Part shown: positions 1 to 63,613 of the stretch, piece by piece
Layout: the number at the start of each line of letters is the position of its first letter
Numbering within the stretch: the stretch's first letter is position 1
DNA from: a virus
Lineage: Duplodnaviria; Caudoviricetes
Virus record (IMG/VR): IMGVR_UViG_3300044638_006592
Coordinates: 1-63,613 of that record
Strand: one strand, 5' to 3'
DNA: 63,613 nucleotides
Program-made: the position numbers and the translations under genes
The notes under the pieces: model-generated
What the model was told of the DNA's origin: nothing
What the model saw: the letters and a program-made list of their open reading frames with translations, nothing else
Database searches by the model: none

Positions 1-16
1 CCAACAAACGAATAAA

Positions 17-628
17 ATGTGGGATTTATTTAATCCCATACCAAATTTTAATTACCAAAGAATGGCATACAAATTAGATGTAGATATTTTAGATAATCCT
101 TATGTTCAAGTAGTTTGGGAAGATTATACTGAAAATTTCACACAAGAAAAAATAAAAAGTGTAAGACAATACTTCCAAAAAAAGTATAATACTACTAACG
201 TAAATGTTATTACTAAGACTAAAACTGTTGAAGAAGTAACAAACAATGTTGATATTTCTTTCAATATTTTAGATAAAAGTTATCAGACAGAACTGATTAA
301 GCAATATCTAACATCTAAATCATTAGATTCAATTTTAGATAATATTATTAACTTGGATAAAACGGTTGATAATAAACTTTATCTAAATGAAAGTGAAGTA
401 GTTCCATTCAAAAGATGGTACATTAAGAACATCGAATTTTCAAATTTCCTTTCGTATGGTGAAAACCAAAAAATTGATTTTGATAAATGTAATGGGATAA
501 GTGTTATTGAGTCAAATCCTAGTAATTTTGGTGGGAAATGCGTAAGAAGAGATACTGAGATTGATATTGAATTTAATATTGATTACATAGTTAATAAGTT
601 AGGGTTTTTACCTGATGAGTTAAAATAA
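17..628 (+). CDS. sbcC: SbcC/Rad50 (gp46-like) ATPase, N-terminal fragment fused to split-intein N part
   Basis: IKNIEFSNFLSYG (Rad50 N-terminus) and Walker A SNFGGK cut just before the S/T; followed by CVRRDTEI (intein block A) and a stop 29 aa later. Confidence 0.85.
   Translation: MWDLFNPIPNFNYQRMAYKLDVDILDNPYVQVVWEDYTENFTQEKIKSVRQYFQKKYNTTNVNVITKTKTVEEVTNNVDISFNILDKSYQTELIKQYLTSKSLDSILDNIINLDKTVDNKLYLNESEVVPFKRWYIKNIEFSNFLSYGENQKIDFDKCNGISVIESNPSNFGGKCVRRDTEIDIEFNIDYIVNKLGFLPDELK
539..625 (+). other. Split intein N-fragment (IntN, 29 aa)
   Basis: Cys1 directly after Walker A GGK; CVRRDTEIDI matches intein block A. Confidence 0.8.
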
Positions 629-683
629 TTACACCACCTCCTTACCTTTTTAGTTTGATGGTTATATTTATAATTAAAAAGAT

Positions 684-1694
684 ATGAGGAAAGTATATAA
701 TTTTAATAAAAACCAAATAAATGATATGATTAATCTTTATGTGAATGAGATGAAATCGACTATGTTTATTTCTGAAAAATATAATGTTGATTCTTCAGTA
801 ATTAAACGAGTTTTAATTAAAAATGGTGTAGAAATAATAAAAGGGTCAGCATTTAGTGTTAATTTTTGGGTTAAAAGAGGTTTATCTGAAGAAGAATCAA
901 CTCGAAAAATTAAAGAAATGAAACCAAATTTAGTTGAACATTGGTTGTGTAGAGGATTTTCTATTGAAGAATCTAAATTAAAAACTGAATTACATTTAAT
1001 GAATACTGAAAGAGCGTTTATTGTAAAATATGGTAAAGAAGAAGGAGTTAAATTATTTAGAGAAAAAAAAGTTAAAGAGGGTAAATTACATTCACCAAGA
1101 AGTGTTGAATATTGGTTAAATAAAGGATTTTCTGTTGAGGAATCAAAAAATAAAGTTTCTGAAGGTCAGAATAAATTCAGTTTAGTTAAATGTATTGAAA
1201 AATATGGTGAAGAAGAAGGTAAAATAATATTTACTGAACGACAAAAAAAATGGCAAGAATCACTTTATAAGAATGGTAATTTAAAATCCGGATATTCAAA
1301 AGTGTCACAAGATTTATTCTTTGAGTTATTAAAATATTATAAAAATGTTGAAGAATTAAATTATGTTATGTTCGCTAAAAAAGGTGGTGAGTTTGTATTA
1401 ACCAGTAATGATGGGTTTTATCGTTATGATTTTACCGATTTATTAAATAAAAAAATTATTGAATATAATGGTGATAATTACCACGCTAATCCGGACACTT
1501 ATTCTGTAAATGAAACCCCAAATCCTTTTCGTAAAAATATCACATCTGAAGATATATGGAAAAAAGATGATATTAAGATTAAATTGGCGAATAAACATAA
1601 GTATGATGTTTTAATTATATGGGATTCCGAATATAAAAAAGATAAAGAAAAAGTTATAAAAAAATGTTTAAATTTTTTAAAAAATGAAAATTAA
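684..1694 (+). CDS. Free-standing homing endonuclease, Vsr/DUF559-like C-terminal nuclease domain
   Basis: C-terminal YDF...IIEYNGDNYHANP...KKDDIKIKLA...VLIIWDSEY; internal WxxRGFSxEES and KYGxEEG repeats; lies between the two intein halves. Confidence 0.75.
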   Translation: MRKVYNFNKNQINDMINLYVNEMKSTMFISEKYNVDSSVIKRVLIKNGVEIIKGSAFSVNFWVKRGLSEEESTRKIKEMKPNLVEHWLCRGFSIEESKLKTELHLMNTERAFIVKYGKEEGVKLFREKKVKEGKLHSPRSVEYWLNKGFSVEESKNKVSEGQNKFSLVKCIEKYGEEEGKIIFTERQKKWQESLYKNGNLKSGYSKVSQDLFFELLKYYKNVEELNYVMFAKKGGEFVLTSNDGFYRYDFTDLLNKKIIEYNGDNYHANPDTYSVNETPNPFRKNITSEDIWKKDDIKIKLANKHKYDVLIIWDSEYKKDKEKVIKKCLNFLKNEN

Positions 1695-2049
1695 AATTGG
1701 GGAATTATATGAAATTTACCAAAAATATGGTGATTTAGGTTTTAAAGTTAATACACCATATGGGTATAAAAATATTGAATGGTGTGGTATTACAGAAAAA
1801 AACGCGGATATATATAGATGTGAGTTAGAAAATGGGATGTTTGTTGAAGGTGCGGATTATCATAAATTAAAAAATGATAATGATGAATTTGTCGTTCTTA
1901 AAGAACTTCAAATCGGTGAAAAAATACAAACAATTAATGGTGATAGTTTGGTAACCAATGTTAAATTATTAGATGAAAAGGATACTCTTTATGACGTTCA
2001 GGTTGCTGAGGTTCATCAATATTATACAAATGGTATTGTATCTCACAAT
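1684..2049 (+). other. Split intein C-fragment (IntC, 122 aa)
   Basis: Block B-like GADYH, block F LYDVQV, block G SHN followed by +1 Thr. Confidence 0.85.
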
Positions 2050-3903
2050 ACAGTCTTAACGGTGGATTTACTATTGTTCTTATTCTTTAATGAGACAACC
2101 AAAACAACAAAGGCCGAAGAAATATTTAATCGATTTACCGATAAAAACAAAGTATCGGTAAAGGGTGAAATTAGTATTGATGGTGAGGATTATATTATTG
2201 TTAGGCAAATTGAAAGAAAGAAAGGTAAAACTGGTGAATGGAATGTTAAAACCGAATTAGATTTCTATAAAAAACTTTCGGATGGTAGTTTGCAGAACTT
2301 CACTGGTGAACAAAGAAGAGAAACCGAAAACTTCATTAAAACATCAATTGGTTCTAAGGAAGACTTTTTAATGACGATTTTAACAACTGCAAGTAATTTA
2401 GAAGAATTAATTGATTCCAAACCAACTGCAAGAGGTCAAGTTTTGTCTAGATTTATGGGGTTAGATTTTCTTAAAAGAAAAGAAGATGTTGCGAAAGAAA
2501 TCTATACTGAATTTGCATCTTCGATGATATCTAAAGTTTACAATAGTGAAAAACTAAAACAGGATAACGAAGATTATAAAATAAAAATTCAGTCATTTAA
2601 AGATGAGAATACTAATCATCAAAATGATTTAATCCTTGTTCAAGACAGAATTATTAAAGGTCAAGAATATAGAGATGGTCTTTTAAAAAGTAAGCATACT
2701 GATATTGATAAGGAAATCACATTATTGTCTCCCGATAAAGTTACTGGTGAAATTTTATCATTAGAAACACAAAAAAAAGGAGTTCAAAAACAACTTGAAG
2801 AAATAAAAGTGATTGAACCATCATCGTATTATCACGAAGATGAACATGATTTGATAAAGGAAGAGACCAAGAAAACATTCCAACAAAAAGTTGAAGTGGA
2901 AATAAAAATCAAATCTATTGAAGAGTTGAAAAGTTCTGTTAGTGGTGGTATTAAGTGTGAGCATTGTGGTATTGAGTTAATGAATGCGGCGATTACAAAT
3001 TCTAAAATATCTCAACTTGACGGATTTATCGTGCATAAAACTCAATTATTAGGGTTAATGCAGGATTTAACCAACAAAGAACAGGCGTTTGTACAATTAA
3101 AAAAGGAATTTGATGAGTATGAAAAAAACAAACTAATCAAAGAAAAGCATGAGTTAAACATTGAAAGTTTGGATATGAAAATATCAAATCTTCAAGACAA
3201 GTTATCGAAATACAATGAACTTCAGGATAAGATTAAAGAAAATGAAAAAACTGAAACTTTAATCATTAAAGCGGGTTTAAAATTGGATGAATTGGAATCT
3301 GAAAAAACTAATTTATCAAGAAAAATTGATACGAATAATTTTCAAATTAAATCATTCGATGATAAAATTGAAAATAATAATAAATTGATTCAAAAAATCA
3401 GTGAAGAATCTGAGAAAGAAAAGATATATAAAGTTTATTTGGATATCTTTGGAAAGAATGGTATTTCTAAAATTATTATGAAAACAATGATGCCATTAAT
3501 TAATTCAGAACTACAAAGATTACTTGAAGACAGTTCACATTTTAGATTAGAAGTTCGAATTAATGATAAGAATGAAGTTGAGTTTATAATGATTGACAAT
3601 AATACTCAAGTAGAAAAACTTATGGCTTCAGGTTCAGGTTATGAAAGAACCATAGCATCATTAGCTCTTAGGTCTGTTTTAACTAAAATTTGTTCATTAC
3701 CAAAACCAAATATTGTGGTAATGGATGAAGTTTTTGGTAAGATATCTAATGATAATTTGGATATGGTAGGTGAGTTTTTCAATAAGATTAAGGAATATTT
3801 TGAAAAAATATTTTTAATTACCCATAATCCGTTGGTAACCAACTGGTCTGACAACGTTATCAAGATTAAAAAGGTGGATAATATAAGTTTTGTCACACAA
3901 TAA
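1684..3903 (+). CDS. sbcC: Split-intein C part fused to SbcC/Rad50 C-terminal fragment
   Basis: LYDVQV...YYTNGIVSHN/T intein end, then coiled coil, CEHC zinc hook, signature SGSGYE, Walker B IVVMDEVFG, H-loop LITHN. Confidence 0.9.
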   Translation: MKIKIGELYEIYQKYGDLGFKVNTPYGYKNIEWCGITEKNADIYRCELENGMFVEGADYHKLKNDNDEFVVLKELQIGEKIQTINGDSLVTNVKLLDEKDTLYDVQVAEVHQYYTNGIVSHNTVLTVDLLLFLFFNETTKTTKAEEIFNRFTDKNKVSVKGEISIDGEDYIIVRQIERKKGKTGEWNVKTELDFYKKLSDGSLQNFTGEQRRETENFIKTSIGSKEDFLMTILTTASNLEELIDSKPTARGQVLSRFMGLDFLKRKEDVAKEIYTEFASSMISKVYNSEKLKQDNEDYKIKIQSFKDENTNHQNDLILVQDRIIKGQEYRDGLLKSKHTDIDKEITLLSPDKVTGEILSLETQKKGVQKQLEEIKVIEPSSYYHEDEHDLIKEETKKTFQQKVEVEIKIKSIEELKSSVSGGIKCEHCGIELMNAAITNSKISQLDGFIVHKTQLLGLMQDLTNKEQAFVQLKKEFDEYEKNKLIKEKHELNIESLDMKISNLQDKLSKYNELQDKIKENEKTETLIIKAGLKLDELESEKTNLSRKIDTNNFQIKSFDDKIENNNKLIQKISEESEKEKIYKVYLDIFGKNGISKIIMKTMMPLINSELQRLLEDSSHFRLEVRINDKNEVEFIMIDNNTQVEKLMASGSGYERTIASLALRSVLTKICSLPKPNIVVMDEVFGKISNDNLDMVGEFFNKIKEYFEKIFLITHNPLVTNWSDNVIKIKKVDNISFVTQ

Positions 3904-3954
3904 TTTGGTGATTCAAAAAAATATTAGTATATTTGTGGTCTCAATCAATAAAAT

Positions 3955-4506
3955 ATGTGTAGATATGTGTTATTGGTTTTTGCTGAAAGTAAGAACCAAG
4001 ATAAATTTGTCAAAGTGTTATCGGAAGAAATAGTTGGAGTTGCGGACACTGCGGATATAAAATACTTTTACGGCCCTCAGTCGGTTATTTTAACATTTAT
4101 ATCAAACGCTCCATTTGAAGATGTAAAAGATTATCTAATGTTGACATTAGGTATTTCAAACATCGTTTATTTTTTAATCCCTTATAATACAGAACAAATA
4201 GGTTATTGGATAACCCCTGAAGTTGAAAAACATTTATTCGATACTGACAAAATGTCAGAAAAACCTGACAATATTGTTAAAGAAAACAATCAGGTACGAA
4301 ATTTGTTATTTGGTGATGAGATAGAACCAAAAAATTACTTAAATGAAATTTTTGATTTAGAATGTGAAGATGATGAGATTGAAAATAACAAGAAAAGTCA
4401 AATAGTTGAAAAATCTTTAGATGATTTGTTAGATAAAATATCAAAAACGGGAGTTTCATCACTCACAAAACAAGAGTTAAAATTATTACATAACTATTCA
4501 AAATAA
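3955..4506 (+). CDS. Hypothetical protein
   Basis: 183 aa ORF after a TATATTTG promoter-like motif; C-terminal LDDLLDKISKTGVSSLT helix. Confidence 0.6.
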   Translation: MCRYVLLVFAESKNQDKFVKVLSEEIVGVADTADIKYFYGPQSVILTFISNAPFEDVKDYLMLTLGISNIVYFLIPYNTEQIGYWITPEVEKHLFDTDKMSEKPDNIVKENNQVRNLLFGDEIEPKNYLNEIFDLECEDDEIENNKKSQIVEKSLDDLLDKISKTGVSSLTKQELKLLHNYSK

Positions 4507-4509
4507 ACT

Positions 4510-5310
4510 ATGAAAGAGAAAAATTCAGTTATTCCGATTAACCAAGAAGAAATTCATCATTATCTTAAAGAGATTAGAAAGATTAAGGTAATGACACCAG
4601 AACGTGAAAAAGAATTATCAGAAATAATGAAATCTGGTACTTTAACACAATCACAAATTGAAGACGTTCATCGAGAACTTTTAGAAGGTAATTTGAGATT
4701 TGTCATTACTGTGGCGAAACAATATCAAAACCAAGGACTTGATTTTCCTGATTTGATTGCTGAAGGTAATTTAGGTTTAATGAAGGCGATTAAAAATTTT
4801 GATTGGAGTAAAGACCTTAGATTTATATCTTATGCGGTGTGGTGGGTAAAACAATCAATTTTACAATCTTTGAACGACAACGCAAGAACTATTCGTCTAC
4901 CAGTAAATGTTGTGCAAGATTTATATAAGGCGAAGAAAGAATCTGAACTGACAGGGAAAGAATTAGAAAATAGATTCCAAACATTACCATCAATGTCTAA
5001 TTTAGATGATACTATTAATGAAGATGGGGATACACTTGTAGACATTATTAAAAATGATGACGCATTATCTCCTGACCATAGTTTTAATAGTAAGGATATT
5101 TTAAAAAATAAATTAAAAAATCTTCTTGATAATTTAGACGAAAGAGAAAGAGCGATAATTGAAGATTATTATGGATTGTCTGGTAGTCCAAGAACATTAG
5201 AGGATATTGGTGAAGATTTTAATCTTACTAAAGAGAGAGTGCGACAGATAAAGGAGAAAAGTTTAAGAAAATTAAGAAACGAAAGTTCGATATTATTCGA
5301 CTATATGTAA
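4510..5310 (+). CDS. RNA polymerase sigma70-family factor (short RpoD/RpoS-like)
   Basis: Region 2 NLRFVITVAKQY...DLIAEGNLGLMKA...FISYAVWWVKQSI, ARTIRLP, region 4 TLEDIGEDFNLTKERVRQI. Confidence 0.95.
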   Translation: MKEKNSVIPINQEEIHHYLKEIRKIKVMTPEREKELSEIMKSGTLTQSQIEDVHRELLEGNLRFVITVAKQYQNQGLDFPDLIAEGNLGLMKAIKNFDWSKDLRFISYAVWWVKQSILQSLNDNARTIRLPVNVVQDLYKAKKESELTGKELENRFQTLPSMSNLDDTINEDGDTLVDIIKNDDALSPDHSFNSKDILKNKLKNLLDNLDERERAIIEDYYGLSGSPRTLEDIGEDFNLTKERVRQIKEKSLRKLRNESSILFDYM

Positions 5311-5371
5311 AAATAAAAAAAACCTTCTATTTATTATCGTAGAAGGTTTTTTACTTTTATGGAAAAATATT

Positions 5372-5701
5372 ATGAAAAAAATTATTGAATTTGCTAAAAA
5401 GTATAAGATACACATTTTAGTGTCTTTATTGGTTATTTTATTTTTCCGTTCATGTTCCAAGTCAAGTGAAGTTAGAAAATTAGAAAAGGTCAACACCAAA
5501 ACTACTGAAGTTATTGATAGTTTAACTACCCTTATAAAAGGTCAGAAAGACACTATTAATAATATTTCTGAAGTTATTAGAGTTGAAAAAATTAAAATTC
5601 ATACCGAATATGATAACTACATTTCCTCTAAAAATAGAGGAGAACAATTGATGGAATTACATAAAATTGTTAAACAAAATCTTAAAAACTTAGAAAAATG
5701 A
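5372..5701 (+). CDS. Membrane-anchored coiled-coil protein
   Basis: N-terminal hydrophobic helix then heptad-rich region. Confidence 0.6.
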   Translation: MKKIIEFAKKYKIHILVSLLVILFFRSCSKSSEVRKLEKVNTKTTEVIDSLTTLIKGQKDTINNISEVIRVEKIKIHTEYDNYISSKNRGEQLMELHKIVKQNLKNLEK

Positions 5702-6492
5702 AAAAAATTTGGGAATGGATTAAATTAAATCCAAATAGAACCATGTTTTTAGTCCCAATACTTTTAGTTGCAGGAATTTCTATTTCACACGTAGTCTCGT
5801 GGTATAATCTGTCTAACCCAATTAGTTGGGCGATTTATTTGTCGATAGCGATAGAAGTTGGTGCGATGACCGCTTTGGTTGCTGCGACTAATAGAATTAA
5901 AGGCGGGGTTTGGATTATGTTTGGATTAGTAACTTTCATACAAATGATTGGTAATATATTCTTTTCATATAAGGAAATTGATTCTAATGGAGAGCTCTTC
6001 AAAGCTTGGGTAGAATTAACTGAACCTGTTTGGGAGTTTTTAGGTTCAGATACTACAGATATCATAGCATTAAAAAGATGGTTGGCGTTTTTAGAAGGAG
6101 GATTATTACCAATAATATCATTAACATCATTACATTTTTTCATAAAGTATGAAGATAACAAAAATGAGGTTGAACCAAAAACTGAAGAAAAAATAATTGA
6201 AGGGGATGTTATTAAAGAAACCCCTATTGAAGTTGTGGTTGAAAAAAAGGTACCGGTTGAAGTTATTAAAGAAGTTTTGGTAGAAAAAAAGGTGCCGGTT
6301 GATGTTATTAAAGAAGTTTTGGTAGAAAAAGAAGTACCGGTTGAAAAAATAGTTGAAGTTCCTGTAAAATATTTTGTGAATGATGAGGGGGAGATATATG
6401 ATGAAAATGGTCATCATATCAATCCTGAGACAATAACTACAACAACGGTTGATGATGGTGTCCGAAGACTTACATATACAAAACCGAGTTAA
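5698..6492 (+). CDS. Multi-pass membrane protein with VEKxVPVEVIKEV repeats
   Basis: About four hydrophobic segments and a repetitive C-terminal tail. Confidence 0.65.
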   Translation: MKKIWEWIKLNPNRTMFLVPILLVAGISISHVVSWYNLSNPISWAIYLSIAIEVGAMTALVAATNRIKGGVWIMFGLVTFIQMIGNIFFSYKEIDSNGELFKAWVELTEPVWEFLGSDTTDIIALKRWLAFLEGGLLPIISLTSLHFFIKYEDNKNEVEPKTEEKIIEGDVIKETPIEVVVEKKVPVEVIKEVLVEKKVPVDVIKEVLVEKEVPVEKIVEVPVKYFVNDEGEIYDENGHHINPETITTTTVDDGVRRLTYTKPS

Positions 6493-6519
6493 ATAAATTT
6501 AATTTAATTTGCATGTATA

Positions 6520-7113
6520 GTGGAAATAGAAAAATTTGGAAATTTAAAATCTATCGGTAAACACAAGAAAAAGACCCAAATAATTCTTGTACATACATCA
6601 AGGAATCATCAAGATTACCTTAAATCATTAATTTATCGTTTTAACGGTAAAAATCCTAAATTACCTCATTATTTAATAAATAGAGAAGGTAAAACATATC
6701 AAATTTTATCTAACAATGAGTATTCCAAATACTTTTCTGATGAAAATCTTAACAAATATTCTATTATCATATGTTTAGAAAATTTGGGTTGGTTAGAAAA
6801 AGAACCTTTAAGTAACCAGTATGTTAACTGGATTGGCGATATTTATAATGGAGTTGTTTATGAAAAAAAATGGCGTGATTACTTTTTTTGGCAACCTTAC
6901 ACTGAAGAACAAATAAATTCTGCGGTAGAGTTAACCAAAAAAATATTTGAAGGAACTTCAATAAAAAAATCAGTCATTGGTCATAACACTAAAATAAATG
7001 GTATAGAAAAATTTGAAGGAGTGGTAACCAGAAGTAATTATGATTCAGAATCAACTGATGTTAATCCCTCGTTCGATTTCGAAATATTTTTAAAAAAAAT
7101 TGAAAATGAATAA
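6520..7113 (+). CDS. N-acetylmuramoyl-L-alanine amidase (Amidase_2-like)
   Basis: IILVHT, PHYLINREG, ICLEN, YTEEQI, VIGH motifs; GTG start. Confidence 0.75.
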   Translation: MEIEKFGNLKSIGKHKKKTQIILVHTSRNHQDYLKSLIYRFNGKNPKLPHYLINREGKTYQILSNNEYSKYFSDENLNKYSIIICLENLGWLEKEPLSNQYVNWIGDIYNGVVYEKKWRDYFFWQPYTEEQINSAVELTKKIFEGTSIKKSVIGHNTKINGIEKFEGVVTRSNYDSESTDVNPSFDFEIFLKKIENE

Positions 7114-7705
7114 CAAACACGATGAAATAAAAAAATTGTTAAAGGCATCTAGAAATATGTTGTCTAACACTCAATTAAATGAGGAAGAAAACAGAATTAA
7201 AGGTCGTTATGGAATTATAACAGAACAGGGTAGTAATTTGACCTCGGGTGACGTTACCGATAAAATAAATGTGACAAAATCTGTTGAAGATACCATTGAA
7301 GATGAAACGGAAACAAAAGAAGATAAAAAACAAGCATATAGAATATCTGGTGGTATTTTAGTTTTACATGGTAAAGATAATGTTGATTTGCAGTTAACAA
7401 CTGATGAAAAAATTGCATTTCAAGAAACTATGGATGAGTTTGTCCAGGGTGTTTCTAGTTTAGTGGATTTTAACAAATTGAACGTGTATAAGAACAATGT
7501 TGAATGGTCAGGAAAGATTATTGATTTTGACCTTGAATTCTTCTTTTCAATTGGAGAGGAAAATGGAATCTATATAAATGGTGAAATGATAAGAACTGAT
7601 GAGAAATTCTTAGAAGTAATAACTAAACTTAAAAGTTTTTATGAGAAATTCAAAACTAAATGGGCTAATGTTTTAGCTAATAGAAAAAAAACAGTAAAAG
7701 ACTAA
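7100..7705 (+). CDS. Hypothetical phage protein
   Basis: 201 aa ORF in operon. Confidence 0.6.
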   Translation: MKMNNKHDEIKKLLKASRNMLSNTQLNEEENRIKGRYGIITEQGSNLTSGDVTDKINVTKSVEDTIEDETETKEDKKQAYRISGGILVLHGKDNVDLQLTTDEKIAFQETMDEFVQGVSSLVDFNKLNVYKNNVEWSGKIIDFDLEFFFSIGEENGIYINGEMIRTDEKFLEVITKLKSFYEKFKTKWANVLANRKKTVKD

Positions 7706-7708
7706 AAT

Positions 7709-8137
7709 ATGTTTAAAGAATTTATAACCAAATTAGATTTAAAATCAATTATGATATTGGTTTTATTTGTTTTGTGTGGTATTTTCTTCACCAAAATGAT
7801 GTTAAGTGGGGAATCACATAAAAAAGAAAGAAAAACTCTATTAGAGGAAAATAAAAAAATTGAAAAACAAAAACAACTTCTAAAAAAAGATTTTTTGTTA
7901 CTCCAACAAAATTATGAGAAAGATTCTTTAGAAATTGTTCAGTTAAATAATCAATTAAATAAAATTAACCAAGACATATTAAAAAAAGATGTTGAATTAA
8001 GAAAGGCTAAAAATGAACTTGTTAATTTTAAATCAAGTTTTGAAAAAACAAAAAAGGAAATTGAAGAACTTGAGAAAAATCCAATTAAACGAACTGGAAG
8101 TGAACTTTTAGAATCAATTAAAGAAAAAACTAAATAA
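7709..8137 (+). CDS. N-terminally anchored coiled-coil protein (spanin-like topology)
   Basis: Single TM then long coiled coil; near the amidase. Confidence 0.5.
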   Translation: MFKEFITKLDLKSIMILVLFVLCGIFFTKMMLSGESHKKERKTLLEENKKIEKQKQLLKKDFLLLQQNYEKDSLEIVQLNNQLNKINQDILKKDVELRKAKNELVNFKSSFEKTKKEIEELEKNPIKRTGSELLESIKEKTK

Positions 8138-8658
8138 TGAGAAATATTTTAATAACTACAATTTTTTGTTTAACGTATATGTTTGGATATTCCCAAATTT
8201 CATTTGTTAAGGAAAACTTACCTGAATACTTAGTTCAAAATGGAGATACCATTGGAATAGTATTAACAATAGAACAAGTTCAAAAACTCGACAATAATAG
8301 TGAATTATTAACAGCATTTAAAAAATTATCTTTAAAGTGTGATAGTTTAGATGCGTATTACGTTCAAGTTATTAATAAATCAAATGAAAAAATCGCATTA
8401 TTGGAAGTTAAAGTAAAAAACTTGACAGACCAAAATCAAAAAAAGGATGACATGATATTAACATTGAAAGGTCAAGTATTAAATAAAGAAATGCAATTAA
8501 CTTTATGTGAGAAACAAAGAAGTAATGATTCAATTATTATTATCGGATTGAAAAAAGATTTATTTAAAAGTAAAGTTAAGAATGTTGCGGGATGGACTAC
8601 AACTGGTGTAACAACGGCAGTTGCAATTTTTCTTGGAATATTTTTCGGAACAAGATAA
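8137..8658 (+). CDS. Exported coiled-coil protein with C-terminal hydrophobic segment
   Basis: Signal-peptide-like N-terminus, heptads, hydrophobic C-terminus. Confidence 0.5.
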   Translation: MRNILITTIFCLTYMFGYSQISFVKENLPEYLVQNGDTIGIVLTIEQVQKLDNNSELLTAFKKLSLKCDSLDAYYVQVINKSNEKIALLEVKVKNLTDQNQKKDDMILTLKGQVLNKEMQLTLCEKQRSNDSIIIIGLKKDLFKSKVKNVAGWTTTGVTTAVAIFLGIFFGTR

Positions 8659-8666
8659 TTATAGAT

Positions 8667-8912
8667 ATGGCACTGACATCATCTGAGAAGAAAGAAATTG
8701 AAACTATGATTAGAAAAGAAATCAAGGATTTCTTAGGTTCTAATACTATGAAACAACATGAAGACAAAATGTTGGAATTAATCGCAAAAGAAATAAAGAG
8801 GGGTAAGTTAGAAGGTGATATCAAAGACATTGTAATAAAAATATTCAGAGAGTTCTATCAATTTATGTGGACTCAAAGAGGATATTGGGAACCAAGATTA
8901 AAAAACGCATAA
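8667..8912 (+). CDS. Hypothetical protein
   Basis: Likely start MALTSS at 8667 rather than the ORF-track start at 8592. Confidence 0.55.
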   Translation: MALTSSEKKEIETMIRKEIKDFLGSNTMKQHEDKMLELIAKEIKRGKLEGDIKDIVIKIFREFYQFMWTQRGYWEPRLKNA

Positions 8913-8913
8913 T

Positions 8914-9969
8914 ATGATTAAGGAACAGTTAGGTTCGGCATTATCTCCGACTAATATTAGGAATAAGACAATGGAATTAGCTGTTACAGATTCTGCATTA
9001 CAAGGAACAAATACAGGTGATGCGGTAAGAGCGGCGATGGATATGACCAGAGATTTGGGTGAAGAAAATATAATCAAAAGACCAATAAAGAAGAGTAATA
9101 TTAAAAAATTGGTTGGAAAAACTAAAATGAAACTACCTATAGGTAAAATTTTTACTATGAGTAAGATATCTGAAAACAAATTATTTGACATTTCTAAAAA
9201 AGAAATGGATGAACTTATAAATGAAAAATGGTCTCAAAAATACAAAGATAGTATTGATTGTAAAAATCCAAAAGGGTTTAGTCAACGAGCTCATTGCCAA
9301 GGAAAAAAGAAAAAAGTTTCTGAAGAGAAACTACAGGGTGGAAAAGCTGATAATAAAACTTTTGAAGATTTAGTTAAGAAAAATTTAAAAAACAACAAAT
9401 CTTATGATGATATTGAGAGTATGTTAAAAAAACAACTTAACAAAGGTGTGAAAGTTGAAATGGAACATACTAATGATAAGAAAAGGGCTAACGAAATTGC
9501 CATGGACCATTTGTTTGAAGACCCAAAGTATTATGATAAATTGGAGAAAATAGAATCAAAAGAATCGACTGGTAGTGGTTCTGCTGGAGGGTTTGTTGGT
9601 CCTGTCGGATTCAATCCTAAAAGTAAATTCGTTAAGGATTCATTTAAGGAAACTCCAAAAAAAGTTGAATCTAATGAAGCAACAGGTTCAGGTTCTGCAG
9701 GTTCTTATGTAACACCAGCAGCATGGGCTAAAACTATGAATAAAGGTGATTGGAGAGGTAAATCAAAAACTCAAATACCTGGAGGTCAATTTGTTCAAGT
9801 AAAAAAGAAATGTAAAAAATTCCCATACTGTAATCAAGGTGATATAAAAGCTTTGAATTTGTCGGAAACCATTAAAAAAATAAGTTTGAAATATGGTATA
9901 AGTGAAAATGTTGTCAGAGATATATTAAAATTAGAGTTTGGTAATAATTCAACTAACAAACAAAAATAA
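8914..9969 (+). CDS. Modular phage protein with DUF5661-like domain
   Basis: KGVKVEMEHT...EIAMDHLFEDPKYYDKL; small Cys modules and TGSGSAG repeats. Confidence 0.6.
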   Translation: MIKEQLGSALSPTNIRNKTMELAVTDSALQGTNTGDAVRAAMDMTRDLGEENIIKRPIKKSNIKKLVGKTKMKLPIGKIFTMSKISENKLFDISKKEMDELINEKWSQKYKDSIDCKNPKGFSQRAHCQGKKKKVSEEKLQGGKADNKTFEDLVKKNLKNNKSYDDIESMLKKQLNKGVKVEMEHTNDKKRANEIAMDHLFEDPKYYDKLEKIESKESTGSGSAGGFVGPVGFNPKSKFVKDSFKETPKKVESNEATGSGSAGSYVTPAAWAKTMNKGDWRGKSKTQIPGGQFVQVKKKCKKFPYCNQGDIKALNLSETIKKISLKYGISENVVRDILKLEFGNNSTNKQK

Positions 9970-9996
9970 ATAGATATTTATAATAAAAAAAAGAAA

Positions 9997-11568
9997 ATGA
10001 AAAAAATAAATAGTACTTATGTTGACAGTCTTATCTCAAAGGTTTTAAATGAAACTTTGGAAGAAAAAGCGGATAAATTAGTTTCTAAACTTAAAGGTGA
10101 CATAAAAGAATTAGGTGGTATGGATGATTCTCATCCAACTTTTGGTAAGTTAAATTTTGCCAATATGACAGATGAAGAGATTGAAGATTTAATGAAAAAA
10201 ACTTTACCATCAGGATTTGATAAAGAAAAAGATGAAGAAATGACTGAAGGAATGGACGGAGAATGTTCAGAGTGTGGTGGAATGATGAGAGAAGGTGAAT
10301 GTTCAGAATGTGGATATAATAATGAAAGTATCTATCATAGAAGTGAAGATGATTTACCTCCAACTATTGAAGATGTTGAGGAAGATATCTATAATGTTTC
10401 TAAAGGATTTCCTAAAACAAAATCAGGAAAACCCGCAACACAAGAATTTGATTATGTTGGTGAAGAAATGAGTGAAGAATCTGAAGAAGATATGGAAAAT
10501 GATGAATTTTGTAAGTATCAATTAGATAATTTCGGGCCGGATGATGAAAGATTCAAAGAAAAGTGTAAAACTATGTCTGAGTCTTTAAAAGGTGGTCAGA
10601 AAAAACTTGACAAGAATAAAAATGGTAAAATAGATGCTGAAGATTTTAAATTATTAAGAAAAAATAAGAAAAAAAATGGAGAAACGGATGAACAATGGCA
10701 AGCTTTAGCTGCGGATATGGCGGTTGCTGCGGCACCCGCGGTTGCTACTTGGGCTTTAGATAAAGCGTTTGGTGAAAGTAATGAAAGTAAGAAAAAATTT
10801 CCAGATTTAAGTGGTGATGGTAAAGTAACACGTAAAGATGTTCTATTAGGACGTGGTGTAAAATTAAAAGATAAAGGAAAGGGTAAAGTTAGTGAATCTT
10901 TAACTATGACCGAAGATGAATTGGTTGATTTAATTGAGAAAATTATCAAAGAACAAAAAGCTGGTTTGAAAACCATTGGAAAACCAAAAGGTTTAACTAA
11001 GTACGAACAAGTACACAAAGCTGATGGTAAAGAAAACCAAGAGTATTTGAAATCAGTTGCTAAAAAAATGAAAGAATATTTGAAAGATGGTTCTAAAGGT
11101 GAATATGAAACAAATCCAAAACATTTTCCAAAAGGTAATGGTGAGTTAGGTGAAATGAAAAAGAAGGCATATAAAGCATCTGATGCGGTTAAAGACTATG
11201 TTGATAATTTCACTGCGGCTGGTTTAGAGAACCTTAACTACGATGAAATTGAACCAAATGAAGATTGGGTATCAGACAATGTTAAAGGTTCATCAAGAAC
11301 AGGTAACAATCAAAAATGGGGAAACGCTGTTGAGACAGATGTTAATAAGAAAAGAGATGAAATAAGAAAGAAGAACTTATTAGGTCAAATTAAGAAAAAA
11401 GCTTATAACAAAGCTACTCAACCAATATCAAGAGATAAAGCTGGTGAAAATGAAGGTGATAAAATCATGGCTAAATTAGAATCAGTTGAACCTAAAACTG
11501 AAAAGAAATTAAATGAAGAATTTGACAAGATGAAACATTTAATTACTTACAATCAGAAGACACAATAA
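9997..11568 (+). CDS. Acidic modular protein with EF-hand-like loops; putative internal head protein
   Basis: LDKNKNGKIDAEDF and PDLSGDGKVTRKDV; ECSECG twice; ATATTTAT upstream. Confidence 0.55.
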   Translation: MKKINSTYVDSLISKVLNETLEEKADKLVSKLKGDIKELGGMDDSHPTFGKLNFANMTDEEIEDLMKKTLPSGFDKEKDEEMTEGMDGECSECGGMMREGECSECGYNNESIYHRSEDDLPPTIEDVEEDIYNVSKGFPKTKSGKPATQEFDYVGEEMSEESEEDMENDEFCKYQLDNFGPDDERFKEKCKTMSESLKGGQKKLDKNKNGKIDAEDFKLLRKNKKKNGETDEQWQALAADMAVAAAPAVATWALDKAFGESNESKKKFPDLSGDGKVTRKDVLLGRGVKLKDKGKGKVSESLTMTEDELVDLIEKIIKEQKAGLKTIGKPKGLTKYEQVHKADGKENQEYLKSVAKKMKEYLKDGSKGEYETNPKHFPKGNGELGEMKKKAYKASDAVKDYVDNFTAAGLENLNYDEIEPNEDWVSDNVKGSSRTGNNQKWGNAVETDVNKKRDEIRKKNLLGQIKKKAYNKATQPISRDKAGENEGDKIMAKLESVEPKTEKKLNEEFDKMKHLITYNQKTQ

Positions 11569-11615
11569 TTCACATTTTAATTATCGTTATTATATTTTCT
11601 CCATAAGCAAAACTT

Positions 11616-12083
11616 ATGGAGAATTTTTTTGATTATATATCAAAACCAATGAAACCTGATGACGTAGATATTTGGTTAAGGGTTAATAATATCGTACCTG
11701 AAAAATTAGAACTATTTTCTGATTTCGCACACTCACTTAATATCATTATTATTGAAACATATTTGGGTGAACCACCACCTTCAAATGAAACAAAAATAAC
11801 CATTACAGATGAAGATAATGACAAACATTTTGAATGGTGTTGGAACAAAATCGTAATAGGATTTTCAAAAGAAAATATAATATTTGAATCCAAAGGAGAC
11901 CATTATGATTATTTTAAGACTTTTTTTGATGATATTTTTTATAATCAAAAAGAAGAGAAAGTTAGGAAATCAATTGGTCATTTTTTTAATGATTTGTTTG
12001 ATATGAAAAAATCATTCACAAAATCAGATTTGGATATGATTGTTACAATATATAAGTTACTTGAAAAGAATATGAAAAAGTAA
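11616..12083 (+). CDS. Hypothetical protein
   Basis: 155 aa ORF. Confidence 0.55.
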   Translation: MENFFDYISKPMKPDDVDIWLRVNNIVPEKLELFSDFAHSLNIIIIETYLGEPPPSNETKITITDEDNDKHFEWCWNKIVIGFSKENIIFESKGDHYDYFKTFFDDIFYNQKEEKVRKSIGHFFNDLFDMKKSFTKSDLDMIVTIYKLLEKNMKK

Positions 12084-12161
12084 AAAAATCCTCATTATTA
12101 TTTACAATAGGGGAAAAAACCCTAAGTTTTGTATAATAAATAAACTAAAAAAAAACGAAAA

Positions 12162-12347
12162 ATGGAAACATTAGAAAAAATCAAAGCGTTGACTGAAGAA
12201 CTATCTACCGAAACAACAAAGTTCTTTCAGAAAGGTAATAAAAGTGCCGGAACAAGAGCGAGACAAGTATCTCAACAATTAAAAGCGTTGTTACAAACCT
12301 TACGTGAAGAAATCTTAGAAGAAAGAAAGAAAACTGATAATGAATAA
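12162..12347 (+). CDS. Histone H1-like (Hc1 family) small DNA-binding protein
   Basis: KGNKSAGTRAR motif typical of Hc1-like proteins. Confidence 0.75.
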   Translation: METLEKIKALTEELSTETTKFFQKGNKSAGTRARQVSQQLKALLQTLREEILEERKKTDNE

Positions 12348-12528
12348 TATTGAAAGTATTTTTTTATTTATATTTATATTTTCACTTTTGAACATTATCA
12401 GAGTGGTAGTTTCATTTATAAGTGCCCTATACCAAACAACCCCACAAAGGTTTATGTTAGATGATAGGGCACTTATAATCTTAGGATTATCCATATCCTA
12501 CGCAATAACCTATATTATTAAATCTTAA
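12340..12528 (+). CDS. Small two-TM membrane protein
   Basis: Two hydrophobic segments. Confidence 0.55.
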   Translation: MNNIESIFLFIFIFSLLNIIRVVVSFISALYQTTPQRFMLDDRALIILGLSISYAITYIIKS

Positions 12529-12530
12529 AC

Positions 12531-12956
12531 ATGAGTTTATATAAAGAATTTTCAGAATTATTACCATATCTACAATCGGTTAGAAAACTAAAAAACTATT
12601 TGAGTTTTGATGTACATATCCCAAACACTTGGAAATTACCAAAACGTTTTGTGGAAGAAGATAAGGTTATGGAACAAGAATCTTCCGAACCTAATCAAAG
12701 ACTTATTTCATTTGTAACCCAGATTACTGAAGAGGGGGTTGAAAAAACTTCAATAAATATTAGAGGTATTATCAAGTACAATTTAGAAAGAGAAGAAAAA
12801 GAAAGACTATTTGATGATAAAGTTAAAGAACTTAAAGATATGTTTGAAAAACAGAATCTACAAAGTTTACAATCATTAAAATTTCAAATAAAACCTAGTA
12901 AAATTACCTTAGAAGATGGAGAAGAATCAAAAACTCCTAAAGTGGTTGGAGAATGA
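12531..12956 (+). CDS. Hypothetical protein
   Basis: 141 aa ORF in operon. Confidence 0.55.
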   Translation: MSLYKEFSELLPYLQSVRKLKNYLSFDVHIPNTWKLPKRFVEEDKVMEQESSEPNQRLISFVTQITEEGVEKTSINIRGIIKYNLEREEKERLFDDKVKELKDMFEKQNLQSLQSLKFQIKPSKITLEDGEESKTPKVVGE

Positions 12957-13101
12957 ACAACTGAAGGATAAGAATGAATTAGATATTGAAAAACGAAATC
13001 TTATTAATCAATTAAAAAGATTAAAAAAAGAAGACGTTTTACCTGAAAAACCAAAAAATTTAACATTATGGCAGAGAATAAAGAAAGTATTGATGGGATA
13101 A
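12916..13101 (+). CDS. Hypothetical protein
   Basis: Overlapping operonic ORF. Confidence 0.5.
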   Translation: MEKNQKLLKWLENEQLKDKNELDIEKRNLINQLKRLKKEDVLPEKPKNLTLWQRIKKVLMG

Positions 13102-13331
13102 TTGAAAAGTTAGCATTGATAACTGACGCTTCACAAAGTTTATTCACTGATGGTAAAATGGTTATTGTTTTTGAACTTAAATTAAAGGATTTTAAGAGGG
13201 TTCAAAATAATTTCAGACAAATAGACCACGGACACAAACAATTCAAAATTGACATATCTGGAACAGAATTCATCTTTATTTTGGATGAGTTGTTGAAAGA
13301 CGAAAAAGATACTTCTTCGGAAACCCCTTAG
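13068..13331 (+). CDS. Hypothetical protein
   Basis: Overlapping operonic ORF. Confidence 0.5.
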   Translation: MAENKESIDGIIEKLALITDASQSLFTDGKMVIVFELKLKDFKRVQNNFRQIDHGHKQFKIDISGTEFIFILDELLKDEKDTSSETP

Positions 13332-13926
13332 TAATTAATATTTCATAAAGATATTTTCTTTGAGCTGTTGAAATATCTTTCACAAAAATACAATCCATTC
13401 TTTTTTCTTTTATAAATAACTCTGAAAGGGTATCAATAAACCTTTCGGAGTCTTCATTATTTTTAAATGTAAATAAATTAAATGAATCGTCATTTTGAAG
13501 GACAATTTTATTATTAAGTTTAGATAACATCTTCAAACCATCTTTAGATAGATACTTTTTTATAAATGTTTTGGTGTTAATTTTTTTCTTTGTTTCATAA
13601 TCCAAAAACTCTTCTTCAATTCTATACTTACAAATTCTTGATATTTTAAACTCGGTATTCTCCAATTCAATCTTAACCTGTCTCCCAAACTCATCACGAA
13701 TAAACATAGGTTGAGAAGGACCATAATTAACCTCAACAATACCCAATTCATAATCACAAAGTGAACCATTTTCAAACTTCATTTCAAAAATTACCTGTTC
13801 ACTCTCACCTGATAAGGTATTAAAAAGTTTTAATGCCCGTTTTTCGGTGATAAATTTATTGATTATTTTCTTTTTTTCCTTATTCTTGAATAGAATTATT
13901 CTGTAATTATATTCTAACATATTCAT
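13276..13926 (-). CDS. Hypothetical protein
   Basis: 216 aa ORF. Confidence 0.6.
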   Translation of the reverse strand: MNMLEYNYRIILFKNKEKKKIINKFITEKRALKLFNTLSGESEQVIFEMKFENGSLCDYELGIVEVNYGPSQPMFIRDEFGRQVKIELENTEFKISRICKYRIEEEFLDYETKKKINTKTFIKKYLSKDGLKMLSKLNNKIVLQNDDSFNLFTFKNNEDSERFIDTLSELFIKEKRMDCIFVKDISTAQRKYLYEILITKGFPKKYLFRLSTTHPK

Positions 13927-13954
13927 AAATTACAACATAAATGTAAAATTGTAA

Positions 13955-14884
13955 ATGAACACTGAAAATTTATATGATGCCCTTGGAGTTTCAGAAACCG
14001 CAACCCAAGATGAAATAAAGAAGGCTTACCGAAAATTGGTGATTGAACATCATCCTGATAAGGGTGGTGATGAAAGTAAATTTAAAAAAATCGCTCATTC
14101 TTATGATACTTTAGGTGACCCCAATAAACGAGCACAATATGACAACCAAAGAAAGAATCCATTTGGAAACCAAAACGGAGGGTTTAACCCATTTGAAGAC
14201 TTCTTTAATGGTGGTGGATTCTATAATCAAAGAAAAAGAAGTGCTCCTGAAAAAGTAATTGACCTTACAATTGGTGTGATTGAATCATATAAATCTGTTA
14301 ACAAAACTATAACATATAGAAGAAATATTGAATGTAATACTTGTCATGGTAGTGGTGGAGATAGAAAAACATGTGATACTTGTAAAGGTGAAGGATTCTC
14401 AACAGTAAGAGTTGGAACTGGAATGTTTGTACAACTTATGAGACAAGTATGTAATACATGTAGAGGAAATGGTTATGTATTAACAAAAAAATGTACGACC
14501 TGTGATGGAAATACCACAAAAAATGTTACAGAAACAATCGATATCAAATTACCACATGGAGTTGATGAAGGTCAATTCTATAGACTTGAAGGAAAAGGTG
14601 ATTTCTCAAAAGGTATGTATGGTGATTTAATACTAAGAATTAAAATAGCTCCACAAGATAACTTCGAGAAATTAAATAATGATTTAGTGTATAACGCTTA
14701 TCTAGGTTTTGATGACCTTCAAAAAGATTCATTGGAAATACCACATCCATCAGGAACAGTTTCCGTTAAATTACCAAAAGAATTTGATTCCTCAAAACCA
14801 CTTAGAGTTAAAGGAAAAGGATTTAGTACCAACGGAGTTGGGGATATGTTTATTAAACTTATTGTTAAGTTCAATAGGAATTAA
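13955..14884 (+). CDS. dnaJ: DnaJ chaperone
   Basis: J domain with HPD, G/F-rich linker, four CxxCxGxG-type repeats, C-terminal domain. Confidence 0.95.
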   Translation: MNTENLYDALGVSETATQDEIKKAYRKLVIEHHPDKGGDESKFKKIAHSYDTLGDPNKRAQYDNQRKNPFGNQNGGFNPFEDFFNGGGFYNQRKRSAPEKVIDLTIGVIESYKSVNKTITYRRNIECNTCHGSGGDRKTCDTCKGEGFSTVRVGTGMFVQLMRQVCNTCRGNGYVLTKKCTTCDGNTTKNVTETIDIKLPHGVDEGQFYRLEGKGDFSKGMYGDLILRIKIAPQDNFEKLNNDLVYNAYLGFDDLQKDSLEIPHPSGTVSVKLPKEFDSSKPLRVKGKGFSTNGVGDMFIKLIVKFNRN

Positions 14885-15045
14885 AATAGCTGTTTAAACA
14901 GTTGAATTGTTCCGTATATTGAAGAAAAGAGAATGTAGAACGATACAACTACATAAACCCACTGAAGAGAGGATAAACCCTTATTTTTACATTTTGAACA
15001 ACCTTCAGTTTCTTTTAATATTGTGTTTTTGTCAAATTCTTTCAT
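14881..15045 (-). CDS. Small CxxC membrane protein
   Basis: Likely start MKEFDK; GCSKC then a TM helix. Confidence 0.45.
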   Translation of the reverse strand: MKEFDKNTILKETEGCSKCKNKGLSSLQWVYVVVSFYILFSSIYGTIQLFKQLF

Positions 15046-15049
15046 AGTG

Positions 15050-15553
15050 TTAAAATTTATAATAATACACAAATTTACCATTAATTTCTTCAAAAGTAAA
15101 GTCGGACATGTCAGATTCAATAATTTGGGTATCACCTGATGTATCAACAACAATCATATTATGTTTTAGTGTATTGAACAATTTACCTGGGTGTCTTATC
15201 GATGTATTTAAAGTCAAAACCAATTCATTATTTTTTGTTCTATTCAACCAAAAGTGATAATCAAAATTATCGATATTATCCCTAATAATTAGTGCACATT
15301 CCTTCATTTTTGGGTCGGGATTACATCTATTCAATATTTTGTTTGATTGATTGAATACAACATCTTTAATCTCATCTAAAGAGTTAACCACCTCGTCATT
15401 AAAAATCCTTTGGAATCCAAGTTTACCCTGATTATCCTGAGAATGTTTATTATAAACAACTTTAACCTTTTGACCCGAATATGAAATATATTTCTTCAAT
15501 AGGGTCGAAAATTGTTCAACAATGATGTATTTTAGAGTTTCGACTAGTTTCAT
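15050..15553 (-). CDS. Hypothetical protein with N-terminal IIVE motif
   Basis: MKLVETLKYIIVEQ; ATATTTAT upstream on the minus strand. Confidence 0.6.
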   Translation of the reverse strand: MKLVETLKYIIVEQFSTLLKKYISYSGQKVKVVYNKHSQDNQGKLGFQRIFNDEVVNSLDEIKDVVFNQSNKILNRCNPDPKMKECALIIRDNIDNFDYHFWLNRTKNNELVLTLNTSIRHPGKLFNTLKHNMIVVDTSGDTQIIESDMSDFTFEEINGKFVYYYKF

Positions 15554-15596
15554 TGTAGATAAATATCTTTATAATTGAAACTATTATGGTTTAATA

Positions 15597-16148
15597 TTAT
15601 TGTTTTGGTGTATACTCCCTCAATTTGTCGGTATCTTCCAACAGGTATGGTGTTGGATAAAAGAGACCCAAAGGTGTATACTCACTCAATTTGTCGGTCT
15701 CTTCCAACTTATCCATCAATTCTACTGCTCGAGGTTGAGGTGTATACTCCCTCAATTTGTCGGTCTCTTCCAACAAACTATCGTCATTGATGCAGGTCAT
15801 GGCGGGTTTATACTCCCTCAATTTGTCGGTCTCTTCCAACTGGCGTGAAGTTGGCACATTGTCCATCATTGGTGTATACTCCCTCAATTTTTCGGTCTCT
15901 TCCAACCATATATTCATAATTGATTGAATTTCAGTGTACTCCATACCAAAAAATGACTCAAAAAATGACCAAATTTGATTATAATCAATCCAAAATTTCT
16001 TAGTTTTTAAATCTTGGTTAATTACAAAAATATCACCTTTTTTATAAAATATAGAATTTGGATAATAATCATGTTTGTACATTTTCATTTTATCCAAGTT
16101 AAAATTATCATTTAACCACTTTAACTTAATCTTTGTTAATTTATCCAT
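15597..16148 (-). CDS. Small phage protein (paralog of 31698..32048) whose C-terminus reads through a CRISPR-like array
   Basis: Shared YPxSIFY...QDLKxKxF...IWxFFESFFGMxY...IWLEET; then LEETDKLREYTP five times at 22 aa period. Confidence 0.75.
   Translation of the reverse strand: MDKLTKIKLKWLNDNFNLDKMKMYKHDYYPNSIFYKKGDIFVINQDLKTKKFWIDYNQIWSFFESFFGMEYTEIQSIMNIWLEETEKLREYTPMMDNVPTSRQLEETDKLREYKPAMTCINDDSLLEETDKLREYTPQPRAVELMDKLEETDKLSEYTPLGLFYPTPYLLEDTDKLREYTPKQ
15607..15906 (-). CRISPR. CRISPR-like mini-array 1: 5 x 36 bp repeats, 4 x 30 bp spacers, no cas genes in window
   Basis: Repeat GTTGGAAGAGACCGACAAATTGAGGGAGTATACACC (minus strand) at 15607-15642, 15673-15708, 15739-15774, 15805-15840, 15871-15906; spacers unique and exactly 30 nt. 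Confidence 0.8.
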
Positions 16149-16170
16149 ATATTAATTTTTATATAAAATA

Positions 16171-16198
16171 TCAAACCCCCCAATTAAGGAGGGTTTGA
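16171..16198. terminator. Rho-independent terminator-like hairpin
   Basis: TCAAACCCCCC-AATTAA-GGAGGGTTTGA. Confidence 0.6.
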
Positions 16199-16375
16199 TT
16201 TTCACCATTAAGGTTGAGGTATTTCTACCCGAATCGAAACTCCCGATTCTTGGAGGTTGGGTTTTCTTCCCCAGGATTTCCCGACATTCCTTTTCACCAT
16301 TAAGGTTGAGGTGTTTCTACCCGAATCGATACCCCCGATTCTTGGAGGTTGGGTTTAAGGATTTCCCAACATTCC
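16199..16375 (-). ncRNA. Tandem pair of ~90 nt GC-rich structured repeats; putative small RNA
   Basis: Copies at 16199-16290 and 16291-16375; GAATCG/CGATTC stem conserved while loops vary; bracketed by a promoter and a terminator. Confidence 0.5.
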
Positions 16376-16386
16376 CGTTTGATGAT

Positions 16387-16419
16387 ACAAAGATAAGCCA
16401 ATTTTTTGAATTTACAAAA
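16387..16419 (-). promoter_or_regulatory. Bacteroidota sigma70-type promoter
   Basis: Minus strand TTTTGTAAATTCAAAAAATTGGCTTATCTTTG fits -33 TTTG / -7 TAnnTTTG. Confidence 0.65.
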
Positions 16420-16438
16420 CATTTATCAAAAAAAAATT

Positions 16439-16535
16439 TAGTCAGGACAGGATTCGAACCTGTTCCACGGCAAGTGATTGGTACTGACCTTTCGGTTACT
16501 CCCATTTCCGCCCGCTACCATTACGGCACCTGACT
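16439..16535 (-). tRNA. tRNA-like RNA or pseudo-tRNA; no assignable anticodon
   Basis: Acceptor AGTCAGG/CCTGACT, D-loop-like AATGGTA, perfect T arm ACAGG-TTCGAAT-CCTGT; central region long and non-canonical. Confidence 0.6.
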
Positions 16536-16540
16536 AATAA

Positions 16541-16993
16541 TTATTCATCAAAATCGTAATTCAGTTGTATAAACTCTTCAAAATCTAGTTCATATTCTTC
16601 ACAAATATCTTTAATTTGATTTATTTTTGTTAATATTTTGACAATAGCTTGATTTAATTTTTTAACATGTTCTACTAGATTATCAATTTCACCTTCTATT
16701 GAATCACAATGTTCACATTCATTATCCCAATCTTGGTGGAAAAATGAATCACCATAATTATCAATTTTAGAAAATAACTGCAATACAACATGATTATCTT
16801 TTTCATCATCAAGGTTATATTCTACTTGAATGAATCCTGATGTTGATGATATGAATAGTTCATAAAAACATCCTTTTGAATCTGAATCTTCAATATTATA
16901 TCTTATTTTTAATTCTTTAAGATAGTTTTCAATTATTTCCCTAACATTGTCTTTTGTTATTTCCATATTATTCTGATTTAAAATCACGTTCAA
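16541..16993 (-). CDS. Hypothetical acidic protein
   Basis: ORF; real start probably MEITKD near 16966. Confidence 0.55.
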   Translation of the reverse strand: MNVILNQNNMEITKDNVREIIENYLKELKIRYNIEDSDSKGCFYELFISSTSGFIQVEYNLDDEKDNHVVLQLFSKIDNYGDSFFHQDWDNECEHCDSIEGEIDNLVEHVKKLNQAIVKILTKINQIKDICEEYELDFEEFIQLNYDFDE

Positions 16994-17198
16994 TTTTTTC
17001 TCTAATAGCTTGTACTATAAATTCACCTACTTCATCTTGAAATTTATCTGATTCTTTTAGTGTAGGGAATTCATTTTGTAATCTACCCCATCCTCTAATT
17101 TCGGCAACTAATTGATTTCCGCCATCTTGTTCTTTATTCCAGATGTGTGTACCATATTCATCATAGTAAACATCTGATAACCATTTTTCTATTGTCAT
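16968..17198 (-). CDS. Hypothetical protein
   Basis: Start MTIEKW follows the upstream stop; VAEIRGWG motif. Confidence 0.55.
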   Translation of the reverse strand: MTIEKWLSDVYYDEYGTHIWNKEQDGGNQLVAEIRGWGRLQNEFPTLKESDKFQDEVGEFIVQAIREKIERDFKSE

Positions 17199-17199
17199 A

Positions 17200-17460
17200 T
17201 TATTTCTTTTTAAATTGTTCAAACCATTCTTTAGGGCTGAGAGGACTTTTATATCTATTGTCATTGCTAAAACTCCAACAATAATCAGCGTACTCATTCA
17301 TATCTTCTTCACTATAACTTTTTTCTTTTTGCCATTTAGAACCTTTAATAAAAGCATTTCTTTCATATGAATTACTATCGTGTTGACCTTCCATAATTGA
17401 TTCCCAATTCTCAGGGTATAATCTTTCAGCGGCTTCTTCAAGTGTTTCCTTATCTTTCAT
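17200..17460 (-). CDS. Small phage protein, LEEAA...KWQ...EQFKKK family
   Basis: Start MKDKETLEEAA; paralog of 17462..17692. Confidence 0.6.
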   Translation of the reverse strand: MKDKETLEEAAERLYPENWESIMEGQHDSNSYERNAFIKGSKWQKEKSYSEEDMNEYADYCWSFSNDNRYKSPLSPKEWFEQFKKK

Positions 17461-17461
17461 A

Positions 17462-17692
17462 TTATTTCTTTTTAAATTGTTCAATAAAATCTCTAAACTG
17501 TGCTTGTGGATTTCTATTCCAATCGTGTTCATTAACCAAAATGTGCATTTCAAGTTCTTCAATAATATTTTCTTGTTGCCATTTAGCACCATATTTAAAA
17601 CATCTATTTGCTAAATGATTTGGATTAGTAAGTTGTGAAAAATCATGAGATAATACAAATTCTTTAGCCGCTTCTTCTAATTCTGTTTTCAT
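17462..17692 (-). CDS. Small phage protein, LEEAA...KWQ...EQFKKK family
   Basis: MKTELEEAA...GAKWQQE...EQFKKK; TATCTTTG promoter upstream. Confidence 0.6.
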   Translation of the reverse strand: MKTELEEAAKEFVLSHDFSQLTNPNHLANRCFKYGAKWQQENIIEELEMHILVNEHDWNRNPQAQFRDFIEQFKKK

Positions 17693-17821
17693 ATCGATAA
17701 TATCATTAATTAGAATACAAAGATACTATTTTTTTCCGAAACAACAAAACTTTATAAAAAAATAATGTTAAAAGTTGACATTAGACGCACTTTTCCTATA
17801 CTTACGATATATTTATATTAT

Positions 17822-17989
17822 ATGGCAATCAAAGGAAAACCTTACAAAGACGAAAAAGATAAAAAAGTTAAATACGGAATCAGTATTGACAGACATCTAT
17901 TTGAACGAATGAAAAAAGAAGAAGTCAGCGTTTCCAAGTTTATACAGAATCTGGTGAAAGAGTATTATGAGAAAGTATCAAGTAAATGA
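17822..17989 (+). CDS. Small ribbon-helix-helix-like DNA-binding protein
   Basis: KVKYGISIDRHLFERMKKEEVSVSKFIQNLV; likely start MAIKGK. Confidence 0.5.
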   Translation: MAIKGKPYKDEKDKKVKYGISIDRHLFERMKKEEVSVSKFIQNLVKEYYEKVSSK

Positions 17990-18062
17990 AAAATTTTTTG
18001 ATGAATTAAATGAGAAATCAACATACTGGTTAGGATTTTTATATGCAGATGGGTATATGTGA
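17967..18062 (+). pseudogene. Truncated LAGLIDADG homing endonuclease remnant
   Basis: MRKYQVNEKFFDELNEKSTYWLGFLYADGYM then stop; only the first LAGLIDADG helix remains. Confidence 0.7.
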
Positions 18063-18123
18063 ATTATTGGTTGATTAAATAAAAATAAAAACTTAAACTT
18101 ATAAAAAAATAAAATTAATAATT

Positions 18124-19038
18124 ATGATTTCATGGATAGGTGGTAAAAATAGAATGGCTGAATGGATTGATAGATTCATTCCAAAGGACATAGAGACATT
18201 TGTCGAACCGTTCAGTGGTATGATGTGGGTCTTTTTTAAGATGGATTTGGATAAATATCCGAATTTAAAAACAGTAGTTTATAATGATTTTAATGGGTTA
18301 AATTCTAATTTATTTAGTTGTTCAAAACAATATGATAGATTGTGGGATGAACTATCTTTATATCCTTGTCAACAGGTTGGAGTAGAAAATACACCGCCAG
18401 AATATAGAGAAATGTTTAACCAATATCAAAAAGAAATCTTTAGTCCTGAATTAATTATTACAGATGAAAATAAATTTGAAATTGCTTGTAAGTATGTTTA
18501 TGTGTTAACTCAAGTTTTTTCAGGTTCAAAACCTGAAACATCAAAATATACTGATTACAAAGGTAAATATCGTTGTAAAGTTTTGATTTTTATGGATAAG
18601 TTAAAAAATCCTGAATACAGAAAACACTTTGATAAAATTACTTTTGTTGAAAACATGGATTTTGAGGATGTAATAAAGAAATATGATGGGGATACTACTT
18701 TTTTATATATTGACGCACCTTATTGGAAAACAGAATCATATTATTCTAATCACGATTTTGATAGGAACGACCATGAAAGATTGGCAAATGTATTAAAAGA
18801 CGTAAAATCCAACTTCGCAATGTCATACTACGATTTTCCATTACTACGTCAGTGGTTTCCAACATATCAATATAAATGGGAAAAGAAAGAGTTTGCAAAA
18901 GCTGCGGCGGCAAAGAAAGGTGTAACACAAAATATGGGTGAAGAATTATTAATTATGAACTACACGTTAAACGAAGAAAAATCTGCGGTAAAGATTCCCC
19001 AACTTAAACGTGGTGAACAACTTTCATTGTTCAATTAA
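18124..19038 (+). CDS. DNA adenine methyltransferase (Dam/D12 class)
   Basis: WIGGKNR, FVEPFSG, VVYNDFN, catalytic-motif variant YIDAPY. Confidence 0.85.
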   Translation: MISWIGGKNRMAEWIDRFIPKDIETFVEPFSGMMWVFFKMDLDKYPNLKTVVYNDFNGLNSNLFSCSKQYDRLWDELSLYPCQQVGVENTPPEYREMFNQYQKEIFSPELIITDENKFEIACKYVYVLTQVFSGSKPETSKYTDYKGKYRCKVLIFMDKLKNPEYRKHFDKITFVENMDFEDVIKKYDGDTTFLYIDAPYWKTESYYSNHDFDRNDHERLANVLKDVKSNFAMSYYDFPLLRQWFPTYQYKWEKKEFAKAAAAKKGVTQNMGEELLIMNYTLNEEKSAVKIPQLKRGEQLSLFN

Positions 19039-19088
19039 TTTTTGTATATTTGCATCTTTCGCAATATTTATAAAGAAAAATAGTAGAA

Positions 19089-20459
19089 ATGAAGATTACA
19101 TCGTTATTATCTAATTTGATTGTTGAACAATCTAGATTCCAAGTATTATACGACAAGATGGTTAAACCTCAGGGAACACCTGAACCTGGTGAAAGAAAGC
19201 CTAAAGGTTTAATGGATTTTGAAACATTAAAAGCAATAATTCTTGCTGACCCTACGACAAGAGTTCCTGAAGGAAAGGACATTGACACATTAACTCTTAA
19301 AGATATGGAGTCAGTTAAGGTTGGTAGTTACACACAATGGTTATTAAAGAATTTTATTAAACCTAATGTGGAAGTGAGTGGTGGTGTTACTGACCCCAAT
19401 TCTCCGGCGGTTAAATCGGCAATTAAAGAGTATCAGAGATTATTTTTGGAGGATTTGTATAAGGTTACGGATGATTTAAGAAAGTTTGAGAGAGCGAAGC
19501 CATATCTTCCACAGAATCAGAGGGACATTAATAAATTTACAATTAATTCTTTATTTGAAACTTTAAAAGATTTTCAGATACCTGAAAAGAAGAAGGCGGA
19601 TATTGAGAAGAAGGAAGCTAAGAAATCAAGAGAGGGTTTTAATCACGCTGGTGGTGAGATTATTTTTGAGGGTAGTGATTGGACGGTTATTCGTATTTCT
19701 GACCAAGGTGCGATTGGTAAGGATGCTGCGATATATTATGGAGGTTTCCATGAACATGACAAGGGAGAATCAAGGTGGTGTACATCATCACCTGGTTTAA
19801 CATATTTTAATGGATACATTAAAGATGGTCCTTTGTATGTTATCTTCCCAAATGATGATAAGGGACAAGTTGGTCAGAAGACTGGTTTGCCTAAGGAGAG
19901 ATATCAATTCCATTTCCCATCTAATCAATATATGGATAGAGATGACAGACAGATTAATTTGGTTGACACATTAAACGGAAAGATGTCTGAATTGAAGGAG
20001 ATATTCAAACCTGAGTTTGCCAAGGGATTGGTTACGAAGGGTGGAGATAAGGTTGAAATCAACTATCCTGATAGTTCGGCTGGTAAGTTCGTTGCATTAT
20101 ATGGTTTTGATGATTTATTTGAATCATTACCTGACAATATCCAACATTTGTTGATTAATAACAAATCAAAAGAGGATATTGCTCTTGTTGTACCAGAATC
20201 TATTGGTAGATTTAAGAGTCTTCAAGCTTTATTGTTACAGAATATTGTAAAATCAATTCCTGATAATGTTGGTGAATTGAAGAATTTGAATTTCATTGCA
20301 TTACCTGACAATAAAGAATTGGTTGATATCCCTGAAAGTATTGCTGACTTGCCTAATTTGGCTTTCGTTAACTTGAAAGGTTCTCCAAAGGTTAAGATTC
20401 CGGTAAAATTGAAGGAGAAGTTATCCGATGAGGGTTCAGGATTTTACTATGTGAGTTAA
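19089..20459 (+). CDS. Phage protein with WCT motif domain and C-terminal leucine-rich repeats
   Basis: SRWCTS...YQFHF; VPESIGRFKSLQAL / IPDNVGELKNLNFI / IPESIADLPNLAFV. Confidence 0.7.
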   Translation: MKITSLLSNLIVEQSRFQVLYDKMVKPQGTPEPGERKPKGLMDFETLKAIILADPTTRVPEGKDIDTLTLKDMESVKVGSYTQWLLKNFIKPNVEVSGGVTDPNSPAVKSAIKEYQRLFLEDLYKVTDDLRKFERAKPYLPQNQRDINKFTINSLFETLKDFQIPEKKKADIEKKEAKKSREGFNHAGGEIIFEGSDWTVIRISDQGAIGKDAAIYYGGFHEHDKGESRWCTSSPGLTYFNGYIKDGPLYVIFPNDDKGQVGQKTGLPKERYQFHFPSNQYMDRDDRQINLVDTLNGKMSELKEIFKPEFAKGLVTKGGDKVEINYPDSSAGKFVALYGFDDLFESLPDNIQHLLINNKSKEDIALVVPESIGRFKSLQALLLQNIVKSIPDNVGELKNLNFIALPDNKELVDIPESIADLPNLAFVNLKGSPKVKIPVKLKEKLSDEGSGFYYVS

Positions 20460-20492
20460 TTTTATTATTATTTAATCATAAAATACATTTTT

Positions 20493-20780
20493 ATGAAAAA
20501 CATTGACGTTGATATCTATATGACACAACTTAAAGGGTTTTTCGAAAAAAACCCCAATAGTTTGGTTGAACTTATTGGTAATATGAATCGTGATGATTTC
20601 TTCAATAAGGTTGAGGAACAATGTTATAAAAATGCTAATGATGGTGATGAGATATCTCTTACACAGAAACAGCTCATTGATATTGTTGTCACAATGAATA
20701 ATCCTGATGTTAAAAATGTTAAAGAAAAGGTATCTGGTATATTTCAGAAAACAAGATTTGGATTAATTTCTTTAAATTAA
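20493..20780 (+). CDS. Hypothetical protein
   Basis: 95 aa ORF. Confidence 0.55.
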   Translation: MKNIDVDIYMTQLKGFFEKNPNSLVELIGNMNRDDFFNKVEEQCYKNANDGDEISLTQKQLIDIVVTMNNPDVKNVKEKVSGIFQKTRFGLISLN

Positions 20781-20831
20781 TTTTGTAATTTCAATTTTTT
20801 TTTGTATCTTTGTTGTCTAAATAAATAAACT

Positions 20832-21584
20832 ATGATGACAATTCAAGAAATTCAGGCCGTTGCTCCTTCGGTATTTGCAACACAACCATCTTCAAAAATG
20901 TCAAACAGGTATCAATTTGTTCCGACATTTGAAATCATGGAAAATTTCCAACGTGAGGGATGGAATCTCTCTTCTGTAAAACAAAATGGTAGGGGTATCC
21001 ATGATGTCCATGAACTTCGATTCCGAAATTCTGAATTGCCAAAGGTGGGTGATACATTGGTTGAAGCAATCATTCGAAATTCTCATAATGGGTTGGCGAC
21101 CTTTTCCGTAAGTGCTGGTCTTCATCGATTGGTATGTAGCAATGGTTTGACGGTACCAACATCAATTGCTGAGTCTTTCAACATCCGTCACAAGAGTTTT
21201 CAATATGATGATGTGAAACGATTGACCGAGAGTTTTGCTTCCCGATTACCTTTGATTCAAGGTTCTGTTGACAAGATGATGTCTCGTGAATTGAATATGG
21301 ATGAGAAGATTGAATTTGTTCAACGAGCAAATATGGCAAAATGGGTTATGGGTTCTGTTCCATCCACATTGAAAATTGAGGATATCCTTGAACCAAAACG
21401 AGAAGGTGATGAGGGAGATAGTCTATGGAAAGTATTCAACGTTGTTCAAGAGAAGTTTATTCGAGGTGGAGTTCAATATACCACACCAAGGGGTCGTAAG
21501 TCTTCAATTCGTGGGTTGAAAAACATAATGGCGGTTAACAAGATGAACACCAAGTTGTGGGAGATTGCTGAAGAAATGTGTTAA
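20832..21584 (+). CDS. DUF932/DUF945 family protein
   Basis: APSVFA...SNRYQFVPT...NSHNG...GLHRLVCSNGL...LWKVFNVVQE. Confidence 0.85.
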   Translation: MMTIQEIQAVAPSVFATQPSSKMSNRYQFVPTFEIMENFQREGWNLSSVKQNGRGIHDVHELRFRNSELPKVGDTLVEAIIRNSHNGLATFSVSAGLHRLVCSNGLTVPTSIAESFNIRHKSFQYDDVKRLTESFASRLPLIQGSVDKMMSRELNMDEKIEFVQRANMAKWVMGSVPSTLKIEDILEPKREGDEGDSLWKVFNVVQEKFIRGGVQYTTPRGRKSSIRGLKNIMAVNKMNTKLWEIAEEMC

Positions 21585-21605
21585 TTTAAAATAAACATTT
21601 GGGGG

Positions 21606-23360
21606 GTGGAATCCCCCCTTTTTTTAATTATGGAAGATTTGTATAAGTTTGTTGAAAATCGATATATTGTTTGGGAGTATGCGGATTCATGTCCATTTAT
21701 TCCTGTCCAATCAAAGGAAGTTTGTGAAAATGAGGGACCAGTTCCTGTTATAGAGGTTAGAGTAAAACCAACTGAAAGGTGGGACTTGAAGGATGATGGT
21801 ATGTATCATGGGGAGGAGTGTTATGTAAAAAACTATGGTAATTTATTGGCAACTGTTAACCATAGTAGAATAACTATTGTTGTGGGTAGAAAAGATGATA
21901 AAGTTAGTATTAAGATTTTTCAATATATAAGAATTAGAAATAGAGGTCGGAGATTTTTTAAAGTAACTACCAAAGTAGATTATGTTAGTTACAATTTAAA
22001 AACTCATTCTTTGTATTCTGGTCATATATCAAATTACCATAAGAAAAGGAAATTTTCAAAAGCAGTAAGACAAAATTGTTATGAGTTGAACCCCCTAAAT
22101 ATGGTTTCCTCCTTGATAAGGAGTTTATTGACAACATCATTTCATAGTGAACCTGAAAAGATTGCTGAGAGAACTGAAGTTGTTGATAACGTATTTAAAG
22201 TTTTCTTTAAGAACATACCAGGTTCTGAGAAATATAAAAATCTTGATAATACCCAATGTTTGTATGCTGTTAGTTGTGAGAATAGGGGTATAAAACTTCC
22301 AAATAATTGGAATGTGTTTTCTTATGTACATCCTCAACCTAAAATGAAAGATTTGAGAAAGCATCAGATGAAATATATGGATGCTTTAATGACCATTTTT
22401 AAACTGAAGGGGGATAAGATAAAGAAAGTATTGCATAGTTTGGATACGTTTAATCATTTGGAGTTATATCGTTGGTGTGAAAAGTTTTTTGGTGAGAGTT
22501 TTATGTTGGGACAATCTGATGAATTTTTAAAAAAGGTTTTTCAATCCAATCATGGTGTAAATTACAACTTTGATTTTTCAAAGTTTTCAAAATCGGAAAA
22601 GAAAAACGTATTTTGTATTTTCCAACAAATGTTGGATGGTCATATTAATGCAAATACATTCTTTGACCATTTAAGTATGAAGTCTAGAATATCGATATTT
22701 GAAGATATTAAATGGAAATCAAAAAATTATCTTCAATTCAGAGATGAACATATGGAATTTACTGAACGTTTGGATTTCTATACCAAAGGTGAATATAAAA
22801 GGACTTATCCTAAAAAATTTGTTGAAAAAATTCAAGAAAACATTTTGGGTGAGTATTATCCTGTTCTGTTGACTGATTCATTGAGTTATAATTTGGAATC
22901 ATTTAACCAATCAAATTGTGTTAAGGGTTATGTTAATAAAGAGAGTTCCCTAATAATTTCATTGAGAAAGGGTGATTCTGAATCAAAAGAACGGGCGACT
23001 ATTGAATATAATATTTCTAAGTATTATCATTCTGTGGTTATTAAAAGGGTTCAAACTTTGGGTAGATTCAACTATCCTTTGACTTCAGATTGGAATGAGG
23101 TGGTTCAACTATTGGATGAAAGGGTTAATGACTTGGTTAATGATGGGGTTTTTGATGGTATCTATGAATGTGAGTATAAGGTTGGATATACCACTGCAAA
23201 AACAAAAACAATATTTGAAGACTGTAAATGGATGCAACCTCATGAAAAAATATTAAAGTGGGAAAATTCTGACTTTGGTAAAATATCTGTTAATTTTAGG
23301 GTTGGAAATATTCTTGTACCAGAAATAGAACCAATGGAAATAATTCCAATTGAATTTTAA
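21606..23360 (+). CDS. PcfJ-domain-like protein
   Basis: C-terminal ESFNQSNCVKGY...ISLR...RATIEY...VQTLGRFN; start probably MEDLYK near 21630. Confidence 0.65.
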   Translation: MESPLFLIMEDLYKFVENRYIVWEYADSCPFIPVQSKEVCENEGPVPVIEVRVKPTERWDLKDDGMYHGEECYVKNYGNLLATVNHSRITIVVGRKDDKVSIKIFQYIRIRNRGRRFFKVTTKVDYVSYNLKTHSLYSGHISNYHKKRKFSKAVRQNCYELNPLNMVSSLIRSLLTTSFHSEPEKIAERTEVVDNVFKVFFKNIPGSEKYKNLDNTQCLYAVSCENRGIKLPNNWNVFSYVHPQPKMKDLRKHQMKYMDALMTIFKLKGDKIKKVLHSLDTFNHLELYRWCEKFFGESFMLGQSDEFLKKVFQSNHGVNYNFDFSKFSKSEKKNVFCIFQQMLDGHINANTFFDHLSMKSRISIFEDIKWKSKNYLQFRDEHMEFTERLDFYTKGEYKRTYPKKFVEKIQENILGEYYPVLLTDSLSYNLESFNQSNCVKGYVNKESSLIISLRKGDSESKERATIEYNISKYYHSVVIKRVQTLGRFNYPLTSDWNEVVQLLDERVNDLVNDGVFDGIYECEYKVGYTTAKTKTIFEDCKWMQPHEKILKWENSDFGKISVNFRVGNILVPEIEPMEIIPIEF

Positions 23361-23369
23361 AAACTAATT

Positions 23370-23735
23370 ATGGCAAAAATACCAAAACATTGTATTAAAA
23401 AATTTAAGGAACATTATACTTCTTATCCGAGTATATTATCTATACCTGATTTGAATATAAATGATGATATAAATAAGTTCTTTTCAAAAAGTAGAATTGT
23501 ATGGAGAGAGGAACATATTGATTCGGATGGTGTTATTAACACAACACATAAATTGATTGATTATGATTCATCTGGTGTAATGGTTTTTATTTCTAAATCT
23601 CCAACTATTTATAATACTGGAAATGTTTATATATTAACAACTGAGGCACGAATGGACGTTGCAAAATTAACTATATCAAGATTAAATAAAATAAAAAATG
23701 GAAATAACAGCGGAACAACTAAGAGAGAAAATTAA
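23370..23735 (+). CDS. Hypothetical protein
   Basis: 121 aa ORF. Confidence 0.5.
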   Translation: MAKIPKHCIKKFKEHYTSYPSILSIPDLNINDDINKFFSKSRIVWREEHIDSDGVINTTHKLIDYDSSGVMVFISKSPTIYNTGNVYILTTEARMDVAKLTISRLNKIKNGNNSGTTKREN

Positions 23736-24021
23736 AAATGGTGATAAAATTATTGTGGATTTCTACACGTCTTGGTGTGGACCCTGTAAAATGATGAAAC
23801 CAATATTTGAAAAGGTTGCATCAGAAATTAATGAACAGGAAACTGGTGTCAAATTATATACCTTTAATGCTGAAAGTGATTCTAGTTTATCAGTAGAATT
23901 GGGAATCAGGTCTGTACCTACAATTAAATCATTTAATGGTGGTAGTGAAGTATATAGTAGGTCAGGTATTCATGGTGAATTACAAATAAAAGATTTGTCA
24001 AAACAACTTTTAAATGGATAA
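23698..24021 (+). CDS. trxA: Thioredoxin
   Basis: VDFYTSWCGPCKMM; IRSVPT cis-Pro. Confidence 0.95.
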   Translation: MEITAEQLREKIKNGDKIIVDFYTSWCGPCKMMKPIFEKVASEINEQETGVKLYTFNAESDSSLSVELGIRSVPTIKSFNGGSEVYSRSGIHGELQIKDLSKQLLNG

Positions 24022-24295
24022 ATTATTAGTTGTTTTCACAATGAAAGGATGTCCTTATTGTGAAATGATGAAGGAAAAGTTGGTTAATGAGAATATCGAA
24101 TTTTTCGAGAGAGACATTGACGAACATAAAGAAGAATATAATATTTTTGTTGAGGTTACCAAGAATGATTATGTTCCGTCCTTTATGATAATTGAGAATC
24201 CTAGTGGTAAACATGTATCACATTTATATGCACCTGAACGAGACTATAATGAAATAGATGAAGGCGTTCAAATAATTCGAGAACATTTTAAATAA
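24014..24295 (+). CDS. Glutaredoxin-like protein
   Basis: GCPYC and YVPSF motifs. Confidence 0.85.
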   Translation: MDKLLVVFTMKGCPYCEMMKEKLVNENIEFFERDIDEHKEEYNIFVEVTKNDYVPSFMIIENPSGKHVSHLYAPERDYNEIDEGVQIIREHFK

Positions 24296-24321
24296 AAAAA
24301 CCTCCTTTTAGGAGGTTTTTT
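24295..24321. terminator. Bidirectional Rho-independent terminator
   Basis: AAAAAA-CCTCC-TTTTA-GGAGG-TTTTTT between convergent genes. Confidence 0.8.
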
Positions 24322-24322
24322 G

Positions 24323-25162
24323 TTATATGATAATCATATCATTTATTTTGTCTCGAACCAACCAAGGTTTTTTACCAAAAGGTTCTGATAATTCAAGGGA
24401 TATATCGTAATTTGAAAGATATTCTTTTTCAAATTTGTTAAAATTAAAATCAAACACATCTAAAACCAAAGATTCAATCACCTTATTATCATACATTGAG
24501 TCGCAATTTATATTCAGTACAACTTCTTCATTATCTTCTCTTTCAGTTATTAAATCTATCTTAATGTGAATTTCATCTGTATTCAAAATATTAAAAAGAT
24601 GGTATGCGACATATTCACAATAGAATAATTCGGTAATACCTAAACTTTTGGAATGACCGTATGGAAACGATGAACTCACAGACAAATTTTGATTTTGGAT
24701 AAAGTAATCATCATTAATTGGGTTATTTTTATTTGAATTTATAATTAATCGATTATTGTATGAAATTGAATCTAAAAATCCTGAGAATTGATAACTACTT
24801 TGAGCAAAGTCAATTACTTTTGGATGGTAAATAGGTCTTGATGAATCATAAAACACAAAATGGTGTATACCATATTTACCAACACCATCATAATAATTAA
24901 TGATGTCAATAATATTAAAGTTCTTTATTTTATTCCATTCCAAATAATCTTTGTTTTCCTTAAAAAAACTTTCTTTAATTTCGGTTAAATTTGCAATAAC
25001 CTTACAAGTTGTCTCACCTTCAACAACGACAAAATTTTTAAAATCTGTGACCTTTATGTGTGTTCTGTACTGATTATTTGGGTCTATCTTATTTGAAATG
25101 TAAGTAGCAAACTTACTTACAAACCCAGTTTCTGAATTTTCTAAAATATAATCTATTTTCAT
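24323..25162 (-). CDS. Degenerate S-adenosylmethionine synthetase (MetK)-like protein
   Basis: FVVVEGETT, CEYVAYHL, LVLDVFDF and terminal FGKKPW recall the MetK scaffold; catalytic motifs absent. Confidence 0.45.
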   Translation of the reverse strand: MKIDYILENSETGFVSKFATYISNKIDPNNQYRTHIKVTDFKNFVVVEGETTCKVIANLTEIKESFFKENKDYLEWNKIKNFNIIDIINYYDGVGKYGIHHFVFYDSSRPIYHPKVIDFAQSSYQFSGFLDSISYNNRLIINSNKNNPINDDYFIQNQNLSVSSSFPYGHSKSLGITELFYCEYVAYHLFNILNTDEIHIKIDLITEREDNEEVVLNINCDSMYDNKVIESLVLDVFDFNFNKFEKEYLSNYDISLELSEPFGKKPWLVRDKINDMIII

Positions 25163-25259
25163 TCAATGTTTTTTTTTCAATTAATAAACAAAATTTTTAA
25201 TACTATAAATAGAAAAAGGGAGACTAGCTCCCTTTAATTTTGTTATTTGTGAAAAATAA

Positions 25260-25421
25260 TTATTTTCTTTTATAATAACGTTCAACAATCTTTTTAATTG
25301 AATCTTGAATTGCTGGATTTCCCTTTGGTGGTGAGGTTTGATTTGTACTTGTTTGAGGTACTTGATTTACCGCAGGTTTTGATTGTGCTCCGTTATTTTT
25401 GTTTTTACATCCACAGCCCAT
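25260..25421 (-). CDS. 53 aa microprotein starting MGCGCK (not in ORF track)
   Basis: Open frame MGCGCKNKNN...IKKIVERYYKRK; terminator-like hairpin downstream near 25215. Confidence 0.55.
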   Translation of the reverse strand: MGCGCKNKNNGAQSKPAVNQVPQTSTNQTSPPKGNPAIQDSIKKIVERYYKRK

Positions 25422-25534
25422 AATAAATTATTTTTTAAGTGGTTTATTTTTTGTATCTTTGTGTAATAATAAATATCATCAAGAAATGAATTATGTAAAG
25501 TTTTTTTTTAAAATAGTTAAGAAATCGTATATTT

Positions 25535-26926
25535 ATGAATATGAGTAGAAAAATACAGATTACCGAGAAAAAACTAATCAATTTTTTAAATAGATTGGTA
25601 GAACAGGAAGACGATTCTTATTATAAAATATCTCCACAAGAATATCTTGAATTACTTAAATTGTCAGGATATCATGGAAAAGGTATTACTAAACTACCAA
25701 TGTTTGGAGGTAAACCACTATGGATAACTGGTAATTTAGACGTTTCAGGTCTACCTGTTGATGACTTAGGTAATGTTGGATATATTGATGGTAGATTGGA
25801 TATTGGTAATACTAATGTTGGTGATGTATCTCAAATACAAGTTAAAGGATATATATCTGACTATGGTTCTAAAAGGGATAAATTAAGAAAAGCTGCGGAA
25901 TTAAGACAAAAAAGAGCAGAAGCTGCGGAAAGACGTGAAGAGAATGAATGGAGCCCAGAAAATACTGATGATGTTGGTATAAAAGCAAATGCTCTATTTG
26001 AGTGGTTAGTTGGTCAAAATGAATTATCTGGAATTTCTGATGAGGAAAAAGAAGAGTTGAAAAACTTGGAAGTTGAATTAGAACAATTAAAAGAACGATA
26101 CGATTCCGATGAACTTGAATCTGATGAAGTAAGTGAACTATATGATAAAATAACTGAAATTGAGGAAAGGATTGAAGAATTAACCGGTGAAAATGTAGAT
26201 GTTTATGATTTAGTTGAGAAAGGTAATCATTATGGATTGACTACTTTTGAAGTTTTAAGTTTAGGTGATAGGGAATATACTGTTGGTACAGAATCAGAAA
26301 TGGATGAAGCAGGTAAAAAATATACCGAGTCATATATTGATGATGTTGGAATTGAAGGATTTAATCGTAGTTTTATTGTAGATTATATTGATGAAGATGA
26401 ATTAAGGGAATATATTCATGATTTTTATTATGATGATGTTAGTCAAAATCCTGATGTATATTTTGACGAAGATGATTTTGAATTGACTGAGGAGCAAGAA
26501 AAAAGAAAAGAAGAATTGGAGAATTATATTTCCGAAATGGAAGATATGAAATCTAATTTGGAAGATGAACAAAAAGAAATTGAGGATAGTGATAGTGATG
26601 AATATTTATCAATTCAGGAAAAATTAGATGAAATCGATGAGAATATAGATACCGCTCAAGAAGAGTTGGATTCAATAGAACCTGATACAGAACCAACAGA
26701 TGCCATGATTGAGGATAAAGTTGAAGATTATGTTAATTATAGAATGAGAGACCCTCTTGCGTTCATTGAAGAATTTGGTTTAAAAATTGATAATCTTATC
26801 GATAAAGATGAATTGGCTCAAGGATTATTAAATACTGATGGATATGGTATTATGAATAGTTATGATGGTGAATATGACACGATAGAGTTCAATGATGAGA
26901 CTTATTATATTATGCGAGTTAATTAA
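25535..26926 (+). CDS. Highly acidic coiled-coil phage protein
   Basis: N-terminal KIQITE motif; D/E-rich; ATATTTAT upstream. Confidence 0.65.
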   Translation: MNMSRKIQITEKKLINFLNRLVEQEDDSYYKISPQEYLELLKLSGYHGKGITKLPMFGGKPLWITGNLDVSGLPVDDLGNVGYIDGRLDIGNTNVGDVSQIQVKGYISDYGSKRDKLRKAAELRQKRAEAAERREENEWSPENTDDVGIKANALFEWLVGQNELSGISDEEKEELKNLEVELEQLKERYDSDELESDEVSELYDKITEIEERIEELTGENVDVYDLVEKGNHYGLTTFEVLSLGDREYTVGTESEMDEAGKKYTESYIDDVGIEGFNRSFIVDYIDEDELREYIHDFYYDDVSQNPDVYFDEDDFELTEEQEKRKEELENYISEMEDMKSNLEDEQKEIEDSDSDEYLSIQEKLDEIDENIDTAQEELDSIEPDTEPTDAMIEDKVEDYVNYRMRDPLAFIEEFGLKIDNLIDKDELAQGLLNTDGYGIMNSYDGEYDTIEFNDETYYIMRVN

Positions 26927-26973
26927 ATTCTATTCATTTACTCAAAAAGTTTTCATATTATTATTTATAATGA

Positions 26974-27756
26974 ATGGAAACTAAAATCAAAAAAAATAAG
27001 GTAAAATTTGTTATGGATACCGATTGGGTATTCAAAGGTGTGTTAGATTCTGAAGAGAAAAGATATATTTTATTAAATTACTTTCAAAAACTAAATAAGA
27101 ATTTGGAAGAAATTAAGATATACCCAATGTTTACAGAGTTATCTCTTCATTTGGGTAATATACAAACTTTATTAACTAGGAATCAAATTTTATATACTGA
27201 TAAAAAATTCACATCAAATGATGAGGAATTAATGTTGACAGATTTAAAAGTTAAGGATGTTCCTGAAATGACAGATAAAGAATATGAGGAATATCAAAAA
27301 ATTTTAAAATATAGTCAACCAAAATTATTTGATTATTTCAATATAACAAAATCACTTTGGATGGTGGTTTATGAGAATATTAATGTTAATGTTAAGAAAA
27401 ATAAAAATAATTTATCAAGCAAAGGTGGATTCTTTTATTATGAATCAAGTGGTCAGGTTAGAATTTGGAGATATACCACAAGAAAAGTTGTTAAATTGAA
27501 GAACCAATACAAGACCAAGATTGATTTAATTTACGAGGGTGGGAAAAATGATTTGACAATATTAGAAATTATAAGTAAATTTTCATCAACATTTGAAACA
27601 AAAAACGAAAAAAAATATCCTGTTTTTGAAGTTACGTGCAAGGATATATTTCCGTTGAATGAAACATTAATACCAATCTTCAAAAGAAAAGTTTTGGCGT
27701 ATATTGCTCAAAGTGTTAAAAGTTTAAAATCATACGAAGAAAATGGGATTCAATAA
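26974..27756 (+). CDS. Hypothetical protein
   Basis: 260 aa ORF. Confidence 0.6.
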   Translation: METKIKKNKVKFVMDTDWVFKGVLDSEEKRYILLNYFQKLNKNLEEIKIYPMFTELSLHLGNIQTLLTRNQILYTDKKFTSNDEELMLTDLKVKDVPEMTDKEYEEYQKILKYSQPKLFDYFNITKSLWMVVYENINVNVKKNKNNLSSKGGFFYYESSGQVRIWRYTTRKVVKLKNQYKTKIDLIYEGGKNDLTILEIISKFSSTFETKNEKKYPVFEVTCKDIFPLNETLIPIFKRKVLAYIAQSVKSLKSYEENGIQ

Positions 27757-27937
27757 AAGATATGTTAGTGTTGAAACATTGTCACATATAATTGAAAATG
27801 AAAATGATTTAATAAGATATTTTAAAAATGCTGACGCATTAATTTTTATAGATGATATATCTCGTGAGGTATATAATCTAGTTGTGGAGAAAAAATCATA
27901 CAAACACTTAATAAAAAAAATCAAAACAAATGAGTAA
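27743..27937 (+). CDS. Hypothetical protein
   Basis: MGFNKRYV small operonic ORF. Confidence 0.5.
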   Translation: MGFNKRYVSVETLSHIIENENDLIRYFKNADALIFIDDISREVYNLVVEKKSYKHLIKKIKTNE

Positions 27938-28319
27938 AATTTTAGAATTTCCAATTGTAGAACCATTAAAATCAAACAGGTGGTTGATTAAATTACAAGG
28001 TATGGATATACATCCTTATCTATTCAGAAAATATAAAATGTTTAATGAGGGTGAAGATATTATATTAACAACTGAGTTTATGGAAACGGTTGTTCATTCT
28101 TATAACCCAAAAGATATTTTCAATATTAATAAAGTTACGATTGAATATCTTAGTCCTGTGGGTGATGTCGTTAATGGTTTATCATTTACACCAAAAGGAA
28201 TTAATTTTGAAAGAAAACATTCTTATTCTGACGATAACTTGATGATTACAAAATTAAGATTTATTATTGATGCAAATACATTAACACTTTTATTTAAAAC
28301 TGAAGAAAATGGAGAATAA
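27930..28319 (+). CDS. Possible divergent tail-tube (gp19-like) paralog
   Basis: EPLKSNRWLI and EYLSPVGDVV resemble tube-protein motifs. Confidence 0.4.
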   Translation: MSKILEFPIVEPLKSNRWLIKLQGMDIHPYLFRKYKMFNEGEDIILTTEFMETVVHSYNPKDIFNINKVTIEYLSPVGDVVNGLSFTPKGINFERKHSYSDDNLMITKLRFIIDANTLTLLFKTEENGE

Positions 28320-28533
28320 AGAACATGTAAATCATCCAGAACATTATGGTGGGGCGGGAAATCTTTATGAAGCGATAAAAGTTATTGACGCTTGGGACTT
28401 AGGGTTTTGTTTAGGTAATACGGTTAAGTACATATCAAGAGCCGGTAAAAAAGACCCTAAGAAAGAACTAGAAGACCTTAAAAAGGCTCTTTGGTATTTG
28501 AATCATCACATTGAAAAGTTGGAAGGTAAATGA
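28309..28533 (+). CDS. DUF3310 (SaV / T7 gp1.7-like) protein
   Basis: VNHPEHY...GFCLGNTVKYISRAGKK...EDLKKALWYL. Confidence 0.9.
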   Translation: MENKEHVNHPEHYGGAGNLYEAIKVIDAWDLGFCLGNTVKYISRAGKKDPKKELEDLKKALWYLNHHIEKLEGK

Positions 28534-29318
28534 ATGCACCAGTAAGGTATTACGGAAGTAAAGGAGGTTTCTACAATAAGATTATTGAATTTTTTCCTAC
28601 TGATGGTTATGATAAATATATTGAACCTTTTGCGGGTACATTCATAGTAGGTTTAAAAAAACCAATCACAAAAATTGAAGTGTACAATGATATGGAGAAG
28701 AATGTATATTCTCTATATAAAGTAATATCGGATAAAGAATTGTTCCAACAATTTAAAGAAAAGTGTGATTTGGTTTTTTATTCTGAAGATATCAGGAAAG
28801 AATTTAAAGAAGAACTTAAAAAAGAATTATCCATAGTTGATAGAGCATTTTATTTCTTTTATGTGAATAGGACATCTCATAATGGAATTGGGGGATTCTC
28901 AATGAATACTCATGTAAGAAGAGGGATGAGTAAAGCGGTTTCAGATTTTCTATCGGCAATAGACAGACTACCTGAATTACATGACAGATTATCAAAAGTT
29001 ATTGTTACAAATACTGATGGTATTAAGTTAATTGAAAAATATAATAATCCAAATACATTACTATATTGTGACCCACCTTATGAACAGAGTACAAGAACTG
29101 GTGCAAGATATAACGTAGACATGGATAGAGAAGGACATGTTAATTTTTTAAATTCTGTAATCAATAGTAAATCAAAAATATTGATTAGTGGATATGATTG
29201 TGAATTATATGATACATTGATTGAGAATGGATTTACAAAACATCAATTTGATGTTAAAACAATTGATGGTAATTTTGAAAAGAAAACAAAAGTTGAAACT
29301 GTTTGGAAAAATTATTAA
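28530..29318 (+). CDS. DNA adenine methyltransferase (Dam/D12 class)
   Basis: YYGSKG, YIEPFAG, EVYND, YCDPPY, ETVWKNY. Confidence 0.9.
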   Translation: MNAPVRYYGSKGGFYNKIIEFFPTDGYDKYIEPFAGTFIVGLKKPITKIEVYNDMEKNVYSLYKVISDKELFQQFKEKCDLVFYSEDIRKEFKEELKKELSIVDRAFYFFYVNRTSHNGIGGFSMNTHVRRGMSKAVSDFLSAIDRLPELHDRLSKVIVTNTDGIKLIEKYNNPNTLLYCDPPYEQSTRTGARYNVDMDREGHVNFLNSVINSKSKILISGYDCELYDTLIENGFTKHQFDVKTIDGNFEKKTKVETVWKNY

Positions 29319-29338
29319 TATTATAAAAAAACAAAAAA

Positions 29339-30190
29339 ATGATTGAAAATTACGTTGGTAAAGTATTAAATGGTGATTGTATTGAGGTGATGTCAGAAAT
29401 ACCTGAGTCATCTGTACATTTGGTGGTTTGTAGTCCTCCATACAATGTTCAGATTCCTTATGACACCCACAAAGATGATTTACCTATGAGTGAATATTGG
29501 GATTGGACTGAGAAATGGTTAACACAGGTTTATCGACTACTAAAGGATGACGGTAGAGTTTCAATCAATATTCCTTATGAAGTAAATGTTCAAGAAAGGG
29601 GTGGTAGAGTATTTTTTGTGTCTGAATTTTATCAGGTAATGAAAAAAGTAGGTTTCAAGTTCTTTGGTATTATTGATTTGGAGGAAGATAGTCCACATAG
29701 AAGTAAGACTACAGCTTGGGGTTCTTGGATGAGTCCATCAAGTCCATATATATACAATCCAAAGGAATGTGTAATATTGGGTTATAAAAAACAACATGTA
29801 AAAATAGTTAAAGGTCAACCTCAATGGACTGGTGAGTTAGTTGAACAGGAAGATGGTAAGAAGAAAATGATATACAAGGAAGAAGATAAGAAAGACTTTA
29901 TGGAGTTAGTATTTGGACAATGGAAATACTTGAATGATAGTAGACCTTTAACTAAGGCAACTTTTAGTATGGACATTCCAACAAAAGCAATAAAGATATT
30001 AACATACAAAAACGATATTGTTCTTGACCCATTCGCAGGAAGTGGAACCAGTTTGGTTGCTGCTGAGATATTAGATAGACGATGGATTGGAATTGAGTTA
30101 TCACCAAACTATACGGAAGTTGCAAGAAAACGAGTCTCAACATTTAAATTAGAGAAACAACAATTAAATTTAGAATTTGAAAGAGGTTAA
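29339..30190 (+). CDS. DNA methyltransferase, N4/N6 beta class
   Basis: GDCIE, SPPYN, VLDPFAGSGT, WIGIELS. Confidence 0.9.
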   Translation: MIENYVGKVLNGDCIEVMSEIPESSVHLVVCSPPYNVQIPYDTHKDDLPMSEYWDWTEKWLTQVYRLLKDDGRVSINIPYEVNVQERGGRVFFVSEFYQVMKKVGFKFFGIIDLEEDSPHRSKTTAWGSWMSPSSPYIYNPKECVILGYKKQHVKIVKGQPQWTGELVEQEDGKKKMIYKEEDKKDFMELVFGQWKYLNDSRPLTKATFSMDIPTKAIKILTYKNDIVLDPFAGSGTSLVAAEILDRRWIGIELSPNYTEVARKRVSTFKLEKQQLNLEFERG

Positions 30191-30235
30191 CCAACCTCTT
30201 TTTTTATTTTATAGATATTTATAATAAAAAATCAA

Positions 30236-30613
30236 ATGTCTAATAAAATATTAATATCAGAAGAAGAAAAAAGTAGAATTTTAAATCTACACGAGAATTT
30301 CAAAACTAAAGGGATTTTAAATGAACAAGATGATGACCCACAGCATAGTTTTGTAAGAGGGGTTCAAAGATTCTTGAATGAAAAAATTAAAGCTGGGTTA
30401 ACCGTAGATGGGTTAACAGATAATAATATGAAATCAAAAACAGCACAAGCAATCGGTAAATACCAACAAAATTTGGGTGTTTATCCTGTAGATGGTGTTT
30501 GGGGTCCTGAAACTTGGTCAAAGATGACAAAAGAAGATAAAGAAAGATTAAAGGACCTTGTTGCTGAAGAAGGTGGATTAATTGACAGATTCCTTCGTTG
30601 GATTGGATTATAA
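30236..30613 (+). CDS. Peptidoglycan-binding-domain protein with ISEEEKSRIL leader
   Basis: VQRFLN...LTVDG...TAQAIGKYQ...VDGVWGPET. Confidence 0.7.
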   Translation: MSNKILISEEEKSRILNLHENFKTKGILNEQDDDPQHSFVRGVQRFLNEKIKAGLTVDGLTDNNMKSKTAQAIGKYQQNLGVYPVDGVWGPETWSKMTKEDKERLKDLVAEEGGLIDRFLRWIGL

Positions 30614-31695
30614 AAAAAATACTTATGAAAACAAAATCACTTAATGAGAATGAATTGAAAGAAAAAATCTTTCAAATCTATAAAGAGGAAGAAATAAAAA
30701 TATTCGAACAAAAATGGAATAGTTTATCTTCTGATGATAAAAAATTTGTTTTGGAGTTCTTAAAAGTTCTTCATCCTGAAAAATCTAAATTATTGAACGA
30801 AGCAAAATGGTATAATACTGTTGGAGATATTGCAGGTATATTTGACCCTACAGGAACTGTTGATTTGATAAATGGTATTAGTTATTGGAAACAAGGTGAC
30901 CATTTATTTGCTTTATTATCTTGGATTTCAGTAATTCCTTATGTTGGTGATGTGGTAGCTAAACCAGTAATTGGTGTTTTTAAAGCGGGAGGAATTATTG
31001 GTAAAGAATTTAAGGCTGCTATGGTTGCTGGTGATGCCGCTAAAATAGCATCAACGGCAAAACAATCAGGACCACTTAAAATATTTGTTGAGAGAGCTCC
31101 AATTTGGGGTGGTGAATTAATAAAAATGTTATCCGGATTTATAAATAAATTTCCAATAGTTAGACGTATCATTCCACTCATCGAAAATTATGTTAAATTA
31201 TTTAAAAGTGCTTCAGTTGAAATGAAGACCGCGAGTAAAGCAGGTAAAGAAGCGGAAGCGGTATTTAAAGGGTTTAGAGAGTTTGGTGGAGTTAAGAATA
31301 ATTGGTTGAAATATATGAAATCAAACGCACCTCTTTGGGAAAAATTAAATGCTGGCAGTTTTAGATTATTCGGAGGTAATCCGGCAACAAGGTCATTAAT
31401 GAGAAGAAGTAAGTGGTATTTAGGATTTTTGGATGCTGTTGGATTAGCGAATACTGTAGGTCCTGAAGAAGTTGAATCTAAAGTTCCTGATTTCGAAGCA
31501 AAACTTGATGAATACAATAGAAGTCCTCAAGCTCAAAGAAATATGGAACAAGACGTTGCAAGTTCAAAAGTTGAAGCGGTTCCACCTCCACCTACATCAA
31601 CAAGTACATCATCACCAATTCCAACTGACCCATTTACATTATTGGGTTCATTGTTTGGTGGTTCATCATCAGGTCTTGGTAAAGTTTTATCGTAA
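30598..31695 (+). CDS. Phage protein with pre-toxin TG-like hydrophobic segment
   Basis: DIAGIFDPTGTVDLING...LLSWISVIPYVGD; start probably MKTKSL near 30625. Confidence 0.5.
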   Translation: MDWIIKKILMKTKSLNENELKEKIFQIYKEEEIKIFEQKWNSLSSDDKKFVLEFLKVLHPEKSKLLNEAKWYNTVGDIAGIFDPTGTVDLINGISYWKQGDHLFALLSWISVIPYVGDVVAKPVIGVFKAGGIIGKEFKAAMVAGDAAKIASTAKQSGPLKIFVERAPIWGGELIKMLSGFINKFPIVRRIIPLIENYVKLFKSASVEMKTASKAGKEAEAVFKGFREFGGVKNNWLKYMKSNAPLWEKLNAGSFRLFGGNPATRSLMRRSKWYLGFLDAVGLANTVGPEEVESKVPDFEAKLDEYNRSPQAQRNMEQDVASSKVEAVPPPPTSTSTSSPIPTDPFTLLGSLFGGSSSGLGKVLS

Positions 31696-31697
31696 AT

Positions 31698-32048
31698 ATG
31701 AAATATCTTATAACGGAATCAAAAGTAAGGGAAATTGCGTTAAAATGGATGAATGATAATTTTAGTCCAGACCAATTGGAAATTGTTAAAAGTCCAAAAT
31801 ATCCTGACTCAATTTTTTACAGAAAAAATGGTCAAGTTGTTATGGAACAGGATTTAAAAAAGAAAAATTTTTACTTTCATTATGATGAAATTTGGTTATT
31901 TTTTGAATCGTTTTTTGGTATGAAATACTCTGAAATAGAACAACTTATGGAGATATGGTTGGAAGAGACCCTTAATTTAGAGGAATATACACCTATCAGT
32001 GAGTACGTAATCAATGGCATTGGTGGTTGGAAGAGACCCTTAATTTAA
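31698..32048 (+). CDS. MKYLITES-family protein whose 3' end is repeat 1 plus spacer 1 of CRISPR-like array 2
   Basis: Paralog of 15597..16148; LEETLNLEEYTP is encoded by the 36 bp repeat. Confidence 0.8.
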   Translation: MKYLITESKVREIALKWMNDNFSPDQLEIVKSPKYPDSIFYRKNGQVVMEQDLKKKNFYFHYDEIWLFFESFFGMKYSEIEQLMEIWLEETLNLEEYTPISEYVINGIGGWKRPLI

Positions 32049-32323
32049 AGGGATATACACCTAGATTATGGTTTTAGGTTGCCATCAGCTAGTTGGAAGA
32101 GACCCTTAATTTAAAGGGATATACACCTTTTCATAATAAATTCTATTTTATTGTTACGTTGGAAGAGACCCTTAATTTATAGGAATATACACCTCAATAC
32201 CGCGATAAAAATGGACGGACAGGTTGGAAAACACTCTCAATTTAGAGGGATATACACCCAATGATTCAGGTATATCGCAGATGTTTTAGTTTAAAAATAC
32301 TCTCAAATTAAAACAGAATCACC
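31958..32323 (+). CRISPR. CRISPR-like mini-array 2: 5 x 36 bp repeats plus one degenerate terminal repeat; spacers 32/30/30/29/30 bp
   Basis: GTTGGAAGAGACCCTTAATTTAAAGGGATATACACC-type repeats at 31958, 32026, 32092, 32158, 32223; degenerate copy 32289-32323; internal CCCTT/AAGGG stem. Confidence 0.85.
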
Positions 32324-32659
32324 TTCTCGAATACCTAATTTTTTACAGGTATTACCTTTCAATTCAAGTATGGTATCACCAGTTCCAAAATAGTTTGGAC
32401 AATCTTCAGTTTCACAAGGAGGACAATTATGGTGGATTTTTGTAATAACATTATCTTCAATAAAAATAATGTCTAATGGTATAATGCAGTTTTTCATCCA
32501 AAATGCGTGTTCACCTGAGTTCATCAAAAATAACATACCATTAAATGTGTTATCAAAGTTTTTACCCATCATACCTTTTGAGGTATCTTTTTGAGAAAAT
32601 ACAACTTTGACTTTGAATTTGTGATTTCCTATATTTATTAACATAACTATAAATATCAA
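32303..32659 (-). CDS. DUF192 family protein
   Basis: GMLF...FWMKNCIIPLDIIFI...ILELKGN...LGIREGD. Confidence 0.85.
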   Translation of the reverse strand: MIFIVMLINIGNHKFKVKVVFSQKDTSKGMMGKNFDNTFNGMLFLMNSGEHAFWMKNCIIPLDIIFIEDNVITKIHHNCPPCETEDCPNYFGTGDTILELKGNTCKKLGIREGDSVLI

Positions 32660-32662
32660 ACT

Positions 32663-33061
32663 ATGGATAACTTTAATAGGTCAGCAGGAATAATTGTAAA
32701 ATGTGGTGATGAGGTTTTGCTTTGTAAAAGAAGTGAAGACCAAACTTATGGTGGTGTTTGGAGTATTCCTAGTGGTCATCTAAATAAAGGTGAAGATGCT
32801 ATTGATGCCATGAAAAGAGAGTTCGAAGAAGAAACAAATCTTAAAGTTAATAAGAATCTTAAATTAATTAGTTTTATTCCAATGGGTAAAAGTCTTATGT
32901 ATGTTTACCTTATGAAAGTTAAAGAAAAGATATATCCTGACTTAGAAAATGCTGTTGATGGAATCGAACACTCTGAATGTGGTTGGTTCACATTTGATAA
33001 CATTCCTGAGTCAGTAAATGAAAAACTTAAAAAAGTTATTGAAATTTCATACAAGGATTGA
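32663..33061 (+). CDS. NUDIX hydrolase
   Basis: Nudix box GHLNKGEDAIDAMKREFEEETNL. Confidence 0.9.
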   Translation: MDNFNRSAGIIVKCGDEVLLCKRSEDQTYGGVWSIPSGHLNKGEDAIDAMKREFEEETNLKVNKNLKLISFIPMGKSLMYVYLMKVKEKIYPDLENAVDGIEHSECGWFTFDNIPESVNEKLKKVIEISYKD

Positions 33062-33191
33062 GTTTTTTTCAACTTTGTGTATATTTATATTCACAAACCA
33101 ATCCCCCTTCTTTATTGGTTAAATTATAAAACCCAAGTAAAAGTAAAATTTTATTTGGGTTTTTTGTTTTTCAGGAAAAATATTTGTATAT

Positions 33192-33644
33192 TTGTTGAGT
33201 ATGGGAAATAATATTCAAATAAAGAACAGAAAAGTTTCATTTGAATATGAGATTATTGAGACTTATACTGCCGGAATCGTACTTCAAGGAACTGAGGTTA
33301 AAATGATTAGGGAAGGTAAAGTATCAATGGTTGACAGTTATTGTTATTTTAGTGATGGTGAACTATTTGTTAAAAATTTATTAATAAACGAATCTAAATC
33401 TTTTTTCACTCACAAACCTGACAGAATTAAGAAACTTTTGTTGAAGAAACAAGAATTAGTTAAGATTGAGAATAAACTTGTTAAGGGATTAACGTTATTA
33501 CCATTCAAGTTATTCACGAATGAGAAAGGTGTAATAAAAATTGAGGTTGTATTAGGTAGAGGTAAAAAATTGTATGATAAGAGAGAGAGTTTGAAACTGA
33601 AAGATATAAAGAGAATACAAAATTGTCAACTAAAAATAAAATAA
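33192..33644 (+). CDS. smpB: SsrA-binding protein SmpB
   Basis: NRKVSFEY...AGIVLQGTEVKMIREGK...KLLLKKQE...GRGKKLYDKRE. Confidence 0.95.
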   Translation: MLSMGNNIQIKNRKVSFEYEIIETYTAGIVLQGTEVKMIREGKVSMVDSYCYFSDGELFVKNLLINESKSFFTHKPDRIKKLLLKKQELVKIENKLVKGLTLLPFKLFTNEKGVIKIEVVLGRGKKLYDKRESLKLKDIKRIQNCQLKIK

Positions 33645-33732
33645 CGGTGGCGATTGGCGAAGTAAAAGCCCTGCACTACCGTTAAAGTTTAACACGATGC
33701 TCAATGGCTTTTATTTTGCCAATTGCGTGTTA
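33642..33732. repeat. attC-like hairpin site, long variant (91 bp)
   Basis: TAAC-GGTG-GCGATTGGCGAAGTAAAAGCC...GGCTTTTATTTTGCCAATTGC-GT-GTTA; the three mismatches are all G.T on the + strand. Confidence 0.75.
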
Positions 33733-33826
33733 TCGGTTCGGTGCGGTTTATTTTGTTAATAACTTTATTTGGTGGTTACGATATTAATACGTATCTTTGT
33801 CGTATAAATAATTAAAACAAACAATT

Positions 33827-34279
33827 ATGGAAACATTCAATTTCAATGATGGTGGCAGAGAAGCCGCAGGTTACAAAGGGAAAACAGGCGATTGCGTTGC
33901 TCGTTCAATTGCCATTACCACAGGATTGCCTTATCAGCAGGTTTATGAAGCCTTAGCAAATGGTAACGCTACACAACGCAAAGGCAAAAGAGAAGGGAGT
34001 AAGGCAGGTGTAAGAACTGCTGCAAGAGGCATTAACACTAAGCGTAAATGGTTTGGTGATTATATGGCTTCTCTTGGATTTGTTTGGACACCAACAATGC
34101 TTATAGGTCAAGGCTGTAAAGTTCATTTAAAGGCAGATGAATTACCGATGGGTAAACTTATTGTAAATGTATCCAAACACTTTACAGCAGTTATTGATGG
34201 TGTTATAAATGACACTTACGATTGCAGTAGAGAAGGAACAAGATGTGTTTACGGATACTATAAATACATTGGCAAATGA
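33827..34279 (+). CDS. Cassette 1 hypothetical protein
   Basis: FNDGGR...GDCVARSIAI...KHFTAVIDGVINDTYDCS; higher GC than flanks; own TATCTTTG promoter. Confidence 0.7.
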   Translation: METFNFNDGGREAAGYKGKTGDCVARSIAITTGLPYQQVYEALANGNATQRKGKREGSKAGVRTAARGINTKRKWFGDYMASLGFVWTPTMLIGQGCKVHLKADELPMGKLIVNVSKHFTAVIDGVINDTYDCSREGTRCVYGYYKYIGK

Positions 34280-34361
34280 GAGTTGAAATAAACCTTACAG
34301 AAGAAGTTGCAAAAGCTATTCAAAAGAAAGCAGAAGCACAAAACTTAATAATTAAAAACGA

Positions 34362-35156
34362 ATGTTAAATAGAATTACTGAACAGCCATTTTACCAAACC
34401 CGTGTTAGTGGCAGTACTTTTGTGAACGCTGACTGCTTTGATGTTTTTCCTTTTATTGAGGACAAATCAATTGATGCTATTATTTGCGATTTACCTTATG
34501 GAACTACTAACTGTAAATGGGATTCTGTTTTGGATTTGAATAAACTTTGGGAACAATATAAACGAATACTAAAAGATAATGGAGTGGTAATTTTATTTGC
34601 ACAAACACCATTTGATAAAGTGCTTGGTTGCTCAAATTTGGAATGGTTAAAATACGAATGGATTTGGGAGAAAACACAAGCAACAGGATATTTTAATGCA
34701 AAGAAAATGCCTATGAAAGCACACGAAAATATTTTAGTATTTTACAATAAAACTCCAAAGTTTAACCCACAAAAAACAGAAGGACACAAGCCTGTAAACA
34801 CCTATACCAAGAAAGCAGAAGTTTGTAATAAAACAGAAGTGTATGGGAAAGTAAAACAAGATGTAAGTGGTGGTGGAGAAACTGACAGATACCCAAGAAG
34901 TGTGCAAGTTTTTTCTTCAGATAAACAGAAAACAAAACTTGATGGAACTATACATCCTACACAGAAGCCACTTGCTTTACTTGAAATGCTTGTAAAATCA
35001 TATACAAACGAAAGCGATATGGTATTGGATAACACAATGGGTTCAGGAACAACAAACTTGGCTTGTATCAAATTAAATCGCAAATCAATTGGTATCGAAA
35101 AGGAAAAACAATATTACGATGTCGCTGTTCGGAGGGCTTCGGAGTATTGCCACTAA
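34362..35156 (+). CDS. Cassette 2 DNA methyltransferase, N6/N4 beta class
   Basis: ICDLPYGTT, KYEWIWEK, HPTQKP, VLDNTMGSGTT; stop codon is the TAA of the next TAAC. Confidence 0.9.
   Translation: MLNRITEQPFYQTRVSGSTFVNADCFDVFPFIEDKSIDAIICDLPYGTTNCKWDSVLDLNKLWEQYKRILKDNGVVILFAQTPFDKVLGCSNLEWLKYEWIWEKTQATGYFNAKKMPMKAHENILVFYNKTPKFNPQKTEGHKPVNTYTKKAEVCNKTEVYGKVKQDVSGGGETDRYPRSVQVFSSDKQKTKLDGTIHPTQKPLALLEMLVKSYTNESDMVLDNTMGSGTTNLACIKLNRKSIGIEKEKQYYDVAVRRASEYCH
34380..34407. repeat. Right half of an attC-like site (left arm apparently deleted)
   Basis: GCCATTTTACCAAACCC-GT-GTTA followed by GTGGCAGTAC, complementary to the cassette end at 35144-35157. Confidence 0.6.
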
Positions 35157-35201
35157 CGTCCGATGATAAACAATCGTTTTAATGTTGTTTATCATTTGTT
35201 A
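35154..35201. repeat. attC-like hairpin site (48 bp)
   Basis: TAACGTCCGATGATAAACAATCGTTTTAATGTTGTTTATCATTTGTTA. Confidence 0.85.
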
Positions 35202-35312
35202 TGTGTAGGTGTGGTTAATTAAGGTAGAATGTTTAATCGGAGAACCGAACAAAAAATTTAAAAGAAAAAAGTGGGAATTTTAAATCTTAATATTTATATA
35301 TAAAAGAAAACA

Positions 35313-36164
35313 ATGAAAGATTTGAAAAAGTTTATTAAAACAACAATACGAGAATTTTTGAATGAGAATGACAATACTTTTAAGCTTAACTTAAATGATA
35401 AAAATTTATCTAAAGTTATTGAAAGAATTAGTAAAATTTATAATTGTTCTATTGAAGATATAAATAATGGTGAATGTGATAATTTTGCCGTAGAAGTTGC
35501 TGAATATTTTTTTGGGGAAGATACAACACAAACATTATTTTTTAGAGAATTAAATGGGTTCAAATTAGTTACCTATGGTGATTATTCTAAATTTGATGAT
35601 GAATTAGACCCTCATACTTGGATTTTTTATAATGGAAAACACTATGACTCAGAAACACCGAATGGTGTTGAATCATATTATGATTTACCAATTTATAAAA
35701 GACAATTTAAAGATAAAACATTAAATGAAACATACTCAGAAGATAAAGATGAAATTATAGAATTTCTCAATGATTTACCAGAAGAAATAACACTATATCG
35801 TGGTTTAATAGTACCAAAAGAAAAGAAAACTATAAATAAAAAATCATTAGGTGTTCATTGGTCATTGGATGAATATTTTGTTAAAAATATGTTTGAATAT
35901 GATACCTTTAGGATTTATGATAGAGAAGATTATAATTTATGGTTTATAGAAGCTGTTTTTAATAAATCAGATATTGATTTTGAAGGGACAATAGATAAAA
36001 GAATTATAAAAGATAGTGGTTTCTTTTGGGATGAACTAACTGGTGAGATGATACAAAATGATTCAGATGGAATAAAACAACACCCATATTCACATGAAAA
36101 TGAAATTTTGGTGAAACCAAACTCAACCCCAAAAATAATTAAAATAGAGAAAATAAAATTATAA
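35313..36164 (+). CDS. Cassette 3 two-domain hypothetical protein with phage-type leader
   Basis: MKDLKKFIKTTIREFLNE; ATATTTAT upstream; second domain ITLYRG...LGVHWS...ENEI resembles an ADP-ribosyltransferase-like R-S-E pattern. Confidence 0.65.
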   Translation: MKDLKKFIKTTIREFLNENDNTFKLNLNDKNLSKVIERISKIYNCSIEDINNGECDNFAVEVAEYFFGEDTTQTLFFRELNGFKLVTYGDYSKFDDELDPHTWIFYNGKHYDSETPNGVESYYDLPIYKRQFKDKTLNETYSEDKDEIIEFLNDLPEEITLYRGLIVPKEKKTINKKSLGVHWSLDEYFVKNMFEYDTFRIYDREDYNLWFIEAVFNKSDIDFEGTIDKRIIKDSGFFWDELTGEMIQNDSDGIKQHPYSHENEILVKPNSTPKIIKIEKIKL

Positions 36165-36234
36165 AAGTGGGTGGGTTTTCTTTTAAAATTTCAACCGAAA
36201 TGTTGATTAGAACGATGAACGGAACACTTACACA

Positions 36235-36282
36235 TAACGTCTGATGATAAACAATCGTTTTAATGTTGTTTATCATTTGTTA
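36235..36282. repeat. attC-like hairpin site (48 bp)
   Basis: Same 48-mer, TAACGTCTGATG...TTTGTTA. Confidence 0.85.
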
Positions 36283-36311
36283 TATTTAGTTTTTATTATT
36301 AAATTTAAATT

Positions 36312-36569
36312 ATGGAAAAATTAAATACATTTTTAATAGATAAGATATTTGAAAAAATTAATTCAGATGGACATAAAATATTAGAGGTTAAAGAAATTAT
36401 AGAATCAACAAAACAAAATAAAACATGTAAAGTTCATTTATTTAACGAAATATACCTTGAAACTAAAAAAGATGATTATCAGGAATTGATAAAAAGACAT
36501 TTTTCATTTTTGTTAGAAAACGAAGAATACGAACTTTGTAGTGAATTAAAAAAATTAAAATTAATATAA
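36312..36569 (+). CDS. Cassette 4 hypothetical protein
   Basis: C-terminal ENEEYELCSELK (UVR-like helix). Confidence 0.55.
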   Translation: MEKLNTFLIDKIFEKINSDGHKILEVKEIIESTKQNKTCKVHLFNEIYLETKKDDYQELIKRHFSFLLENEEYELCSELKKLKLI

Positions 36570-36573
36570 GATT

Positions 36574-36759
36574 ATGAAAAGATTACACGTAAAATTTATC
36601 AAATGGTTGTCCAATAAATTTGGTTATAAAATTGTGATGTTAAAAGGTAAAAATGGTACAACCACCATCGAAGGGAACAGAGAAGTTTTACCTTATGTGG
36701 ATATAACAGGATATTTCTTCAAAAAAGAACCACTTAGACGTAATGTTGGAAAAAATTGA
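36574..36759 (+). CDS. Cassette 4 hypothetical protein
   Basis: 61 aa ORF ending just before the next site. Confidence 0.5.
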   Translation: MKRLHVKFIKWLSNKFGYKIVMLKGKNGTTTIEGNREVLPYVDITGYFFKKEPLRRNVGKN

Positions 36760-36762
36760 ATA

Positions 36763-36810
36763 TAACGTCTGATGATAAACAATCGTTTTAATGTTGTTTA
36801 TCATTTGTTA
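36763..36810. repeat. attC-like hairpin site (48 bp)
   Basis: Same 48-mer. Confidence 0.85.
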
Positions 36811-36854
36811 GGTTTTGTCATTAATTTGTTTTACCTTTGTAAAAAATAATTATT

Positions 36855-37028
36855 ATGGAAAGAACATTTAATAGAAAAGAAGTTGAGGAAATGTGTAAAC
36901 AATCCTATATGAGAGGAATGAGTATTCAACACGACACAATGACAAAAAAGAAAATGAAACCACCAAAGGTTTTTGTTGAATGGGTAAAACAACTTATTGA
37001 TGAATGTCCAGTTGGTAAGTTTAAATAA
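36855..37028 (+). CDS. Cassette 5 57 aa protein (not in ORF track)
   Basis: MERTFNRKEVEEMCKQSY...CPVGKFK fills the cassette; TTTG...TACCTTTG promoter upstream. Confidence 0.6.
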   Translation: MERTFNRKEVEEMCKQSYMRGMSIQHDTMTKKKMKPPKVFVEWVKQLIDECPVGKFK

Positions 37029-37038
37029 AAATTGAATA

Positions 37039-37086
37039 TAACGTCCGATGATAAACAATCGTTTTAATGTTGTTTATCATTTGTTA
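37039..37086. repeat. attC-like hairpin site (48 bp)
   Basis: Same 48-mer. Confidence 0.85.
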
Positions 37087-37399
37087 GCACCAGTACGGTT
37101 AAATATTTTAAAAATTATTTGATGGTTTCATTTATTTTACTTACCTTCGCATCATAATAATTTTAAAACATAAAAAATATGAAAATGTTATCAGAATCAG
37201 TTAAAAGTACAAAATTTGTTGGTTTAGACAAATTAATGGAACATGGTTATTTACTTAATCAAGGTGTAAATAATAAGTTTTAAATTTAACCCAGAATGTG
37301 ATGCTAATATTGAAAAATATTTATCGCAAGATAAAATAAATGAAATAATTGGTGAAAACATTAAAAAAGATTTTATTAACTTTATAAAAAATAACTAAA

Positions 37400-37606
37400 A
37401 TGGAAGAAATAACTAACAAAAGATTAGTGTTTAACGCTGATGAAATAAAAGAAATAATAAAAGAACACTTAAAATCAAAAGGTGTTGATGTACAAATAAT
37501 AGAATTTTTTGGTACAACTTTAAATTATGTAAATAGAGATGATTACATGGGTGAACCAAAATTTAATCTAAAAACAGTTGTTTGTCAAAGCTATAATAAA
37601 GAATAA
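37400..37606 (+). CDS. Cassette 6 hypothetical protein
   Basis: 68 aa ORF. Confidence 0.55.
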   Translation: MEEITNKRLVFNADEIKEIIKEHLKSKGVDVQIIEFFGTTLNYVNRDDYMGEPKFNLKTVVCQSYNKE

Positions 37607-37834
37607 ATGGAAGAAATTTACACAAACATCATTCATCATAAACCAGTCCCAATCACTGAGTTTAAACCAACATCACCAATGATGAACCCAATTACTTATG
37701 AATTAATTAACCCAGAAGCTTGGGAAGATGGGTTGTATTTATCACCAAATTTAATGGATGAAAACTTTTCAATAAATATGGTATTTGAGGTAAAGGATAA
37801 AAAAGTGGTTAGGGTATATAAATCGAAGGCATGA
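37607..37834 (+). CDS. Cassette 6 hypothetical protein
   Basis: 75 aa ORF abutting the previous stop. Confidence 0.55.
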   Translation: MEEIYTNIIHHKPVPITEFKPTSPMMNPITYELINPEAWEDGLYLSPNLMDENFSINMVFEVKDKKVVRVYKSKA

Positions 37835-37848
37835 TGTAGTATTGGTGC

Positions 37849-37896
37849 TAACGTATGATGATAAACAATCGTTTTAATGTTGTTTATCATTTGTTA
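37849..37896. repeat. attC-like hairpin site (48 bp)
   Basis: TAACGTATGATG...TTTGTTA. Confidence 0.85.
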
Positions 37897-37953
37897 TACA
37901 CAGTATTTTGTGTGGTGGGTTGATATTAACAAAATAAATTAGTATTTTAGTAA

Positions 37954-38358
37954 ATGAAAATAGAAATACCTTTATATAATATTAAAGTTAAGTTTTACTT
38001 TGATTATGATTTAAGTAAACCAATTAATAAGATAAAGAAAAAACATAAAAAGAAAAAACTTTATAAAATAGGTGAAATTGATTTTAATGGAATTGTTATC
38101 GGAGAGTTTATACCAAAGAAAAAGTTGGTTTATGTGTTAGTAAATAGAACCGATAAAGGTATTTGTGTCGATACTTTAACTCACGAAATATATCATTTGA
38201 CTTCTAAAATTATGAAATATAATGGTTTTAAGTTTAAGAAAAGTGATGAACCTTTTGCGATATTAAATGGGAAATTAAATTCAATGATTATTGGTAAATT
38301 AATAAAAAAGGGTAAGAAATTAGATTACCCAACAACTAAACAAATAAAAATAAAATGA
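37954..38358 (+). CDS. Cassette 7 HExxH protein
   Basis: TLTHEIYH...DEPFA. Confidence 0.6.
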   Translation: MKIEIPLYNIKVKFYFDYDLSKPINKIKKKHKKKKLYKIGEIDFNGIVIGEFIPKKKLVYVLVNRTDKGICVDTLTHEIYHLTSKIMKYNGFKFKKSDEPFAILNGKLNSMIIGKLIKKGKKLDYPTTKQIKIK

Positions 38359-38627
38359 TAAAAATGATAAAACAAGAATGTTCATCATTACTATTAAACA
38401 TGAGTGATGAACAAATAAATGAGTTAATAAAAATAAGTAAGGAAGATTTAATTGAATCTAAAGGTACTTTTGATGAAGACACACTTTACCAATTATCATT
38501 GTCTAATGTAAAATTACATTGGGCTAGATTTATTAGACAATACTCAAATAACCCACTTAATAAAATAATTGATGTTGATAAGATTATCAACGAGGAAACG
38601 TTAAACGTTAAAACTTTATTAAAATAA
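38355..38627 (+). CDS. Cassette 7 hypothetical protein
   Basis: 90 aa ORF. Confidence 0.5.
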   Translation: MIKMIKQECSSLLLNMSDEQINELIKISKEDLIESKGTFDEDTLYQLSLSNVKLHWARFIRQYSNNPLNKIIDVDKIINEETLNVKTLLK

Positions 38628-38628
38628 T

Positions 38629-38778
38629 ATGAGTGATTTAATTTATTTATTCAATTGTTGGTGGAAAACAGTAATTAGAGGAAACCCCAATAAACGGTCA
38701 TTTTTGATTTTTTCAAAAATGTTACGATTAGAAATAGAATGTTTGTTATATACTGGTAGATTTACATCTGAAATTTAG
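38629..38778 (+). CDS. Cassette 7 49 aa protein (not in ORF track)
   Basis: MSDLIYLFNCWWK...FTSEI, starting 2 nt after the previous stop. Confidence 0.4.
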   Translation: MSDLIYLFNCWWKTVIRGNPNKRSFLIFSKMLRLEIECLLYTGRFTSEI

Positions 38779-38791
38779 TGCGATGGATGAA

Positions 38792-38838
38792 AAAATATTG
38801 TGTATAACTATTTTATATAAACAGGTACCTTTAAACAA
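38792..38838. other. attI-like primary recombination site
   Basis: Cassette 7 end AAAATATTGTGTATAAC is not followed by the hairpin and lies ~30 bp upstream of the recombinase. Confidence 0.65.
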
Positions 38839-39651
38839 TTGATAATGAACGAAAAAGGTTTACCAACTTTAAAGATTTGTGAACAAAAGTTTAATTACTT
38901 AAATTACTCACCTCGAACCAAAGAGAACTATCTGAGTCATATAAGTAGGTTTATTACATCACAGACTAAATCCGCAACACACTTAAATTCCAAAGATTTT
39001 CAATCTTATTTGGATAACTATCAATTCACTTCTGTTTCTCAGCAAAACCAAGTGATTAATTCAATTAGATTTTTATACAAATTTGGATTGAATAAAAAAT
39101 ATGATAAAGTAAGTTTCAAAAGACCAAAATCAGAAAAGAAACTACCCAGAGTTATTGATGGTGAATTTATAAAAGAAAGATTATCTAAAATTGAAAATCT
39201 TAAACACAAAGCAATTTTAACCTTAACATATTCGGTTGGGCTAAGAGTATCAGAAATTGTTAATCTAAAGATTGAAGATATAGATTCCAAAAGAATGTTG
39301 ATTAATATCAAAAACGCAAAAGGTAGAAAAGATAGACTAGTCCCATTATCAAAAAATGTACTTAATCTACTAAGAGAGTATTTTAAAGAATATAGACCAA
39401 CAGAATATCTATTTAATGGTCAAACGATAAATCAATATTCTGTAAGAAGTTGTCAAGAAATTTATAAAAAATACATTGAATTGTCTGGACATATACATAC
39501 ATTAAGACATAGTTGTGCTACTAATCTATTAGAAAACGGAACTGACCTAAAAATAATACAGAAAATCTTAGGGCATTCAAGTGTTAAAACTACAGAAATA
39601 TATACTCATGTTTCCAATCAAATATTGTCAAGAGTAAATTTACCCATATAA
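38839..39651 (+). CDS. Tyrosine recombinase/integrase with N-terminal SAM-like domain
   Basis: YSPRTKENY; catalytic GLRVSE, KGRKDR, HTLRHS, LGHS, TEIYTH. Confidence 0.95.
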   Translation: MIMNEKGLPTLKICEQKFNYLNYSPRTKENYLSHISRFITSQTKSATHLNSKDFQSYLDNYQFTSVSQQNQVINSIRFLYKFGLNKKYDKVSFKRPKSEKKLPRVIDGEFIKERLSKIENLKHKAILTLTYSVGLRVSEIVNLKIEDIDSKRMLINIKNAKGRKDRLVPLSKNVLNLLREYFKEYRPTEYLFNGQTINQYSVRSCQEIYKKYIELSGHIHTLRHSCATNLLENGTDLKIIQKILGHSSVKTTEIYTHVSNQILSRVNLPI

Positions 39652-39684
39652 AATTTGGTAGTTTAAAAATTTATTTGTATCTTT

Positions 39685-39972
39685 GTGGTCATGAATATTA
39701 CACTGACACATAACATCAAAATCCAACACGAAAAGTTTGGAGTCCTTCTGAATGAAACATTTGTTGATTCAACACAATTTAAGTTGTTTCTAAAAATGGT
39801 TCAGGGTTGTTTGGAACTGAAAAACGATTTGACATTTTTCAATGGATATGATTTTTTAATTCATGTTCCCTTCAAACATTTAACAGAATCTATTATTTCT
39901 ACATCACCTGTTGAAAATTATCAACTTGCTGACCACATGAAAAGTAAAATAGAATCTTTAATCACTAAATAA
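39685..39972 (+). CDS. Hypothetical protein
   Basis: ORF after a TATCTTTG promoter. Confidence 0.55.
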   Translation: MVMNITLTHNIKIQHEKFGVLLNETFVDSTQFKLFLKMVQGCLELKNDLTFFNGYDFLIHVPFKHLTESIISTSPVENYQLADHMKSKIESLITK

Positions 39973-39978
39973 AAAAAT

Positions 39979-40182
39979 ATGGGATTCTCAATTATTTTAA
40001 TTGCAATTATTTTGTATGTTTTATTCAAAAACATTATTAATTTCGTTAGATTTATTTTTTTTATATTCATTGCGTTTATCCTAATGATTGGTATTATTTT
40101 AGGTAGAGGATGTTCCAATATGGGTAATACAAATGAAAAAAATAACACAGTACAAGTTGACACTTTATCAAAAAATGTTTAA
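39979..40182 (+). CDS. Small membrane protein
   Basis: Two hydrophobic segments. Confidence 0.5.
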   Translation: MGFSIILIAIILYVLFKNIINFVRFIFFIFIAFILMIGIILGRGCSNMGNTNEKNNTVQVDTLSKNV

Positions 40183-40191
40183 ACTTGAAAT

Positions 40192-40389
40192 ATGAATAAC
40201 ATTATTAAAATCGTATTTTTTTGGATTATTTTACTAGTAACATTCGGACTATTTGCCGAGTATTGTATTAATCGAGAAGTTCCATTATTAATCACAGGGT
40301 CAGTCTTATTCATTTATGGGTGGGTATTTATGATTCTTTTAAAATATTCTGTAAACAATTTAATAAACAATAAAAAAAACAAACAATGA
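40192..40389 (+). CDS. Small membrane protein
   Basis: Two TM segments, upstream of the SPFH gene. Confidence 0.5.
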   Translation: MNNIIKIVFFWIILLVTFGLFAEYCINREVPLLITGSVLFIYGWVFMILLKYSVNNLINNKKNKQ

Positions 40390-41333
40390 TTGGACTTTCA
40401 ATTTTTATTTTAGGGCTGGTTTCTGCAGCTATTGTTTCAATTTCTACAAAATCGGACATGATTAAAGTAACACAAACTCGTTCAGGTACTGAAGAGGATT
40501 TTAACCCAAAATGGCTGATTACACCGATTAGTATATTATTATTATCAATTTTAGTATCAATTATTCAACCTTATAAACTTGAACGTGTTGACGCTGGACA
40601 TATTGGTATCAAGGTTAATTTGGTTGGTAATGAACGTGGTGTTTCTGATTATACATACAAAACAGGTTGGGTTGTATATAATACTTGGACAGAAAATCTG
40701 TTCGAATTCCCAACATATCAACAACATATTGATTATGGGGCTCAATCGGTTATTACAAAAGGTGGGTTTAACGCAACAATTAAACCATCATTTAACTACT
40801 CATTAGTTCCAAATGCTGTTGGTGATATGTTTGTAAATTTACGACTATCAATTAAGGAAGTTGAACAAGGATGGTTAATGACAGCAATTGTTGGTTCAGT
40901 GAATGACGTGGCAAATAAATGGAATGTTGATTCGATTTTCAATAATAGAGAACAATTTGAAGCGGCAATAATTCAAGAATGTAATAAACGTGTGTCTAAA
41001 TGGTTTGTTATTTCTCAATTAAGGACAAACATAACACCTCCTGAAGAATTACAAAAATCAATAATAGATAAGACACAAGCAATACAAGAAGTACAGGTTG
41101 CGGAAAACCAAAAGAAAGTTGCTGAAGCTGAAGCGGATAGAAAAATAGCAGTTGCTAAAGGTGATAGTGCTCAATTAGTTATCGGGGCAAAGGCTGAAGC
41201 GGAAGCGTTTAAAATAAAGCAACAACAATTGACACCTCTATATGTTGAATATTTGAAAATTCAAAAGTGGGATGGAAGTCTACCATCAACAGTTCTTGGG
41301 AACTCGAATGGTGTGATGGTTAATATGAAATAA
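40386..41333 (+). CDS. SPFH/band 7 domain membrane protein
   Basis: ERVDAGHIGIKVNL, AEAEA coiled coil, KWDGSLP. Confidence 0.9.
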   Translation: MIGLSIFILGLVSAAIVSISTKSDMIKVTQTRSGTEEDFNPKWLITPISILLLSILVSIIQPYKLERVDAGHIGIKVNLVGNERGVSDYTYKTGWVVYNTWTENLFEFPTYQQHIDYGAQSVITKGGFNATIKPSFNYSLVPNAVGDMFVNLRLSIKEVEQGWLMTAIVGSVNDVANKWNVDSIFNNREQFEAAIIQECNKRVSKWFVISQLRTNITPPEELQKSIIDKTQAIQEVQVAENQKKVAEAEADRKIAVAKGDSAQLVIGAKAEAEAFKIKQQQLTPLYVEYLKIQKWDGSLPSTVLGNSNGVMVNMK

Positions 41334-41390
41334 CTAGTTTCCTTGTGTCAAATAACAAGGTGGTGGAGCAACTGACGTAAGTCGGTCCCA

Positions 41391-41417
41391 AGGGAAACGA
41401 GAGTTTCCCTTTTTTTA
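41391..41417 (+). terminator. Rho-independent terminator
   Basis: AGGGAAAC-GAGA-GTTTCCCT then a T tract. Confidence 0.8.
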
Positions 41418-41419
41418 TT

Positions 41420-41647
41420 TTGTACTATATTTTGGTTATGTATAAAAAAACAAAGAAGAGAACGCTTATAAAATCAATATTTTGGAGACTATTGGCAACA
41501 ATAAATAGCTATTTTATTTTGATTTTATTCACTCATTCCAATAATCTGCACAAAGCAATTTTCATGAATATAACAGGTTTTATTATGTTCTTTGGATATG
41601 AAAGGATTTGGAACATAATAAAGTGGGGAAAATATGGTAGAGAGTAA
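41420..41647 (+). CDS. DUF2061-like small membrane protein
   Basis: RTLIKSIFWRLLAT...YERIWNIIKWG. Confidence 0.7.
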   Translation: MYYILVMYKKTKKRTLIKSIFWRLLATINSYFILILFTHSNNLHKAIFMNITGFIMFFGYERIWNIIKWGKYGRE

Positions 41648-41667
41648 TATTTATAATAAAACACACC

Positions 41668-41973
41668 ATGAAAAATATCGTCATATCTGAAAAACAACTT
41701 GATACTTTAGTTAAGAAAATAAATGAGAACCATCAGGAAGGTTCATATATGTCAAAACAACAATTGTATACTATTGCGGTTTTGGCTTATAACATGTGGG
41801 AAAAAATGGAAGAAGGAGAACAACTTGAAGATTGGATGGAGACAAAGATTGCTCAAGCAGAACAAAGTATAGTTGGTGTTGCAAAAACATATATGTATAA
41901 CCAACTTACTGATGGTAATGAAAAAACTGGTATGGGTTCACTTAATTATGGAGACTTAGTTATCGGTAAATAA
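41668..41973 (+). CDS. Phage protein with MKNIVISE leader
   Basis: EGSYMSKQQL...QLEDWMETKI; ATATTTAT upstream. Confidence 0.6.
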   Translation: MKNIVISEKQLDTLVKKINENHQEGSYMSKQQLYTIAVLAYNMWEKMEEGEQLEDWMETKIAQAEQSIVGVAKTYMYNQLTDGNEKTGMGSLNYGDLVIGK

Positions 41974-42203
41974 TTTTACTTTATCGTTATTTTTTATTAT
42001 TCTTAAAAAAAAAGAATATGGAAAATACTATTAAGAAAAGTAAAGAATTAGAAATATTAGAATCAATCGTAAAATTGATTCAGGAAACACCAAATGATGG
42101 TGATTTAGGTAGAAAAATAAGAACAATATATACTATAACTGACCAATTCAAAATAGTTCCGTGATTTATTTGAAATTTATGATATTTATGATAAAACTCA
42201 AAC

Positions 42204-42653
42204 ATGGAAAATAAATTTAAAAAAGAATTATTTGAAGAAGTTAAACGAAGAGGTTTAATTGTAGAACAAAAATCAGAGGGGTTTGGTTTAAAAGAAATGG
42301 TATCTAAGTTATTTCATTCTGAAACTCAAGTACATATGTTTCATTTACAAACCAAATCACAATCATCATTCGCTGAACATATGGCATTAGGTGGTTATTA
42401 TGATGAGATTGGCGATAAATTAGACTCATTAATTGAAAGTTATCAAGGTAAATACGATATCGTTAAAGGTTATAAATCATATCCTTTTGATGATTATAAG
42501 AACGTTGAACAATTAATATCATACTTCAAAGAATTAGTTGATATGGTAACAACTAATAGAAAATCTATTAAAGAAAGTTATCTTCAAAACCAAATAGATG
42601 GAATCGAAGAATTGATTTATTCTACATTATACAAGTTAAGAAATTTAAAATAA
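42204..42653 (+). CDS. Ferritin/Dps-like phage protein (DUF5856-like)
   Basis: HMFHLQT...AEHMALGGYYD...ESYQGKY...LYKLRNL. Confidence 0.75.
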   Translation: MENKFKKELFEEVKRRGLIVEQKSEGFGLKEMVSKLFHSETQVHMFHLQTKSQSSFAEHMALGGYYDEIGDKLDSLIESYQGKYDIVKGYKSYPFDDYKNVEQLISYFKELVDMVTTNRKSIKESYLQNQIDGIEELIYSTLYKLRNLK

Positions 42654-42671
42654 TTACGTGTCCTTTAACCC

Positions 42672-43097
42672 GTGAATCCAAGACCCCACAGAAATGTGGG
42701 GTTTTTTATTTTTAAGATATTTATGTATATGAATTATCAAATAAAAAAGGAGCAATTACAGAGTATTTTTGATTCTATGATGAAGGAATTTGAAAATCTT
42801 GAGTACACTGATAGAAGTTATGATTATTGGGATTCTTTAAAATCACGATATGTTGATGATAATGTGACAAATTTCTATAAAAATATTGATGAAGATTATG
42901 ATGATGATAATTGGATTTTCCAATATCAAAACACACCTGGTGATTCCGCCACAAAATATGAAGTTCCTGTATTAAGATGTTCTGAATATTATGTAAAAAC
43001 TATAATAACAATATTTCAAGACAATTGGGGTGACTTAATGAAAGAGTGGTTCAAAAAAAAATATGGTTTATATGTGAATCATGTTAGAACTTACTAA
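42672..43097 (+). CDS. Phage protein, WFxxKY-tail family
   Basis: Likely start MNYQIKKE; C-terminal MKEWFKKKYGL. Confidence 0.6.
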   Translation: MNPRPHRNVGFFIFKIFMYMNYQIKKEQLQSIFDSMMKEFENLEYTDRSYDYWDSLKSRYVDDNVTNFYKNIDEDYDDDNWIFQYQNTPGDSATKYEVPVLRCSEYYVKTIITIFQDNWGDLMKEWFKKKYGLYVNHVRTY

Positions 43098-43115
43098 ATC
43101 GATATATTTATAGAT

Positions 43116-44051
43116 ATGAAATTATTTATTAAAAGAATTTTGAAGGAAATATATGAAAGTGAAACGAATCCACTTTCAGAAAAAGAAATACGTTTATTTA
43201 AGTATCTTAACACTCACAAGAAGGAACATAGTACTCAATCTAAGATGTTAGATTTAATAAAAACAATGATGCCCTTCATTGGTAGACCTACAGATGAAGC
43301 TAGATTTTATTATGAAGTTTATACTGCGAATTACAGACCTGATGGTGATTATGAAAATATAGACAAATCAACATTTAAAGACTATAGACAATTCAAACAA
43401 AGAAGAACACCTAACAATAATGCTTATAACTATACAAGTGGTAAAATACCTTTTAGAGGTTCGAATTTAGAGGGTTATTGGGATGTTAATAATAATGGAG
43501 ACTGGTATTATGTTGTTACTTCATATAATTGGTACCCAATATTTTTATTTATAAATGGTCAATGGTATAGAGTAAGTAACTCTTACTCATCCTCAACAGG
43601 GAAACATTTATCAGGGTCAAATCCTGTAAGATGGAACTCAGAGATAAAGGCGGATGTTATTATGGTTACACCTGAAGAAATCAAGAACATTCGTGATGGT
43701 AAGGACATGGGAACAATTAAAACAAGTCGAGTACAGAACTTCATGACTAAGTTTTCAAAAAGTCTCATAGGAACAACTAAAATGATTAGTATTGGTTGGT
43801 ATGACGATAGAAAAAAAGTTAAATACACGATTACTGATATTAAACAGGACGGTGAAAAAATAGTAATTTATATTAAAATATTGAAAGCTGGTAAAGTAGT
43901 TGATGGTAAAATGGAGGTAAATCCTGATGGTTACATACATCCAAGTCCATTCTCAGAAAGTATAGAACAAGGTATTAAAGAAAGGATAATTAGAGATAAT
44001 AGTGATTACCTTAAAGAAGATAATACCGAATTCATTTTCAATCATTTATAA
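43116..44051 (+). CDS. Phage protein with KRILKE leader
   Basis: YVVTSYNWYPIF...YSSSTGKH; ATATTTAT upstream. Confidence 0.6.
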   Translation: MKLFIKRILKEIYESETNPLSEKEIRLFKYLNTHKKEHSTQSKMLDLIKTMMPFIGRPTDEARFYYEVYTANYRPDGDYENIDKSTFKDYRQFKQRRTPNNNAYNYTSGKIPFRGSNLEGYWDVNNNGDWYYVVTSYNWYPIFLFINGQWYRVSNSYSSSTGKHLSGSNPVRWNSEIKADVIMVTPEEIKNIRDGKDMGTIKTSRVQNFMTKFSKSLIGTTKMISIGWYDDRKKVKYTITDIKQDGEKIVIYIKILKAGKVVDGKMEVNPDGYIHPSPFSESIEQGIKERIIRDNSDYLKEDNTEFIFNHL

Positions 44052-44119
44052 AAAAAACCATCTTTTATTTTGTTATTTCGGAAATTAATTGTATCTTTGT
44101 TTTACTAAACAACAGAGAT

Positions 44120-44857
44120 ATGACCACCAATAACACACTCTCAAAAGTAAGAAACTACCAAGGAACAAATTCATTCATCTTGAATTTAAAGCAATCTTTA
44201 TCTAAATTTGGGGGATTAACTCCGAGACAGATGGAGGCTGCCGAGAAAGTATTGATATCTACCACAGAAGTAAAAATAGATGAACTTTCTGAGGATATGC
44301 AAAAAATTGCAAAATATGACGGACCTAATACATTTATTAATGACATAAAGTCAAAACTAATGAAGTATGGCACTTTGACTGAAAATCAAGTTCGAGCATC
44401 CCTTAATCAAATACAGAAAGACGAGAACAAAAAGAACACTCATAAGATGAACATACCTACAATTGGGGAGACAATCAAGGTTGGACGTGGAATTGGAGAA
44501 AGACTTAAAGAAACCTATGGTTTGAAATTCAATCCTATTCTTCTTGATATCACTAAGGTTTTGGGAGTATCTCCTAAAGCAGTTAAGTTTGAGGCAAAAC
44601 TAACTGAAAAACGTGGTAAAGTATGTTGTGTATGTGCAAGAACTCTGACTGATGAACTTTCTATGTTGAGTGGTGTTGGTAAATTGTGTTCTGAACACGT
44701 TGGTGTTCCATATCTTAAAGATAAGTCACAAGCGGAGACTTTCCGTCAAGAGTATCTCAAACGTATTGAGGAAATCGGTACTATGGAAGTATGGGTTCCT
44801 AAATCACAGATTAAAATTTGGGATGGTAATACAGAAATAATACTAAAAATGATATAA
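44120..44857 (+). CDS. Protein with DUF6011-like zinc finger
   Basis: CCVCARTLTDELS...GVGKLC; duplicated FIxxLK...GxLTxxQ unit. Confidence 0.65.
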   Translation: MTTNNTLSKVRNYQGTNSFILNLKQSLSKFGGLTPRQMEAAEKVLISTTEVKIDELSEDMQKIAKYDGPNTFINDIKSKLMKYGTLTENQVRASLNQIQKDENKKNTHKMNIPTIGETIKVGRGIGERLKETYGLKFNPILLDITKVLGVSPKAVKFEAKLTEKRGKVCCVCARTLTDELSMLSGVGKLCSEHVGVPYLKDKSQAETFRQEYLKRIEEIGTMEVWVPKSQIKIWDGNTEIILKMI

Positions 44858-45272
44858 AAATGGTAAATCAAGTTAAAACAATTGATTGGTATAATGATAT
44901 ACCACCAGGTTCGGTTATTCATGTTGAAAAAGAACTAAAAACTAAATATATTGGAATTTGGGCTAATTGTTTTGGGTCTTATAAAGTAAAAATTGAAAAA
45001 AAGTTCTGTATTATTTTGGAGAATAAATAATTTTTTGTATCTTTGTATTCACAATTACTAACCAACACAAAAAACAAAGTTATGAAAAAGGTAGAAATCA
45101 CAATTCAGGAGATATGGATGGCGACAAGACCATCAATAAGAAAGAGTAAAAAAAACTATACCCGTAAAGACAAACACAAGAAAAAGTTTGACTAGTCAAT
45201 ACTATCGACTTATTTAAAAATTTGTAAACTATCCACAGATATACTTTGTTGGATAGTTTTTTTATGGGTTTA

Positions 45273-45947
45273 TTAAAATTCGGAGTAAAAAACTTGACCA
45301 ATTTGAACTTCGTCTTCGTTATGTTCGTAAAAATGTAATTCTACCTTACCATTACTCATAAACATAAATTCACCATGTGAACCTTCATTTATTTCCCATC
45401 CACCATAAAAACCTCCTAACCAATTGTATAGAAAACTTAAAACATCTTTTTCTAAATCGGTTTCAAATTCTCCATCAAATTCAATCTTATTATATATTTC
45501 ACCGGAGTCACCACCACCATCAAATTTAACAATACCTACTTTGAACCCATCCTCTCTCATTTCGTTAAAAAATTCAGACCAATTCTCATCTTCATTCAAT
45601 TCTTTTTCATCGTATAAATCATTTGAACCGAATTGATATTCAGTTCTTGTTATCTCTATTTTTTTTTCTTTACAATCAATATTGATTCTTAACTGACCAT
45701 TATTATCGCAGTCAACTTCACCTTCAATAGGTAAATCATTTTCTTCTATTATTTCTTTAATTACCTCATTAATACGGTCATATCCTTCAATTAGATTTCC
45801 AAAACCTTTTTGCCAATAATTTTCGTAATAATTTATTTCACAATTTTCAACATATTGATATTGTGAAACTTCCTCGGCACCATAACCCATACAGTAATGT
45901 GCGAATAATTTTAATGATTTAATTTGTTCTTCTGTTAAAGTATTCAT
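45273..45947 (-). CDS. DUF6878-like protein
   Basis: FDGGGDSGEI...GWEINEGSHGEF. Confidence 0.6.
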   Translation of the reverse strand: MNTLTEEQIKSLKLFAHYCMGYGAEEVSQYQYVENCEINYYENYWQKGFGNLIEGYDRINEVIKEIIEENDLPIEGEVDCDNNGQLRINIDCKEKKIEITRTEYQFGSNDLYDEKELNEDENWSEFFNEMREDGFKVGIVKFDGGGDSGEIYNKIEFDGEFETDLEKDVLSFLYNWLGGFYGGWEINEGSHGEFMFMSNGKVELHFYEHNEDEVQIGQVFYSEF

Positions 45948-45961
45948 ATGTAATAAATATT

Positions 45962-46312
45962 CTAATCAATATTTAAATCCAGTGTTCTCATCATCCAAAC
46001 AGGTTTTTCTTTTGCTTGAATAGCATCAACCCATTCTCTTGCGGTTGGGATATAATTATAACAATCTTCTTTTACATGTTGTTCACCTAAGTATCTGGTA
46101 TAAACTACTTTTCCATCTGAATTGGTGAAATGAGTCCCAAACTTTTGTTCACATTCAAAAATACCTTCGGAATGATGTCTTATTATTCTATGGTAAGAAT
46201 GTGGAATCCAACCCTTAGTATCATCAAACCATTGATGAATATGAATATAATCTTCCCATTTTCCACCAAATTTTTTGGCTGAAGATTTTGAATGTAAAAT
46301 TGGATGTGACAT
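45962..46312 (-). CDS. DUF6915-like protein
   Basis: MSHPILHSKSSAKKFGG...IHQWFD...HHSEGIFECE...GEQHVKED. Confidence 0.7.
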   Translation of the reverse strand: MSHPILHSKSSAKKFGGKWEDYIHIHQWFDDTKGWIPHSYHRIIRHHSEGIFECEQKFGTHFTNSDGKVVYTRYLGEQHVKEDCYNYIPTAREWVDAIQAKEKPVWMMRTLDLNID

Positions 46313-46369
46313 ATGATTTAAAAATAATAATTATTTTCATTTGATAAATAGAAAAATTTTGGATATTTA

Positions 46370-46936
46370 TTGGTTATGGACATCATTATTACAGAACAAC
46401 AATTAAATAATTTAAGAGAGGTTGAGAATATTAAGAAAACTCTCTTTAAATTTTGGGATAATAATGGAGGGTATATTGATAATAGTATTCTATCCATGTT
46501 TGGATTTAAAGGAAGAATTTTAAATATTGGTAATATTACGATTAGTGAAAATGAGTTATATAATTGGTTAATTGATTGGAGAGGTGAAAATAAATCAATT
46601 ATTTTGGTTGAGAAATTTTTAAATCAAAATCCACATAAAATTGAAAATTGTGGGGGATATGAGTTTGAATTTGACGTTTTTGACTACAAAATACACGACA
46701 GACAGGTTGATTTGGTTTTGAGGGTTAATGACAAAAGAGGACGTGTTGCATTGATATTTCAGGATGGTCAATTATGGAATCTAAAAGATGCTAGAAATAA
46801 TGAAGATTTCGGATGGGAAATTGATGGTGAAATTCAGGATTGTCTTTATGAATATTTTTTATTAAATTTGTCAGACAAAACAGGTTTTGATAGTGTTTTT
46901 GAAAGAATTGACTACACATCTGACGGAGAATGGTAA
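46370..46936 (+). CDS. Phage protein with IIITEQQ leader
   Basis: Leader motif plus ATATTTAT upstream. Confidence 0.6.
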   Translation: MVMDIIITEQQLNNLREVENIKKTLFKFWDNNGGYIDNSILSMFGFKGRILNIGNITISENELYNWLIDWRGENKSIILVEKFLNQNPHKIENCGGYEFEFDVFDYKIHDRQVDLVLRVNDKRGRVALIFQDGQLWNLKDARNNEDFGWEIDGEIQDCLYEYFLLNLSDKTGFDSVFERIDYTSDGEW

Positions 46937-47556
46937 ATACAAAATATTTAGAATTATTACATAAGTATTTTAACGGGAAGTTGAATATACAGGGTATTGA
47001 ATTAGTATTACCAAATGCGGTTTTGCTACATAATCCTAATTTATTCTATTTCCCAATAAACAATCCGAATGATATTTCATATTCAAAAATGTCTTTAAAT
47101 GGGTTTTTGGAAGAAGAGATGAATAGTTTCTATTCAATTATGAGTTTTGAAGATAAAAACAAAATGAAATATAAATTTTCAGGTCCTGAATTTTATATTA
47201 ATTTGGGTTTACATAATAAGATAAAGAGTGTACTATCAGGAATAACTGATATTACATTAAGCGATATTCAAATAGATATTGTTCATAAGCAAATTGACAT
47301 TGACTTTATTGATGATGGTTGTGATATAAAGAATATTGTTGAACCAATACGAGCTTGGAGAATATTTGATAATAAAGATAAAGAACAAGTTGATTTAAAT
47401 TGGGCTCTTATTAATTACGAGCAATTAAGAAAAACTGAAAGGTTTTGGGAACATGAAACAAACTATCTTAGTTTGGATGGTTTATTCGAAAATGAAGAAA
47501 TCTTTATTGATGGAGAATGGATGTACTTTTATTGTAAAACGGTTTTTTCGTATTAA
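46930..47556 (+). CDS. Hypothetical protein (paralog of 49589..50248)
   Basis: Shared NPxxxSYxKxxLxGxLEE motif. Confidence 0.55.
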   Translation: MVNTKYLELLHKYFNGKLNIQGIELVLPNAVLLHNPNLFYFPINNPNDISYSKMSLNGFLEEEMNSFYSIMSFEDKNKMKYKFSGPEFYINLGLHNKIKSVLSGITDITLSDIQIDIVHKQIDIDFIDDGCDIKNIVEPIRAWRIFDNKDKEQVDLNWALINYEQLRKTERFWEHETNYLSLDGLFENEEIFIDGEWMYFYCKTVFSY

Positions 47557-48152
47557 ATAATATCTTCACTCTCTAATAATGTATAACTGAATTTATTTCC
47601 GTGTATTTTACTTGCCTTTTTACATATTGACATAAAGATATCAAAATCCATTACTCTTTTAAAAACTTGACAACCCATACTCCAATTTTCAACCCAAGTT
47701 GAATCCTGACCTGATTTATGAATATTAATACCAAACGAACCTGTTTGAGTTTCAACCTCATCAAATGTTAAATCTTTGTTTTTATCTCTCCATACGGTTA
47801 CATCACCATTTCTTTGACATAATGCGTCATATTTGTTCTGATGTTTATCAACAGACCAAACACTTCTATATTGATTCGGAACTAATCTTGCAACACCTTT
47901 TGGATTGTCATTTTCCAAAACACCCTTTTTACCTGGGTCTGTAGTTGCTGACCAACAGAAAAATTTCCATTCTCCATTTTCTTTGTAAGAAATTGTCAGA
48001 CAATCGTCAAATAAATTTGTTACTTTTTTACCTGTTGATGAATTTCTAACACCAACAATATTAACATCAAATCCTTTATTTTCGGTATCTTCAAACCAAA
48101 CATAGTTTTTAGATTTAACAGCTCTTTCAATTTGTTCTCTAGTATAACACAT
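47553..48152 (-). CDS. L,D-transpeptidase-like cell-wall enzyme candidate
   Basis: NIVGVR, ATTDPG, GINIH...WSMGCQV (His and Cys as in the YkuD fold). Confidence 0.6.
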   Translation of the reverse strand: MCYTREQIERAVKSKNYVWFEDTENKGFDVNIVGVRNSSTGKKVTNLFDDCLTISYKENGEWKFFCWSATTDPGKKGVLENDNPKGVARLVPNQYRSVWSVDKHQNKYDALCQRNGDVTVWRDKNKDLTFDEVETQTGSFGINIHKSGQDSTWVENWSMGCQVFKRVMDFDIFMSICKKASKIHGNKFSYTLLESEDII

Positions 48153-49217
48153 AATTTTAATTTTACTATAAATATTCAGTTTTCAGTATATTTATTACAT
48201 ATGCCAACAGGAGATATTGCTTTAGATATTGTAAATTATATTAATAATGGTGAATTTGATGAAGTTCTACCATATTTTGGGGATTTTGAAACTGCGTTAA
48301 ATTTTCTTAAAAAGAAAGGTTACTTACATCTTTTAGACCCATTTGAAGTTCCTGATGAGTTTAGAAATGGTTTAATTCATTTTCTATTAAGTGAGAAAGA
48401 AACCAGAGAGGGAACATTAAAAACGTTAATATCAAGATTAAGTGATGTTAAAGAAGAAAACGGACAATACTATCTAATATTGGATGGTCGAGAAGAATTG
48501 GCGGATTTATTCAAAGAATATAGTAGAGATACATCACCTTATGATGCGGCTAAATCAGTATTAAGTGAGGATTATTGGGAACCATTTTATGACCTTGGAG
48601 AAAATGTTTATAGGGATGTTGTTGAAGAATTAAATCCTGATAATAAAAATTATTTGAAGAGTTTTATACTTGATAAATTAAAAGATACAAAAATAGAATT
48701 GGATGGTCAGTCTTCGGAAGAGATGGAATTAATTGCTTCAGAACAAGGACATGATGACCATATGATTGTAAATCAAGAAAATATTGATAGAATATTAGGT
48801 GATGAAGAAACGATGGATTGGTTATTTAAAAATGATTTAGATGGTTTACATTCAGACCTTGGTAATATATACAACAATGCTTACAATAGTGCTTACACAG
48901 ATGAAATTTATAATAAAGTATGGGATGAATTATTAACGTACATAGATGATAAAGTAGTTGAAGATTTCAAATGGGGTAAAGGGTATTATCGTCAAAAGGT
49001 AAAAATAACCAATCGTATAAATTCAGTAATTGATGACTGGTTTGATGAATATAAAAATCATTCAGACGATTTTGATTATTATGGTTCTTATTTAGGTATA
49101 ATCCAACAACTTATGAATGAGGGTAACTATGAAAAATTGAGTTTTAGAATTCCTGACTATGCTGACTCTAGTGATGTTGAAAACAATGTCAATCAAATGT
49201 TACGGGATTATATTTAA
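48132..49217 (+). CDS. Acidic hypothetical protein
   Basis: Likely start MPTGD at 48201 after ATATTTAT. Confidence 0.6.
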   Translation: MFSSITHNFNFTINIQFSVYLLHMPTGDIALDIVNYINNGEFDEVLPYFGDFETALNFLKKKGYLHLLDPFEVPDEFRNGLIHFLLSEKETREGTLKTLISRLSDVKEENGQYYLILDGREELADLFKEYSRDTSPYDAAKSVLSEDYWEPFYDLGENVYRDVVEELNPDNKNYLKSFILDKLKDTKIELDGQSSEEMELIASEQGHDDHMIVNQENIDRILGDEETMDWLFKNDLDGLHSDLGNIYNNAYNSAYTDEIYNKVWDELLTYIDDKVVEDFKWGKGYYRQKVKITNRINSVIDDWFDEYKNHSDDFDYYGSYLGIIQQLMNEGNYEKLSFRIPDYADSSDVENNVNQMLRDYI

Positions 49218-49588
49218 TCGTAAAAAGTTTTAATTTTTAAATTATATTTTGATTCGAACCATTCTTTAAATGGTTTTTTCCACCTACCTTCAAATAAAGA
49301 ATATAATGTGTTTGCTAACTCAGTATCTAATTTTAATGCGGGTAAATAATTTAGTTCCTCACCATATTCTTTTTTCTTAGGCGAATTTAATACTTCAGGA
49401 TATGGATAATAACTTATGACAGGAGTATCATAGTCATTTTCTTGAAAACAAATTTCTTCAAAGTTGACACCCATATCCCAATCAAAAGCACTACAATCAA
49501 ATTGTTCTAAATTCTGTAATTCAGGTATATCTTCAATATACTTCATTATAACCTTTTCTAAATTTGATTCTGTTATTATATACTTCAT
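49214..49588 (-). CDS. MKYIITES-family protein
   Basis: Leader MKYIITESNL; tail FKEWFESKYNL. Confidence 0.65.
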   Translation of the reverse strand: MKYIITESNLEKVIMKYIEDIPELQNLEQFDCSAFDWDMGVNFEEICFQENDYDTPVISYYPYPEVLNSPKKKEYGEELNYLPALKLDTELANTLYSLFEGRWKKPFKEWFESKYNLKIKTFYD

Positions 49589-50248
49589 TTAATATGTGTT
49601 ACCTTCATTATCTTTAAAACCTATGTGAAATTGTGTATACATATATTCACTATCATATAATGTTACGTGGTCTCTTAAAAAAATATAAACAGGAGACATT
49701 AGTTCAGTTGAGTATTCCATTATAAAGTTTTCATCAGAATATATTTCATGTATTATTTCCTTTAAATCATCCCCATATAAATTTTTTTTCCAAATAGAAC
49801 CTCTTGATTTTATTTTTTCAGTTGGATTTATAAGTATAATTTCAACATCTACTTCCCAAAAATCATAACCCGGTCTTAATTTAATTTTATTTACTTTACA
49901 ATCAGATTCAACATTTTTAAATTGAAATTTCTTTATGGTTTTACACAATTCAGTTATTTTCTTTTCATCGTTTTTATTAATAAAAAAATCTGGTTTAATA
50001 TCCAATCTTGAAAGTGATTTATAATTTTCTTGTTGTGGTATAAAACCAATTAATTTACCAAAATCTCTTAAATATTCTTCTAAGTAACCTTCTAAAACAT
50101 TTTTATTATAAGATAATCCTTTAGGGTTTTCTAATGTCCAATCAATTGTTTTTTCTGTCCATAATTCATGATATAGTTTTAGACCATGAAAATCAATTTC
50201 TTTGGGTAAATATAACTCACTAAATTGTTTTATCAGTTTTTCATTCAT
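49589..50248 (-). CDS. Hypothetical protein (paralog of 46930..47556)
   Basis: ENPKGLSYNKNVLEGYLEE. Confidence 0.55.
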   Translation of the reverse strand: MNEKLIKQFSELYLPKEIDFHGLKLYHELWTEKTIDWTLENPKGLSYNKNVLEGYLEEYLRDFGKLIGFIPQQENYKSLSRLDIKPDFFINKNDEKKITELCKTIKKFQFKNVESDCKVNKIKLRPGYDFWEVDVEIILINPTEKIKSRGSIWKKNLYGDDLKEIIHEIYSDENFIMEYSTELMSPVYIFLRDHVTLYDSEYMYTQFHIGFKDNEGNTY

Positions 50249-50813
50249 ACTAATAAATAGTGATATATTTATAAATATGAATGATACAACATCAAAAGAA
50301 AAAATTAAAAATCTAATTGACGCTATTGGTATTCATGATGCTAAAAAAATTTTAGGGATGAAGACAACTGATATTGTTAATTTCACTAAAATGAATATTA
50401 ATTCAGAACTTGCTTATGATATATTCTATGAATTATTTTCGGAAAATAAATTACCTAAAATATATCATGAATTCGAATTATATTTCAATATAATGGAAGG
50501 AATTCTTCAATGGGAATGTACTAATAAAGATATTTTTTCAAATAAAAAATATGTTGAAAAAATGCTCATATATGCGACACCATTTTGGGATGGTGAAAAT
50601 GATGTACCTATTGTAATGTCGTATTATGAGGTATTAGATGAGAAAACAAACGAATCTATTATTGTATTTGAGGACGATTTTGTTGAATCAATTAAAATTG
50701 ATAAGACATTTAAAGATATTGAAGAATTATTGATTTGGTTTAGAGATTTTTACTTACCTGAAGTGTATAATGTAATAATTAAATACAGAAATGAATATAG
50801 AAAAAATATATAA
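50202..50813 (+). CDS. Hypothetical protein
   Basis: Likely start MNDTTS near 50277; YATPFWDG. Confidence 0.55.
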   Translation: MGKYNSLNCFISFSFILINSDIFINMNDTTSKEKIKNLIDAIGIHDAKKILGMKTTDIVNFTKMNINSELAYDIFYELFSENKLPKIYHEFELYFNIMEGILQWECTNKDIFSNKKYVEKMLIYATPFWDGENDVPIVMSYYEVLDEKTNESIIVFEDDFVESIKIDKTFKDIEELLIWFRDFYLPEVYNVIIKYRNEYRKNI

Positions 50814-51359
50814 TTAAACTTTTTCTATTGAATTTTTGTCTAATTTTATATCAGTTGTTTCACCATCATAATAATCAACATCAACTTCTCTACCATTATA
50901 ATAATCTAAATCACCATTATTATCCATTAAATTTAATAATTCAATGAAGTCATTTTTACCATTTGAATAAGAATATATTTTGTGCTCATATGTTCTTCTA
51001 ACATATTCCTTTCTATGCTCATCATAGTCAAATTTATAGTGACTTACTTTTGGTTTTTTTAATGGTTGTGGAGTTGAGTCTTTAAAGTCATTTGTTTTAA
51101 GTATATTTAGTATAAAATCATAATCAATATATTCAGGTTGAATACTAAATAGTTTAAGAACACCATCACAAGTATCGATAAAATCACTATCATCAAAAGA
51201 TAATGAACGATAATCATCTAATTCGCTCATAACCATGTAGCATAATTTATATAAAGTATTATTACTTAAATTTTCTAATTTTGACTTTTCCATATTGGAT
51301 AAATAGTTGTTTATATCGAAAAAAAATCGTAACTTTGTACCATGTTTAAAATTTATCAA
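50814..51359 (-). CDS. Hypothetical protein
   Basis: Likely start MEKSKL near 51293. Confidence 0.55.
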   Translation of the reverse strand: MINFKHGTKLRFFFDINNYLSNMEKSKLENLSNNTLYKLCYMVMSELDDYRSLSFDDSDFIDTCDGVLKLFSIQPEYIDYDFILNILKTNDFKDSTPQPLKKPKVSHYKFDYDEHRKEYVRRTYEHKIYSYSNGKNDFIELLNLMDNNGDLDYYNGREVDVDYYDGETTDIKLDKNSIEKV

Positions 51360-52076
51360 GTTGGTGGAAGTGTTCGAGATGAAATTCTTGGAGTAAACTC
51401 AAAAGATATCGATTTTGTTGCCGTTCCGTCATCAGAACTCATATCAGAATATTCTGAAGCGTCTGAGATGTTTAAGATATTGGTATCTTATTTAAAAGTT
51501 GAAGGATATGATATGTTCCTGATAACTGACAATTGTTATACAATTCGAGCTAAATTTCCAAAAGGTCATGTTAATGAAGGATTGGTTGCTGACTTTGTAA
51601 TGGCGAGAAAGGAAATTGGGTATGTACCTGGTACAAGAACACCAATTGTTAAACCTGGTACATTGTTTGACGATTTGGAACGCCGAGATTTTACTTTAAA
51701 TGCTTTGGCTAAAGATGATGATGGTCAAATCATAGACTTTTTTGGTGGAATTAAGGACTTAGAAAACAAAGTGCTTAGAACACCATTGTCACCAATTAAG
51801 ACATTTGAAGATGATGGATTAAGAATCATAAGATGTATTAGATTCTCAATAACCAAAGGATTTTCAATACCTTATGATATTGAAAAAATTATAAAAGATT
51901 ATGATTACAAAAATAAGATGAAGGTTGTTTCAATTGAACGTATCAGGGAAGAGTTGTTTAAATGTTTTAAATTCGATACGATTAAAACAATTGAAACACT
52001 TCAACGATATCCCGAACTTTTCAAATACGTATTTAAAGATAATGTTTTATGGTTAAAACCGACAATGGAATTATGA
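51342..52076 (+). CDS. Class II tRNA nucleotidyltransferase (CCA-adding / poly(A) polymerase family)
   Basis: VGGSVRD, DIDF, DLERRDFTLNALA, EDDGLRIIRCIRF, ERIREE. Confidence 0.9.
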   Translation: MFKIYQVGGSVRDEILGVNSKDIDFVAVPSSELISEYSEASEMFKILVSYLKVEGYDMFLITDNCYTIRAKFPKGHVNEGLVADFVMARKEIGYVPGTRTPIVKPGTLFDDLERRDFTLNALAKDDDGQIIDFFGGIKDLENKVLRTPLSPIKTFEDDGLRIIRCIRFSITKGFSIPYDIEKIIKDYDYKNKMKVVSIERIREELFKCFKFDTIKTIETLQRYPELFKYVFKDNVLWLKPTMEL

Positions 52077-52300
52077 GAGAAATAATTTATGGAGTCTTTG
52101 ATAAGACCTATGGGACTGGTATTTACATGGGATTTTTCAAGAATGAGGATGATGCAAAAAAAGAGATGCAAATCCAAATGAAAAGATTGGAAACTGAACA
52201 TGGAACTAAGAATTTAGTTTATAAAGATGATAGGGTTGTGATTGAAAACAAGTCAGGTGATGATATTATTTTCATCATTCATTCATATGTTTTACGATAG
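52049..52300 (+). CDS. Hypothetical protein
   Basis: Likely start MREIIY overlapping the upstream stop. Confidence 0.5.
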   Translation: MVKTDNGIMREIIYGVFDKTYGTGIYMGFFKNEDDAKKEMQIQMKRLETEHGTKNLVYKDDRVVIENKSGDDIIFIIHSYVLR

Positions 52301-52317
52301 TTTCATATTTATCAGTT

Positions 52318-52683
52318 ATGAATAAAGAAAAACGTAATACCAATTTATCAAGATGGCAAGACACGGCTGAAATTTTAATTAATTCTTTAGTTAAAGTTCA
52401 TGGTTCAGAAAACTTCATGAAATTCGCTGTTAATGTTTATCCTGACCAATTCAATAACCATTACTTTGCAAATGTTACCGCAGTAATGAGAAAATCATTT
52501 GGTAAAGATGAAAGTGAAACATTACAGAATAAAAGATTTGAGATATCAAGATATATCAAAGACTATTTACCAAATTTAGATAAGGATATGTCGGTTAGTT
52601 TTAATACTGAGACTGTTGACTTATATAATGATAGGTCAAAACCTTGGTATGATGAAAGAAAAAAACAATTTGGGTATTTGTGA
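52318..52683 (+). CDS. Hypothetical protein
   Basis: 121 aa ORF; ATATTTAT upstream. Confidence 0.55.
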   Translation: MNKEKRNTNLSRWQDTAEILINSLVKVHGSENFMKFAVNVYPDQFNNHYFANVTAVMRKSFGKDESETLQNKRFEISRYIKDYLPNLDKDMSVSFNTETVDLYNDRSKPWYDERKKQFGYL

Positions 52684-52688
52684 TAGTG

Positions 52689-53063
52689 TTATTCAGAATC
52701 AACGCTCTTAACAGGTTTTGATAAAAACTTCTCAAACCAAATCGGACCATATTTTTTAAAAATCTCTTCAGTAAAGACTCCTATTATTTTTTCGTATAAT
52801 TCATGATTAATAACCACAATTGGAAATTCTTCAGGTTCATACCTTTCTTCATAACCATAATCATTTGTGTCTTTATAATACGAAAAAAACCAAGGTGCTG
52901 ATTCATAACCACCTTCATCATCGGTTTCATGCCATTCTATCGGATGATAAGATAAACCACCCCAACGTGTATTAGAATACTCTTCAACATTAGTCATACC
53001 AACTCCATGTAAGTATGAATTGAGAATGTTTAATAATTTTTGTTCCGAAATATTATAATTCAT
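52689..53063 (-). CDS. Phage protein with MNYNISE leader
   Basis: Leader motif and IWFEK tail. Confidence 0.6.
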   Translation of the reverse strand: MNYNISEQKLLNILNSYLHGVGMTNVEEYSNTRWGGLSYHPIEWHETDDEGGYESAPWFFSYYKDTNDYGYEERYEPEEFPIVVINHELYEKIIGVFTEEIFKKYGPIWFEKFLSKPVKSVDSE

Positions 53064-53087
53064 TAATAATAAATATCTGATAAATGA

Positions 53088-53489
53088 TTATTCAAGATTC
53101 ACATTATCAATTACTTTATTAACCGCAACAGTTCTTTCACTTAATGAGCATTGAATATCAAAAATATTTTTATTTAACACCCAATCTAACAAATCATTTA
53201 AATCGGAATTTAAGGATGTGATTTTTTTTATATTTGTTGACATATATTCTTTTACAAACAAACAAAGAAATTCATCAGTTTCAGGGTATTCCAATGAAAA
53301 AATCGTAAAAAATGTTGAAAAATATTGTTCTCTCCAAAAAAGAGTACCTTCCCTATTAACCTGAAGATACCAATATTTTGAATTTGGATTAATAAACCAA
53401 ATATTCCCATTTAAATTAATCACGGAAACATCCGAAAAATCATCTTTGATTTTATCAGATAAAGTTTTCATCATTTTAGGATGTATCAT
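53088..53489 (-). CDS. Hypothetical protein, possible distant relative of the array-bearing genes
   Basis: WF...YFSTFFTIFSLEY...FVKE pattern; weak 22 aa periodicity in the tail. Confidence 0.5.
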   Translation of the reverse strand: MIHPKMMKTLSDKIKDDFSDVSVINLNGNIWFINPNSKYWYLQVNREGTLFWREQYFSTFFTIFSLEYPETDEFLCLFVKEYMSTNIKKITSLNSDLNDLLDWVLNKNIFDIQCSLSERTVAVNKVIDNVNLE

Positions 53490-53578
53490 AAAACAAAATT
53501 AATAAAAAAAACTGAGAAACCAAATGATATATTGACCAATATTTAAATTTTACTTATTATTGAATATAATTAATCCAA

Positions 53579-53950
53579 ATGAAATTTAACAAAATTATTT
53601 TTTTTGTGTTTTTGTTATCTTCATGCTCACCATATATTGAAAAATTAACATTAAACGTTAAGAAAATAGATACAAAAGATAATTGTTATTGTAAATATAA
53701 AATTTCAGGGTATTCAAATCATACAACATTAAAAGACACTTGTAATTTATTTAAAGTTGGTGATGTTTTGACTTTGAAAAAAACTAATAATGGAAATGGT
53801 GTGGTATATCAAATGAGGGCTTATGTACCGTATGAGGAATTTAATGAGTATTTTATAAAAAAAGGTAATTCTATTATAAAATTCAGACAAATTGATACAA
53901 TATATAAAGATTTTGATTGGGATGATAATTATGAATTAATAAAAAAATAA
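53579..53950 (+). CDS. Putative lipoprotein
   Basis: Lipobox-like FLLSSC after a hydrophobic N-terminus. Confidence 0.55.
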   Translation: MKFNKIIFFVFLLSSCSPYIEKLTLNVKKIDTKDNCYCKYKISGYSNHTTLKDTCNLFKVGDVLTLKKTNNGNGVVYQMRAYVPYEEFNEYFIKKGNSIIKFRQIDTIYKDFDWDDNYELIKK

Positions 53951-53951
53951 T

Positions 53952-54338
53952 ATGAAAAAGAAAATAATGGAAGAGTTTCACAAATTGATTGACAAAGGTC
54001 GAGAACTCACAAAAAAACATGATGATTTATTTAATGAAATTATCAAGGATGACAGAATACCTGATAACTTAAAAGAGTCTTTGGAAAAAATACATAACCA
54101 AATGACGGATACTAACCAAAAGATATTTAATTTTTTGGATGAAAAAAACGTTGAGAAAACAATTAAGATTAAAGTTGAAAGTATCAATCCTGTTGGAGAT
54201 ACTATAACAGAACAAAAAATAAATTTTACATATAAACCTTATGAAAGTAGAGTATTTATTACTATCGGGGATTGTATGTATCGAATAAATGAGATTGGGG
54301 AGATTTTAGACAGTTTCGTACCAACAAAAGTTAAATGA
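53952..54338 (+). CDS. Hypothetical protein
   Basis: 128 aa ORF. Confidence 0.5.
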   Translation: MKKKIMEEFHKLIDKGRELTKKHDDLFNEIIKDDRIPDNLKESLEKIHNQMTDTNQKIFNFLDEKNVEKTIKIKVESINPVGDTITEQKINFTYKPYESRVFITIGDCMYRINEIGEILDSFVPTKVK

Positions 54339-54542
54339 AATGTTACAAAATTTTTGGGACAATTTTAAAATCATAAGGAGAATTAAAGGTGGTGAGTGGT
54401 ATAAAACAAAACACAGAGGTTGGATTAGACCAGAATTATTCGATGCTTATTTGAGTAGTGGTTTTGACCCCGTTTTATTAAGTTGGGAAAAATACAAAAA
54501 TTTTTTTAGAAGTAAATAGAGATATTTATAATAAAAAAAGAA

Positions 54543-54842
54543 ATGGAAAAGAAACAAAAACCACTAAAGAAAAAATCATCATTTTTTGTTAGAATGTTTA
54601 TGGATGACAATGACATAAACGAAAAATCCATTGTTGGATTCGGGGCTTTCATTATGATGGTTATAGCCATGTCAGTAGATTTGATAACTGGTTATACAGG
54701 AAAGCAATTAACCATTAATGAATTCATTTTTGATGGGTTCATGATAATAACATTAGGTGCATTTGGTATTGCTTCTGTTGACAAATATATTACGTCAAGG
54801 AATGGTAAAAAAACCGATGAAGAAGAGCAACCTGTAGAGTAA
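54543..54842 (+). CDS. Two-TM membrane protein (holin-like topology)
   Basis: Basic N-terminus, two TM helices, charged tail; ATATTTAT upstream. Confidence 0.55.
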   Translation: MEKKQKPLKKKSSFFVRMFMDDNDINEKSIVGFGAFIMMVIAMSVDLITGYTGKQLTINEFIFDGFMIITLGAFGIASVDKYITSRNGKKTDEEEQPVE

Positions 54843-54848
54843 AAAATT

Positions 54849-54881
54849 AAAAACCCCCCCAAAATTAAATGGGGGTTTTTT
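54849..54881 (+). terminator. Rho-independent terminator
   Basis: AAAAACCCCC...GGGGGTTTTT. Confidence 0.7.
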
Positions 54882-54885
54882 ATTT

Positions 54886-55689
54886 GTGGTAATTTGGATA
54901 TTTATTAGTTATATGAAAATTATCCTAACAGAGAACCAATATAGAACATTATTATCTGAAAGTAGTGGTGTAAATTTACTTGATGACCATAAGAAGGATT
55001 TGGAAAAGGTATTGAGTAAATTTATGAAACAAAAATATGATTGGTTCGAAGGAATTGAAATAGAGTATTTGTCATTCTTACCTGATTTAGGTTATGTTGG
55101 AATTCAGGGTGTAATTAGTGTTGATATGGAGTGGGGTGCTAAACAATGGAGAGAATATCATTATAGTCAATATTTCCCTGGTAATGATTATTGGAAAACT
55201 GGCGAAGTAACAGATTCTGTAAGTTTTGGTGATATAATTGGTTCAGATTTCGGTGATGAAATTAGAAAATTAATTTTGGATTATTTTAAATTAGTTACAG
55301 GAATATCTGCAAGAACTTTAAGTTGGTCTTGGTTAATGACTAAATTTATTGAAAAGGATGAAGATTTAGTTACTGAAGAAATTTCTGATATTAGAAAAGT
55401 TAAAGCGATGGATATGGTGTTACAAAATGAATATCCGAATCAATATACTGATGAACATGCTGGTTCGACCCTTGTTCTAACTGATGAAGAAAATGCTTAT
55501 ATTTTATTTAAATATAACTGGAAAAAAAATACATTATATTACGATTTTGATTTAACATATAAACCTTTTGATAAATGGTTACCTTTTGATGATTTTGAAT
55601 ATAGTACATCATTTAATAATTTATTAAGAGATTATTCAGAATTCAGATTTGGTAAAAGACCTGAATTTGTTCATTCAATAACAGCTTAA
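54886..55689 (+). CDS. Phage protein with MKIILTE leader
   Basis: Likely start MKIILTENQY. Confidence 0.6.
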   Translation: MVIWIFISYMKIILTENQYRTLLSESSGVNLLDDHKKDLEKVLSKFMKQKYDWFEGIEIEYLSFLPDLGYVGIQGVISVDMEWGAKQWREYHYSQYFPGNDYWKTGEVTDSVSFGDIIGSDFGDEIRKLILDYFKLVTGISARTLSWSWLMTKFIEKDEDLVTEEISDIRKVKAMDMVLQNEYPNQYTDEHAGSTLVLTDEENAYILFKYNWKKNTLYYDFDLTYKPFDKWLPFDDFEYSTSFNNLLRDYSEFRFGKRPEFVHSITA

Positions 55690-55690
55690 T

Positions 55691-56110
55691 ATGAAATTAC
55701 AAGAAGAAATATTATCAATTAAAAATAAAATGGGTTTAACAGAATCTGATGCTTCAGATTTTATTGAAAAATATGAGAAAGATTTAAAGTTGGCCAAAAA
55801 GTTAATACCTGAATTAATTAAGTTACTTAAAGATAATTTTGGTGATGATTTATATAAAATAGATTATAAAATAAAAGGTGTTGCTTTTGGGAGCACTTGG
55901 ATAAAAGATGAAAAGACGGGTAATAGTCAAAGTTATTCGTCAGAAAAAGTTCTTTTTACTTTAGAATTTATTAATAAAAATTATAGGGAAAAAAGAGAGA
56001 TTCGGGATAAATTTTCCAACATCATTGAAAGTTTTACACCATTTAATCTTCAACTTTATGGATGTCCAATTGATGTTGATTTTTTCAACTATACAAAAGA
56101 AGAGTTTTAA
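55691..56110 (+). CDS. Phage protein with MKLQEEI leader
   Basis: MKLQEEILSIKNKMGLTE. Confidence 0.6.
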   Translation: MKLQEEILSIKNKMGLTESDASDFIEKYEKDLKLAKKLIPELIKLLKDNFGDDLYKIDYKIKGVAFGSTWIKDEKTGNSQSYSSEKVLFTLEFINKNYREKREIRDKFSNIIESFTPFNLQLYGCPIDVDFFNYTKEEF

Positions 56111-56113
56111 CTT

Positions 56114-56416
56114 ATGAAATATCTAATAACTGAGTCAAAGTTAAAACAGACATTATTCAAATATTATGATTCAATTTTTGAAGATTGGTATTTTGTGGAA
56201 AATGGTGATTGGGAAGGAGTGTCAGTTCCAAAATATAATGGTGAACTTTTAATCGGTTATAAAAAAGATGACCCAAATACTGGTTATTATTGGGGTGATG
56301 TAATAGGTATTGATTTTATTGAATCTTTATTTGGGTTACCAAATGATGAACAAAAACAATATTTAAAAGAATATGTGGAGGAAAAATTTAATTTAAAATT
56401 TGACACTTTAATGTAA
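56114..56416 (+). CDS. MKYLITES-family protein
   Basis: Leader MKYLITESKL; tail KEYVEEKFNL. Confidence 0.65.
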   Translation: MKYLITESKLKQTLFKYYDSIFEDWYFVENGDWEGVSVPKYNGELLIGYKKDDPNTGYYWGDVIGIDFIESLFGLPNDEQKQYLKEYVEEKFNLKFDTLM

Positions 56417-56429
56417 TCAAAAATATCGT

Positions 56430-56819
56430 ATGAAAATAGATAATGCAAAGGTAAAATTACTTAAAATACTTTATTCTCAAGGAATAATAGATACATCAAA
56501 ATTTGTTGGTGGATATCAAAAACTACTTAAATTAACTGATGGTGATATACCTGATGATATGAAAATTACGGAAATTAGAGAAGTTATTGATAATATTGGT
56601 GGATTAGGTCTTGGTGAGACACCATTTGAAGAACCTATATTTTATGATGAAAAAGATGGAGAAGTACATCAAATAGAATATTTTGGATTAAGTAAAGTCA
56701 CAATTCAAGTTTGGGGTGGATATAAACATTCAACTGATTTGGGTGAATACGATGTAAGTTATGAGGTACTATCAACAACAATTTTGGATGATATTATGGA
56801 AATAGTATCTCAGATTTAA
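56430..56819 (+). CDS. Hypothetical protein
   Basis: 129 aa ORF. Confidence 0.55.
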   Translation: MKIDNAKVKLLKILYSQGIIDTSKFVGGYQKLLKLTDGDIPDDMKITEIREVIDNIGGLGLGETPFEEPIFYDEKDGEVHQIEYFGLSKVTIQVWGGYKHSTDLGEYDVSYEVLSTTILDDIMEIVSQI

Positions 56820-56872
56820 TATTAAGTTAACGTAAAATCAAATTCACAAGGTTATTTATAGAAAAATAATTT

Positions 56873-57625
56873 ATGTCAAAAAGAGAACTTGAAATTGTTG
56901 CTATCTCAGATGTACATTTAGGTACTTATGGATGCCATGCGGAAGAATTAAATAACTACCTGAAATCAATAAAAACTAATATATTAATATTAAATGGTGA
57001 TATATTTGATGGATATGTTTTTGATAAAAAATACTTTGATAAACATCAGCTTGAATTTATTAGAATTATTTTACAATTCTTAAAAAACAATACAAAAGTA
57101 TATTATATAACAGGTAATCATGACGATTTTTTACGAGATTTTGATACCATAGAATTTAATAATTTTATTAAGGACGATAAATTGATATTAACAATAAATG
57201 GTAAAAAATACTGGATATTTCACGGAGACGTATTTGACATTTCGGTAAAAGGGAAATTGGGTAAATTTTTAACAAAAATAGGTGGTAAATCATATGATTT
57301 CATAATATATTTAAACAGAAAAATTAACTTACTATTAAAAAAAATTAATAAAAAACCATTTTCCTTATCTAAAAAAATAAAAGAAAATGTTAAAAGAGCT
57401 ATTAAATATATTAGTGATTTTGAAAAATTATCCTGTGAACATGGAATTGATAAAGAATTTGATTATGTTATAAATGGTCATATACACGAACCTAAAATTG
57501 TTGAGTTTAAAAATGAGAAAGGTTCTATTATATATATGAACTCAGGCGATTGGGTTGAAAATCTAACTAGTTTAGAATTTGATGGTATTGGATGGAAAAT
57601 ACATAGATATAATGAAAAAAATTAA
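56873..57625 (+). CDS. LpxH-like metallophosphoesterase (UDP-2,3-diacylglucosamine diphosphatase family)
   Basis: ISDVHLG, LNGDIFD, GNHD, FHGD, GHIH, NSGDWVE. Confidence 0.85.
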   Translation: MSKRELEIVAISDVHLGTYGCHAEELNNYLKSIKTNILILNGDIFDGYVFDKKYFDKHQLEFIRIILQFLKNNTKVYYITGNHDDFLRDFDTIEFNNFIKDDKLILTINGKKYWIFHGDVFDISVKGKLGKFLTKIGGKSYDFIIYLNRKINLLLKKINKKPFSLSKKIKENVKRAIKYISDFEKLSCEHGIDKEFDYVINGHIHEPKIVEFKNEKGSIIYMNSGDWVENLTSLEFDGIGWKIHRYNEKN

Positions 57626-58619
57626 AATACTATACGGTATACAAACCACAGGAAATGGACATATTTCACGTTCAGTAGAAATTATAAATAAAATACAGAA
57701 ATTTGAAAATTTTGAAATTGATGTTTTGTTATCGGGTCAACAAAAAAACATTGAATTACCTGAAAATATAAATGTAATCAAAAGATTAGATGGATTAAAG
57801 TTTAATACCAATGAAAAAATAAACTTAATTAATATCTTCAAAGGGAATAATTTAGTAAGATTTTTTAAAGACGTTTACTATTTGAATTTAAAAGGTTATG
57901 ATATTATTATAACAGACTTTGAACCCGTAACTAGTTGGGCGGCAATACTAAAAAGGAAAAAAATATTAGGTATTGGGAATCATTACAAATTTTTATCCAA
58001 AAGATTCAGTACTAACATGTATTACAATTTAAATAAAATAATGTGTAAGATAATATCACCAATAAGTTCATACATTTATTTTGATTATTTTAAGGGTGAA
58101 AAATCTTGTTTACCTATCATTAAAGGTGATTTAATACGTAACAAAGGTAAAATAGAAACAAACAAAAAAACTATTTTGACCTATATTCATTCGGTGCCAT
58201 GGCACCAACAATTGGTTCAATTTTCTAATCTTAGTGACTATAATTTCATCATATATACTTCGGATAAAGACTTACCTCAACAAACAATCAGAATTGCTAA
58301 TTTTAAAATAAAACAAGTTAATTCAAAAACATTCAACGATGACTTATTAAAGTCAGACGTTGTAATATGTAATGCTGGGTTTCAATTAACTAGCGAATGT
58401 TTATTTTTAGGGAAAAAATTGTATGTAATACCGATAAAAAATCAAATAGAACAGATTTATAATGCAGAACAATTAAAGAATATTGGTATTACGTCAGAAA
58501 AGCAAATTATAAAAGAAAAATTAATTGATTTAATTGAATCGGATTTTTTTGTTGAAATTAATTTTGACCAACAATACGAAACGAAAATCATAGACACGAT
58601 TAATGATATGGTTAAATAA
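57579..58619 (+). CDS. GT-B glycosyltransferase (MJ1255/VC2487-like)
   Basis: KILYGIQTTGNGHISR, ITDFEP, CNAGF...E...GKK...P...QIEQ. Confidence 0.85.
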   Translation: MMVLDGKYIDIMKKIKILYGIQTTGNGHISRSVEIINKIQKFENFEIDVLLSGQQKNIELPENINVIKRLDGLKFNTNEKINLINIFKGNNLVRFFKDVYYLNLKGYDIIITDFEPVTSWAAILKRKKILGIGNHYKFLSKRFSTNMYYNLNKIMCKIISPISSYIYFDYFKGEKSCLPIIKGDLIRNKGKIETNKKTILTYIHSVPWHQQLVQFSNLSDYNFIIYTSDKDLPQQTIRIANFKIKQVNSKTFNDDLLKSDVVICNAGFQLTSECLFLGKKLYVIPIKNQIEQIYNAEQLKNIGITSEKQIIKEKLIDLIESDFFVEINFDQQYETKIIDTINDMVK

Positions 58620-58643
58620 GTTTTTTTATATATTTATCTCTAA

Positions 58644-59141
58644 ATGAACCTAACTGAAAACATAAATAGGATTAAACAAATGATGGGTATTATCAAAGAA
58701 GATATCCACTTTAATAATTGGTCTATACCTTCAAAAAAACAATTAAGATTAGAATATCAAATTGAACACGAATTAAAGGATGAAAATTACTTTGATTCAG
58801 AAAAAGAGTTTCTCAAAGCGGTAAACAACGGAAAAATAATTACAATAAAATCTGAGGATGATTCGGATATTATGAGTAGAAGTCGAAAAAAGAATTATGA
58901 TGACATTCTACAACTTATTAAGTCATATAAGTCATATCCTGAGTTTAGAAACGAAGAAACGTTACAAAAGATATATGATGGGTTTAAAAATAATGATAAA
59001 ATGGATTTACCAATCATTATTGAATTCTCCGATGGAACAAGAAAAGTCTTTTCAGGAAACACCAGATTAGATGTTGCATTTCAATTGGGAATTGAACCAA
59101 AAGTTTTATTGATTAAAAGTGAAAATACAAACTATTTATAA
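58644..59141 (+). CDS. Phage protein with MNLTENI leader and ParB/Srx-like C-terminus
   Basis: LPIII...VFSGNTRL. Confidence 0.5.
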   Translation: MNLTENINRIKQMMGIIKEDIHFNNWSIPSKKQLRLEYQIEHELKDENYFDSEKEFLKAVNNGKIITIKSEDDSDIMSRSRKKNYDDILQLIKSYKSYPEFRNEETLQKIYDGFKNNDKMDLPIIIEFSDGTRKVFSGNTRLDVAFQLGIEPKVLLIKSENTNYL

Positions 59142-59154
59142 ATAAAATAAGTAA

Positions 59155-59541
59155 ATGAGTCAATTAAAAAATACATTAGAATCACAAATACCTATAGTTA
59201 AAAACTTAATATATTTAACTGAAAAAGAAACTTTTGGTGATATTGACATTTCATTAGATGACCTTGATTATGATGAAAATGGTTTATATTCTGTAATAAT
59301 TAGAGTTGAATTTTCCATATCTACAAATCCGGATTATAATTCAATTGCTGATACATTAACACATGTTAGTGAAAAAATAGATAATGTCCTCCAAAAAGTA
59401 TCTTTTAACCTTAATGGAAAATTAAAAAAACCTGAAGTAAGTGATATAAATTATTCTGGTACTATGGTACTAAGTATGGTGTTCACTTATGATGATGAAG
59501 AGTTAAGAATCACATCCCACTCGATGTTTAGTCGAATTTAA
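59155..59541 (+). CDS. Hypothetical protein
   Basis: 128 aa ORF. Confidence 0.5.
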   Translation: MSQLKNTLESQIPIVKNLIYLTEKETFGDIDISLDDLDYDENGLYSVIIRVEFSISTNPDYNSIADTLTHVSEKIDNVLQKVSFNLNGKLKKPEVSDINYSGTMVLSMVFTYDDEELRITSHSMFSRI

Positions 59542-59594
59542 TTTGACATAGTAAATTACATTTATTATTATTAGTCTTTCTACAAAATTAAAAA

Positions 59595-59951
59595 ATGAGA
59601 AAGATTTATCTTGCAATACCTTATACTGGTATGGAACAAAGTAGTTACGAACAAGTAACAAGTGCAACCGCACAAATAATAAATTCATACGAACTTAACG
59701 TTTTCAGTCCGATAACTCATTCACATCCACTAACAAAATATGGTGTGAAAGGAACATGGGATTACTGGCAAAGAATCGATTTCCAATTTATTGATTGGTG
59801 TGATGAAGTATGGGTTATGATACCAAAAGAAGGTGTTGACAGGGTTAAAAACTCAATAGGTGTTCAAAGTGAAATAGAATATGCAACAAACCTTGGAAAA
59901 CCTGTTAAATATATAACAATTCAAACAACAGTTCAGGAATATAATATATGA
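59595..59951 (+). CDS. DUF1937 / nucleoside 2-deoxyribosyltransferase-like protein
   Basis: IYLAIPY, VFSPITHSH, CDEVWV, SIGVQSEIEYA...GKPV. Confidence 0.75.
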   Translation: MRKIYLAIPYTGMEQSSYEQVTSATAQIINSYELNVFSPITHSHPLTKYGVKGTWDYWQRIDFQFIDWCDEVWVMIPKEGVDRVKNSIGVQSEIEYATNLGKPVKYITIQTTVQEYNI

Positions 59952-60122
59952 GATTCAAAGAATGGTTAAACAAAGGTGAAGGAGGTTCTTGGTATGAACC
60001 TTATGTTACAAATTTAGATTTGATACATATCTTTATTTTCACCTTAATAGGTTGTTTAATTATAATTTTGGGTTGTATGGTTATATCTTAACCAAATCAA
60101 ATTTCCATTATATTTATAATGG

Positions 60123-60455
60123 ATGAACTTACAAGAATCAATTAGAAAAGTATTAAGAGAGGTCAAAGAGGAATTCGAAGACTTCGCATCAACCCGTGGA
60201 AAAGGGGCTGAAAAAATTGCAAATAATGCAAAAGAAAAAGGGGGTTTAGCTCTCTTAACTTGGCATCATTTCAAAGTTAAATTACCATATTACAACAAAG
60301 CAAAAGAGGGGAAGATAGACATGGATGAGGTAAAAAAGGAATTTGATGCCACATACAAAAAAATATCATTAAATATGACTCAGATAGAGTTCCAAAGAGA
60401 AATGGGTCGATTAGAAGTTTTGGGCGAATTGTTAATTAGAAACAAAAAAGACTAA
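60123..60455 (+). CDS. Phage protein with MNLQESIRKVLRE leader
   Basis: Leader motif; ATATTTAT upstream. Confidence 0.6.
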   Translation: MNLQESIRKVLREVKEEFEDFASTRGKGAEKIANNAKEKGGLALLTWHHFKVKLPYYNKAKEGKIDMDEVKKEFDATYKKISLNMTQIEFQREMGRLEVLGELLIRNKKD

Positions 60456-60478
60456 ATTAAGTTACAAGAAAACATTAT

Positions 60479-61069
60479 ATGAGATTTATTATTACTGAAA
60501 CACAATATAAAAAGTTTTTAACTTCTAGCTCTAAAATGAGTGACTCGATAAAGAACTATTTAAATACATATATTTCAAATGGTAAACGAAAAATAGGGAT
60601 TAAATCTCGTAATTATGGTAATTTACGAGAAGATTGGTGTGTTAAGGGAAAAGAAACCATTACTGCAGTTTACTATTTTGAAAATGGAGAACCCATCCAA
60701 GGAAATTTATATGTTTCAAAATCACTTATCGATGAAATACAATCTTTTTTTAGTGTGAGAAAATCATATGTAATTCAAATAATTGAGGAATGGTATGATG
60801 AAACTATGGTTCCTGAATTTGAAAAAATAATAGGTGAAAGTGGTTTACATATAACGGATATTAATGACATTGAAGAACATGATTGTATTTCTGAACCAAC
60901 AAAACCTGAAGGAATTACTGATGAAGAAATGATTGATTTTATTGATAAGAATACTGCATATAGAAGAGTGGAAATCATTGATAAAATTAAAACAGGGGAA
61001 AGAGACCTTGAAGATTTCTATTTGGACATTGTAGATACTGTAGAAAGAAAAAAACAATTAGGTTTTTAA
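60479..61069 (+). CDS. Phage protein with MRFIITE leader
   Basis: Leader motif. Confidence 0.6.
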   Translation: MRFIITETQYKKFLTSSSKMSDSIKNYLNTYISNGKRKIGIKSRNYGNLREDWCVKGKETITAVYYFENGEPIQGNLYVSKSLIDEIQSFFSVRKSYVIQIIEEWYDETMVPEFEKIIGESGLHITDINDIEEHDCISEPTKPEGITDEEMIDFIDKNTAYRRVEIIDKIKTGERDLEDFYLDIVDTVERKKQLGF

Positions 61070-61079
61070 AACTATTAAT

Positions 61080-61556
61080 ATGAATTTACAAGAAACCATA
61101 AAGAGAATATTGAGGGAAGAAAGAGAAATATCAACTAAATTATTGAGAAGACTTAATTTTGATATATTGGATAAAGGGTTTAATGACGCATTAAACATTT
61201 CCTCAATTAGATATGTTAAACACATTGACAAATGGAATAATATGACATTGGAAAAATTTAAGAACATGGTCATATCGATGATGATGGATGATGTTTTTTT
61301 TAAAATTGTGGGTTATGACGAATCGTATGATTCTTTATTTGATGAAATATTTGAATTTTTGATGGAATATTATTCATCAGATATGGAGAAAACATATAGA
61401 TTTTTTCAAATCGGTAAGTTACCTAATTATAAAACAAGGGGAGAACAAAATGAGTCAGAACTAACAGAAAAGTGTTGGAAAGGATATACTCAAAAGGGGA
61501 TGAAAACAATGTTTGGTAAGAGATACCCAAATTGTGTAAAGAAAACGAAAAAATGA
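61080..61556 (+). CDS. Phage protein with MNLQETIKRILREE leader and C-terminal CWKGY...PNCVK module
   Basis: Motifs seen directly. Confidence 0.6.
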   Translation: MNLQETIKRILREEREISTKLLRRLNFDILDKGFNDALNISSIRYVKHIDKWNNMTLEKFKNMVISMMMDDVFFKIVGYDESYDSLFDEIFEFLMEYYSSDMEKTYRFFQIGKLPNYKTRGEQNESELTEKCWKGYTQKGMKTMFGKRYPNCVKKTKK

Positions 61557-62149
61557 GATTAGAAGAAACCATAAGAAGAATATTAAGGGAAGAAACTCAG
61601 GGTATTAATAAATTTATTGATACAATAGATTCCAAATTTAGATTATCGGAAGATTTAAAACAATTTTTGATTGATTTTATTAATAAATCAAATTGTAAGA
61701 ATATTGAGTTTTCAGGATTTAAAGCGCCAGCATTTGGTTTTGCTTTACATGATGGTGTACTAATTAATAAAATCATTTTAAATAATCAATTAGATTTTAT
61801 ATTGTTTGTTATTTTTCATGAGGTTGCTCACCAGTATCAATTTAAGAAATATGGTGTTGAAAAAATGTATGAATGTTATGTTGGAGATATGAGTGTTGAA
61901 GATGCTGCTAAATTCATGAAAAAAACTGAAGAAGTTGCTGATGATTTTGCCGCAAGAAAAATGAGAGAATTATATAAAAAAGGGTTAATTGATAGGTTAT
62001 ATATTGCACCTCAAATGTATAAAAATATGCCATTGAGTCAATTGATATTTATGATAAGTAATTATAAAAATCAGATGAAGAGTAAGAATATAACATCACC
62101 TGAGAAAATAAGTGAGTTTTTTTATAATATGGTTAAAAGTGAATTATGA
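61532..62149 (+). CDS. HExxH zinc-metallopeptidase-like protein with RRILREE leader
   Basis: FHEVAHQYQ...EEVADDFA; likely start MRLEET. Confidence 0.65.
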   Translation: MCKENEKMRLEETIRRILREETQGINKFIDTIDSKFRLSEDLKQFLIDFINKSNCKNIEFSGFKAPAFGFALHDGVLINKIILNNQLDFILFVIFHEVAHQYQFKKYGVEKMYECYVGDMSVEDAAKFMKKTEEVADDFAARKMRELYKKGLIDRLYIAPQMYKNMPLSQLIFMISNYKNQMKSKNITSPEKISEFFYNMVKSEL

Positions 62150-62517
62150 GATTACAAGAAACCATAAGAAGAATATTAAAAGAAGAATCCAAAAGAGATG
62201 AGATAATAGATTTATATCTAGCCAAAAGGATTTCATCTTTTACAAAATTTGATATGAAAGACGGATTACATCCAAGAATAGAATTTGTTGATGATAAATT
62301 ACACCATACAATGGTTGTAATAGATTTTAATAGACGTACACAGAAAAATGAGGTTCATATGGATGATAGTTTATATGGTGAAATATATAATATGTTTTCT
62401 ATGGATGGTTTTGAAGAAATACAAAAACATTTAAAAAGATGGTTTTCTAATAATTTTGATGGATTAAATGATATAAGTGAAATAGACACATTTGAAAATG
62501 ATGAATACATATATTGA
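62146..62517 (+). CDS. Phage protein with MRLQETIRRILKEE leader
   Basis: Leader motif; LKRWF tail. Confidence 0.6.
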   Translation: MRLQETIRRILKEESKRDEIIDLYLAKRISSFTKFDMKDGLHPRIEFVDDKLHHTMVVIDFNRRTQKNEVHMDDSLYGEIYNMFSMDGFEEIQKHLKRWFSNNFDGLNDISEIDTFENDEYIY

Positions 62518-63112
62518 TATGAACTTACAACAAACCATAAGAAGAATATTAAGGGAAGAAACCGAAATTCCTTTATTTATTAAAAGGAGATTCACACCTG
62601 AAGACCTTGAATGGTTAATTAACGATATTAAAGAATTAATTGAATTTGGTGAAAGTTTGGATACCGCAATTTATGATGGTGTTAGAGAATTTATTAAAGG
62701 TAAAAAATTTTCAGACATAGATGAGTTTGGTGATGAACAATCTTATTGGGATTCTTATTTAAAATATGAAAAACCATTGGTTAAATATGTAAAAGATAAT
62801 ATAAGCAATACACGGATTACCGAAGAAATCGGTGACAAAAAACACGATAAGTCCAGATTAATAGAGAAGTTATTATATACCACATTTGTTATACCAAATA
62901 AAGATATTGTATGTAGTGTTGAGGTAAAACATCCTGATGATAGGGAAGTACTGGAAGGTCAACCGAAATATATTAGTTATAGTATAACAATAACATTTAT
63001 TGGGGAAATTAGAACAAATACGTTAGGATTAATGAATGAAGTGTGGGGTATTGTATATGACTATACAAACACACCATGTGATATATATTCCAAGTACGTT
63101 AAAGAGTGTTAA
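62492..63112 (+). CDS. Phage protein with MNLQQTIRRILREE leader
   Basis: Leader motif; likely start near 62519. Confidence 0.6.
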   Translation: MKMMNTYIDMNLQQTIRRILREETEIPLFIKRRFTPEDLEWLINDIKELIEFGESLDTAIYDGVREFIKGKKFSDIDEFGDEQSYWDSYLKYEKPLVKYVKDNISNTRITEEIGDKKHDKSRLIEKLLYTTFVIPNKDIVCSVEVKHPDDREVLEGQPKYISYSITITFIGEIRTNTLGLMNEVWGIVYDYTNTPCDIYSKYVKEC

Positions 63113-63177
63113 TCATTTAGATTTAATGGGGGTTTTATATTATTTGTTAAAAACCAAATAAAAATTAAGACATGGAA

Positions 63178-63609
63178 TTAATAAATAAATTCTATTTCAT
63201 ATACGGGATGAATCTCGGTCCATCCATGTCTTTTATCAAAAACAAATGGTCCTGTAACCAAAACCCTATCACCTTTTTGGGGGATTAAAATACTATTTTT
63301 ATAATTAAAACAGATGGGGAATATTGTTCGGTGTCCACAAACAATCTCAACAACCAAACAACCATCTTGTTTGGTAAAATTTCTTTTATCCAAATAAGAG
63401 GTATCATCATGAAATAGGGTATCCAATTTTAAGTTAATATGGATATCACCGTCAAATGATTTTTTAATGGAATGGATGGTTCCAACAACGGAGATTTTAT
63501 CTTCAATCACTTTAAGTCTATGTGAATCAAAAACATGTTCCCAAATTTTAATATGGGATGAATCCGTGGGTGAAATAAATAAAAGGGTGGATAAAATAAA
63601 TGAAAACAT
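63178..63609 (-). CDS. Exported OB-fold-like protein (5' end may lie outside the window)
   Basis: DGDIHINL...VVEIVC...VTGPFVFD...WTEIHPV. Confidence 0.55.
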   Translation of the reverse strand: MFSFILSTLLFISPTDSSHIKIWEHVFDSHRLKVIEDKISVVGTIHSIKKSFDGDIHINLKLDTLFHDDTSYLDKRNFTKQDGCLVVEIVCGHRTIFPICFNYKNSILIPQKGDRVLVTGPFVFDKRHGWTEIHPVYEIEFIY

Positions 63610-63613
63610 ATAA

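Follow-up and report, generated by a model that had tools for sequence, protein, structure and literature searches.

Introduction

Arrays of type VI-B (Cas13b) and type II CRISPR systems combine 36-nt repeats with 30-nt spacers. Type VI-B systems are further marked by a cas13b gene, by direct repeats that fold into a structure, and by spacers complementary to the transcripts they target, and type II systems by a tracrRNA whose anti-repeat is complementary to the repeat. Viruses reportedly carry Cas-less arrays of one to five spacers that are presumed to use cellular Cas machinery, and these viral mini-arrays are said to copy the repeat and leader of the host and to hold spacers targeting related viruses. 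In described CRISPR arrays, to our knowledge, the leader is not a protein-coding gene. Compact arrays lacking Cas1/2/4, with spacers against bacterial chromosomal genes, have been described in huge phages, where spacers against a sigma-70 gene and a glycyl-tRNA synthetase gene of the host were interpreted as guides against the host (Al-Shayeb et al. 2020, PMC7162821).

Here, we analyze a 63,613-nt stretch of phage DNA (IMG/VR virus record IMGVR_UViG_3300044638_006592, hereafter the window) that holds two small arrays, one of them with a spacer matching bacterial uvrB. Set beside the huge-phage arrays (Al-Shayeb et al. 2020, PMC7162821), the uvrB-bearing array is similarly compact (6 repeats here, a median of 6 there), has no Cas1/2/4 on the available sequence, and includes a spacer matching a bacterial chromosomal gene; the phage also resembles huge phages in having its own sigma-70, chaperone, and translation-related genes. 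It differs in that the arrays described there are ordinary intergenic ones, often beside an effector or resembling host repeats, whereas ours start inside the 3′ end of an ORF, and in that the ORF-array unit occurs more than once (2 copies in the window and 6 copies in the related record G004) with no Cas partner found. Virus-borne mini-CRISPR arrays and solitary repeat units share with it a small size, a lack of Cas genes (here on the sequence scanned), and a location on a viral genome. Unlike those, however, the repeat had no host counterpart in 185,579 genomes, the leader is a gene, and no spacer matched related phage records, nor did any of the 4 window spacers searched in IMG/VR (0 matches). 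The 36-nt repeat, the modal spacer length of 30 nt, the GTTGG or GGTGG starts, and the ACAAC ends of some repeats recall type VI-B and type II arrays, but no cas13b or cas9 was seen, there is no conserved hairpin and no anti-repeat in the window, and the orientation of the uvrB spacer does not suit the targeting of mRNA. Finally, the repeats lie in an ORF, their period is a multiple of three, and in-frame stops are avoided, as in coding tandem repeats mistaken for CRISPR; one-ended turnover of whole spacers, a foreign spacer, variable spacer lengths, and a decaying terminal repeat set them apart from such repeats.

A phage mini-array with a spacer from a bacterial chromosome is thus known already, and what is new is the ORF-embedded array, which looks translated. 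Our literature search returned no description of CRISPR arrays that start inside a conserved ORF or that are translated, though this does not prove that none exists.

Results

A large lake phage with two related arrays

The record is an IMG/VR virus fragment with a CheckV completeness of 22% and a G+C content of 0.285, and the phage is very large (about 290 kb), low in G+C, and from lake water. Members of the small ORF family described below were found on contigs of 297,925 and 307,689 bp. Among the 24 runs listed, 20 contained at least 89% of the sampled words from positions 30600–33600 of the window; these 20 runs, from 20 studies, are all labeled lake water metagenome, and five carry a flag as possible sources. 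The window encodes a sigma-70 factor, DUF932, a tyrosine recombinase, a CCA-adding-like enzyme, an SbcC-like ATPase, DnaJ, SmpB, NUDIX, DUF192, an SPFH protein, and a glycosyltransferase. Genes for a T4-like terminase, portal, and Gp23 capsid protein, together with Hsp70, are found in a distant relative that shares the ORF-array family. The SmpB gene lies at 33192–33644 on the plus strand (PF01668, E 7.8e-44), and no tmRNA gene to go with it was detected in the window by ARAGORN or Rfam. Four DNA methyltransferase genes are found within 17 kb (18124–19038, 28530–29318, 29339–30190, and 34362–35156), two of the D12 (Dam-type) class and two of the N6_N4 (N6/N4) class, which suggests heavy protection of the genome against restriction.

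Several further elements were noted. A separate Rfam search matched a tRNA of 97 nt at 16439–16535 on the minus strand (RF00005, 44.4 bits against a gathering score of 29, E 1.2e-7), the length of which suggests an intron or a long extra arm; it is absent from the ARAGORN output, and the Rfam scan of the window at gathering thresholds reported nothing. Between this tRNA and the array-1 ORF are two 66-nt direct repeats (16199–16356), 95% identical, 92 nt apart, and matching no Rfam family, after which comes a strong terminator-like hairpin (16199–16170, minus strand). That hairpin excepted, promoter and terminator scans around the arrays stayed at shuffle level. Three tandem 42-nt coding repeats, 74–93% identical to the reference copy, occur at 6229–6369 (plus strand) within an ORF at 5698–6492.

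Array 2, at 31958–32324 on the plus strand, consists of six 36-nt repeats and spacers of 32, 30, 30, 29, and 30 nt, giving a period of 65–68 nt. Its consensus repeat, GTTGGAAGAGACCCTTAATTTAAAGGGATATACACC (36 nt), is present in two identical copies (32026–32061 and 32092–32127), two copies with 2 mismatches, and two decayed copies; allowing up to 3 mismatches, it was found four times in the window and never in 100 shuffles. The place of the CRISPR leader is occupied by a small conserved ORF. The features of array 2 are as follows:

31698–31993, plus strand: small conserved ORF, a domain of ~87 aa followed by 12 codons that are repeat 1
31958–31993, plus strand: repeat 1, 2 mismatches to the consensus, coding for LEETLNLEEYTP, the end of the ORF
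31994–32025, plus strand: spacer 1, 32 nt, its core without a match in IMG/VR
32026–32061, plus strand: repeat 2, consensus
32062–32091, plus strand: spacer 2, uvrB fragment in sense orientation, with a TAG in the repeat's reading frame
32092–32127, plus strand: repeat 3, consensus
32128–32157, plus strand: spacer 3, 30 nt, 13% G+C
32158–32193, plus strand: repeat 4, 2 mismatches to the consensus, with an in-frame TAG created by one of them
32194–32222, plus strand: spacer 4, 29 nt, with a 30-nt in-frame form in the variant protein P0123
32223–32258, plus strand: repeat 5, degenerate, 83% identical to the reference copy
32259–32288, plus strand: spacer 5, 30 nt, also in the variant P0123
32289–32324, plus strand: terminal repeat, strongly degenerate

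As called, the array-2 ORF ends at 32048, within repeat 2, since the 32-nt spacer 1 shifts the frame. The in-frame TAG of repeat 4 fits a distal part of array 2 that is no longer read by ribosomes. The reverse complement of spacer 3 ends in ATGAAAA, and the look of a gene start that had been remarked on from the letters alone is visible there.

Array 1 lies on the opposite strand, and a third paralogue of the ORF was found elsewhere in the window:

15597–16148, minus strand: array 1 with its ORF, a paralogous small ORF whose domain is 56% identical to that of the array-2 ORF
15607–15906, minus strand: array 1 proper, 5 repeats and 4 spacers, the repeat related to that of array 2
15871–15906, 15805–15840, 15739–15774, 15673–15708, and 15607–15642, minus strand: the repeats of array 1
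56114–56416, plus strand: third, distant ORF paralogue without an array, 100 aa, ending in ...YVEEKFNLKFDTLM (E 0.0035)

The reading frame of the array-1 ORF (P0001, 183 aa) is open through its 5 repeats and four 30-nt spacers. Together, the nine spacers of the window are 29–32 nt long, unique, and mutually unrelated.

A small gene family whose 3′ end is the repeat

The first repeat of both arrays is made up of the last twelve codons of the paralogous small ORFs (LEETLNLEEYTP and LEETEKLREYTP). That the repeats are the terminal codons of the upstream ORF is a point the sequence-only reading overlooked. The ORF domain is a genuine protein, as its dN/dS of 0.31–0.39 between orthologues reflects purifying selection and AlphaFold gives a confident fold (pLDDT 93) of a helix, a four-strand sheet, and two helices, the last predicted helix being completed by the residues that the repeat encodes.

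A profile search for the family retrieved 829 clusters (50% identity) at E ≤ 1e-3 among 1.84 billion representatives, and the family has no Pfam or PHROG match; looking up clusters returned nothing more specific than "hypothetical protein". At the level of the domain, tblastn against 50,697 GenBank phages gave no match, the best Foldseek result against the PDB had an E of 0.19, the best VIA-align result among 48,161 chains had a Z of 4.6 (rmsd 2.6 over 69 residues), and BFVD yielded only uncharacterized "uncultured Caudovirales phage" proteins. Family members stand alone (about 100–120 aa), follow one another in tandem, or form the end of a larger protein, as in the 591-aa ORF of L002. Among the top 150 family representatives, 30 proteins have internal repeats, and in 29 of these the period is 22 aa.

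In related IMG/VR records, 34 arrays linked to such ORFs were counted across 16 sources, with up to 6 per record (the maximum being in G004). All 34 have 36-nt repeats that co-vary with the C terminus of the ORF; the repeats start with GTTGG or GGTGG and, in some relatives, end with ACAAC. Five of the ORF-array units of G004 stand in tandem within 3.3 kb (624–3863). In a distant family member (L016 2740–2780; G004 12,9xx), one "spacer" comprises three copies of a 12-nt unit and seems to have grown by slippage, not capture.

A spacer from bacterial uvrB

The second spacer of array 2 (32062–32091, plus strand) is TAGATTATGGTTTTAGGTTGCCATCAGCTA, and its translation from the third base reads DYGFRLPSA, which the sequence-only reading took for a conserved UvrB motif. 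This identification was confirmed: solved UvrB structures of different organisms share (E/D)(Y/H)GFRLPSA(F/L)DNRPL, and three different solved UvrB sequences carry LVEYGFRLPSAFDNRPL, LVDYGFRLPSALDNRPL, and LVDHGFRLPSALDNRPL at the aligned place. It also bore out at the nucleotide level, where the absence of a near-exact match to any uvrB would have told against it. A 27-nt core of the spacer was found exactly in five metagenome records, one of which (L006) is the same phage array, identical over the array. In the other four (L004, L005, L007, and L008; G+C 0.35–0.36), the core lies inside an ORF of 678 aa. This ORF reaches 1045 bits on NCBIfam TIGR00631 uvrB (cut-off 750) and 1058 bits on NF003673 (cut-off 743), and it matches a solved UvrB with an E of 7e-253. 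Its neighbors on these contigs encode ribosomal proteins S6 and L9, DnaB, alanine racemase, and RadA, all ordinary chromosomal genes. Over the whole spacer, 28 of the 30 bases match the metagenomic uvrB, with positions 2 and 30 differing in all four contigs. The exact 27-mer had no occurrence in 185,579 species genomes or in IMG/VR. Given the exact core and the 28/30 match overall, the spacer is captured bacterial uvrB DNA, and that its donor was a bacterium is secure.

The spacer had also been described as lying in sense orientation relative to the repeat, and this holds, since uvrB reads in sense on the strand that carries the GTTGG... repeat and codes for the upstream ORF. The spacer is closed in the repeat frame and, in the window, also stands behind the frameshift introduced by the 32-nt spacer 1. 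The further proposal that the array contains DNA from the host chromosome stood in part: the fragment does come from a bacterial chromosomal uvrB gene, and the host would be its simplest donor. The best-matching lineage differs from the spacer at positions 2 and 30, the two non-conserved positions outside the searched core. As to the suggestion that the spacers could identify the host, 1 of the 9 in the window found any match. Strand-unbiased capture, likewise suggested, depends on two spacers, that from uvrB and another assigned solely through a 9-residue motif. The latter is spacer 2 of array 1 (15775–15804), whose antisense reading is TIVIDAGHG, which we take to resemble a motif of N-acetylmuramoyl-L-alanine amidase. 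At the nucleotide level it matched no amidase gene in IMG/VR, GenBank phages, or plasmids.

Sources of the other spacers were sought in several collections. The cores of spacers 1 and 2 of array 1 and of spacer 1 of array 2 gave 0 matches in IMG/VR. With blastn, both arrays against 50,697 GenBank phages and array 1 against 72,556 plasmids returned chance-level matches alone (E 0.1–5) and no amidase gene. A source match is therefore in hand for 1 of the 9 window spacers, that from uvrB, where 4 were searched in IMG/VR and the uvrB spacer alone in genome and metagenome collections. A comparison of the 76 spacers in the 34 arrays against the related phage records and the host contigs turned up three minor matches besides the arrays and uvrB. 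Two of these are weak (21–23 of 25 bases), and one is a 27/28 match inside the tandem array cluster of G004 itself, where the third spacer of the array at 1076 has a copy ~540 nt downstream.

Polar turnover and reading frame of the spacers

Comparison of close relatives showed how the arrays change. The related record G001 (also L003) is 96.8% identical to the window over 24.5 kb, and in array 1 the two genomes have spacers 3 and 4 in common (29/30 and 30/30 bases) while the two ORF-proximal spacers are different. Similarly, protein P0122 has one additional ORF-proximal spacer ahead of spacers 1 and 2 of the window's array 2, and L032 has two ahead of the single spacer of L027. Old distal spacers are thus common to relatives and the ORF-proximal end is where they differ, which points to polar acquisition. 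In most arrays the terminal repeats are decayed in their 3′ half. The 64 distinct spacers comprise 47 of 30 nt, 11 of 29 nt, 3 of 31 nt, and 1 each of 27, 32, and 33 nt, with a mean G+C of 0.37 against 0.28–0.33 for the phage records. Taken together, one-ended turnover, terminal decay, spacer lengths, and the foreign uvrB spacer speak for polar acquisition of spacers and against a coding repeat that has drifted.

Several properties by which CRISPR arrays are recognized are present: near-identical direct repeats at regular intervals and within the usual 23–55 nt, unique spacers of uniform size, and polar growth with a decayed last repeat. Upstream, however, is a conserved ORF in place of a non-coding leader. 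A coding tandem repeat, for its part, should keep its frame open throughout and have units divisible by three; in array 2 of the window, the frame is lost after spacer 1.

The spacers nevertheless show a coding-like signal. With the junction codon counted, 49 of the 64 distinct spacers are open in the repeat frame, compared with 31.7 ± 3.8 after shuffling, and a count of 49 did not arise in any of 5000 shuffles. Stop trinucleotides in the spacers are distributed over the three phases as 46/9/17, the 9 being in the repeat frame, versus 33/28/28 on the other strand. Among spacers that translation could reach from the ORF, 42 of 50 are open (binomial p 4e-7), and behind the first stop or frameshift the figure is 7 of 14, the chance level. 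In 15 of the 64, the uvrB spacer included, a stop closes the repeat frame within the spacer or at its junction, and 17 of the 64 are not 30 nt long. We know of no reason to expect coding-like stop avoidance in ordinary CRISPR arrays. It is conceivable, and we propose it tentatively, that the ORF and array form one translation unit in which selection keeps ORF-proximal spacers free of stops. Translation may be needed for guide expression, for example by shielding an otherwise untranslated repeat-spacer RNA from Rho-dependent termination or decay; Rho-dependent termination within CRISPR arrays has been the subject of earlier work. Alternatively, CRISPR-type capture may have been co-opted to diversify the C-terminal tail of a phage protein, with 12 repeat residues followed by 10 variable ones.

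Search for Cas partners

Cas1 (PF01867) was absent from all 10 related virus records, which overlap, total ~480 kb, and are each 4–37% complete. No Cas family was detected among 38 distinct large ORFs (Pfam on 36, PADLOC on 20), namely 11 from the window, the 591-aa ORF of L002, and 26 from the relatives G001 and G004–G007, and no large HEPN-like ORF was recognized among the ORFs scanned. A pattern for a matching host repeat (13 + 8 conserved end bases around 15 N) occurred in 0 of 185,579 species genomes and in 2 IMG/VR contigs. In the window, which is 22% of the genome, no anti-repeat stretch of at least 13 matching bases exists outside the arrays on either strand. The 18 distinct repeats yielded no consensus structure, and their folding energies were shuffle-like, giving no sign of a conserved hairpin.

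Discussion

We consider it probable that 32062–32091 is a CRISPR-type spacer taken from bacterial uvrB, held in a phage mini-array with polar insertion at the ORF junction. New spacers would be inserted at the junction of the ORF and first repeat by a Cas1-Cas2-like integrase, which the host might provide or which might be encoded in the three quarters of the phage genome that lie outside the record. The uvrB fragment would derive from chromosomal DNA in the infected cell, most simply that of the host, broken down during infection, and the array would probably be transcribed together with the ORF.

Two readings would do away with a captured spacer altogether. That the likeness to uvrB is a chance one we give practically no credence; the shortness of the match is all that speaks for it, and about 1e-4 to 6e-4 matches are expected for a given 27-mer under a uniform model, and here a 27-nt identity falls within a uvrB ORF and reads the UvrB motif in uvrB's own frame. 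The exact 27-mer inside an ORF that scores as UvrB refutes it. Improbable too, if to a lesser degree, is that the arrays are not CRISPR but the coding 3′ part of a gene for a repetitive-tail protein (12 conserved and 10 variable residues), diversified by another cassette mechanism and flagged falsely by CRISPR finders. Much about the locus would suit such a gene: the repeat is the ORF's own C-terminal coding sequence and lies partly in the last predicted helix, the period of 66 nt equals 22 codons, the period seen in 29 of the 30 repeat-bearing proteins among the top 150 representatives, array 1 can be read through its 5 repeats without a stop, stops in the repeat frame are avoided (49/64 spacers open; phases 46/9/17), and cas genes were not found. 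It is hard to square, however, with 17 of 64 spacers departing from 30 nt and 15 of 64, that from uvrB among them, closing the frame, with the in-frame TAG of repeat 4 in the window, and with changes between repeats of one array that are non-synonymous. Nor would a coding tail be expected to replace whole spacers at one end only between genomes 97% identical, to contain foreign bacterial DNA in a different frame, or to include a spacer that reads as an enzyme motif on the antisense strand only. Capture of a bacterial spacer into a CRISPR-type array therefore remains our preferred reading.

Who the donor was, and what the spacer does, are further matters. That the donor was the phage's host is the simplest inference. 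That it was an OM43-like bacterium of the Methylophilaceae and also the host, so that the spacer names the host, seems unlikely to us. Among bacterial records, the exact 27-mer was found in the four metagenome contigs alone (G+C 0.35–0.36), NCBI gives the name "Methylophilaceae bacterium" to proteins 100% identical to the UvrB of these contigs (relatives of the L004 UvrB at 94–96% identity bear the NCBI name "Nitrosomonadales bacterium"), and the mean spacer G+C of 0.37 is near theirs. Yet both discriminating positions, 2 and 30, are mismatched in all four; outside the core, the first spacer base, which matches, is a conserved second codon position, and the next spacer codon begins with A where these contigs have CAT. 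Moreover, the motif is invariant in protein across phyla, so that the 27-nt identity amounts to nine coinciding codon choices and one lineage matching by chance is plausible; a rough estimate of ~6e-5 per unrelated AT-rich lineage would give about one such lineage in a large metagenome collection. OM43-like clusters at 94–95% protein identity are far commoner (up to 307 contigs), yet did not yield the 27-mer, and some of the identical UvrBs are tagged "tara", whereas the 20 of 24 listed runs with the phage are all lake water. In four phage-positive lake runs, the OM43-like uvrB (L004:3400–4100) was matched only by pieces of 45–66 nt, nearly all less than 90% alike, and no contig of these runs spans the stretch, which is not proof of its absence. 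SprB repeat domains are typical of Bacteroidota surface proteins, and a relative with ~70% identity (G005) has a 1061-aa tail-fiber-like ORF with SprB repeats (L043:14219–17404; PF13573, E 8.5e-27), which counts against an OM43-like host; another relative (G006) has a large tail-fiber-like ORF of the same kind (L047:5595–7913; PF13573, E 2.9e-6). These ORFs are a possible hint of a Bacteroidota host. Searching the protein atlas with the phage SmpB yielded no usable pointer to the host. As to function, a guide RNA in the sense of the ORF would have the sense of uvrB mRNA, so that the template strand of the DNA would be its only pairing partner; unable to pair with mRNA, the spacer would be either a DNA-level guide or functionless by-catch. 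We are doubtful that it is a working guide with which the phage and a host or phage effector cut or silence host uvrB and so disable nucleotide excision repair. The spacer does occupy a well-preserved stretch of the array, with a consensus repeat on either side, and huge-phage arrays against host genes are reported and so interpreted (PMC7162821). No effector was found in the sequence scanned, however, an mRNA-sense spacer is unusable by an RNA-targeting effector with an ORF-sense transcript, and the sole known target has two mismatches. The choice of an ultra-conserved motif could equally be chance, because a conserved motif is all that a reader of the bare sequence could recognize.

Taken as a captured CRISPR-type spacer, the uvrB fragment is a further example of a huge phage keeping a piece of bacterial chromosome in a CRISPR array. 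If its donor is the host, it would provide a culture-free link between an uncultured lineage of 300-kb lake phages and its host, and a hint of phages aiming at host DNA repair. The context outweighs the spacer itself: a widespread, unannotated family of small genes whose 3′ end doubles as the CRISPR repeat from which the array grows. This raises the questions of how an integrase can recognize a repeat that must also obey a reading frame, where such an integrase comes from, and why stops are avoided in spacers that translation reaches. If true, either reading of a translated array would be an undescribed mode of CRISPR-array organization, in a family of 829 clusters.

What the first reader, a model, noticed from the sequence alone, without database searches (positions are those of the whole stretch)
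34404..38808. Each cassette's two ends are complementary, with G.T wobbles only on the + strand
Seen: start versus end pairs GTTAGTGGCAGTAC / GTATTGCCACTAAC (cassette 2), GTTATGTGTAGGTGT / ACACTTACACATAAC (3), GTTATATTTAGTTTTT / AAAAATTGAATATAAC (4), GTTAGCACCAGTAC / GTATTGGTGCTAAC (6), GTTATACACAGTATTTT / AAAATATTGTGTATAAC (7). The pairing is cassette-specific, 14-17 bp long, and every mismatch is G.T on the + strand, as in the hairpin arms. Inference: in an excised circle these ends extend the hairpin stem, so cassettes move as circles and the folded + strand is the substrate. The outer stem is about twice the 7 bp core of classical attC sites, and the spacer asymmetry (4 versus 1-2 nt) differs.
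Basis: partly seen in the sequence, partly recalled or inferred. Interest (0 to 1): 0.85.

Follow-up and report, generated by a model that had tools for sequence, protein, structure and literature searches.

The report
Integron-like gene cassette array in jumbo phage
A fragment of a very large lake-water phage carries a row of small mobile gene cassettes, separated by hairpin sites and ending at a Xer-type recombinase gene, that is built like a bacterial integron but lacks the enzyme domain that defines integrons.

Summary
Five of the six cassettes between 34404 and 38808 have ends that pair over 14-17 bp. The pairing is cassette-specific, with a G.T at position 11 in all five. The array is longer than reported: seven cassettes from the smpB stop codon (33642) to a conserved attI-like junction (38808), followed by a 268-aa Xer-like tyrosine recombinase. 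The same site type occurs in at least 118 IMG/VR stretches, two published huge phages and some Bacteroidota genomes. There, 83 of 192 site-bounded cassettes show cognate end pairing against 1.2% of non-cognate pairs. The inner hairpin covaries at 10 of 12 pairs. Cassettes recur behind different neighbours, and 18 of 19 other recombinase genes are preceded by a cassette end plus the same junction motif. Relative to recombinase and junction, the layout matches a classical integron with the window's + strand as the folding strand. It differs in four ways: no IntI-specific insertion, a site 5' of each gene (some carrying the start codon), genes facing the recombinase, and a 14-20 bp outer stem. 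Circles and strand choice are inferred. The wobble asymmetry rests on two fixed positions, and + is also the mRNA strand. I found no published description.

The parts
33192..33644 (+). Phage-encoded smpB. Its TAA stop codon is the TAA of the first site's TAAC, so it forms the distal flank of the array.
   Evidence: NCBIfam TIGR00086 at 149.9 bits, cutoff 119.1; sequence
33642..33732 (+). Distal recombination site, long type (91 nt): TAAC, 4-nt spacer, 21-bp stem with G.T pairs, GTTA.
   Evidence: DNA fold -18 kcal/mol, z-score only -1.6
33729..34331 (+). Cassette 1 (ORF 33827-34279, 150 aa, phrog_3754, function unknown). Its TAAC end is missing.
34332..34403 (+). Right part of a long-type site that belongs to cassette 2 and holds the ATG (34362) of the methyltransferase ORF. 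The left arm and its TAAC are lost. Locus L072 holds the intact version.
34404..35157 (+). Cassette 2: N6/N4 DNA methyltransferase. Ends pair over 17 bp.
35154..35201 (+). 48-nt site: TAAC, G.T, 3-nt bulge, 12-bp stem, 11-nt loop, GTTA.
35198..36238 (+). Cassette 3 (ORF 35313-36164, 283 aa, no family match). Ends pair over 15 bp.
36235..36282 (+). 48-nt site
36279..36766 (+). Cassette 4 (two small ORFs). Ends pair over 16 bp, with T.G at position 9 and G.T at position 11.
36763..36810 (+). 48-nt site
36807..37042 (+). Cassette 5, a chimera. Its start matches one cassette family (other loci give a different cognate end for that start). Its body and end belong to a cassette with a cassette-4-type start.
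   Evidence: joint 36306 to 36842 in 4 of 4 runs
37039..37086 (+). 48-nt site
37083..37852 (+). Cassette 6 (small ORFs). Ends pair over 14 bp.
37849..37896 (+). 48-nt site
37893..38808 (+). Cassette 7 (ORFs of 134, 90 and 49 aa). Ends pair over 17 bp.
38805..38844 (+). attI-like junction: the cassette's TAAC followed directly by a conserved TA-rich motif. TAAC plus 8 nt plus ATAAACA mirrors the left half of the 48-nt site.
   Evidence: 18 of 19 other loci; a contig joins a cassette-5-type end directly to this sequence
38845..39651 (+). Tyrosine recombinase, 268 aa, Xer-like, with R134, H218, R221, H244 and Y253 in conserved motifs. It lacks the IntI-specific insertion.

Best explanation
The region 33642-39651 is an integron-like gene-capture platform carried by a jumbo phage of Bacteroidota. 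A Xer-type tyrosine recombinase (38845-39651) sits next to a simple attI-like site (38805-38844). Seven small cassettes lie on the other side of that site. Each mobile unit is a hairpin site followed by its gene(s) and ends in TAA, so the crossover lies at or within the TAAC on the + strand. Shown here: the architecture, the covariation of both stems, the shuffling of cassettes and the conserved junction. Inferred: an excised unit is a circle in which the cassette's end, the site and the cassette's start fold on the + strand into one helix of about 30 bp. That helix has two arms of about 12 bp, a 3-nt bulge and three conserved G.T pairs. This mimics a two-arm recombinase core site, like attC or the CTX-phage hairpin. 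One strand is exchanged with the attI-like site and replication resolves the product. Seen from the recombinase gene the layout is that of a classical integron, and the window's + strand corresponds to the integron 'bottom' strand. The differences are these: the recombinase lacks the IntI insertion, the site lies 5' of its gene, long site versions carry a start codon (and probably a promoter), genes point towards the recombinase, and the outer arm is 14-20 bp and cassette-specific. In this window the boundary between cassettes 1 and 2 is deleted and cassette 5 is a chimera.
For: The repeats and the cognate end pairing are. The pattern generalises. At least 118 IMG/VR stretches hold the exact 34-nt core. 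Of 192 unique cassettes bounded by two independently detected sites, 83 have at least 11 of 12 pairs at positions 5-16, against 452 of 36452 non-cognate pairs. A strand-symmetric filter (at least 14 of 16 Watson-Crick pairs) gives 168 unique cassettes against 21 in shuffled DNA, and 148 of the 168 have G.T at position 11. The inner stem covaries: across 28 variants, 10 of 12 pairs change on both sides and 98.9% of cells pair, with 0 of 500 shuffles as high. Site length classes of 48, about 79, about 88 and about 125 nt keep the same frame. Recombinase homologues (46-80% identity) lie in loci that carry arrays. In 18 of the 19 loci examined, a cassette end ...TAAC abuts the same TA-rich motif about 25-70 nt before the gene's start, and the adjacent cassette differs from locus to locus. 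The site travels with the downstream cassette: among pairs of contexts with identical sites, 272 share only the start and 63 share only the end. Long sites hold an ATG that reads into the cassette. Lake-metagenome contigs break at the site boundaries, and one contig joins a cassette-5-type end directly to the junction. Folded circle junctions give -19.6, -14.3, -19.7 and -19.4 kcal/mol on + against -16.4, -11.1, -16.8 and -16.6 on -, while junctions as they stand in the array give about -9. The recombinase has catalytic motifs and is closest to XerA and to VchIntIA among solved structures.
Against: No circle junction, empty site or strand-specific event was observed; the only public data were assembled contigs. 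The energy advantage of + is only about 3 kcal/mol. Outside positions 9, 11 and 16 there is no wobble bias (8 versus 7). The + strand is also the sense strand of 79 of 83 cassettes, so selection on RNA could produce the same G.U pattern. The recombinase lacks the domain that integron integrases are reported to need, and the papers read say no Xer-family enzyme is known with such adaptations. Inside the array the long outer stem cannot form locally, so excision would need long-range pairing or weak sites. A few chimeric inner hairpins (L102, L053) show that homologous exchange inside sites also happens. 109 of the 192 site-bounded cassettes fall below 11 of 12 in the ungapped score; some belong to a class with one bulged base, and some are composite units or false sites.
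Confidence: 0.7

Rival explanations
1. The structures act in RNA. The central hairpins and the long-range stems that bracket each gene would be terminators, processing sites or stability elements of + sense transcripts. The G.U pairs would then reflect RNA folding, and cassette shuffling would be a by-product of repeated sequence.
For: All conserved non-Watson-Crick pairs are G.T on the strand that is also the sense strand (79 of 83 cassettes). The sites lie between genes.
Against: This does not explain the conserved junction in which a cassette end abuts the recombinase gene with no hairpin. It also does not explain the precise unit boundaries at TAAC. No Rfam family matches, and the terminator scan flags none of the sites. 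In several cassettes the putative promoter lies downstream of the start arm, so that arm would be absent from the cassette's own mRNA (inference, family D3).
Confidence: 0.08
2. The recombinase acts on double-stranded or cruciform sites with no strand preference. Alternatively, cassettes are shuffled mainly by homologous recombination between the repeated sites, as proposed for repeated regulatory stem-loops in T4-type phages (recalled, not read here).
For: The five sites in the window are identical over 40 nt. Chimeric inner hairpins exist (L102, L053). The recombinase looks like an ordinary Xer enzyme.
Against: Homologous exchange does not need, and would not maintain, cassette-specific complementarity of the two ends or covariation of inner stems across unrelated site sequences. 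A 12-bp arm, 11-nt gap and 12-bp arm is not a normal double-stranded core site. Three conserved G.T positions make the two strands unequal.
Confidence: 0.12
3. Each cassette is an invertible segment (inverton or shufflon type) flanked by its own inverted repeats, and the recombinase flips it.
For: Each unit is flanked by cassette-specific inverted repeats of 14-20 bp, and there is a tyrosine recombinase with weak matches to invertase models (48.7 bits, cutoff 221).
Against: Flipped forms would show A opposite C at position 11. This is seen in 1 of 168 cassettes and 0 of 192. 79 of 83 cassettes keep the gene on the site-sense strand. No strand-changing joints appeared in 4 runs.
Confidence: 0.03
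4. The units are small transposons or MITE-like elements with terminal inverted repeats, moved by a transposase encoded elsewhere, for example by hairpin-dependent single-strand transposition of the IS200/IS605 kind.
For: The units have terminal inverted repeats, sub-terminal hairpins, a 4-nt boundary motif and a wide scattering over many genomes.
Against: The repeats differ between units except at positions 1-4 and 10-11, which argues against recognition by a protein alone. The units sit head to tail in one orientation next to a tyrosine recombinase with a fixed junction. No transposase gene was found among the neighbours searched.
Confidence: 0.03

Closest known systems
Classical integrons (IntI, attI, attC cassette arrays; for example class 1 integrons and the Vibrio chromosomal integron)
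   Same: The recombinase gene is next to a simple insertion site. The array consists of co-oriented small cassettes. The sites are imperfect palindromes that keep structure rather than sequence, with an AAC...GTT core at the outer stem. The boundary lies in the AAC of the strand that folds better. Unpaired bases on one arm make the strands unequal. The site length classes are variable. The recombinase is about as close to IntI models as to Xer models (160.7 versus 160.8 bits).
   Different: There is no IntI-specific insertion: query residues 181-195 stand opposite residues 180-244 of VchIntIA. The site lies at the 5' end of its gene, and long versions carry the start codon. Genes face the recombinase instead of reading away from a common promoter. 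The outer arm is 14-20 bp and cassette-specific, with a conserved G.T at position 11. The host is a jumbo phage. Cassettes are very small (median 295 nt).
CTX-phage integration by host XerCD on a folded single-stranded hairpin (passages of PMC4792948)
   Same: A Xer-type enzyme without an I2-like domain would act on a folded strand whose stem mimics double-stranded DNA.
   Different: Here the element encodes its own recombinase, there is an array of many cassettes rather than one phage genome, and the hairpin has a bulge and fixed G.T pairs.
Integron parts reported in phages (Qi et al. 2023, PMC9892861; abstract and section 3.4 read)
   Same: These are phage-borne cassette arrays, and DNA methyltransferases are among the cassette genes.
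   Different: Those were found with tools built for classical IntI and attC, and their sites worked with IntI1. 21 phages were reported. The system here has a different recombinase and site layout. Whether those tools would detect it was not tested.
Xer-dependent dif modules of Acinetobacter plasmids (recalled; search listing only)
   Same: Genes are bounded by Xer-type sites and thought to move as modules.
   Different: Those sites are 28-bp double-stranded dif-like sites in alternating orientation. They have no hairpin sites, no cassette-specific end pairing, and no dedicated recombinase with an insertion site.

Membership tests
Integron (sensu stricto) | Integrase of the IntI clade, with the additional domain reported as necessary for activity (Messier and Roy 2001, seen only as a reference in PMC4889954) | tested here: not met
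   TIGR02249 scores 160.7 bits (cutoff 265) in two stretches, and PRK15417 scores 99.9 bits (cutoff 435). The alignment to VchIntIA (2a3v) skips about 50 residues of the chain.
Integron (sensu stricto) | attI insertion site next to the integrase gene, where the newest cassette abuts | tested here: met
   The junction TAAC plus a TA-rich motif is conserved in the window and in 18 of 19 other loci, with different cassettes abutting it. A contig variant lacks cassettes 6 and 7. Its function as an insertion site is inferred.
Integron (sensu stricto) | Cassettes separated by attC-type imperfect palindromes that conserve structure, with AAC/GTT at the crossover boxes | tested here: met
Integron (sensu stricto) | attC detected by the covariance models of IntegronFinder or HattCI | not tested
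   These programs are not available here. Rfam has no match.
Integron (sensu stricto) | Recombination of the folded bottom strand with replicative resolution | not testable with these tools
   Only consistent evidence exists: + folds about 3 kcal/mol better, and + corresponds to the bottom strand as seen from the recombinase.
Integron (sensu stricto) | Mostly promoterless cassettes with attC 3' of the gene, read from a platform promoter away from intI | tested here: not met
   The site associates with the downstream cassette (272 versus 63). An ATG lies inside long sites. Genes point towards the recombinase.
Xer/dif chromosome-dimer resolution or dif modules | 28-bp double-stranded site of two 11-bp arms around a 6-8 bp centre | tested here: not met
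   In double-stranded form the arms are 11 nt apart. Only the folded strand gives two arms of about 12 bp around a short unpaired spacer.
Xer-like tyrosine recombinase (protein family) | N-terminal SAM-like domain plus a catalytic domain with R..HxxR..H..Y | tested here: met
   PF13495 and PF00589 both pass their cutoffs. XerA 4a8e is the best solved relative. All NCBIfam Xer equivalog scores are below cutoff.
Invertons / shufflons | Both orientations of the segment occur | tested here: not met
   1 of 168 and 0 of 192 carry the flipped signature at position 11.
IS200/IS605-type single-strand transposons | HUH (Y1) transposase gene with the element | tested here: not met
   None was found among the proteins scanned around the array. 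The adjacent enzyme is a tyrosine recombinase.

The most novel reading that the evidence does not exclude
A second lineage of integron-type gene capture, native to jumbo phages of Bacteroidota and run by a Xer-type recombinase without the I2-like insertion. It would be either an independent invention or a relic of the viral, Xer-like ancestor that has been speculated for integrons (discussion of PMC4792948). Its sites double as expression modules, holding a start codon and probably a promoter, so a captured cassette is expressed wherever it lands. A long cassette-specific stem with a fixed G.T and a 3-nt bulge would take over the strand-choice role that extrahelical bases and the I2 helix play in integrons.
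Probability: 0.4. Interest if true: 0.92.

Novelty: new variant of a known kind. Interest (0 to 1): 0.85.

Why it matters
Integrons are so far tied to one enzyme clade whose extra domain is held to be needed for hairpin recombination. The origin of attC sites and of integrons is an open question, and a viral, Xer-like origin has been suggested in print. An abundant phage system with integron geometry but a plain Xer-type enzyme would make that idea testable. It would show whether hairpin-cassette capture can work without the IntI insertion. It would also reveal a mechanism by which huge phages exchange very small accessory genes; one cassette here encodes a DNA methyltransferase, a likely anti-restriction function. 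Finally, public annotation calls these enzymes XerD, so the arrays are invisible to current annotation.

Tried and rejected
Rfam scan of 31000-41000 with an E-value threshold: only one chance-level hit outside the array.

Sigma-70 promoter and terminator scan: none of the sites was flagged. The tool does not model Bacteroidota promoters.

A loose pairing filter (12-13 of 16) gave about as many hits in shuffled DNA as in real DNA. I dropped it in favour of stricter, strand-symmetric filters and of cassettes bounded by independently detected sites.

I first counted six cassettes but only five sites and looked for models that would give N-1 sites. This was resolved when the flank of cassette 2 turned out to be the right part of a long site and a further site was found after smpB.

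Public reads: all 24 runs offered were assembled contigs. The 4 runs laid cannot show circles, molecule ends or strands. Other joints in that table (35207 to 36228, 35269 to 36181, 35897 to 37440, 36297 to 37023, 37909 to 38791, and a 'goes back' joint) have short sides or unknown letters in between. They probably come from other cassettes that share end sequences, and I draw nothing from them. Contig depth differs between cassettes, but the tool warns against ranking by it.

GenBank phages: the best cultured-phage recombinases are only 39% identical (Cellulophaga and Polaribacter phages). No recombinase homologue lay within 12 kb of the arrays in LR756500.1 or LR745206.1.

Bacterial genomes: the Thalassobellus region had no further sites. 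The Fluviicola recombinase-like frame is partial and faces the array, so I do not claim that it serves that array.

Literature: five full-text searches found no description of this system. Subscription journals and supplementary files were not searchable, so a description may exist there.

No structure prediction, complex prediction, atlas search or representative search was run.

Full report
WHAT THE WINDOW IS. The window is a 63.6-kb fragment of an IMG/VR virus record that CheckV rates 22% complete, which implies a very large phage. It has about 28% G+C and nearly all long ORFs lie on the + strand. It encodes an SbcC-like protein, SmpB, a Nudix hydrolase and two N6/N4 DNA methyltransferases. 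Two 37-nt stretches carry a TTTG ... TAnnTTTG pattern, which I recall as the Bacteroidota promoter consensus (family D6). The nearest cultured-phage recombinases come from Cellulophaga and Polaribacter phages. The host is therefore probably a member of the Bacteroidota. All 24 public runs that hold the region are lake-water metagenomes.

THE OBSERVATION. Five identical 40-nt repeats stand at 35162, 36243, 36771, 37047 and 37857, where none is expected by chance. I took the units between them as running from GTTA to TAAC. On that basis the start and end of the same unit pair over 17, 15, 16, 14 and 17 bp for cassettes 2, 3, 4, 6 and 7. Non-cognate pairs reach 11 bp at most, with one exception. 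On the - strand the stems break at 8-10 bp. Every paired cassette has G in the start opposite T in the end at position 11. Cassette 4 also has T.G at position 9. Cassette 5 does not pair with itself, but its end pairs over 19 bp with the start of cassette 4. Single GTTA/TAAC pairs with a run of 14 arise by chance about once per shuffled window. Six such pairs that tile a 4.4-kb array exactly between the repeats do not.

THE ARRAY IS LONGER AND HAS TWO DEFINED ENDS. A tyrosine recombinase gene starts 36 nt downstream of cassette 7 (38845-39651). A 91-nt site of the same design follows the smpB stop codon directly (33642-33732): TAAC, a 4-nt spacer, a 21-bp stem with G.T pairs, then GTTA. The stop codon itself supplies the TAA. 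The 72 nt before cassette 2 are 90% identical to the right part of a long site that is intact in locus L072. There it has a TAAC and a left arm that forms a stem of about 20 bp. The window lacks that left arm and also the end of cassette 1. So there are seven cassettes and seven sites. One boundary is lost by deletion, which has fused cassettes 1 and 2.

THE SAME SYSTEM ELSEWHERE. Allowing up to 6 mismatches, these loci hold 142 copies. Arrays also occur in LR756500.1 (7 sites) and LR745206.1 (4 convincing sites), two unannotated 'uncultured phage' records of 462 and 635 kb. Across all loci the sites fall into length classes of 48, about 78-80, about 86-90 and about 124-129 nt. All share the frame TAAC-G, a short unpaired stretch, a left arm, a variable middle, a right arm, T, GTTA. 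An alignment of 28 distinct 48-nt sites gives 10 of 12 inner-stem pairs changed on both sides, 98.9% of cells paired and an invariant 11-nt loop. It also shows two conserved G.T pairs, in 28 of 28 and 23 of 28 sequences. None of 500 shuffles reached the observed covariation, and structures slid by 1-3 columns paired in only 40-61% of cells. One caveat applies: the sites were collected with a finder that required a stem, so the percentage paired is partly by construction. The changes on both sides are not.

END PAIRING IS GENERAL. I took cassettes bounded by two sites that were detected without reference to their outer flanks. Of 192 unique cassettes, 83 have at least 11 of 12 pairs at positions 5-16, against 452 of 36452 non-cognate combinations. 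39 reach 12 of 12 on the site-sense strand and none does on the opposite strand. The end base at position 11 is T in 192 of 192, and the start base is G in 141. Many of the remainder belong to a class in which the start carries one extra base before the G, which my ungapped score misses. Others are composite units or false sites. With a strand-symmetric filter (at least 14 of 16 Watson-Crick pairs) there are 168 unique cassettes against 21 in shuffled DNA. G.T at position 11 occurs in 148 and T.G at position 9 in 16. Once positions 9, 11 and 16 are set aside, G.T/T.G number 8 and A.C/C.A number 7. The asymmetry is therefore real, but it sits at fixed places. It is a conserved feature of the site, not a general sign that wobbles are tolerated.

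MOBILITY AND THE POSITION OF THE CROSSOVER. The same cassette start is found behind many different upstream cassette ends, and the reverse also holds. Recombinase homologues of 46-80% identity lie in loci that carry arrays. I examined the 19 loci that include the gene's 5' part. In 18 of them the gene is preceded by a cassette end ...TAAC followed at once by the same TA-rich motif, and the cassette differs from locus to locus. The exception is L036, whose enzyme is 46% identical. This is the signature of an insertion point. No hairpin follows the last cassette, so the boundary must lie at or within TAAC. The site to the left of each cassette must therefore belong to that cassette. Three observations agree. 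First, among pairs of contexts with identical sites, 272 share only the downstream start and 63 share only the upstream end. The common 48-nt site also has 36 different downstream starts against 64 different upstream ends. Second, long sites contain an ATG whose frame reads through GTTA into the cassette, as the methyltransferase ORF does here. Third, in one lake run a contig joins a cassette-5-type end directly to the junction sequence. The shared letters place this joint at 37042/38809, which gives an array without cassettes 6 and 7. In all four runs a contig joins the first 28 nt of cassette 4 to the body of cassette 5. That is the non-chimeric parent of cassette 5 and it explains the exception.

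FOLDING. A script built circle junctions from each cassette's end, its own site and its start. With DNA parameters the + strand folds into one helix: the outer stem, a G.T next to TAAC/GTTA, a 3-nt bulge on the 5' arm, and the 12-bp inner stem opening with another G.T. Energies are -19.6, -14.3, -19.7 and -19.4 kcal/mol for cassettes 3, 4, 6 and 7. The - strand gives -16.4, -11.1, -16.8 and -16.6, and shuffles give about -4. The junctions as they stand in the array give only about -9 on either strand. The folded form thus offers two arms of about 12 bp around a short unpaired spacer. That is the usual layout of a tyrosine-recombinase core site, and the TAAC lies at the arm-spacer border, where such enzymes cut (established knowledge of the family). 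After its TAAC the attI-like region repeats the spacing and the ATAAACA of the left inner arm.

THE ENZYME. The protein has the SAM-like N-terminal domain and the catalytic domain, and conserved motifs place R134, H218, R221, H244 and Y253. NCBIfam gives XerA 186 bits, XerD 160.8, integron integrase 160.7 and XerC 157.9, all below their cutoffs. Among solved structures XerA (4a8e) aligns in one piece. VchIntIA (2a3v) aligns in two pieces, with 14 query residues standing opposite 64 residues of the chain. That stretch is the region of the IntI-specific insertion (recalled). The insertion is cited as necessary for integrase activity in PMC4889954 (reference list) and is discussed as the I2 domain in PMC4792948 (passages). 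The family is large: 6699 proteins have E at most 1e-20 among 7422 candidates. The best 120 are 77-95% identical and 266-300 aa long, and where a source names them it calls them XerD.

COMPARISON WITH INTEGRONS. Seen from the recombinase gene, the order is recombinase (reading away), insertion site, then cassettes, each with its palindromic site on the far side. The better-folding strand is the one that would be called the bottom strand. That is the classical layout. There are four differences: the enzyme, the orientation of the genes together with the role of the site as the 5' end of its gene, the long cassette-specific outer arm with its fixed G.T, and the phage host. Cassettes are tiny (median 295 nt, range 92-1295). 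In the window only the methyltransferase has a predicted function, and two ORFs match PHROGs of unknown function.

A PROBLEM AND A POSSIBLE ANSWER (inference only). Inside an array the outer stem cannot form between neighbouring sequences, so excision would use poorly folded sites. If a single strand folds so that the start and end of a cassette pair at long range, the TAAC of that cassette lies in a full-length arm that continues into the next hairpin. That would recreate the cleavage substrate on the strand that is cut. This is untested.

RIVALS. RNA structure cannot be excluded as a contributor, because the sense strand and the site strand coincide in 79 of 83 cassettes. It does not, however, explain the junction or the unit boundaries. 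Homologous exchange between repeats does occur (chimeric hairpins) but cannot maintain the complementarity of the ends. Inversion is excluded by the near absence of flipped signatures. Transposon models do not fit the head-to-tail, one-orientation arrays next to a recombinase.

BEYOND PHAGES. The 48-nt pattern with the constant loop occurs in 50 stretches of species-representative genomes. Most are small contigs of Bacteroidota metagenome bins, and some bins carry other phylum labels. It also occurs in large chromosomal contigs. In one complete Fluviicola genome 13 sites lie on one strand over 30 kb (0-1 in shuffles), with a partial recombinase-like frame 2.3 kb beyond the last one. Genes next to solitary chromosomal sites are accessory-looking: LRR, WG-repeat, M23 peptidase and TonB_C. 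End pairing looked weaker there by eye and was not measured.

LITERATURE. Five searches found nothing that describes this system. Qi et al. 2023 report classical integron parts in 21 phages (abstract and section 3.4 read).

VERDICT. The integron-like reading is well supported by comparative evidence. The claims that cassettes circularise and that the + strand is the substrate remain good inferences. I rate it a new variant of a known kind, of high interest.

Noticed in passing
window 31956-32260: Five direct repeats of 40 nt, 83-100% identical to the reference copy, spaced 65-68 nt apart between ORFs. This looks like a set of iterons (a possible replication origin or a regulator-binding array).
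   Followed up: no
window 33767-33803 and 39653-39689: Two 37-nt stretches, 76% alike, with a TTTG ... TAnnTTTG layout. One lies before the ORF of cassette 1 and one just after the recombinase gene. They resemble Bacteroidota-type promoters (consensus recalled).
   Followed up: partly
window 33192-33644: The phage encodes a full-length SmpB (149.9 bits, above cutoff). No tmRNA or tRNA gene was found in the window.
   Followed up: partly
L102 (site near 7384 on its minus strand), L053 (near 12024), L013 (near 2876): Sites whose two inner arms come from different site types and do not pair, or a site fused directly to the start of another. These are signs of exchange or deletion inside sites.
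   Followed up: no
L176+L177 (a complete Fluviicola genome, about 2,523,900-2,557,400): A chromosomal array of 13 sites of the same design on one strand over 30 kb. A partial recombinase-like frame (53% identity over residues 92-270) lies 2.3 kb beyond it on the other strand.
   Followed up: partly
L124 (LR756500.1) and L125 (LR745206.1): Published but unannotated huge-phage genomes of 462 and 635 kb carry arrays of the same sites. No recombinase homologue lies within 12 kb.
   Followed up: partly
Long sites in many loci, for example the roughly 125-136-nt class: The variable middle of long sites holds an AT-rich promoter-like stretch and an ATG. The first 10-25 codons of the cassette protein are therefore encoded by the recombination site itself, and related sites go with related N-termini.
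   Followed up: partly
window 29339-30190 and 34362-35156: There are two N6/N4 DNA methyltransferase genes 4 kb apart. Only the second is a cassette.
   Followed up: no
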